NCBI RefSeq assembly: GCF_051307035.1
Contig: NZ_CP195536.1
Coordinates: 210,001-242,000 of the forward strand
DNA length: 32,000 nucleotides
Direction of reading: 5' to 3'
Source of the DNA: Psychrobacter sp. DM4
Lineage (GTDB): Bacteria; Pseudomonadota; Gammaproteobacteria; Pseudomonadales; Moraxellaceae
The notes below the pieces were generated by a model, which made no database searches, had not been told where the DNA came from, and worked only from the letters and a program-made list of their open reading frames with translations. Made by a program: the position numbers and the translations under genes. Positions within the stretch are counted from its first letter, which is position 1. Every line of letters begins with the position of its first letter. Positions 1 through 32,000 of the stretch are shown in pieces.

Positions 1-243
1 GGCTGTCAAACTGCTAAAGGCTGGTTGTCACAACGAGACAATGGTAGCTTAGAGTACCAAAACAGCCAAAAGCTAGCCCCATTAGAGCTACCAGCCGCGC
101 AAAAGACTGCGGCGTTTATACCGCTATACCCGACTCCTAACGCTGGCGTGAACACCTTGACTTTAGAAAATGAGGCGGGTAAGCAGTATCTGCTACCCAA
201 GCCTGAACGAGCCATTGCTGTCAGTTCTGATCCTACAAACTAA
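1..243 (+). CDS. 3' end of an ORF entering from the left edge; product unknown. bamC/nlpB occupies this position upstream of purC in E. coli, but there is no motif support here.
   Basis: Frame +1 is open from base 1 to TAA at 241-243. The track's TTG at 25 is probably internal. Confidence 0.35.
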   Translation, partial: GCQTAKGWLSQRDNGSLEYQNSQKLAPLELPAAQKTAAFIPLYPTPNAGVNTLTLENEAGKQYLLPKPERAIAVSSDPTN

Positions 244-361
244 TCTTTTTTATACTGCTACGGCTTTTGAAGATAATGAGAGATTTATTATTATCCGCTA
301 AATACTGATGGCAGCTGCGCGTTTTTATTACTTTAAGCTTGAACGAACAGGAAAATCTACT

Positions 362-1075
362 ATGCAAAAGCAACAACTGCTCTACAAAGGCAAAGCCAAA
401 TCTGTATATGAGACTGATGATAGTGATCTGTTGATTCTACACTTTCGTGATGATACGTCAGCCTTTGATGGCGAGCGTATAGAGCAGTTGGCACGTAAGG
501 GTGCTGTCAATAATCGCTTCAATGCTTTTATTATGCAAAAGCTTGATGAGGCAGGTATCGAGACTCATTTTAAAGAGCACTTATCGGATAATGAGGTGCT
601 AGTCAAGCGCCTTGATATGATTCCTGTTGAGTGTGTGGTTCGTAACTTTGCCGCTGGTAGCTTGGTACGCCGTTTGGGTATTGAGGAGGGGCAGGCACTC
701 AATCCACCAACTTATGAGCTGTTCTACAAAGATGATGCTTTAGGTGATCCAATGGTCAATGAGTCACTATCGGTTTCTCTTGGCTGGGCGACTGAGGCGC
801 AACTGGCCGCAATGAAAGAGCTGACTTATCAAGTTAATGATGTGCTCAAAGGCTTGTTCGATGACGGCGACTTGATGCTCGTTGATTTTAAGTTAGAATT
901 TGGTGTATTCCATGACCGTATCGTCTTAGGTGACGAGTTCTCGCCAGATGGCTGCCGAATTTGGGATAAGACGACCAAGAAAAAGCTCGATAAAGACCGT
1001 TTTCGCCAGTCGCTTGGTGATGTTATCGAAGGCTATGAAGAAGTGGCAAAGCGTATCGGTGTACCGTCACCCTAA
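362..1075 (+). CDS. purC: Phosphoribosylaminoimidazole-succinocarboxamide (SAICAR) synthase
   Basis: [20 protein letters not shown]...[12 protein letters not shown]...VECVVRN.AAGS...LVDFKLEFG is typical short-form PurC. Start moved to the ATG at 362; the track's 308 adds a non-homologous leader. Confidence 0.93.
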
Positions 1076-1091
1076 GCAATACGTAATTCCT

Positions 1092-1121
1092 AAAAAACTA
1101 AGCCTTAAGCTTGGTTTTTTT
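1092..1121 (+). terminator. Intrinsic terminator after purC
   Basis: AAAAAACTAAGC / GCTTGGTTTTTT stem with one G-U pair, loop CTTAA, then a T-run. Confidence 0.6.
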
Positions 1122-1215
1122 ATGCAAAAAATTACTTAATAATCATTAAACGGACACGGTAGTATAAACATAACCTTTTTATAATAGAGCTCAAGTCGCC
1201 AATAAAGTGTTTATT

Positions 1216-1851
1216 ATGTCAGAATCAACCTCATCGACTGTCCTACCTTCATCATGGTTTACTCGTCCCACATGCGTTGTCGCTGCTGACTTAGTTGGCA
1301 AAGTACTGTGCCGCACTCTAATAGATAAGGATGGCGCGCAAAAAACCTTGCGTATGCGTATCTCAGAGACTGAAGGCTATATCGGAGAGAGCGACGGCTC
1401 GGTCGCAGCGCATTTAAAAAAAGGCAAGGGCGCCTCAAATATAATGTCTCAATCAGGGGGCGTCTTTTACGTGTACCTAACGTATGGCGTTCATCATATG
1501 CTCAATCTAGTTACAGGCGCTGCAGACTCTCCTGAATCGGTGCTGATTCGTGCAGGGTTCTTGAGTACAGACAGTGATCGGCTGGCTGACGAACAAACCC
1601 TGAGCACAGACAAACAGCTCACTCACCCCAAGCAGTTCGCAGGTCCTGGTAAGCTGACCAAACGCTTACAAATAGACAAATCCCTTTATGATAAGTCTAT
1701 ATCTCCTGAGTCAAAGGTTTGGATCGAAGATGATGGGTGCGCGCCGCCAGTATCGCTGCGCCCGCGTATCGGTATCGACTATGCTGGAGAGGCCAAGGAC
1801 TGGCTACTACGTTATGTCTGGACCGATCATCCTTCTTTATCTAAAAAGTAG
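1216..1851 (+). CDS. mpg: DNA-3-methyladenine glycosylase, Mpg/AAG family
   Basis: Family motifs are present: ISETEGYIGESD..AAH, GGVFYVYLTYGVHHMLNLV, VLIRA and GPGKLTKRLQI. The start is ambiguous between GTG 1207 and ATG 1216. Confidence 0.8.
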   Translation: MSESTSSTVLPSSWFTRPTCVVAADLVGKVLCRTLIDKDGAQKTLRMRISETEGYIGESDGSVAAHLKKGKGASNIMSQSGGVFYVYLTYGVHHMLNLVTGAADSPESVLIRAGFLSTDSDRLADEQTLSTDKQLTHPKQFAGPGKLTKRLQIDKSLYDKSISPESKVWIEDDGCAPPVSLRPRIGIDYAGEAKDWLLRYVWTDHPSLSKK

Positions 1852-1893
1852 CATCTATAAAATAGCTATAACACTATAAGCAGAGAAAACACT

Positions 1894-2205
1894 ATGTATA
1901 AGCTCACCGTTTTTGTTCCTAGAGCATCGTTGGATACTGTCAAAATCGCATTGTTCGCTGCAGGGGCTGGTCGTATCGGTAACTACGAGCAGTGCTGCTG
2001 GCAAGTCGAAGGGATAGGGCAGTTTTTGCCATTGATGGGTAGCGACCCGCATATCGGTATGCAAGATACGCTAGCACAAGTCGATGAATGGCGAGTTGAG
2101 ATGGTCGTCGTCGAAGATGCAATCCATAGAGTCATTGAGGCTTTAAAAGAAGCGCACCCTTACGAGACCCCAGCGTATGATGTGATTAAAGTATTAGATA
2201 TATAA
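1894..2205 (+). CDS. YqfO/NIF3-insert-like small protein (about 100 aa, PII-like fold family)
   Basis: MYKL.VFVP...KIALFAAGAGRIGNY..C.WQ..G.GQF.P..GS.P.IG......E.RVEMV.......V..ALK.AHPYE.PAYDV matches the stand-alone YqfO-domain family from memory. Confidence 0.65.
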   Translation: MYKLTVFVPRASLDTVKIALFAAGAGRIGNYEQCCWQVEGIGQFLPLMGSDPHIGMQDTLAQVDEWRVEMVVVEDAIHRVIEALKEAHPYETPAYDVIKVLDI

Positions 2206-2228
2206 TATTTTTATATAATCATGCTACC

Positions 2229-2267
2229 AAAAAAAAGTCAAATAAGACTACAAGAGACCTATTTGAC
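2229..2267 (-). terminator. Intrinsic terminator downstream of the 2325-2972 gene
   Basis: On the minus strand: GTCAAATA..TATTTGAC stem followed by T8 (the plus-strand A8 at 2229-2236). Confidence 0.6.
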
Positions 2268-2324
2268 CAAAGCAAGCAACTGCTGAAACTAGAAAGTGTT
2301 GTCTTTAATTGATTCTTTTTTGGC

Positions 2325-2972
2325 TCAATCTTTTTTGAGTTTGATAACGTCCAAGTTTGGGTAGCTCAGTTCAATCTCATAATCTTGTCCACCGCGTCTA
2401 GCCTCAATCTCAAAGATTCCGCGATTTTTCTTACTATCAAAGTCGATATCCGTCACGCTATAGCCCATTGCTCGTACTTTACGAATAGCCCGTTGCTTGA
2501 TGACAGAATAGCGTGCATCTTTTTGCACTTTACCATCGTTCTTACGATTGTATTTTTTACCTTTGTTTTTTTTCTTATCCTTATAGCGATTATTATTATA
2601 TTTGTCTTTGTAGTCTTTATCGTTTTGCCAACTATTAGAGCGATTCTTTTTAATAGTGCTAAGGCGTTTTAGATCGGGATAGCTATAGATAAAATCATAA
2701 AACTGATTGTTCTTTTCAGCATAGGCGACTAGCACTTGACGACCGCGATAGTTATCGCGTCTGATATCTAATACTTTGTACCCATTGCGATTAAGCTCTC
2801 GCCGTAATTGTCCATTTGCACGATTGCTATTACCATCACGGTACACAGGTTGATTGTCATAGCCTGATGTTACTGTACACCCAACGGTCGCCCCTAGCAT
2901 AAAAACGGATACCGTGGTTAATAGTGCTGTTTTTATCACCGAACGTGATATTGAATGCGGTGTGGCTACCAT
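2325..2972 (-). CDS. Secreted protein or possible lipoprotein with two PepSY-like repeats joined by a Lys/Asn-rich low-complexity linker
   Basis: The N-terminal hydrophobic signal ends ...LGATVGC. Two related modules end in YSYPDLKRL and LSYPNLDVIKL. The linker reads KDYKDKYNNNRYKDKKKNKGKKYNRKND. Confidence 0.7.
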   Translation of the reverse strand: MVATPHSISRSVIKTALLTTVSVFMLGATVGCTVTSGYDNQPVYRDGNSNRANGQLRRELNRNGYKVLDIRRDNYRGRQVLVAYAEKNNQFYDFIYSYPDLKRLSTIKKNRSNSWQNDKDYKDKYNNNRYKDKKKNKGKKYNRKNDGKVQKDARYSVIKQRAIRKVRAMGYSVTDIDFDSKKNRGIFEIEARRGGQDYEIELSYPNLDVIKLKKD

Positions 2973-3233
2973 GAGTTTTATTCCTATTATGAGTATAGTA
3001 AGTCGCTACTTAAACGATAAATGTATCATTGTGAAATGTTTTCTTACATTTAGAGCATAGAGCGCTAAAGTTTATAGTAGATGTCATTTTCGTTAGTGAG
3101 TTGTAATCGATAGAAACATCTACTTACTCATTTGTTAAAATTAAAAAACAAGAAATACCATTAAAAATGCATTTATAAATACTACTAAGACTAAGTAGTG
3201 TCTGCGTTTGACAGATAGAGGGGAGTTACCATA

Positions 3234-3938
3234 TTGTTTGATCTTATAGTATTTTCAGGATTTGCAGGTATTACTGTGTTTGTTGGTGGATTGTTAGCTA
3301 ACTTGTTCAATCATCATGTAAAAGATAGTCCTATAAAATATGAGATTATCCATACCTCAATGTCGTTTGGCGCAGGTATCATCTTATCTGCTCTAGCACT
3401 GGTGCTGGTACCTAAAGGAATGGAGGAACTGGGTGTCTGGAGCCTGATAGGGTCGTTCTTATTAGGCGCAATGATTTTTATGGTTATTGACTATAGACTG
3501 GCTAAATCAGGCAGTCAGCAAGCGACACTACTCGCTATGATGATGGATTTTGTGCCTGAATCAATCGCCTTAGGTGCTGTGTTCGCGATTGAACCGCAGA
3601 TGGCGCTACTGTTAGCGGTATTTATCGGTTTACAGAATTTACCTGAGTCTTTTAATTCATTTCGAGACTTAGTGCAAAGTGGATACAGCGTCAAAAAGAC
3701 GCTCATTATATTTTTTGCGCTTAGCTTTTTTGGCATCATCTCTGCGCTTATAGGACATTATTTATTAAGAGAGGAGCCTCAGCTCACAGCGCATTTAATG
3801 ATCTTTGCTAGTGGAGGAATATTATATTTACTCATTCAAGACATTATTCCGGAGAGTAAACTTGATAATAACTATCTGACCTCACTTGGAGCGACGCTTG
3901 GGTTTTTAGTAGGTGTCATTGGCGAGATGATTATTTGA
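3234..3938 (+). CDS. ZIP-family divalent metal (zinc) transporter
   Basis: Polytopic membrane protein with ZIP-like segments (MMMDFVPESIALG, GLQNLPESF). TTG start preceded by GAGGGGAG about 9 nt upstream. Confidence 0.8.
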   Translation: MFDLIVFSGFAGITVFVGGLLANLFNHHVKDSPIKYEIIHTSMSFGAGIILSALALVLVPKGMEELGVWSLIGSFLLGAMIFMVIDYRLAKSGSQQATLLAMMMDFVPESIALGAVFAIEPQMALLLAVFIGLQNLPESFNSFRDLVQSGYSVKKTLIIFFALSFFGIISALIGHYLLREEPQLTAHLMIFASGGILYLLIQDIIPESKLDNNYLTSLGATLGFLVGVIGEMII

Positions 3939-3956
3939 AGTCACTATTATATAGCT

Positions 3957-3974
3957 TGTAAGCATATGCTTACA
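3957..3974. promoter_or_regulatory. GacA/UvrY-type upstream activating sequence
   Basis: The perfect palindrome TGTAAGCATATGCTTACA matches TGTAAG-N6-CTTACA at all 12 specified positions. Confidence 0.7.
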
Positions 3975-3994
3975 GACAGTGACGCTAATACCTC

Positions 3995-4023
3995 TTAACA
4001 ATGCGATAACAATTTGGCATTAT
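3995..4023 (+). promoter_or_regulatory. Sigma70-like promoter for the candidate sRNA
   Basis: TTAACA (3995-4000), 17 nt spacer, CATTAT (4018-4023). An overlapping TATAGT at 4021-4026 is an alternative -10. Confidence 0.4.
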
Positions 4024-4029
4024 AGTCAC

Positions 4030-4292
4030 ACGGCATTAGGGAATATGACTCAAGGATTGAGTTGACCGTATCACGGATGATCAGTTGATTATTAACGTCA
4101 GGATGACAATGATAATTGGTATAGGTATATAACCCTATGTTGATGGTAGTAATGCCAAAGATACACTGTAATGGGCAAGATGCCCAACTGTTATGACATA
4201 CACTACATGGATGTAGTGAAGAAAGTGATAACAGGTGACAAGGATGGTCAACGATAAAACCGCATAGCAGTGATTTGTTATGCGGTTTTATC
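4030..4292 (+). ncRNA. Candidate CsrA/RsmA-sequestering sRNA (Csr/Rsm family); the 5' end is approximate
   Basis: No ORF of 60 aa or more. Six GGA on the + strand and no TCC. GGATG occurs four times. GGA sits in hairpin loops at 4048-4062, 4070-4081, 4097-4107, 4201-4218 and 4236-4250. A GacA box lies upstream and a terminator at the 3' end. Confidence 0.65.
4256..4292 (+). terminator. Intrinsic terminator (3' end of the candidate sRNA)
   Basis: AAAACCGCATA (4256-4266) pairs with TATGCGGTTTT (4279-4289), followed by TTTTAT. Confidence 0.7.
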
Positions 4293-4340
4293 GTGTCTGG
4301 GGTTTGGAGATTCTATCTGATCAAAATTATAGCCCACAAA

Positions 4341-4371
4341 AAACCGTATTGGGCTTCAATACGGTCTTTTT
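4341..4371 (-). terminator. Intrinsic terminator downstream of csbD, bidirectional in shape
   Basis: ACCGTATTG (4343-4351) pairs with CAATACGGT (4357-4365). It is flanked by an A-run and a T-run, about 35 nt after the csbD stop. Confidence 0.7.
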
Positions 4372-4399
4372 CGTTCTATAGGACTATGTGACCTACAAC

Positions 4400-4603
4400 T
4401 TAATATTTGTTTTCACGGCGCCAATCATCAACTTCTCTTTCGGCATCTTCTTTGGCATGTCCATAGCGCTCTTGTACTCGTCCAACAAGCTTGTCACGAC
4501 TGCCTTCAATATGAGTCAAATCATCATCTGTTAAGTCAGCCCACTTCTGTTTGACTGAACCTTTCATTTGGTTCCATTCACCTTTTAGAGTATGTTCGTT
4601 CAT
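4400..4603 (-). CDS. csbD: CsbD-family stress-response protein
   Basis: 67 aa. G.W.Q.KG.VK.KW..LTDDDL..I.G.R..L.G..QERYG..K..A..EV is the CsbD signature. GGAGCA RBS upstream. Confidence 0.9.
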   Translation of the reverse strand: MNEHTLKGEWNQMKGSVKQKWADLTDDDLTHIEGSRDKLVGRVQERYGHAKEDAEREVDDWRRENKY

Positions 4604-4935
4604 TACTGTGCTCCTTTTATTTATTGATATAACGGCTTATACCGCTAGTCCTTTATTGTTTGTCACATGCTTTAGTAGTCTAAATGCAAGTAAACTCAAC
4701 ACTCAATAATCACTATATAAATTCCTTAATGTATTGTCTGTATAAGGAATGTTTGTAGTGTAACTTAATGATAATAAAGAATGCTTCAATGTATGTCCAC
4801 TCACAATACAAGTAAGCTTAGACCAAAACGATGAGCTAATACACAAGCTGCTAAAAATGCTATCAGATACTCTCTAAAAATAGAGTAATAGAATGAGAGC
4901 TGTACTTAGAGTATTATGATATTTAAATCTATAGT

Positions 4936-6168
4936 CTATTTTGCTAAATAATTGCGATAGCGTTTAGTCAGCTTTTTTAGGCGCATACGGTCTTTTATCA
5001 AAGAGACGATGGGCGAGGATTTGCGTTTAGGAGATTTGCCTTGCCCCATACGTTGTAATTGGCTTTTGACAACTGCCATAGTGGCAATAGCGCTCAAGGT
5101 TTTATCCCTCCAGCGTACCGCAGGATCGGAGGCGCTAATCTTATCATCAGTCTGCCACTGTTTTGGCAAAGCAGGATTCATAGCGAGCGCTGTACCCATA
5201 CCGACAACATCGATGCCTTGAGCCAATACTTGTTCTGCTACTGCCAAGCGTCGCACGCCGCCCGTCGTCATGACTGGCATCACTGCTATTTTTGCAAGGT
5301 CAGTTGCAAAGTCCAAAAAGTAGGCCTCGCGCTTTAACGTTCTACCATCAGCGGTTTGACCTTGCATAGCAGGACTCTCATAACTACCGCCTGATAGCTC
5401 AACCAAATCTACAGCCAGCTCATTCATTGCCAAGATAACGACTTTGGCATCATCCGAATCAAAGCCGCCGCGCTGAAAGTCAGCTGAATTTAGCTTGACT
5501 GATACCGCAAAGCTACTAGCAACTCGTGCACGAATCGCCTTGATAACTCTAATCAATAAGCGCATACGATTCTCAATCGAACCACCAAACTCATCGGTAC
5601 GTTTATTGATCAGTGGCGACAAGAACTGTGATATTAGATAGCCGTGGGCGGCATGAATTTGCACGCCATTAAACCCGGCTTGTTCAGCCTTTAGCGCAGT
5701 ATCAGCGAAGCGCTCGATAAGCTGCTCAATATCATCAGCGCTCATGGCACGAGGTTTGCCAAACAAATGCGAGTGTTTGCCTAGATCAAGAGGCACATCA
5801 GACGGAGACCATACCTCACCGCCCATCGCCGCATAAACTTGGCGACCAGGATGATTGATCTGCATCCAGACGTGAGTGTTGTCTTGTTTGGCCACCTGTG
5901 CCCAAGAGGCAAAAGGCGTAAGCTCACTTTGCTTTTCTAGAACAACGCCGCCAGGCCCTGTCATAGCACGCCCATCCACCATTACATTGCCTGTAATCAA
6001 TAGTCCAGTACCGCCCTTTGCCCATTGGTCGTACAAGCGCAAAAGTGTAGGGCCAGGGACTTGCCCGATATCTGCCATGTTCTCCTCCATAGCTGCTTTG
6101 GCTAGTCGGTTGCGTAGAGTTGCGCCGCAGGGCAAAGTAAGAGGGCTAAAAACTGTAGATGTTGCCAT
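4936..6168 (-). CDS. NADH:flavin oxidoreductase, Old Yellow Enzyme family
   Basis: LRNRLAKAAMEE, QINHPGRQ, FNGVQIHAAHGYLISQFLSP..N.RTDE.GGS.ENR and the TIM-barrel C-terminal motifs. Confidence 0.88.
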   Translation of the reverse strand: MATSTVFSPLTLPCGATLRNRLAKAAMEENMADIGQVPGPTLLRLYDQWAKGGTGLLITGNVMVDGRAMTGPGGVVLEKQSELTPFASWAQVAKQDNTHVWMQINHPGRQVYAAMGGEVWSPSDVPLDLGKHSHLFGKPRAMSADDIEQLIERFADTALKAEQAGFNGVQIHAAHGYLISQFLSPLINKRTDEFGGSIENRMRLLIRVIKAIRARVASSFAVSVKLNSADFQRGGFDSDDAKVVILAMNELAVDLVELSGGSYESPAMQGQTADGRTLKREAYFLDFATDLAKIAVMPVMTTGGVRRLAVAEQVLAQGIDVVGMGTALAMNPALPKQWQTDDKISASDPAVRWRDKTLSAIATMAVVKSQLQRMGQGKSPKRKSSPIVSLIKDRMRLKKLTKRYRNYLAK

Positions 6169-6239
6169 AAAGAAAACCTAAGTATTATTTTTAAAAGTGT
6201 GACAAGCATACCATTAAATTGTAGACTTATCGTGTAAAT

Positions 6240-6257
6240 GACTATAGCCTTATAGTC
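6240..6257. promoter_or_regulatory. Candidate TetR operator in the divergent OYE/TetR intergenic region
   Basis: Inverted repeat GACTATA-gcct-TATAGTC, located between the two divergent start codons. Confidence 0.35.
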
Positions 6258-6306
6258 GAAACATTAATAATTTGTATCAGTCATCTCAATCAACAAAGGC
6301 AGACCA

Positions 6307-7062
6307 TTGGTGAACGTTCTTGCAACAAATGCACTTGTAAATAGTACTCATGATGTACCCGTAGCCTCGAAACGTGAGCTGGCAAAAGCCAAAACGCGTA
6401 AGGCTATCCTAAAAAGCGCGCTAAGACTTTATAGCATTGAGGGTAGTTGCGGGATGAGTATGAACAAGATTGCCAAAGGCGCAGGCATCGCTCAGCCAAG
6501 CTTTTACAATCATTTTGCAAGCCTAGAGGTCTTGGAGCACGAATTGAGCGCGCAGCTCAAAGATAACTATCTATCGCCTATACGTATGGCTTGGGTGACT
6601 ATGCTTGAGGACTATACTTCACTTGATAAAGCGCAGTTTTATCAGCGTTGCCAGCAGTGTTTGGGCATGATATTTGATGCCGCCTTTGTCAATATTTATC
6701 TGTTTCAGCGCTTGATTGAAGATCGGGTACGCGCGGAGCCTACTCGCTTAGACTTATCTCTTAAAGGGCTGTCAGATAGCACAGAATCGAGTGACGGCTT
6801 GGGACACTTAATTAACGAGATACAAGAAGAGTGGACACAGATATTTATCGAAGGGTTGTTATCGGCTGAGTGCAATTTTGAGCACTCTCAGATCAATCTA
6901 AGCGTCGATATCGCGACTGCGCAAGTGCATGAGCTCATATTAGGCTGCCATCAGCAGCGTTATAGTAGAGCGCAGGCAATTGCCGTGCTTAGCAAAAACT
7001 TCGATACGCTTTTTGAGAGCTTTTGGTACAAAACCATGACGAGTCAACCGGTTACAAACTAA
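6307..7062 (+). CDS. TetR/AcrR-family transcriptional regulator
   Basis: N-terminal helix-turn-helix: KTRKAILKSALRLYS..G..GMSMNKIAKGAGIAQPSFYNHF. The start (TTG 6307 or GTG 6310) is uncertain. Confidence 0.85.
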   Translation: MVNVLATNALVNSTHDVPVASKRELAKAKTRKAILKSALRLYSIEGSCGMSMNKIAKGAGIAQPSFYNHFASLEVLEHELSAQLKDNYLSPIRMAWVTMLEDYTSLDKAQFYQRCQQCLGMIFDAAFVNIYLFQRLIEDRVRAEPTRLDLSLKGLSDSTESSDGLGHLINEIQEEWTQIFIEGLLSAECNFEHSQINLSVDIATAQVHELILGCHQQRYSRAQAIAVLSKNFDTLFESFWYKTMTSQPVTN

Positions 7063-7088
7063 ATGGAATTTACATCGTAAATAAAGGA

Positions 7089-9311
7089 ATGAGTACTATG
7101 CCAACTAAACGAAGCAAAACCATAGCCCGTAAAGGTAATGAACAAACCCATCTTAGAACTTGTACTTTGTGTGAAGCCATGTGCGGCATCGTCGTCAAGC
7201 ACGATGGCGATAAAGTATTGTCCATTAAAGGCGATAAAGATGATCCCTTTTCTCAAGGGTATATCTGCCCCAAAGCGACGGCATTACAAGATTTGCATGA
7301 AGATCCTGATCGCCTGCGCCATCCTGTAGAGCGCACGGCTAGTGGCTGGAAAAAGATCGGCTGGCCGGAGGCGTTAGACAAAGTTGCCGCTGGTATCAGC
7401 GCGGTTCAAAAAAAGCATGGCAAAAACGCGCTTGGTATCTATTTGGGTAATCCAAATGTGCACAATATGGGCGGTATGCTGACGGTCAAGCATCTCTTAA
7501 ATAGTATAAAAACTCGTAGCCGTTTCTCTGCGACGTCGATCGATCAGCTGCCGCATCACATTGTAAGCATGCATCTGTTCGGGCATATGCTGCGTATCCC
7601 AGTGCCTGATGTCAATCGTACCCAGCATATGCTTATTATCGGCGGCAATCCGCTGGCATCCAACGGCAGTATTATGACCGCACCAAACATGCGCCAAAAG
7701 ATCAAAGACATAAAAGCCCGCGATGGTAAAGTCGTGGTCATCGATCCTAGACGTACGGAGACCGCAGAGCTGGCAAGCGAGCATCATTTTATCCGTCCAG
7801 CAACCGACGTCTTACTGCTACTTGCCATGCTTAATGAGATCTATATCCAAGGTTATGCGGACAAAGCGCGCGCCAAAGATAACAAAGCCATTGCGCTCAC
7901 GCCTGCGATTGAGCGTATGGCAGACTTTGCCAAAGATTATAGCGCTGAGTCAGTAGCGAGTATCACGGGTATCAGTGCCTCTGAGATCAAACGCCTAGTC
8001 ACTGAGTTCTGTGAGGCAGATAGCTCTGTCTGCTATGGACGTATGGGCGTCTCAGTACAAGAGTTCGGTCTGCTATGTCAGTATTTGATTATGGTCATCA
8101 ATATTGTCACTGGGCGCTTAGATGAAGTCGGCGGTCTGATGTTCCCCAATCCTGCCGTTGATTTGGTCAATAATTCAGGACCAGGTTATCTGGGCAAACG
8201 TCATACGCGCGTAAGCCATTTACCTGATTTTAATGGCGATTACCCCGTAGTCGCTATGGCAGATGAGATGCTAGTAGCAGGCGAGGGACAGCTAAAAGCC
8301 TTTATGTGTGTGGCGGGTAATCCGGTGCTTAGTACCCCAAATGGTGAAAAATTAGATGAAGCATTGGCACAGTTGGAGTTTGTGGTTGCCATTGACTACT
8401 TTGTGACCGAAACCAGTCGCCATGCCAACATCATTCTGCCGCCCGCTTCGCCCTTAGAGCGCGAGCACTATGACGTTACCTTTAACGGTTTTGCGGTACA
8501 CAATGTTGCCAAGTATTCGCCCGCCTTATTTACCAAACATAAGGACGCTAAGCACGACTGGCAGATATATCTAGAGCTTGCTAAGCGCTTGGACAAAAAA
8601 CCTGCTCTGGCCACTCGGGTAGAGCGTGAGCTCACCTCGCGACTAGGGCCAAAGTTCGTCCTTGATCAAGGTTTGCGCCGCGGGCCTTATCAAGGTATGA
8701 CACTAAGCAAGCTTAAGAAAAACCCTCATGGTATGGATCTTGGGCCACTGAAACGTATGCTGCCACAAGCTATCAAACACAAAGACAAACAGATTGCTCT
8801 TAATGTAGATTTTTATCAAGCAGATCTAGCGCGCGTTCAAGAAATGATGGCGAACTATGATGCTGAGCAAATTCTACTCATAGGTCGCCGCCACGTACGT
8901 AGTAACAATTCTTGGTTACATAATAGCCAGCGCTTGGTCAAAGGCAAACCGCGTTGTACTTTGATGCTCCATCCTGACACGGCCAAAGACTACGGTATTG
9001 AGGATGGTCAAGACGTACAAGTGACCTCTCGCGTAGGGTGCGTAACCATTGTCGCTGAAGTCACCGATGAGCTAATGGCAGGAGTGGTGAGTATTCCACA
9101 TGGCTGGGGTCATGGTCGCAGTGGCGTCAAGCAAAAGATCGCTCAGGCGCATGCTGGGGTCAGCGTCAATGATTTGACCGATGATACGCTGATCGATGAG
9201 CTGTGCGGTAACGCGGCAGTCAATGGCGTACCTGTGCAACTGAAGCCTGTAAAGGTTGAGGCTGACGCTGAAGAAATAGAGACCGCTTATGAAGAAGCAA
9301 TGAGTTCATAA
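7089..9311 (+). CDS. Molybdopterin (bis-MGD) oxidoreductase, MopB superfamily; cytoplasmic, substrate unknown
   Basis: N-terminal 4Fe-4S motif CTLCEAMCG...GYICPK. Length and the C-terminal MopB barrel region (SIPHGWGH) fit the superfamily. No twin-arginine signal. Start set at MSTMPTK (7089; 7098 is also possible) instead of the track's 7023, which overlaps tetR. Confidence 0.85.
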   Translation: MSTMPTKRSKTIARKGNEQTHLRTCTLCEAMCGIVVKHDGDKVLSIKGDKDDPFSQGYICPKATALQDLHEDPDRLRHPVERTASGWKKIGWPEALDKVAAGISAVQKKHGKNALGIYLGNPNVHNMGGMLTVKHLLNSIKTRSRFSATSIDQLPHHIVSMHLFGHMLRIPVPDVNRTQHMLIIGGNPLASNGSIMTAPNMRQKIKDIKARDGKVVVIDPRRTETAELASEHHFIRPATDVLLLLAMLNEIYIQGYADKARAKDNKAIALTPAIERMADFAKDYSAESVASITGISASEIKRLVTEFCEADSSVCYGRMGVSVQEFGLLCQYLIMVINIVTGRLDEVGGLMFPNPAVDLVNNSGPGYLGKRHTRVSHLPDFNGDYPVVAMADEMLVAGEGQLKAFMCVAGNPVLSTPNGEKLDEALAQLEFVVAIDYFVTETSRHANIILPPASPLEREHYDVTFNGFAVHNVAKYSPALFTKHKDAKHDWQIYLELAKRLDKKPALATRVERELTSRLGPKFVLDQGLRRGPYQGMTLSKLKKNPHGMDLGPLKRMLPQAIKHKDKQIALNVDFYQADLARVQEMMANYDAEQILLIGRRHVRSNNSWLHNSQRLVKGKPRCTLMLHPDTAKDYGIEDGQDVQVTSRVGCVTIVAEVTDELMAGVVSIPHGWGHGRSGVKQKIAQAHAGVSVNDLTDDTLIDELCGNAAVNGVPVQLKPVKVEADAEEIETAYEEAMSS

Positions 9312-9335
9312 TTTAATTTGAGTTATTTAACACAT

Positions 9336-9366
9336 AAAAAAGGCGCTTATTGATCAGCGCCTTTTC
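9336..9366. terminator. Bidirectional intrinsic terminator between convergent genes
   Basis: AAAAGGCGCT (9338-9347) pairs with AGCGCCTTTT (9356-9365). Confidence 0.75.
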
Positions 9367-9409
9367 TATGTTTGAGCCTCTACTTTTTTTGCGACGTCAC
9401 ATTAAATAC

Positions 9410-10729
9410 TTATAAAATACCGACAAAGTCAAAATCGATATCTAGCGTCTTATTCTGCATCAATAAGCTCAACGCCTTGGCTGATCCGCAAGCGAACGTC
9501 CCACCCAAAGTTCCGTGTCCGGTATTTAGCCATAGATTATCAAAAGTTGCCTCACTGTTTTGACTACCACGCCTCACAGATCCTGCATGCGCGCGTCCTA
9601 TTAAAGGTACGCTGGATGGGGTCATCGGATGAATACTTGCCCAGTACTTGGCAGAATTGGCAATGATACCTTTTGGGAATAGATGCTGAATACGGTCAGT
9701 AATCGCTTCACAGTGCGCTAAGTTAAGCGGCAAACTATGACCATTAAATTCAATAGCGCTTGTAACTCGCAGCTTATCGCCTAAGCGCGATATGATAAGT
9801 TTGTACTCATCATCGATAAGGCTGATAAAGGGCGCTAAGTGCGGGGCGCGTGGATTGACTTTGTAGGTTGCAGAGTAGCTTTTTGCAGCAAAAATAGGCA
9901 AGTGAATACCCAATGGCTTGGCAAGCGTCATACTGTCGTGACCGAGCGCTAATACGTAACTGTCCGCGCTAAAGGTTTGTGCATTTTCATCGATAGGGCG
10001 GATGGTAATACTATGGATATGAGATTTGCTAGCGTCGTCATCTGCGCTTATGGCAACTACTTCGGTATCATACCTAAAGCGCACGCCTGCTAATATGCAC
10101 ATCTCAGCCAAGCGCTGAGTGAATAGATAGGGGTTACCTGACTCATCAGCGCTAGTAAAAGTCGCGCCAACCAGTCTATGAGCGATAGGATATAAGGCAG
10201 GCTCTAGACTTGTAGCGTTATTGATATCGATAATGCGGCGCTCGCAGCCTAGTGCTTGTAAGCGCTTTGTAGGTGCAGCTGCTGCCTCATAGTAGGTCTG
10301 ATCAGTATAAAAATGCATGGCACCGCGAGTTTTGTGCTCATAGCTGACATCGATAGCAGTGCGTAATTGTCTCAAAGCGTCCTGTGAGTATAGTCCCAAA
10401 CGCACCATTTGAGTTAAATTAGCATCCGCTTGTTCAGCACGGCGCTCACGCAAAAATTGTAGCGCCCATTGACGCTGCGATTTGTCAGACCGCAAGTGAT
10501 ATAAAAGCGGCGCATCTTCTCGAAAAAACCCCTTGAGTGTTGCAAGTGGCGTCTTAGGATTAGCCCACGGATTCATACTACCAATAGATAGCGCACCACT
10601 CGCAAATAGCGTCTGTATACCTGATGCGGACTCACGCTCAATCACTGTAACCTCAAAACCTGCCTGGCGCAGATACCATGCGGTAGTGACACCGATCACG
10701 CCTGCTCCTAGTACTGCAATGTGCGTCAT
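9410..10729 (-). CDS. dadA: D-amino-acid dehydrogenase-like FAD oxidoreductase (DAO family)
   Basis: MTHIAVLGAGVIGVTTAWYL.QAG.EVTVIERE (Rossmann fold), a C-terminal NLWLNTGHGTLG motif as in E. coli DadA, and about 430 aa in length. Confidence 0.8.
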   Translation of the reverse strand: MTHIAVLGAGVIGVTTAWYLRQAGFEVTVIERESASGIQTLFASGALSIGSMNPWANPKTPLATLKGFFREDAPLLYHLRSDKSQRQWALQFLRERRAEQADANLTQMVRLGLYSQDALRQLRTAIDVSYEHKTRGAMHFYTDQTYYEAAAAPTKRLQALGCERRIIDINNATSLEPALYPIAHRLVGATFTSADESGNPYLFTQRLAEMCILAGVRFRYDTEVVAISADDDASKSHIHSITIRPIDENAQTFSADSYVLALGHDSMTLAKPLGIHLPIFAAKSYSATYKVNPRAPHLAPFISLIDDEYKLIISRLGDKLRVTSAIEFNGHSLPLNLAHCEAITDRIQHLFPKGIIANSAKYWASIHPMTPSSVPLIGRAHAGSVRRGSQNSEATFDNLWLNTGHGTLGGTFACGSAKALSLLMQNKTLDIDFDFVGIL

Positions 10730-10762
10730 AAGGTTCTAAAGCCTTGCGGTTAATTTACTACT

Positions 10763-11521
10763 CTACTGAGGACGAGCCACGTCAGCTTGTAGGGCATCAG
10801 GTAAGTCAAGAATACTAAGCTTATTATCAGCCAGATGTTCAGGACGCGCTACGACCAAGGCCCTAAAACCATTTTCAATCGCTATCGCATTGACCACCTG
10901 AACCTTACCAAGTTTTTCGCCTGCTGCGGGTACGCTGGCATGTCCTTTTGGGTCGCTGCTTTCTACATAGTGCAAAAACGCTTTTGGCGCTGATTTGAAA
11001 TAAATACGAGCGATGACTTCCTGACCTAGATAGCAGCCTTTATCATAATCCATACCGCCGCGCTGATGGAGGCGTAGCTCCTGCGGTTGAAACTCACCTT
11101 GGCTATTTGCCACTATCCAATAGTTACCTGTCGCTATACTGGTTCCCATCCATTTTTGTACATCCTCATTACTTTCACTGTGGCTAAAGGTAGGCTCACC
11201 ATCCAATACACAAGGATAAATAGGGGTAGAAGCACTGGTCTCAAACTTTGAAAACGCACCAAATTTACTTAAATGCGCTTGCAAAGCGTCAGCGCAATCC
11301 GCACTAATGACGATATCGTATTGTTTTTCGTCCTGTTTTTTGATCCAAAAACCAAATTCAATACGTCCTTTTAGGTTACTAATAGCCGCTGCTTGATAGC
11401 TAAGACCAAGTTTTGTGACATCAACGGTGATTTGACCTTGCAAGAATTTTTCGGCATCCTCGCCTTGAATCGTTAATTGAGAAAACTGCGGCGGTTGGAC
11501 TGAATTTATAGGTTGAGTCAT
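10763..11521 (-). CDS. ygfZ: YgfZ-family folate-binding protein (GcvT-like fold)
   Basis: KFLQGQIT.DV near the N-terminus and the family signature KGCYLGQEVIAR. Confidence 0.75.
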   Translation of the reverse strand: MTQPINSVQPPQFSQLTIQGEDAEKFLQGQITVDVTKLGLSYQAAAISNLKGRIEFGFWIKKQDEKQYDIVISADCADALQAHLSKFGAFSKFETSASTPIYPCVLDGEPTFSHSESNEDVQKWMGTSIATGNYWIVANSQGEFQPQELRLHQRGGMDYDKGCYLGQEVIARIYFKSAPKAFLHYVESSDPKGHASVPAAGEKLGKVQVVNAIAIENGFRALVVARPEHLADNKLSILDLPDALQADVARPQ

Positions 11522-11764
11522 TATTGTTATTCCTCGTATCGAGCGATATGTTTATTAATTTAACTGAATGCTAAAAATACATTTTAAAATATGAAGAGTA
11601 GCACAAAAAATGAGCACACAAAGCAACCATCACTTATCGTAACGATTTAGCACAGGGGTGTTAGCAATCTATAGTATCGCAACTTGACTCATTGGTTAAA
11701 AAGTCGATTTGCGCTACAATGAAGGCACAAAAACTATCTATAAATAAAGCGCTGCGAGGCTACT

Positions 11765-12121
11765 ATGAGCTTACCTAATTGCCCAAAATGTAACGCTGAT
11801 TACACGTATGAGGATGGTGCCTTATTGGTGTGTCCGATGTGTGCTCATGAATGGACAGCCGCCGAAACACAAGTAGCTAATGCTCAAATAGAAGAAGAAG
11901 GTATCGTTCGTGATGCGGTGGGTAATGAGTTGCAAGATGGCGATGCGGTCACGGTGATAAAAGATCTAAAGGTCAAAGGATCATCTATTGTCATAAAGGT
12001 AGGTACTAAGGCTAAGAGCATCCGTTTGCTTGATGATCCCGTTGATGGTCATGATATCGACTGTAAATTGGAGGGCTTTGGGCAGATGAAGCTTAAGTCA
12101 TCAGTCGTCAAAAAAGCTTAA
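11765..12121 (+). CDS. yjdM: Zinc-ribbon protein YjdM/PhnA
   Basis: LP.CPKC...YTYEDG.L.VCP.C.HEW plus the C-terminal [20 protein letters not shown] and MKLKS..VKK. Confidence 0.88.
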
Positions 12122-12147
12122 CTTTTATAAGTAAATTGAGAGTATTT

Positions 12148-13449
12148 ATGAGTACTAAAAACGAACAACTTTTCGCTCAAGCCCGCAAACATATTCCTGG
12201 CGGCGTTAATTCCCCAGTACGTGCGTTTGCTGGGGTAGGTGGTACGCCCATCTTTATGCACCGCGCGAGCGGCAGCAAAATCTACGATACCGAAGACAAT
12301 GCTTATATCGATTATATTGGCTCTTGGGGACCGATGATTTTGGGTCATGCGCATCCAAAAGTGATCGATGCGGTCAAAAAAGCCGCCGAAGATGGTTTAA
12401 GCTTTGGTACACCAACGCCGTTTGAGACGACGGTTGCGGATAAGATATGCGATATTGTGCCAAGTGTTGAGATGATACGTATGACCAGCTCAGGCACCGA
12501 GGCGACAATGAGTGCGATTCGTCTGGCGCGCGGTTATACGGGTCGTGACAATATCGTTAAGTTTGAAGGCTGCTACCACGGGCATTCAGATAGTCTCCTC
12601 GTCAAAGCTGGCTCAGGCATGCTTGATATCGGTGAGCCGACGTCTAAAGGCGTGCCCGCTGACTTTGCTAAGCATACGATTACCTTGCCTTACAACGACC
12701 CACAAGCGATCAAAGACTGCTTTGAGAAGTGGGGCGATACCATCGCTTGTATTATCGTCGAGCCTATCGCCGGTAACATGAATATGGTGATCCCTGAGCA
12801 AATATTTCACGACACCTTACGTGAGCAATGTACTGAGCACGGCGCGGTACTTATCTTTGATGAAGTCATGACAGGCTTTCGTGTCGGACTTGGCGGTGCA
12901 CAAGCGCATTTCGGTATTGAACCTGACTTAACCTGCTTTGGCAAAATCATTGGTGCAGGTCTGCCTGTTGGCGCTTTTGGTGGTAAGCAAGAGATCATGG
13001 AATGTATCGCACCGATGGGCGGCGTCTATCAGGCAGGGACATTATCGGGCAATCCACTAGCGATGCGCGCTGGTATTGCGATGTTTGAGGACTTAACCGT
13101 CGACGGGTTTTATGATGAATTGTCTGCCAAAGTCGACCGTTTGATTGATGGTATTCAGGCTTCTGCTGACAAGCACGGTATCAATCTGCGCACCAATAAG
13201 CTTGGCGGTATGTTCGGTATGTTTTTTGTCAAAGACGCTGATACGCCAACGCCGCTTGATTTTGATGAGGTGACCGCGTGCGACATGGAAGTGTTCAATA
13301 CTTTCTTTCATGGCATGCTAGATCGCGGCATTTATTTGGCGCCTTCTGCTTATGAGGCGGGCTTTATGTCGATCAAGCACAGCAGTGATGACTTAGAGTT
13401 TTCAGTCAACGCGGCTGATGAGATATTTGCTGAGATGGCAAAAGCTTAG
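12148..13449 (+). CDS. hemL: Glutamate-1-semialdehyde 2,1-aminomutase
   Basis: LF..A...[42 protein letters not shown] and [10 protein letters not shown]. Start at ATG 12148 (MSTKNEQ). Confidence 0.95.
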
Positions 13450-13493
13450 CTTGGTATAAAACATTAATAGCTAGCACAATAAATTTTTGAACT

Positions 13494-13536
13494 AAAAAAG
13501 GACTAAGCCACTTATATGTCGCTTAGTCCTTTTTTT
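13494..13536. terminator. Bidirectional intrinsic terminator between hemL and the convergent monooxygenase gene
   Basis: AAAAAAGGACTAAGC pairs with GCTTAGTCCTTTTTT, a 15-nt arm including the A and T runs. Confidence 0.8.
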
Positions 13537-13553
13537 ATTGAATTCTTAGTACC

Positions 13554-14720
13554 TTAACTTTGTACTCGACCTTTACCATAAGCAAACTGCGAGCGTTCTC
13601 CTAATTGGCGACCATGCTGACACAGACGCTTGCCGTATTGTAGCTGACCGACTTCCCAATGCTTTAGTGCCTGCTGTACCTCATGACTGTGCTCAACTAG
13701 TGCTTCTACCAAAGCGATTGCATCAGCGGCTGCTTTTGCCGTACTAGCAGCAGTATGAGGACGTGGAATAAAAGCTGCATCACCGACTAGAGCAATATTA
13801 TCAAACGCCATTTGCGGTATAGTCAGATCCAAAATCGACTGAACAAAAGGCGCTGTAGTCGCTGCAACTAGCTCTTTGAATGGCTCAACAAGCGTTGCGT
13901 TGGCGTACTCTCGCATGGCTTGCTCTACGGCAGGCGCTATCATTTCAGGTGGAATCGAATGAGTCCGCGGCCTACCATTCATGTCGGTAAGAATAGTAGG
14001 TAGCTCAGTGATCTCATCGTAATTGACATACCACACCCAATTAAAACGACGTCTGCCAGCTACGAGCGATTCGTTCTCGCCAGGAATGAGATACGCCAAA
14101 ATCTGCGAGTTTGGGAAGTCATAAAACACAAAACGCTCGGTAAATATGGCAGCGGTATCGGAATCTAGCCTGCCTTCATCGACAACGCTCTCATCAACAA
14201 CGCCGCGATAAGCCACGTAGCCGGCGTATTCTGGAATATAACTAGGAAGTAGCTGCTGACGTACGGTGGATGCTGGTCCATCAGCGCCGATAAGCAAATC
14301 GGCAGTCACGCGTAAGCCATCTGCAAAAATAGCGGTGGCCTTATCATCGCTTGACTCGACGCGCTCTAACACTTTGCCTTGATGATAACACTCGTCTGGA
14401 AAATGCCGACGTAGCGAGCGATACAGAATATTCCAAGAGGTGAGCGTCTGGCGCATTGCCATTTTATCGATGCTACCGTTTTGGTTTAAATAGTAGCGCT
14501 CAATGACATCAACGCCTAAGTTGTCAGTATCAATACCTGCTAATTCAAAAGCGGTGATGACATCAGGTTGCAGAACGATACCGCCGCCACGACTATCAAG
14601 CTCATGAGTAGAGCGCTCATAGATGTCGACTTGCCAGCCGATATCCCGTAGCAAGGTTCCTGCGAATAATCCTGCCAATGAGCCACCAATAACGATGGCG
14701 CACTTATTTATCGGTTCCAC
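13554..14720 (-). CDS. FAD-dependent monooxygenase (group A flavoprotein hydroxylase-like)
   Basis: CAIVIGGSLAGLFAG.LL...G..V.IYER (dinucleotide fold), LIGADG..S.VR, and LVGDAAFIPRPHTAASTAKA. Start moved to GTG 14720, which has AGGAGAGAG 3 nt upstream. The track's 14810 overlaps the upstream gene. Confidence 0.8.
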   Translation of the reverse strand: MEPINKCAIVIGGSLAGLFAGTLLRDIGWQVDIYERSTHELDSRGGGIVLQPDVITAFELAGIDTDNLGVDVIERYYLNQNGSIDKMAMRQTLTSWNILYRSLRRHFPDECYHQGKVLERVESSDDKATAIFADGLRVTADLLIGADGPASTVRQQLLPSYIPEYAGYVAYRGVVDESVVDEGRLDSDTAAIFTERFVFYDFPNSQILAYLIPGENESLVAGRRRFNWVWYVNYDEITELPTILTDMNGRPRTHSIPPEMIAPAVEQAMREYANATLVEPFKELVAATTAPFVQSILDLTIPQMAFDNIALVGDAAFIPRPHTAASTAKAAADAIALVEALVEHSHEVQQALKHWEVGQLQYGKRLCQHGRQLGERSQFAYGKGRVQS

Positions 14721-14787
14721 GTGCTCTCTCCTGACTGCCAATTCACTAAACCGCTCATTTGATTGAATTGACAATACCGTTAGCGCC

Positions 14788-15195
14788 CTACTGTTGTCTG
14801 ATTTTATCAAACTTGGTATCCTTTAAGCTCAGTCTACCGCGTAGCACATCGCCATACATTCGAAAGTCGCTAGCGAAGCTTTTGAGCGGGAATTTAAACG
14901 ACGCAGGTTTATTCTTTTCAAAGAAAAAATGTCCGACCCAAGCGCAGCCATAACCAGCAGCGATACCTTTAAGTAAAGGTTTTGGCGAGCGGGTCTTAAC
15001 AGATTTTGCGAGGCCTAAAAGACCAAAGCTACTACCTGCAAAGTGCAAACGCCGACAAGCCATATTTTGATGCTCCTCTAAGTAGAAGTCATAAAATTTT
15101 TGCTCAGTAGGTTTGATATTCTTTATGCTGTTATTAGTATTTGTGTGACTAAGCTCAGTCTTGCTAAAGACTTCATGTTGGGTTTGAGTATTCAT
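14788..15195 (-). CDS. DUF962 / Mpo1-like membrane protein
   Basis: FYDFYLEEHQN..CRRLHF.G...........GY..AWVGHFFFEKNKPA.F..P..S...D..M matches the DUF962 pattern from memory. Start set at MNTQTQ (15195), with AAGGA 7 nt upstream. Confidence 0.65.
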   Translation of the reverse strand: MNTQTQHEVFSKTELSHTNTNNSIKNIKPTEQKFYDFYLEEHQNMACRRLHFAGSSFGLLGLAKSVKTRSPKPLLKGIAAGYGCAWVGHFFFEKNKPASFKFPLKSFASDFRMYGDVLRGRLSLKDTKFDKIRQQ

Positions 15196-15575
15196 AGTAG
15201 CATCCTTGCTCGTTAGCTTGATTATAGTAAAAGGTGGAAATAGACAATTATCATATAACAAAATAGCGCTTAAGTAATTGTTATTTATGACATACAAGAC
15301 ATCTCTTTGATTTCTATAGAGCCTATGTCATTCAAACACTTGTCAATTGATGGTAGATACGCAAAACATCTGCTCTTGAAGGTGCAAAACAGTTACTATT
15401 CTGGGCGCTTGCCCCTATTTGGCATAAATGCTTTAATGACAACACTTATCTATAACGCTTGCTAATTTAATTCTATATCACATGATAACTAATGGCTCGT
15501 TAATTGTGCTGATAGATATCCTTTTTCACTGATTGTTCGATTCAGTCAGCTCACAACCTACGGTAACCGCTTTTT

Positions 15576-17102
15576 ATGCCTAAAAAATACCTTGCCAACT
15601 CGCCGCTTGCCGAAGACGAGCTGATGGCAGCCATTGATATCGGCTCAAACAGTTTTCATTTAGCGATTGCTCGCCTTGACCATGGTGAGGTACGTAAAGT
15701 GGTCTCTATGTCTGAAAAGGTACAATTGGCAGCGGGGTTAGATGAGCACAATATTTTGAGTGCGGATGCCGCTCGGCGGGGTTTGGAGTGCTTGAACCGT
15801 TTTGTTACGCGTCTAGATTCCGTGCCGCCAGAGCGCGTGCGTATCGTTGCGACCAATGCGCTGCGTCAAGCCAAAAACGCCGATGATTTTATTACCCGTG
15901 CCAACGATATATTACCCAAGCCAATAGAAATTATTGCAGGTCGCGAAGAGGCACGTTTGATTTATTTGGGCGTCTCGCATACCAATGCCAGTAGTGATAA
16001 GCGTCTGGTCATTGATATTGGCGGCGGCTCAACTGAATTTATCATCGGCCAAGGCTTTGAGCCGATGCTGACCGAGAGCTTGCAAATGGGCTGCGTGGCC
16101 TTCACCCAAAAGTTCTTTGCAGATGGACTGATTACCAAAGACGCTTTTACCAAAGCTATTAGCGCCTCGAGAAAAGAAGTGCTTGCGATTAACGGTCGTT
16201 ACCAAAAAGCGGGTTGGAGCAGTGTCATCGGCTCTAGTGGCACTATAAAGGCGGTACGTAATGTACTAGTATCAAAAGGCTGGTCTGATGACCAAGAGCG
16301 CGTGACCTATCACGGGCTCAAAAAGCTTGAAAAGCTACTGACCAAGATCGGTAATGTCGAGGATATCGACCTAGAAGGCGTCAAAGAACACCGTAGAGCT
16401 GTGTTTCCAGCAGGAGTAGCGGTACTGCGCGCTATCATGAAAGTGCTTGGTGTTGAGACCTTGACCTACTCAGATGGGGCACTGCGCGAAGGCGTTATGT
16501 ATGATATGCTCGGACGCTTTAGCAGTGAAGATGTACGAGATCGCAGTGTGCTGGCGCTCATTAAACGCTATTCGGTAGACAAAAAACAAGCCCGCCAAGT
16601 CGTCAAGACCAGTCATCTCCTGCTTGAACAAGTCAATCGTGATTTGAAATTAAACACAGATGATGCTGATCTGCTACGCCGCGCTGCTTACTTGCATGAG
16701 GTTGGTCTTGCCATTAGTCATAGCAGCTATCACAAGCACAGTGCCTATTTGCTTGAGTACTCAGACATTCCAGGGTTCTCGCAAGTGGATCAAAAGCGGA
16801 TGGCGCAGCTGGCGCTTAGTCATAGACGTAAACTCAAATCCGATACGCTGGAGCAAGCTTGTAGCGTTGGTGGCGACTCCTTGGTTTATCTATGTTTGCT
16901 TCTTAGGCTTGCCGTATTGACTCATCATAGCCGTAGCGAATATATTCCACCAATTATGAATATTGAGGTGATTAATAGCAATGAGTGGCAAATTACCGTC
17001 ACCAATGATAATGAGCACTACACCTCTTTACTCACAGATCTCCAAGCTGAGACCGAGCAGTTTTCCAAGTGGGGCATCAAGCTTAGTATCGTTGAAGCTT
17101 AG
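15576..17102 (+). CDS. ppx: Exopolyphosphatase / guanosine pentaphosphate phosphohydrolase (Ppx/GppA family)
   Basis: AAIDIGSNSFHL.IAR, ATNALR.A.N, IDIGGGSTEF, and the C-terminal HD-like region (YLHEVG..IS...HKHSAY). Confidence 0.9.
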   Translation: MPKKYLANSPLAEDELMAAIDIGSNSFHLAIARLDHGEVRKVVSMSEKVQLAAGLDEHNILSADAARRGLECLNRFVTRLDSVPPERVRIVATNALRQAKNADDFITRANDILPKPIEIIAGREEARLIYLGVSHTNASSDKRLVIDIGGGSTEFIIGQGFEPMLTESLQMGCVAFTQKFFADGLITKDAFTKAISASRKEVLAINGRYQKAGWSSVIGSSGTIKAVRNVLVSKGWSDDQERVTYHGLKKLEKLLTKIGNVEDIDLEGVKEHRRAVFPAGVAVLRAIMKVLGVETLTYSDGALREGVMYDMLGRFSSEDVRDRSVLALIKRYSVDKKQARQVVKTSHLLLEQVNRDLKLNTDDADLLRRAAYLHEVGLAISHSSYHKHSAYLLEYSDIPGFSQVDQKRMAQLALSHRRKLKSDTLEQACSVGGDSLVYLCLLLRLAVLTHHSRSEYIPPIMNIEVINSNEWQITVTNDNEHYTSLLTDLQAETEQFSKWGIKLSIVEA

Positions 17103-17117
17103 TATCGTTGAAGCTTA
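17080..17117 (+). repeat. 16-bp tandem duplication (about 2.4 copies) spanning the ppx stop codon
   Basis: AGCTTAGTATCGTTGA at 17080-17095 and 17096-17111, plus a partial AGCTTA at 17112-17117. Confidence 0.9.
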
Positions 17118-17171
17118 ATTCTGGTTATACAACCGATTTCTACTGATATAGTGGCGATAACTATTGGCGAC

Positions 17172-17200
17172 TTGCAGGCAGAATAATGCCTTGCTATATA
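17172..17200 (+). promoter_or_regulatory. Sigma70-like promoter upstream of accA
   Basis: TTGCAG (17172-17177), 17 nt spacer, TATATA (17195-17200). Confidence 0.4.
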
Positions 17201-17336
17201 AGATGTGCTACTATAGTTTGTATTGAGTTTACAACTGTACTTCCGTGATGTTCACCGTGATTAATAGCGCCCGAACCAAAGAGCGATGAGATCATATTAG
17301 CCATCATAGAATAAAAATGACAAAAAGGATAAGTCT

Positions 17337-18140
17337 ATGAGCACCGTCTGGGATAGCGTACAGCTGGCACGTCACGCCAAACGTCCATTGTTTATGGATT
17401 ACGTCAATCAATTATTTACAGAATTCGATGCGTTACATGGCGACCGCGCCTATGCCGATGACAAAGCTATCATCGGTGGTTTGGCGCGCTTTGATGGCAA
17501 GCCTGTTATGATAGTCGGTCAGCACCGTGGTCGCAGTACGCGCGAGCGTATCGCCCATAATTTTGGTATGGCCAATCCTGAAGGCTATCGAAAGGTTATC
17601 CGTTTAGTCAAAATGGCTGAGCGTTTTAATATTCCGGTTATGACCTTTGTCGATACGCAAGGCGCATACCCTGGTATTGGTGCTGAGGAGCGCGGACAAG
17701 CGCAAGCGATCGCTGAAAGCATTGCGGTATTCTCAAGTCTCAAAGTACCTATTATTGTGACTATTATTGGTGAAGGCGGTTCTGGCGGCGCCCTAGCTAT
17801 CGGAGTAGGTGACAGGGTCAATATGCTACAAAATAGCATTTACTCGGTTATCTCTCCTGAAGGCTGTGCCTCTATTTTGTGGAAAACCGCTGAAAAAGCA
17901 AAAGATGCTAGCGAGGCGCTAAAGCTCAATGCGATCAACTTATATCAGCTTGGACTCATTGACGAGGTGATTGACGAAGGTGAGGGCGCACATATCCATC
18001 CGCAGCCAGTTATGAAAGCCTTAAAAGAGCTCATCACCCAGCAATTAGATGAGATCGTTGATTTAGATGCAAGTGAGCGCTGTGAGCAACGCTACGAGAA
18101 GCTCAAAACCTTTAATTCTGAGGTGATGCTGCCTGCCTAA
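17337..18140 (+). CDS. accA: Acetyl-CoA carboxylase carboxyltransferase alpha subunit (short N-terminus form)
   Basis: QLARH..RP...DY......[26 protein letters not shown]...[26 protein letters not shown] and [14 protein letters not shown]. Confidence 0.93.
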
Positions 18141-18177
18141 ATATAAGGCTTTACTCCTCTCGTACTTTGTTAAAATA

Positions 18178-18207
18178 AACGTGTCTCTATTGAGACGCGT
18201 TTTTTTA
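18178..18207 (+). terminator. Intrinsic terminator after accA
   Basis: ACGTGTCTC / GAGACGCGT stem with one G-U pair, loop TATT, followed by T7. Confidence 0.65.
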
Positions 18208-18287
18208 TACCTAAAAGGTTATGATAATCTTTCAATCAGATCCTTAATTAAATACGCCCTAATCATACTTTTGGATAAGACTATCTT

Positions 18288-19808
18288 ATGAGCAGCCCCG
18301 CTATTCGCAACTATCCTATTAAACCTATGTCATCCGATATACCGATGGATAAAGGACTAAGTCAGGCACTACTGACTAGTGTAGCTGAGCATTATGAGCA
18401 ATTACGTGGCCGCCGTATTTGGCTAGCCTGTAGCGGCGGGCGTGACTCTCTAACATTAGCTGGCGTGTGTGCTCAGCTCTATAGACAAGGCAAATTGCCA
18501 TTTTTACCGCAGCTATTACATGTCGATCATAACTTGCAAGCGGGCAGTGCGCAGTGGGCCATGCATGTCGAGGCGTGGGCGCGCGCGCAGCAGATGCCCT
18601 GTTATGTTCTACAAGCCCACGTAAAAGGTGCGGATGAGCAAGCCGCGCGTAAGGCTCGCTACAAAGCAATGCTAGCGCACATCAACCAAGGCGATGTACT
18701 CCTGCTCGGTCATCATGCTGACGATCAAGCGGAGACTGTACTGATGCGCTTGATACAAGGTGCTGGGGTCAACGGATTAGCAGGTATGATGCCCTTGCGT
18801 GTGCAACAAACAGGCGCGCGGCAACACGTATTGTGGCGACCTTGGTTAAGCGTGCGCCGTACTAACATCACTACTTACGCCGAGCGACTAAAGCTGCCTT
18901 ATATCGACGATCCAACCAACGACAACGGTGATAATATCCGTAGTGGTCTACGCCGTGATATCTTGCCTGTACTCACACGCTATAATACCAATGTGGTTGA
19001 GAACATCGCTCGCAGCGCGCAGCTATTAGGTGATGCTAAGGATATTGTCAACGCGCAAGCTGAGCAAGATCTGGCGCAAGCGTCTAGCTCGTTCCTTGAG
19101 CCTTTGCAAGTACCGCCTGTGCAGCGTGTCTTGAATATTGATCAGCTACAAATACTACCGCTTGCTCGACGGCGTCAGCTATTGCACTACTGGCTGACAC
19201 AAGATGAGCCGCTACCGCCTGCTAAGCAGCTTATAGACGATGTGTTTAATTTGGCATATCGCACCGATCAGAATCACCAGACACAATTGTATTGGCAAGC
19301 GCGTCAGCATTCTTACACGATTCGACGTTTTCGGCAGCAGCTTTATCGATTGAGTAGTCAGTGGCTTGAATGGCTCACTGATAAGATACCTGAACAAACC
19401 CAACCCTTATATTCTTTTAATCAAACGACATCGCAACCTTTACTCATCACCGTGCGCCACAGTCAGGATTATCATTGGCAATTAAAAGTGGCACTCGACA
19501 AGTTGCCTATAAAAATTAGCGATACGACTAGGCTAAACCTTGCGCCGCTTGGTCGTCAGCAAAAGATAAAGACTGCCCATAGTAGCCGAGCGCAGGCTGG
19601 CAAAAAGCTTTACCAAACTCTAGCTATACCAGTATGGCTACGCGATAGTTTGGTGGTGGTGAGTTTAAATTTTGTAGATAACAACAATAAGGCAAAAGTA
19701 GCCCAAATAGCATTGGCATCACCCTTTGAGGTTTGGAGGTTAGAGAGTGAGGATCCAGCATTACATACGCCAGTGCATACCGTGCAAAGCATTTTGCATG
19801 TTAATTGA
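18288..19808 (+). CDS. tilS: tRNA(Ile)-lysidine synthase
   Basis: PP-loop WLACSGGRDSLTL, HVDH.LQ..S..W, GHHADDQAET.LMRL.QG. accA-tilS proximity as in other gammaproteobacteria. Confidence 0.88.
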   Translation: MSSPAIRNYPIKPMSSDIPMDKGLSQALLTSVAEHYEQLRGRRIWLACSGGRDSLTLAGVCAQLYRQGKLPFLPQLLHVDHNLQAGSAQWAMHVEAWARAQQMPCYVLQAHVKGADEQAARKARYKAMLAHINQGDVLLLGHHADDQAETVLMRLIQGAGVNGLAGMMPLRVQQTGARQHVLWRPWLSVRRTNITTYAERLKLPYIDDPTNDNGDNIRSGLRRDILPVLTRYNTNVVENIARSAQLLGDAKDIVNAQAEQDLAQASSSFLEPLQVPPVQRVLNIDQLQILPLARRRQLLHYWLTQDEPLPPAKQLIDDVFNLAYRTDQNHQTQLYWQARQHSYTIRRFRQQLYRLSSQWLEWLTDKIPEQTQPLYSFNQTTSQPLLITVRHSQDYHWQLKVALDKLPIKISDTTRLNLAPLGRQQKIKTAHSSRAQAGKKLYQTLAIPVWLRDSLVVVSLNFVDNNNKAKVAQIALASPFEVWRLESEDPALHTPVHTVQSILHVN

Positions 19809-19958
19809 GAGTTTGAATTTATCAAACGTCAATAATAGCAGTATGATAAACTGAGTGTCATTTTGCACGCGGTACTAATGCGCTCACCATCAAGAATATA
19901 ATTTGATCGTAAGCGCAGCCATTAAAACGGTGCTAAGAGCAGTAACCAAGGATTTGTT

Positions 19959-20792
19959 ATGTCAGTATTAGATCATAGAAAAATAAGCTTTATCGGTGGC
20001 GGCAACATGGCGCAAGCCTTGATCAGCGGTCTGATCGGCTGCGGCGTTGAGCCTGAACTAATCACGGTCGCAGATCCTAGCAGCGAGATACGTGAGTCGC
20101 TTGCGGCTAAAGGGATCAACACGATAGATCCAACTCAAGATGCAAAATCTGCTGTGGTCAATGCTGATGTTGTTGTGCTCGCGGTCAAGCCGCAAGTGAT
20201 GAAAATGGTGGTCAGTGCCTTTACAGATGTGCTCGATAAGCAACTTATTATTTCGGTGGCAGCAGGTCTATCGACGGATATTTTATCCGCGATGCTTGGC
20301 GGCTATGCCAATATCGTACGCGCTATGCCAAACACTCCTGCTATGATTCAGATGGGTGCAACAGGGCTGTATGCAACTGATGCTACGAGCACTGAAGATA
20401 AGCAGTTAGCAGAGGGGGTAATGGCGGCCTCAGGTCTAGTGATGTGGGTAGAGGAGGAAGACCAGATGCATGCGGTGACTGCCGTATCAGGCTCGGCGCC
20501 TGCATATATCTTTTACTTCATTGAGTCTATGGTTGATGGCGCAATAGCATTAGGGTTAAATAGAGAGCAAGCCTCCGCGCTCGCTATGCAAACCATGCTG
20601 GGAGCGGCCAAAATGGCAATGGGCAGCGATGAGGCGCCAAGCGAGCTACGTCGCAAAGTCACTTCGCCAAATGGGACGACGCAGGCCGCGATTGAATCAA
20701 TGCAAGCCAATGAGATTGGACGTCAAATCGGTGAGGCTATGCAAGCGTGTTATCAGCGCAGTGAAGCGTTGAGCGATGAGATGAGTCAGTAA
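19959..20792 (+). CDS. proC: Pyrroline-5-carboxylate reductase
   Basis: ISFIGGGNMA.ALI.GL, AVKPQ, VRAMPNTPA and VTSP.GTT motifs. Confidence 0.93.
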   Translation: MSVLDHRKISFIGGGNMAQALISGLIGCGVEPELITVADPSSEIRESLAAKGINTIDPTQDAKSAVVNADVVVLAVKPQVMKMVVSAFTDVLDKQLIISVAAGLSTDILSAMLGGYANIVRAMPNTPAMIQMGATGLYATDATSTEDKQLAEGVMAASGLVMWVEEEDQMHAVTAVSGSAPAYIFYFIESMVDGAIALGLNREQASALAMQTMLGAAKMAMGSDEAPSELRRKVTSPNGTTQAAIESMQANEIGRQIGEAMQACYQRSEALSDEMSQ

Positions 20793-20891
20793 AGCAGCTT
20801 TTGATGCGATAGATATCAGTACCCTTTTATTCAAAAAAATTGTCACTTTAGTATTTGCTAATGCAAAATCATTGATATTGAGTAACGCTCC

Positions 20892-21461
20892 ATGAATAAC
20901 GCCTTATTACAAGTTTTTGATCTGGTTACCACCTTTGCTATGTTGCTCGTATTTATACGCTTTATGCTGCAATTTGCGGATATGGATGCCAGTGACCCTA
21001 TGATAGCGCCTGCTTATCGCGCCACTCATATCGTTGATGTCTTTGGCCGTATTTTTCCAACGGTCGCTCAGGGCCGCATCAGTATTGCTGCTATCGTCTT
21101 GATGCTGCTCATTCGTCTAATAGATATCTCTGGCAAAGCGGCCTTGACTCATCAAGGCATTGCACCTGTACCGTTATTCTTTACCGGCACCATCAGTTTG
21201 GTATTAGACTTTTTGCGTATGTGCCGCTATCTAGTGATAGGCTCTATTATCGTCAGCTGGATTGTCGTGTTTACTGGCTCTGTGCATCCTATCGTTAGCA
21301 TTATTATGCGCCTAGCTGAACCTATCTTAGCACCGTTTCGCCGTATTACCCCAAATCTAGGCATGCTAGATTTATCACCGATTGTCGCCTTTTTGGCCTT
21401 TTATCTGCTTGAGATTTTCATTGGTGGTTTTGCTGCCAGCTTTATGCCGATGTTAGGGTAA
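20892..21461 (+). CDS. yggT: YggT-family integral membrane protein
   Basis: 189-aa polytopic protein with two YGGT-like repeats. Conserved position immediately after proC. Confidence 0.8.
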   Translation: MNNALLQVFDLVTTFAMLLVFIRFMLQFADMDASDPMIAPAYRATHIVDVFGRIFPTVAQGRISIAAIVLMLLIRLIDISGKAALTHQGIAPVPLFFTGTISLVLDFLRMCRYLVIGSIIVSWIVVFTGSVHPIVSIIMRLAEPILAPFRRITPNLGMLDLSPIVAFLAFYLLEIFIGGFAASFMPMLG

Positions 21462-21502
21462 GCTTAAGTTGCGGTTTACTCTAGCATCGACACGCTTTCA
21501 TT

Positions 21503-21532
21503 AAACGCTCTATCAATGTAGAGCGTTTTTTT
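21503..21532 (+). terminator. Intrinsic terminator after yggT
   Basis: AAACGCTCTA / TAGAGCGTTT stem, followed by a T-run. Confidence 0.7.
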
Positions 21533-21605
21533 ATGATTAAAATTATTTCAGTCTTTGATTATCCTATAAATTATAGTCGAAGCAGGATTAAACTTGTCAC
21601 AAGGC

Positions 21606-21633
21606 TTGCAATTCGTTTTGGCTTTGTTATAAT
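21606..21633 (+). promoter_or_regulatory. Possible sigma70 promoter for tRNA-Ser (would give a leader of about 105 nt)
   Basis: TTGCAA (21606-21611), 16 nt spacer, TATAAT (21628-21633). Confidence 0.3.
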
Positions 21634-21745
21634 ACTCGCCCACAGCATAAGACGTATCATTAGCATCGATACTGTTGTTTATCATAACTGCTCATGTATT
21701 TATTATAAATAACTCATATTTATTACAAATAGTCTTGTATTGTTC

Positions 21746-21835
21746 GGTGAAGTGGGTGAGTGGCTGAAACCAGTTCCCTGCTAAGGAACCATACGTTAAC
21801 GCGTATCGAGGGTTCGAATCCCTCCTTCACCGCCA
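21746..21835 (+). tRNA. tRNA-Ser (anticodon GCT)
   Basis: Acceptor GGTGAAG/CTTCACC. Anticodon arm GTTCC-CTGCTAA-GGAAC. Long variable arm ATACG..CGTAT. T-arm GAGGG-TTCGAAT-CCCTC. Encoded CCA. Confidence 0.95.
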
Positions 21836-21901
21836 TCTTATTCGGCGATATTTAGAGTTCGATGTCTTTAACAGTATTTTCTATTTTAGCTGACAAAAAC
21901 A

Positions 21902-21929
21902 TTGACATTAAGTGTGTACTCTATATAAT
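21902..21929 (+). promoter_or_regulatory. Sigma70 promoter for tRNA-Arg
   Basis: TTGACA (21902-21907), 16 nt spacer, TATAAT (21924-21929). The tRNA starts 51 nt after the -10. Confidence 0.6.
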
Positions 21930-21979
21930 AGCCAACCTAATTTACTACAAACTTATTTGTAGTAAATGATGTGCAATAC

Positions 21980-22056
21980 GCGCCCGTAGCTCAGTTGGAT
22001 AGAGCACTTGGCTACGAACTAAGGGGTCGGGAGTTCGAATCTCTCCGGGCGCACCA
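21980..22056 (+). tRNA. tRNA-Arg (anticodon ACG)
   Basis: Acceptor GCGCCCG/CGGGCGC. Anticodon arm CTTGG-CTACGAA-CTAAG. T-arm GGGAG-TTCGAAT-CTCTC. Encoded CCA. Confidence 0.95.
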
Positions 22057-22096
22057 TTTGCATACTAGATCAACGATCAACGTTAAGTCCTAAATC

Positions 22097-22131
22097 AATC
22101 GCCTGTCTGATGACACTTTGGCGGTTTTTTT
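22097..22131 (+). terminator. Probable terminator after tRNA-Arg
   Basis: Imperfect stem AATCGCC...GGCGGTT with an inner TGTC/GACA pairing, followed by T7. Confidence 0.4.
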
Positions 22132-22237
22132 ATGTCTGTTCGTTTTTTATCAGTTTATGATAACAGGCGCAATTACGGTACAATAATGCTATAGATCTCC
22201 ATCTACTGTTACTACCTATCTGTTATGAGCGCTTATC

Positions 22238-22888
22238 ATGCCAAAAAACCTAAAAAAAGCTCCTACTCTTCAGTCAAAACCAAAGACGCCACTGCAGCGA
22301 ATGCCTGAGAGCGATGAGCCGACGATTGCTAAACCAACGACCAGAATCGCTGCTATCGTCTATGATGGTATGTTGATACTAGCCTTGTTGTTTTTGGTAG
22401 GGACAGCACTTACCGTGATAGGTACGCTTGCTACCATGCAGACGGGTACGGAGTCCAATCAAGCACAGACCTTGCCCACTTGGTATCAAAATGTAGTGAT
22501 GACCCCGTCCTTTATCTTAACCTTAGTCGCTTTTTATGGTTTATTTTGGCGACGCGGTGGTCAGACTTTAGGTATGCAAACTTGGCGGTTAAAGACGGTC
22601 AATGATACTGGTCATCTGTTGAGCTGGGGACAGGCGTTCAAGCGTATTTTAGCGGCGAGTATTATGCCGCTCATCTTTGGCCTAATTGGCAGCCTCATAG
22701 GTGGCACAAGAGCGATTATGCTGACCAGTGCCTTTTTGGGTTTGATGTTCAATTATGCCTTTTGTCTGTTCAATCGTCGCGGCCTGGCAGTACAAGACAT
22801 GATTTCAAACACGATTACCCTGAAGATGCCAAGAACTGAGAACGAGAGCTTGTGGCGAGTACTACGTAACCGTAAAGGCAGTAAGTAA
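22238..22888 (+). CDS. RDD-family membrane protein
   Basis: RIAAIVYDGMLILAL, GQTLGMQTWRLK, and a C-terminal D within three TM segments, which is the typical RDD layout. Confidence 0.75.
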   Translation: MPKNLKKAPTLQSKPKTPLQRMPESDEPTIAKPTTRIAAIVYDGMLILALLFLVGTALTVIGTLATMQTGTESNQAQTLPTWYQNVVMTPSFILTLVAFYGLFWRRGGQTLGMQTWRLKTVNDTGHLLSWGQAFKRILAASIMPLIFGLIGSLIGGTRAIMLTSAFLGLMFNYAFCLFNRRGLAVQDMISNTITLKMPRTENESLWRVLRNRKGSK

Positions 22889-22896
22889 CGTCCAGT

Positions 22897-23865
22897 TTAT
22901 ATCGTAACACTCTGAATCAGCCATAGGGTATAACCTACAAAGGCGAGCATTAGGGTTGTACCAGAGGCCCATCCAAATTTGCGTTTGGTGCTAAAGGCGA
23001 ATACACAGAGCGCAAAGAGTAGTACGGTAATCGCGCCCATAACCAGCACGTCACGCGATAAAATAACGGGACTAATCGTCATAGGTGCGATGAGTGCGGC
23101 AAGGCCAACGACGGCTAATGTATTAAAGATATTAGAGCCAATAATATTGCCCAAAGCCATATCATGCTCACCTTTACGCGCCGCTGATACACTAGCGACC
23201 AGCTCAGGTAACGACGTACCAACCGCTACGACGGTCAGACCAATGATCAGCTCACTTAATCCCCATAACGTGGCAAGCTCCACAGCGCCCCAGACGATAG
23301 CGCGCGAGCTCAATATCAGTACTAGCAAGCCGATGAACAGAGCACCTATGCCGCGAATAGCGCTCATCTGCTCTGCGCTATCTAGTACAGGGTCATCTTC
23401 GTGCTCGTGATTGCCCTCTCGCAAGCTCAAGACAATCTGAATACCTAATACCGCTACTAATAAAACGATGAGAACAATACCGTCAGTATTACTTAAGACG
23501 CCATCACTCAGTTGCCATGCTGCTACAGCGGTCACTAAGAGTAGTAGCGGCATGTCACGACTGATAATACTTTTGCGAATGATGATGGGGCTGATGAGTA
23601 CGGTTGCGCCAAGTACCAAAGCGATATTGATGATGTTGGAGCCATAAGCGTTACCTAAGGCTAGCTCAGGACTACCATCTAATGCTGCTAATACTGAGAC
23701 GACCATCTCAGGTGCCGAAGTCCCTAATCCTAAGATCACAACGCCGATCAAAAAACTAGGTACCTTTAGCTTATTGGCTAAGACGACCGCACCATCGATG
23801 AATACATCCGCACTCCAAACCAAAATTGCTAGTCCGACGACTACTGCGATTATTGCCAGCCACAT
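22897..23865 (-). CDS. yrbG: Ca2+/Na+ antiporter, CaCA (YrbG) family
   Basis: Two alpha-repeats, GTSAPE and GTSLPE, each followed by GN.IGSNI.N. About 10 TM segments. Confidence 0.85.
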   Translation of the reverse strand: MWLAIIAVVVGLAILVWSADVFIDGAVVLANKLKVPSFLIGVVILGLGTSAPEMVVSVLAALDGSPELALGNAYGSNIINIALVLGATVLISPIIIRKSIISRDMPLLLLVTAVAAWQLSDGVLSNTDGIVLIVLLVAVLGIQIVLSLREGNHEHEDDPVLDSAEQMSAIRGIGALFIGLLVLILSSRAIVWGAVELATLWGLSELIIGLTVVAVGTSLPELVASVSAARKGEHDMALGNIIGSNIFNTLAVVGLAALIAPMTISPVILSRDVLVMGAITVLLFALCVFAFSTKRKFGWASGTTLMLAFVGYTLWLIQSVTI

Positions 23866-23889
23866 AGATCACACCTCAATGAACAAACA

Positions 23890-23919
23890 TAAAAAAGCTG
23901 AACCCGTTTGGATTCAGCT
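23890..23919 (-). terminator. Intrinsic terminator after panD
   Basis: On the minus strand: AGCTGAATCC..GGGTTCAGCT followed by T6. Confidence 0.65.
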
Positions 23920-24023
23920 CGAATACTAGCATGCGTGACACTATGACTAGGAGAATAATTTGATTGCAGTATCTGACTAACGGGTTCTTAAATAGCCGTC
24001 ATAAACTCCGATAACGAGTCAAG

Positions 24024-24404
24024 CTAAGCGACTTGTACAGGAATAATGTTCGCAGTGTCTTTTACCGTGTTATCTTCATTACAGTAGACCAGCTTTGGCT
24101 GATAAGTTGAGGCTTCAACTTCATCAAAATGCGCGTAGGCACAGATGATAACGATATCACCTAAGTCTGCCATGTGCGCCGCTGCACCATTTAAGGAGAT
24201 AATACCAGAGCCCGCTTCTGCGCGGATAGCATAAGTGCGAAAACGTTTGCCATTGGTGACATTATAGATATCAATCGACTCGTTCTCACGAAGACCTGCA
24301 AGATCTAACAAATCGCCGTCGATACCGCATGAGCCTTCGTAGTGAAGTTCTGCATGGGTAACACGCGCGCGGTGTAATTTGCACTTGAGCATATTAAGTA
24401 GCAT
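24024..24404 (-). CDS. panD: Aspartate 1-decarboxylase
   Basis: [37 protein letters not shown] and NGAAAH. Start at MLLNMLK (24404), 8 nt after TAAGGA. The track's 24443 adds a non-homologous leader. Confidence 0.93.
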
Positions 24405-24508
24405 AGGTTGCATCCTTAGTGTAACGGGTATTAAATGAATCAAATCATAAACTTAATGAGGGCAATACTAACAGAATAAAAGGGTTATGCAAGGAAATAT
24501 AATGCAAA

Positions 24509-25090
24509 TTATTCAGGTAATCTAAAACTATTAATCTCTGAGCGTGCTTTTTCAGTATCGCCCGCTAATAATAAAGGCAATGCCTCAAAACTAGCACTGA
24601 GCGCACTATCGATAGCGATTTGCTCATCAGGTGCCGCTTTTGAGAGCACATGACCACTGACCTTTGACTTATGACCAGGATGACCAATACCGATACGCAA
24701 CCGATGAAAATCATTGCCAATATGTGGGGTGATATCACGCAGACCGTTATGTCCGCCATGTCCACCATCAGTTTTGAGCTTGATGCTACCTGCTGGAATA
24801 TCCAATTCATCATGAGCGATCAGCAGCTCATCGTTATCTATATTATAGAAGTTCACCATAGGCACCACTGACTGTCCTGACTTATTCATAAAGGTCAGCG
24901 GCAAGAGCAAGCGCACATCAGACCCATGAATTTGTCCACGGCCAGTAATACCATGGAACTTCTTATCATGGCTTAAGCTGATATTAAATTGCTGCGCCAA
25001 ATGATGTACAAACCAGAACCCAGCATTGTGACGGGTGAACATATACTGCTCACCCGGATTACCTAAACCGACGATAAGTTTGATAGCCAT
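24509..25090 (-). CDS. pth: Peptidyl-tRNA hydrolase
   Basis: LIVGLGNPG..Y..TRHN.GF, HDELD...G....K.GGG..GHNGL. Confidence 0.95.
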   Translation of the reverse strand: MAIKLIVGLGNPGEQYMFTRHNAGFWFVHHLAQQFNISLSHDKKFHGITGRGQIHGSDVRLLLPLTFMNKSGQSVVPMVNFYNIDNDELLIAHDELDIPAGSIKLKTDGGHGGHNGLRDITPHIGNDFHRLRIGIGHPGHKSKVSGHVLSKAAPDEQIAIDSALSASFEALPLLLAGDTEKARSEINSFRLPE

Positions 25091-25166
25091 AACCTACTCA
25101 GACTCGCAATTCAACTATAAATACATTTTGAAAAAAATACTGGTTACTTTTTCAAAATGTACTGAC

Positions 25167-25198
25167 AAAAACAGCAGGAGACGGTTATCCCCTGCTGT
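25167..25198 (-). terminator. Intrinsic terminator after rplY
   Basis: On the minus strand: ACAGCAGG..CCTGCTGT followed by TTTTG. Confidence 0.6.
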
Positions 25199-25259
25199 CT
25201 GTACGGTATAAGTACGATGACTACAAGACCATAAAAGCGCTGTAGCCATACATAACTTG

Positions 25260-25970
25260 TTACTCGCTATCTGACTCTGATTCTGAATCGTCGTCAGAGG
25301 CTTCTTCGCCTTCGCCGCCTTGCTCAATAGCAGGAACGTCAGCTGCATCAACCTCATCTTCCTCTTCGTCAACTTCTTCAACCGTTGGAGGCTGCATGTT
25401 GACGATAGTACGGTCATGACCATCTTCTAATTCAAGCTCAGCGATAACCACGCCTTCTGGCAAGTTGATATCTGATAGACGGAACAGATCACCAATAGCC
25501 ATACCTGACACATCAATATCTAGATATTCAGGTAGCTGTGATGGTAGTGCGATGATTTCGACATCAGATACTAGCGTAGACAAGATACCACCATTAGCAG
25601 TACCTGGCGCGTCTTCACGACCACTGAAATGAACAGGGATGTTCATGTTGATTTTTTGACCTTTAACAATGCGCTGAAAGTCAGCATGCATTGGGAAGCC
25701 TTTGGCAGGATGGCGCTGCAAGTCTTTGATAACGACTTGATGCTCATCACCCAAATCAGTAGTAATGGTCAAGATTTGTGAGAAGAACGCTTCGTATTCG
25801 AGCGACTTTACCATCTCATTTAATCTAATTGAGATAGCGGTTGGTTCTGCACCGCCACCATAAATGATAGCAGGTACTAGGTTCTGCTTACGTAGGCGGC
25901 GGCTCGCACCTTTACCTTGTTGTTCAGCAGAGCGGTCGACCGCGTTAATTGCAAAATGATCAATAGCCAT
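25260..25970 (-). CDS. rplY: 50S ribosomal protein L25 / general stress protein Ctc, with an acidic C-terminal tail
   Basis: R...GKGASRRLR....VPAI.YGG, then the Ctc-type second domain. The tail reads EEVDEEEDEVDAADVPAIEQGGEGEEASDDDSESESDSE. Confidence 0.92.
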   Translation of the reverse strand: MAIDHFAINAVDRSAEQQGKGASRRLRKQNLVPAIIYGGGAEPTAISIRLNEMVKSLEYEAFFSQILTITTDLGDEHQVVIKDLQRHPAKGFPMHADFQRIVKGQKINMNIPVHFSGREDAPGTANGGILSTLVSDVEIIALPSQLPEYLDIDVSGMAIGDLFRLSDINLPEGVVIAELELEDGHDRTIVNMQPPTVEEVDEEEDEVDAADVPAIEQGGEGEEASDDDSESESDSE

Positions 25971-26190
25971 GGGATTAATCCTATAGAGTGTATGTAAAGT
26001 ATCTACCAGTAGTCTAAGACTTGCGACCAGTCTACCTCTGGATAATCGATACTCATAAAGTAGAACTTAAAAGTATAAATCAAATTGCTGGCTCTAAAAA
26101 TAACTGCTAGCGAATGAAGAATACAGGCGCGCATTATACGTGGTTTTGTCGCAATAATAAAGGCTTATGCTTTTTACCGCTTGCACATAC

Positions 26191-26248
26191 AAAAACAGCG
26201 TTAAGACCAATAATAATCTTAACGCTAATAGTCTTAACGCTGTTTTTT
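26191..26248. terminator. Long-stem terminator between prs and rplY
   Basis: AAAAACAGCGTTAAGAC (26191-26207) pairs with GTCTTAACGCTGTTTTTT (26231-26248). The loop holds a second TCTTAACGCT copy. Confidence 0.7.
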
Positions 26249-26291
26249 AATCAACGGTATCTCATTTGATATGAGTTACTGTATAAAAACA

Positions 26292-27239
26292 TTAAGCATC
26301 AAACATCGCGCTAATGGATTCTTCGTTATTAATGCGGCGCAAGCTCTCAGCGAGCATTGGAGCAATTGAAACTTGACGTATCTTAGTACATGCCTTAGCC
26401 GCGTCTGACAACGGGATAGTATCAGTAACGACGATCTCGTCAAGCGCGGATTCGCTGATATTTCTGAGAGCATTACCTGATAGAACCGGGTGAGTGATAT
26501 AAGCGAGTACGCGGCGTGCACCGTTCTCTTTGAGTGCTTCTGCCGCCTTACACAATGTACCAGCGGTATCGACCATATCATCGACGATGACGCAATCACG
26601 GTCACGGACATCACCGATGATGTGCATGACTTGTGACTCATTGGCACGGGCGCGGCGCTTATCGATAATCGCCAAATCTGCATCACCTAATTGTTTCGCC
26701 ATGGCACGTGCACGAACCACGCCGCCGACATCAGGTGAGACGACCATGATATTGTCATAATCTTGTTTTTTGAGATCGTTTAACAGTACGGGTGTACCGT
26801 AGATATTATCAACTGGAATATCGAAGAAACCCTGAATTTGGTCTGAATGCAAATCAACGGTCATGACGCGATCTATGCTGACGATGTTCAGCATATCGGC
26901 GACGACTTTAGCTGAGATAGGCACGCGGGCAGAACGGGGACGACGATCTTGACGCGCATAACCAAAGTAGGGCATGACGGCGGTGATACGACCTGCGCTG
27001 GAGCGGCGCAAAGCATCGGCCATCATCATGATTTCCATCAAATTATCATTGGTGGGCGCACAAGTTGGCTGCATGATAAACACATCTTTACCGCGCACGT
27101 GTTCTTTGATTTCCACAGCAATTTCGCCATCAGAAAAACGGGTAATATCAGCTTTACCAAGAGGAATATGTAGGTGGTCGGCTACGGTTTTCGCAAGTTC
27201 TGGATGAGCACTACCCGTAAAAATTGCCAAATAAGGCAT
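26292..27239 (-). CDS. prs: Ribose-phosphate pyrophosphokinase
   Basis: IF.GS.HPELA..VA, F.DGE..V.I.E.VRG.DVF..Q, YARQDRR and D.HS.QIQGFFD.PVDN. Start at MPYLAIF (27239). The track's extension to 27362 runs into tRNA-Gln. Confidence 0.95.
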
Positions 27240-27335
27240 GACTGAAGTCCTATTGATTGACTCAAGCAGCGACCGCAAAGCAGTATCTAACTGCTCAAAT
27301 GAAGAAAAAGAGGTGGATATTATTACAGTAGAAAA

Positions 27336-27411
27336 TGGCAGGGGTAGCTGGACTCGAACCAACGGATGTCAGGATCAAAACCTGATGCCTTACCAACTTG
27401 GCTATACCCCT
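27336..27411 (-). tRNA. tRNA-Gln (anticodon TTG), copy 1
   Basis: The reverse complement gives AGGGGTA...TACCCCT-G-CCA. Anticodon arm TCAGG-TTTTGAT-CCTGA. T-arm TTGG-TTCGAGT-CCAG. Confidence 0.93.
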
Positions 27412-27529
27412 GTAAGGTCTTACTCTACCATGCCTATTTGAAAAGTATCAAAATGGCATGATAGTCGATCAGATCAGCAGTAAAATAAAGTTATTTATCG
27501 CTGACTTATCCTTGCGGCGTTCGTTGCGA

Positions 27530-27559
27530 ACTATACCGAAAGTAGGAGGGTGTTGTCAA
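27530..27559 (-). promoter_or_regulatory. Sigma70 promoter in the spacer between the tRNA-Gln copies
   Basis: Minus strand: TTGACA (27559-27554), 18 nt spacer, TATAGT (27535-27530). Confidence 0.5.
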
Positions 27560-27594
27560 TTGCTATCATAAAACAGAGCAATTAGAACTAAAAG

Positions 27595-27670
27595 TGGCAG
27601 GGGTAGCTGGACTCGAACCAACGGATGTCAGGATCAAAACCTGATGCCTTACCAACTTGGCTATACCCCT
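27595..27670 (-). tRNA. tRNA-Gln (anticodon TTG), copy 2
   Basis: 76/76 identical to copy 1. Confidence 0.93.
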
Positions 27671-27682
27671 TTGAGGCGACCT

Positions 27683-27710
27683 ATTATAATCAAATTTGCA
27701 GATTTTGCAA
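27683..27710 (-). promoter_or_regulatory. Sigma70 promoter for tRNA-Gln copy 2
   Basis: Minus strand: TTGCAA (27710-27705), 16 nt spacer, TATAAT (27688-27683). The tRNA 5' end lies 13 nt after the -10. Confidence 0.55.
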
Positions 27711-27856
27711 GGTCTTTCGCCTTTTTCTAGCTTTTATTCATAATGGGTTGAAAAATAAAACTGGTATTAGGTTCATAAAAATCTGTACGTTGTATTTATA
27801 ATAATTTTAGCTTTAAGCTATATATCTTATTTAGCTTAAATTGTGGCTAATGGATG

Positions 27857-28393
27857 CTAACGATTTGGCAAATCTTTGACATCCATAAATTGTGATCCTA
27901 AAAATTGAATATATCTATCTTTTAGACATTTTAAATCTCCTTGTTGCTCAAAACCATAATCGTAATTTGGGTTGTATTGACCGCCACCTATAGGTCCATT
28001 AGTGAATAAGTCAGTATTAATAGGTATGTCGACACCATTGGCAGTTAAAATCTGCGTTTCCTCATTCCAAACAGTGATGCCGTGAGGGAAAATAGGAACA
28101 TCAAGTTTGTCACCACTTTGAAGGAGTAGACAACCCTCCTTTATGACTAAAGTACCACCAGTTGCTGGTTGTATTTCCGCACCATGCTGATAAGGATAAG
28201 GATAAGTGAAGAATGGGGAATATGATTTTTTATCATATTCTATGTTATTGACAGATACTTTGGGATTGGGCACTTTGATATTTTGAACCTTCACATCGGC
28301 TACTGAATATGAGTCAGTATCTGTGATACAGCCAGAAATTCCTATCGACAGTGTAATTATACTTGGTAGCAGGATAGAAACGATTGGTTTCAT
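27857..28393 (-). CDS. Hypothetical lipoprotein, paralog of the 28484-29062 product
   Basis: Signal peptide plus lipobox ISGC. AT-rich. Shares the ..K(E/N).CL....., NG and (D)CLK motifs with its neighbour. Own promoter-like TTGCTA-17-TATACT and an AAGG RBS. Confidence 0.75.
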   Translation of the reverse strand: MKPIVSILLPSIITLSIGISGCITDTDSYSVADVKVQNIKVPNPKVSVNNIEYDKKSYSPFFTYPYPYQHGAEIQPATGGTLVIKEGCLLLQSGDKLDVPIFPHGITVWNEETQILTANGVDIPINTDLFTNGPIGGGQYNPNYDYGFEQQGDLKCLKDRYIQFLGSQFMDVKDLPNR

Positions 28394-28483
28394 AATAAAA
28401 AGCCTTTAATTTGCAATAAAGTATATTTGGAAAATTATAAAGTAGCAAAGCTGACCTACAGTTTGATGCACTAGTGTTTATTG

Positions 28484-29062
28484 TTATGGGTAAGTATTAA
28501 CTAATTTGCCGACCATAAATACTGCGGGTTTTTTCAGACAATCTGTGTCTTTGGGATCTACAACCGTATAATCCCCTTTTTGAAAATGATAGTGACCTAT
28601 ATACTCTTTGATTACACCACCAGTGGTAATCTCTTCACCAAGCTTAACTTTAGTTCCATTTAAAGAAATCAAACCCTCGTCTTCAAAGAGAGTCACTCTA
28701 CCTGGATAAAAAACAGCACTAAAGTATTCAGTATCATTTTGAACAAAATACAAGCAGCTATTTTTAACTATATACTTGCCCTTTAAAACAAAATTAATCT
28801 CTTGCATCGAGAGGGTAGGCGCATAAGTGAACAGTTCAGCAGGCAAGCTTGCACTAGGTGCTAAGTTAGGAGTAGCTATTTGTTGAAAGTCGTTTTTTGC
28901 TTTCGTGTTTGGTAGTGGCAATGGAACTATCTTATCAGAGGTGCGATTTGGGGTAGAGCCAGTTTGAGGTAAAGAGAGTGATGAGCAGCCAATTAAACTT
29001 GATAATAGACAAGCAAAAGTAGCCAACCTTGTTATGTGTTGATTAAGACTTGAATAATTCAT
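28484..29062 (-). CDS. Hypothetical lipoprotein, paralog of the 27857-28393 product
   Basis: Signal peptide plus lipobox LIGC. Pro/Ser/Thr-rich linker, then a domain alignable with the neighbour (VKNSCLYF / IKEGCLLL; LNGTKV / ANGVDI; DCLKK / KCLKD). Confidence 0.75.
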   Translation of the reverse strand: MNYSSLNQHITRLATFACLLSSLIGCSSLSLPQTGSTPNRTSDKIVPLPLPNTKAKNDFQQIATPNLAPSASLPAELFTYAPTLSMQEINFVLKGKYIVKNSCLYFVQNDTEYFSAVFYPGRVTLFEDEGLISLNGTKVKLGEEITTGGVIKEYIGHYHFQKGDYTVVDPKDTDCLKKPAVFMVGKLVNTYP

Positions 29063-29162
29063 ATTGATACCAACTTATTTTGTCTAATTATGATATGTAT
29101 TACGCACCATTCAAAAACCGCTAGGACTCAAAATTAAATCAGAAGTGATAAGTAAAATTTCA

Positions 29163-30128
29163 TTACAAATTACTCACCAAGTAAGCTGCACAAGGCGCAC
29201 TCGCAACCCACTTCGCCAAAAGCTTTTCATCAATGGCAACGCTTGCATTCAATGGCAAAAACACTGCACTACCTGAGCCCGTCATCCTTGCTGTGCCGAG
29301 TGCTTGCGTCTCTAAACCTTGTAAATAACTTAACGCCTCCTTAATCGCAGGCGCAAGGCTAATGACTACAGGGGTAAAGACATTTTCAAAAGGCGTGTTC
29401 AGATGTTGTACGTAGTCCTCAGTCTTATTTTTAATCATCTCAATAGACAAAGTTGCAATATCACGGTCCAGTTTAGGATGCGCGAATAGCTCAGCGGTAT
29501 TGATATGCGCGTCAGGCGTCAGGATAAGGTAGTGCTGATCGGACAAATCGATTGCGGTTAGCTCCTCACCAATTCCCGTTGCAATAGCGTCCTGTTCAAA
29601 GATAAATATCGGCACATCCGCGCCAATAGTGGTGGCGATTTTGATAAGTTCAACTTGGGTCAAATCAAATTGCCAAAGATCGTTCAAGGCCAGCAAAGTA
29701 GTCGCCGCATTAGAAGAACCGCCGCCTAAGCCTGCGCCCATCGGTAAATGCTTGTCCAAAGTAATACTGATCGCTTGCAAGGATTTTGGCAGTTTTTCTT
29801 TCAAAATGGCGTAAGACAGCAGAGCTTTTGCTGCTTTAAAAATTAAGTTGTCTTCTAGGTTTTCAGTAATGCTATCTGCGCCAGAGATAGTAATGAGCTG
29901 CTTGCAAAGGACAATCGCTCGCTGACTGACGTCACATTCAACTATACCACTAATATCCACCAACTCACTCGGCAAAAAATGCAGGTAATCGCCCCAGTCG
30001 AGCAGGCGAAAAACAGTTTGCAAGTTGTGATAGCCGTCGTTGCGCCTGCCTATGATATGCAAAAACAGATTAATCTTGGCAGGGGACAAGCGGGTGACGG
30101 TTTGATTAGTCATATGATTTTGTGTCAT
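29163..30128 (-). CDS. ispE: 4-diphosphocytidyl-2-C-methyl-D-erythritol kinase
   Basis: PAKINLFLHI.GRR.DGYH.L.T.F, the GHMP kinase motif PMGAGLGGGSSNAA, and MTGSGS.VF. Confidence 0.92.
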   Translation of the reverse strand: MTQNHMTNQTVTRLSPAKINLFLHIIGRRNDGYHNLQTVFRLLDWGDYLHFLPSELVDISGIVECDVSQRAIVLCKQLITISGADSITENLEDNLIFKAAKALLSYAILKEKLPKSLQAISITLDKHLPMGAGLGGGSSNAATTLLALNDLWQFDLTQVELIKIATTIGADVPIFIFEQDAIATGIGEELTAIDLSDQHYLILTPDAHINTAELFAHPKLDRDIATLSIEMIKNKTEDYVQHLNTPFENVFTPVVISLAPAIKEALSYLQGLETQALGTARMTGSGSAVFLPLNASVAIDEKLLAKWVASAPCAAYLVSNL

Positions 30129-30162
30129 AGGTAATATGGATTCAATATATCAGCAGTGCGAC

Positions 30163-30816
30163 TTAACGATCTTGATGATTAATAGTCATGATAACCTTTT
30201 GACCTTGAGACTGCGTCGCGCTGATTTTGTTGGGCAGCTTATCAGCGCCTTTATACGTAAAATTAGCAGTCCAAGATCCATTGACTGAGCTAATCAAACG
30301 ATTTTGCGCGTCCATCTGTGCGTTGCTATCTGAGGGCGCGGGGCGACCCGATATCCAATACGGCATTTGTGAGATGGGCGCTTGCCAGCCAGTAGCCTCT
30401 AGTAGCAAAGTCTCTGGATCATCCGCCGTGAGCGTGCCTGTCTTTTCGCTGACTAGCGTGGCTGTCTGACCATTGTATTCGATGTTGGTTTTACCAATCC
30501 CCAAAGCACCAATGAGCTCAATGGCGAAGCGGTCGTTTTGTTGTCCCCATGCATAGAACGCACTACCGCCTTGCGTGCCTGCATCGACCGAGCCATCAGC
30601 GGGAGTGCTCTGCGGCATTGATGGCATAGTCACCCCAATTTTACCGTTGATGGTAAAGTTGTCGAGCTTCTGCGCTTGCATAGTAGGGCTGCTAGTAGGA
30701 GGAGTGGCGGCGCTTTGTAGCGATTGGCATCCAGAGGTTATCAATAAAGCAGAGGTTAGGGCAGCCAATGTAGAGAGACGAGTACTCAGCGGGGTTTTTG
30801 GTGATAAAGACGACAT
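30163..30816 (-). CDS. lolB: Outer-membrane lipoprotein LolB
   Basis: Signal peptide ending ITSGC. F...GK.G...... W.Q....F.....G.LG pattern. Conserved position directly upstream of ispE. Confidence 0.8.
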   Translation of the reverse strand: MSSLSPKTPLSTRLSTLAALTSALLITSGCQSLQSAATPPTSSPTMQAQKLDNFTINGKIGVTMPSMPQSTPADGSVDAGTQGGSAFYAWGQQNDRFAIELIGALGIGKTNIEYNGQTATLVSEKTGTLTADDPETLLLEATGWQAPISQMPYWISGRPAPSDSNAQMDAQNRLISSVNGSWTANFTYKGADKLPNKISATQSQGQKVIMTINHQDR

Positions 30817-30948
30817 ATTTATTCCTCAAAATAAAAGCAAATGGTTGTGATTTTAAAAGTACAGCTTACGCGTCGTTTGTTACTCAGTTATGCCTTTTAT
30901 TGAGTACATTGTTCTCAAGACATTTGTACTGTTGGTAACGGACGAGAA

Positions 30949-32000
30949 TCAATAAAGCTGTATGCGGTCATTGACGTTTTGTTGCCCAAAAGAGAAGCGC
31001 TTTTGTAAATCCTCTAACAAAATTTTGACCTGGTTGTCATTACCTAAGCCTTGATAAGCCCGCAGTAGTAGTACTCCAGACTCTAGTGTCGGTAGGACGT
31101 CATAAGGTGTCTGCAAATAGCTTATCACCTGCGCGTACTCGTCATTGGCCAGTGCATTATCAGCGAGTACATTGAGCGCTTGCAAGTGCAAGTTGTTATC
31201 GTAGCGCGGGTCGTCATAGCGGATTTGAACAATGGCTTGTGCTAAGGCAATGCCTTGCTGAGATTGACGGTTATTGGCTAAGAGTAATTGCGCGTAGCTA
31301 AGCTTATAAGCTAAATGGTTCGGGTCAAGCCCCTGCAAGTGATTGAGTAAAGTACGCTTGATCACATAATCGCTGCGATTATCAAGGAGTTGTACGCGCG
31401 CAAATAATAGGTCTTCGTTATCTGGATGCTCGCGGCTGGCGCGTGATAGTAGCGCTAGGGCCTTATCTTTTTGATCCTGCTGCCATAAGATATCAGCCTG
31501 CAAGATATAAGCTTCAGGTGCAAACATCTCAAACTGCTGACGTAGTTCCTCAAGCGTTGCGATAGCGGCTTCAGTATTATTGTCATTGAGCTCAAAGGCG
31601 ACTACTTTTTTGCGTGCTGCGAGTACTAGATCCTCTTGCATAACGCCATTTAGGTAGTATTTGGCCTGAGCAAAGCGCTGCTGACGCTCGGCACTAATGC
31701 CCAAATAGTAGTAGGCTTGATCAAGATAACTTGTACTCTTTGCCAGTTGGTTCAACAGAGTATCTGCACTGCTATATTCTTCTATATCTAGACTGACCAA
31801 GGCTGCAAGCAAAGTAATCTCTGCATCATCAAAACGCCCATTGGCATTAAGAAGCAGATCCCAAGCTTGACGGCTTTGACCTAAGTCAAGAAGGTAACGG
31901 ATTTCGTATAGGTATAGGCTTTTATTAGAGGGACTGCGTAAGCGCGCTTGACTAAGATACTCAGTAACCACGTCTGGAGATTCAAGTTTGCGCAGGATAT
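30949..32000 (-). CDS. TPR-repeat protein; 5' end lies beyond the right edge
   Basis: Repeated A..YY.G / A...L..A helical-pair periodicity. The frame stays open past the track's GTG at 31971 to the window end. A TPR gene sits upstream of lolB in pseudomonads. Confidence 0.7.
   Translation of the reverse strand, partial: ILRKLESPDVVTEYLSQARLRSPSNKSLYLYEIRYLLDLGQSRQAWDLLLNANGRFDDAEITLLAALVSLDIEEYSSADTLLNQLAKSTSYLDQAYYYLGISAERQQRFAQAKYYLNGVMQEDLVLAARKKVVAFELNDNNTEAAIATLEELRQQFEMFAPEAYILQADILWQQDQKDKALALLSRASREHPDNEDLLFARVQLLDNRSDYVIKRTLLNHLQGLDPNHLAYKLSYAQLLLANNRQSQQGIALAQAIVQIRYDDPRYDNNLHLQALNVLADNALANDEYAQVISYLQTPYDVLPTLESGVLLLRAYQGLGNDNQVKILLEDLQKRFSFGQQNVNDRIQLY

Follow-up and report, generated by a model that had tools for sequence, protein, structure and literature searches.

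The intergenic region downstream of a ZIP family transporter gene of Psychrobacter sp. DM4 very probably carries an independent gene for a noncoding RNA of ~265 nt, a 'sponge' of the Csr/Rsm class; its transcription, its dependence on GacA and its titration of CsrA are what we infer from the features described below. The region was analyzed within a stretch of 32,000 nucleotides (contig NZ_CP195536.1, positions 210,001 to 242,000), which is called the window throughout, and all coordinates refer to this window. An initial annotation of the window had listed the architectural elements of such a gene; judged by their conservation among relatives, these elements are real and under selection. The RNA belongs to a Psychrobacter-specific multi-copy family, which is absent from Rfam and was foreseen computationally in 2006.

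In the proposed mechanism, a response regulator of the GacA/UvrY type would bind an 18-bp palindrome centred ~65 bp upstream of the start site and activate a weak sigma-70 promoter, made up of TTAACA and CATTAT with a 17-nt spacer. The transcript would start near 4030, end at the terminator at 4292 and fold into stem-loops, with GGA shown in the loops and also in single-stranded joints, mostly in the form A(N)GGAUG. These GGA sites, six here and eight in most relatives, would bind CsrA dimers and draw CsrA off mRNA leaders, and CsrA-mediated translational control would be relieved when the Gac-type two-component system is active.

Upstream Box and Promoter

The 18-bp palindrome TGTAAGCATATGCTTACA occupies positions 3957-3974, 19 nt past the stop codon of the ZIP gene (3936-3938). 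All 12 specified positions of the GacA/UvrY-type upstream activating sequence TGTAAG-N6-CTTACA are matched. No second perfect match exists in the 32 kb window, and none was obtained in 100 shuffles. All 18 Psychrobacter orthologs have the box unchanged, and in a distant lineage resembling P. ciconiae it reads TGTAAGCAAAAGCTTACA. A conserved TGACG follows 5 nt past the box (3980-3984, plus strand). It is likewise invariant in the 18 orthologs and may extend the box or be the site of a second regulator.

The promoter scan placed TTAACA, a 17-nt spacer and CATTAT at 3995-4023, with a TG preceding the -10 element. The -35 hexamer (3995-4000, plus strand) is invariant in all 18 aligned sequences, and the spacer after it varies freely. 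The -10 region CATTATAGT with its upstream TG (4018-4026, plus strand) is nearly invariant; the orthologs have CAYTATAG here, the paralogs GAYTATAG. Conservation in the 18-sequence alignment resumes at ACGGCAT. Taken as a bare consensus match, the promoter does not exceed chance (4 such sites were counted in the region versus 4.3 expected), and support for it was therefore taken from conservation. An invariant box and -35 hexamer combined with a variable spacer are, as far as the alignment can tell, what one would expect where a promoter with an upstream activator site precedes a functional RNA. The initial annotation had described both the palindrome and the sigma70-like promoter; sequence and coordinates of the former proved correct, and the latter was located at the same positions, with conserved hexamers and at chance level when taken as a bare match.

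Scanning metagenome contigs for the exact 18-mer yielded at least 120 stretches from at least 80 loci. A flank was counted as GGA-rich and TCC-poor when, within 60 to 400 nt of the box, it had 6 or more GGA and no more than 2 TCC, and 62 of the at least 84 box occurrences listed possess such a flank on one side. GACG at the fixed offset accompanied 54 of these 62 boxes versus 0 of 17 boxes lacking such a flank, among the metagenome matches listed. Most of the 62 listed share a stereotyped promoter, composed of the box, 5 nt, TGACG, ~10 nt, CTTA(A)C, ~17 nt, GAYTATAG or CAYTATAG, and CACGGCAT. In many cases the TGACG element belongs to an inverted repeat that covers the -35 hexamer.

Predicted Structure and Covariation

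The predicted sRNA of ~263 nt extends from 4030 to 4292 on the plus strand, its 5' end placed by the promoter and the onset of conservation at ACGGCAT, its 3' end by the U-tract of the terminator. The 265-nt stretch folds at -86 kcal/mol versus -58 +/- 4 kcal/mol for shuffled sequences (z = -6.6). An alignment (A1) of 18 RNAs, the one of the window and those of 17 Psychrobacter genomes, was made with MAFFT. RNAalifold predicted 78 pairs for A1, 29 of them with compensatory changes. By swapping the RNAalifold pairs 39-49 and 40-48 for the 4-bp hairpin at 4070-4081 proposed in the initial annotation, a structure of 80 pairs was obtained, in which 97.1% of the cells in A1 are paired. Double changes were found at 30 pairs versus 12.4 +/- 2.1 in column shuffles, with 0 of 500 shuffles reaching 30; sliding the partners by 1 to 3 columns left 3 to 10 such pairs. 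A covariance model, termed R1, was built from the 18 orthologs and scores the window copy at 249 bits. A second alignment (A2; 43 sequences, 39 of them distinct) was fitted to the covariance model and hence leans towards the structure. It showed double changes at 41 of 80 pairs versus 21.2 +/- 2.4 in shuffles for the 39 distinct sequences, and the independent MAFFT alignment had already given the same answer.

At the 5' end, single-stranded AGGGAA (4039-4044) precedes a hairpin at 4048-4062 (ACTCAAGGATTGAGT), which carries GGA 4054-4056 in its loop; the hairpin element is placed at 4043-4062 on the plus strand, and 17 of 18 orthologs have this GGA. The pairs of this helix (helix 3) are kept, and the distant lineage shows a U-A to C-G double change (GACCCAAGGATTGGG). 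The short hairpin ATCA[CGGA]TGAT (4070-4081, plus strand; GGA 4075-4077 in 18 of 18 orthologs) is helix 4. It has 4 bp, with pairing in 94% of the cells and a single compensatory change (C-G in the window, U-A elsewhere), and is the weakest of the structure. It is followed by a long stem-loop at 4084-4120 (plus strand) with the cap GTC[AGGAT]GAC, whose GGA (4101-4103) occurs in all 18 orthologs. This helix 5 has compensatory changes at 10 of 14 pairs in A1 and 11 of 14 in A2.

Helix 6 is the hairpin GGGCA[AGA]TGCCC (4173-4185, plus strand) with compensatory G-C to A-U changes; its loop contains GGA in 17 of 18 orthologs and AGA in the window copy. The hairpin CACTACA[TGGA]TGTAGTG (4200-4218, plus strand), helix 9, shows double changes at 4 to 5 of its 7 pairs, and helix 10, the hairpin TGAC[AAGGATG]GTCA (4236-4250, plus strand), is 100% paired with double changes at 3 of 4 pairs in A2; their GGA triplets (4209-4211 and 4242-4244) are both present in 18 of 18 orthologs. 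The RNA ends in an intrinsic terminator at 4251-4294 (plus strand), deduced from the fold and the consensus structure, with an 18-pair stem (CGATAAAACCGCATAGCA / TGTTATGCGGTTTTATCG) and a U-rich 3' side. The pattern scan reported this hairpin for the minus strand only; the fold placed the 18-pair stem on the plus strand, with TTTTATCGT after it. As helix 11, it is 99% paired within the family and has 6 pairs with double changes in A2. All five GGA hairpins and the strong stem-loop with U tract of the initial annotation thus reappear in the consensus structure, with the hairpin at 4070-4081 as the weakest.

GGA Sites of the Window Copy and of the Family

Six GGA triplets (4040, 4054, 4075, 4101, 4209 and 4242), no TCC and four GGATG were counted in the 267 nt of the window copy, and these counts and coordinates agree with those given initially. 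At least six GGA without any TCC were found in 0.28% of the 267-nt segments of the 32 kb window, both strands considered, and the GGA density of the window copy falls into the top 0.1-0.3% of segments. Five of the six sites have the form ANGGA. The strict form AGGA/ARGGA fits, by eye, four of the six; the CGGA and TGGA sites do not fit.

The orthologs contain 7 to 10 GGA each, and their sense strands have no TCC or a single one. The family has eight conserved GGA sites, all located in hairpin loops or joints; six of the eight occur in 16 to 18 of the 18 sequences. In the 18-sequence alignment, 140 of 147 GGA triplets (95%) are unpaired, although only 44% of the columns are. Two of the eight family sites are gone from the window copy, leaving six. 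At one of them, GTAAGGA (16 of 18 orthologs) is replaced by TATAGGT at 4121-4127, with GTA at 4125 in place of GGA; at the other, AGA is found at 4178 where 17 of 18 orthologs have GGA. The R1 score of 249.1 bits and the length of 267 nt are shared with copies in independent assemblies (L117, L065, L066, L069), which suggests that the six-site allele does not reflect a sequencing error.

Genomic Context and Coding Potential

The RNA region is intergenic, located between the stop of ZIP at 3938 and the stop of csbD at 4400. The upstream gene codes for a 234-aa protein of the ZIP family (Pfam Zip) and ends 19 nt before the box. The best match of the protein, from P. saeujeotis, shows 86% identity. 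Downstream, csbD (4400-4603, minus strand; Pfam CsbD, 74 bits) is convergent to the RNA. Between the two, the terminator scan detected a second, bidirectional terminator at 4338-4375 (ACCGTATTGGGCTTCAATACGGT, with A and T runs on either side), which most likely ends csbD and could serve as a back-up for termination of the sRNA.

The ZIP gene was found in 17 Psychrobacter genomes, and in 17 of 17 the region 3' of it is 71-76% identical to that of the window. Matches of R1 comprised 21 further full-length copies in metagenome contigs (225-309 bits) and more divergent ones in another Psychrobacter lineage including P. ciconiae (156-164 bits). The initial annotation had made its reading depend on conservation in orthologous intergenic regions, and both the palindrome and the GGA hairpins are kept in the 17 Psychrobacter genomes and ~21 metagenome contigs, where covariation is strong.

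The gene upstream of the RNA is not constant. In many related contigs box, promoter and RNA are present without ZIP, and the RNA is located between a divergent gene for a PepSY-domain lipoprotein and the convergent csbD. The P. ciconiae-like lineage has an SH3 gene and vanY in the position of ZIP, with vanY ending 8 nt before the box TGTAAGCAAAAGCTTACA. Since the upstream gene differs (ZIP, vanY, PepSY) and box and promoter stay, the RNA locus is, on this comparative evidence, a transcription unit of its own and not just the 3' UTR of the transporter gene, the alternative which the initial annotation had named itself. A terminator scan found none between the end of ZIP or vanY and the box. With ZIP and vanY lacking terminators of their own, additional read-through transcripts are likely, in which the RNA would form the 3' UTR of either gene. 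In Moraxella a vanY homolog is present, and the RNA was not found adjoining it.

No open reading frame of 60 aa or more was found in the RNA region of the window, in line with the initial annotation, and none is conserved across the RNA family. The longest ORFs in the family range from 24 to 83 aa and vary in strand and frame, and of 297 gap runs, 257 have a length that three does not divide; because of these inconsistent ORFs and frame-breaking indels, a small protein was rejected as an explanation. A leader of the downstream gene was rejected because csbD is convergent. Gene callers place hypothetical proteins on the antisense strand of the RNA.

Paralogs

The GGA-rich sequences flanked by the box fall into sequence clusters, one of which is the csbD-linked locus of the window. 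A second cluster, represented by 18 contigs among the matches listed, is located between prc and slyD, downstream of nagZ; the three genes were identified by the Pfam domains TSP_NTD/Peptidase_S41, FKBP_C and Glyco_hydro_3, respectively. In the third arrangement (L091, L103, L133, L145), prc is followed by 2-3 tandem units of box and RNA (~330 nt), then by a csbD homolog and by a histidine kinase together with a response regulator. The pairing of sRNA and csbD recurs, and the tandem copies follow prc. Flanking proteins on L133 and on the syntenic contigs L092, L096 and L108 are 64-84% identical to those of the window, and based on this identity the four contigs are assigned to Psychrobacter or close kin. 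Box, promoter, the 5' module ACGGCATCAAGGATGATGACTCAAAGGATTGAGT, the hairpins GAGCAGGATGCTC and GTCAGGATGAC and the terminator are common to the paralogs and the RNA of the window. Within the 32 kb window itself, the R1 scan found no second copy. The only other match (9332-9480, minus strand, 18.7 bits) has no GGA; it is a plain terminator and was discarded.

CsrA and Gac Regulators

Genes for csrA, gacA or gacS are absent from the 32 kb window and from the related loci collected. A tblastn search of both with CsrA of E. coli, RsmA of P. aeruginosa and UvrY of E. coli returned a generic response regulator only. In several gammaproteobacteria csrA adjoins a tRNA-Ser/tRNA-Arg pair. Such a pair exists in the window (21746-22056), and the genes upstream of it are proC- and yggT-like, so this candidate position for csrA was dismissed. 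The best 120 matches listed in a search for CsrA homologs were variants from Pseudomonas aeruginosa only. Acinetobacter baumannii belongs to the same family as Psychrobacter. The presence of csrA and gacA in the host is assumed by analogy, namely from the statement on P. arcticum in the 2006 study (PMC1488887) and from GacSA, which is described in A. baumannii (PMC12609611).

Alternative Explanations

Three other explanations were weighed against a Gac-controlled CsrA sponge. It is improbable that the RNA exists for the most part as a 3' UTR, that of ZIP here and of vanY elsewhere, produced by read-through and without a promoter-driven sRNA function of its own. The short distances of 19 nt from ZIP and 8 nt from vanY to the box, with no terminator between, would fit such an origin, but many relatives have no co-oriented upstream gene and a divergent PepSY gene as neighbour, the box and the two promoter hexamers vary hardly or not at all, and read-through and an own promoter can coexist. 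We consider it equally improbable that a structured sRNA acts here by base-pairing with mRNAs in the manner of Hfq-dependent RNAs, or through another protein, with the GGA triplets being incidental to the structure. This reading has difficulty with eight GGA sites that are conserved while the surrounding stems change by compensation, with the 95% of GGA triplets that are unpaired and with the near absence of TCC (0 or 1 per sequence); moreover, no long conserved single-stranded seed is apparent besides the GGA loops. The GGA contexts also match ACA-GGAUG, the SELEX-type motif of CsrA, and this counts against base-pairing too. On its side are the U-tail of the terminator, which could serve as an Hfq site, and the lack of a match to any Csr/Rsm model of Rfam at threshold.

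Less probable still is a CsrA sponge which responds to a different signal, the palindrome being bound by a regulator other than GacA/UvrY. The additional conserved TGACG beside the box, which sets this promoter apart from textbook rsm promoters, is what such a regulator would explain. Against it stand the match of 12 of 12 specified positions to TGTAAG-N6-CTTACA, the fixed distance between box and promoter and the tight association of the box with GGA-rich RNAs (62 of 84 among the matches listed). The sites of P. arcticum, furthermore, were scored as strong 'rsmY upstream sites' (PMC1488887), and GacSA is described in A. baumannii (PMC12609611). Against the preferred reading itself count the two GGA sites lost from the window copy, the CGGA and TGGA sites that fall outside the AGGA/ARGGA motif, the failure of every Rfam Csr/Rsm model to reach its gathering score, the absence of csrA, gacA and gacS from the window and the loci collected, and the missing terminator of ZIP, owing to which part of the RNA may arise as the 3' UTR of that gene.

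Implications

With an RNA of the Gac/Csr type as the preferred explanation, Psychrobacter, a cold-adapted model genus for life at low temperature, gains a well-defined predicted output RNA of the Gac/Csr system. The alignment of ~40 sequences, the structure backed by covariation and the covariance model suffice as the seed of a curated RNA family, and a family model could correct the hypothetical-protein calls on the antisense strand. Exact targets for experiments are provided by the box, the promoter and the eight GGA sites. The understanding of Csr/Rsm systems as such is not changed by the RNA of the window.

A wider joint reading, which we regard as tentative and rather doubtful, would combine an uncurated Psychrobacter family of Rsm-like RNAs, its promoter stereotyped by TGACG, with paralogs at two loci, among them the tandem units behind prc and the repeated sRNA/csbD pairing, and a slot for foreign genes 5' of the box, all of them traits that the classical RNAs are not known to have. 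If it were true, the TGACG at a fixed distance from the box would suggest a co-regulator. The slot would repeatedly take foreign genes without terminators, such as the Bacteroidota-like ZIP and vanY. A CsrA sponge would then form the 3' UTR of the ZIP and vanY mRNAs and tie their expression to the availability of CsrA.

Comparison With Known Csr/Rsm RNAs and Earlier Predictions

At the gathering thresholds of Rfam 15, neither the window nor any of 20 related loci matched a relevant family. When matches were ranked by E-value instead, the biologically sensible ones were all below threshold and belonged to clan CL00106, the rest being chance miRNA and snoRNA matches. RsmY (RF00195) scored 20.0 bits at 4166-4289, full-length to the model and below its gathering score of 57; the truncated-mode search of the window gave 16.8 bits. 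This model aligns two GGA hairpins, AAGGAUG and the terminator to the 3' domain (4166-4289), the first GGA hairpin being located at 4173-4185. The paralogs of the prc locus reached 29.6 and 18 bits with RsmY and 24.7 bits with CsrB (gathering score 71), again below the thresholds. CsrB/RsmB (RF00018), CsrC (RF00084), PrrB_RsmZ and RsmX gave no match at E <= 10 within 3850-4450. The weak matches to RsmY and CsrB, none at threshold, fit the early suggestion that the RNA is a member of a lineage-specific family.

Kulkarni et al. (2006) applied CSRNA_FIND to 60 species chosen for their CsrA homologs, Psychrobacter arcticum among them (PMC1488887). Three RNAs were predicted for P. arcticum, namely rsmY (between Psyc_1521 and Psyc_1522, orientation -> <- <-), rsmX (between prc and slyD) and rsmZ (inside the hypothetical gene Psyc_0155), all with strong 'rsmY upstream sites' (PMC1488887). 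Because of these predictions, the novelty of the family is lower than the initial annotation had assumed. The layout of prc, box, sRNA and slyD in 18 contigs among the matches listed is the arrangement predicted as rsmX at that time. The order in the window, read as csbD ->, sRNA <- and co-oriented gene <-, matches the orientation -> <- <- given for rsmY, and from this orientation the window locus may be the ortholog of rsmY of P. arcticum. The tags Psyc_1521 and Psyc_1522 were not found mentioned in other papers, P. arcticus was not among the matches of the homolog searches with CsbD and VanY, and no experimental work on these RNAs in Psychrobacter was found in the literature. The predictions for P. 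arcticum resemble the RNA of the window in that they come from the same genus, are intergenic and GGA-rich, end in a terminator, carry GGA in loops and have an upstream site. Unlike the analysis presented here, they came without structure or covariation and were never validated or curated.

Compared to RsmY (RF00195), RsmZ and RsmX of Pseudomonas and RsmY and RsmZ of Legionella, the Psychrobacter RNA shares TGTAAG-N6-CTTACA tens of bp 5' of a sigma-70 promoter, the placement of GGA both in the loops of hairpins and in single-stranded joints, and a strong terminator of the intrinsic type. The RsmX/Y/Z RNAs of Pseudomonas and Legionella are about 110-130 nt long. With ~265 nt the Psychrobacter RNA has roughly double this length; its 5' domain (4030-4142) is without counterpart there, and its promoter differs from theirs by the extra conserved TGACG. 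CsrB/RsmB and CsrC of Enterobacteria and Vibrio represent the same functional class with a multi-hairpin display of GGA, and the Psychrobacter RNA is close to CsrC in size. CsrB has about 18 to 22 GGA sites, and the Psychrobacter RNA, in contrast, far fewer (6 to 10). Tandem or multiple genes for Csr RNAs per genome, as observed for the Psychrobacter paralogs, are described for Vibrio, Photobacterium and Colwellia (PMC1488887).

Measured by the features used by Kulkarni et al., the RNA of the window is intergenic, dense in AGGA/ARGGA (GGA) motifs (6 GGA and 0 TCC in 267 nt), terminated by a Rho-independent 3' terminator (4251-4294), exposes GGA in loops and single strands (140 of 147 unpaired in the alignment) and is preceded by an 18-bp site of the GacA/UvrY type (3957-3974). 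By every criterion applicable at the sequence level it fits the Rsm/Csr class, and it stands outside all curated families of that class.

Paralogous sRNA Units and the Element Behind the Box

The window copy of the predicted CsrA-sponge RNA (4030-4292, plus strand) lacks 2 of the 8 GGA sites which were retained by almost all relatives. At 4121-4127 it reads TATAGGT, while the relatives carry GTAAGGA, and at 4178-4180 GCAAGATGC is found in place of GCAGGATGC. Copies equal to the window sRNA in length and in score against the covariance model were repeatedly obtained from independent assemblies.

Paralogous units of box plus sRNA were found 3' of prc (L091 3034-5162, L103 2405-4597, L133 713-1692, and at loci L145, L075, L104-L106, L110 and L130). 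Two arrangements were observed there. Either a single copy is followed by a convergent slyD, or 2-3 copies of approximately 330 nt each stand in tandem, accompanied by a homolog of csbD and by a histidine kinase that is paired with a response regulator. Further clusters of GGA-rich sequence lie behind the identical 18-mer box (L102, L121, L131 and L149; L087, L118 and L126; L080, L093 and L095; L081; L151). Some of them differ in promoter layout and probably originate from other genera. In an Rfam scan of 20 loci, where L080 and L151 were the only representatives of these further clusters, both went unrecognised at gathering thresholds. On a Psychrobacter-like contig, two sRNA loci flank a gene for a 2050-aa protein with the domains DUF5724, DUF4132 and DUF7737 (L092, 4030-10182).

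A TGACG element is located 5 nt 3' of the box (window 3980-3984) and was also detected among loci L073-L152. Among the matches listed, 62 boxes are flanked by GGA-rich sequence, and 54 of these carry the element at this fixed offset; of the 17 boxes lacking such a flank, none does. In several paralogs the element forms an inverted repeat, GACGC-N4-GCGTC, which spans part of the -35 region. TGACG may represent the site of a second regulator.

Genes Neighboring the sRNA

The ZIP transporter gene upstream of the box (window 3234-3938, also loci L017-L055) looks like a horizontal acquisition inserted directly 5' of the Gac box, because its nearest kin beyond Psychrobacter were found in Flavobacteriia and other Bacteroidota (74-78% amino-acid identity), and because it is missing from this site in many Psychrobacter-like contigs. 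On the other side, a csbD-family gene is convergent to an sRNA copy at two loci, the window locus (4400-4603) and the prc locus (L103 3108-3293, L091 3680-3865). This recurring pairing reflects either a joint duplication or a functional link. Elsewhere in the window, two tRNA-Gln(TTG) genes with identical printed sequences (65.8 bits each) are separated by 259 nt on the minus strand (27336-27411 and 27595-27670).

Within the gap between csbD and the sRNA, gene callers predicted a 65-aa hypothetical protein on the minus strand (4244-4441 at L194, L196, L198 and L201), which overlaps the terminator region of the sRNA. In several orthologs the sRNA is crossed by ORFs on the antisense strand, the longest reaching 83 aa. 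All of these calls are probably annotation artefacts. They resemble the case of P. arcticum, for which a 2006 prediction placed rsmZ inside Psyc_0155 (PMC1488887).
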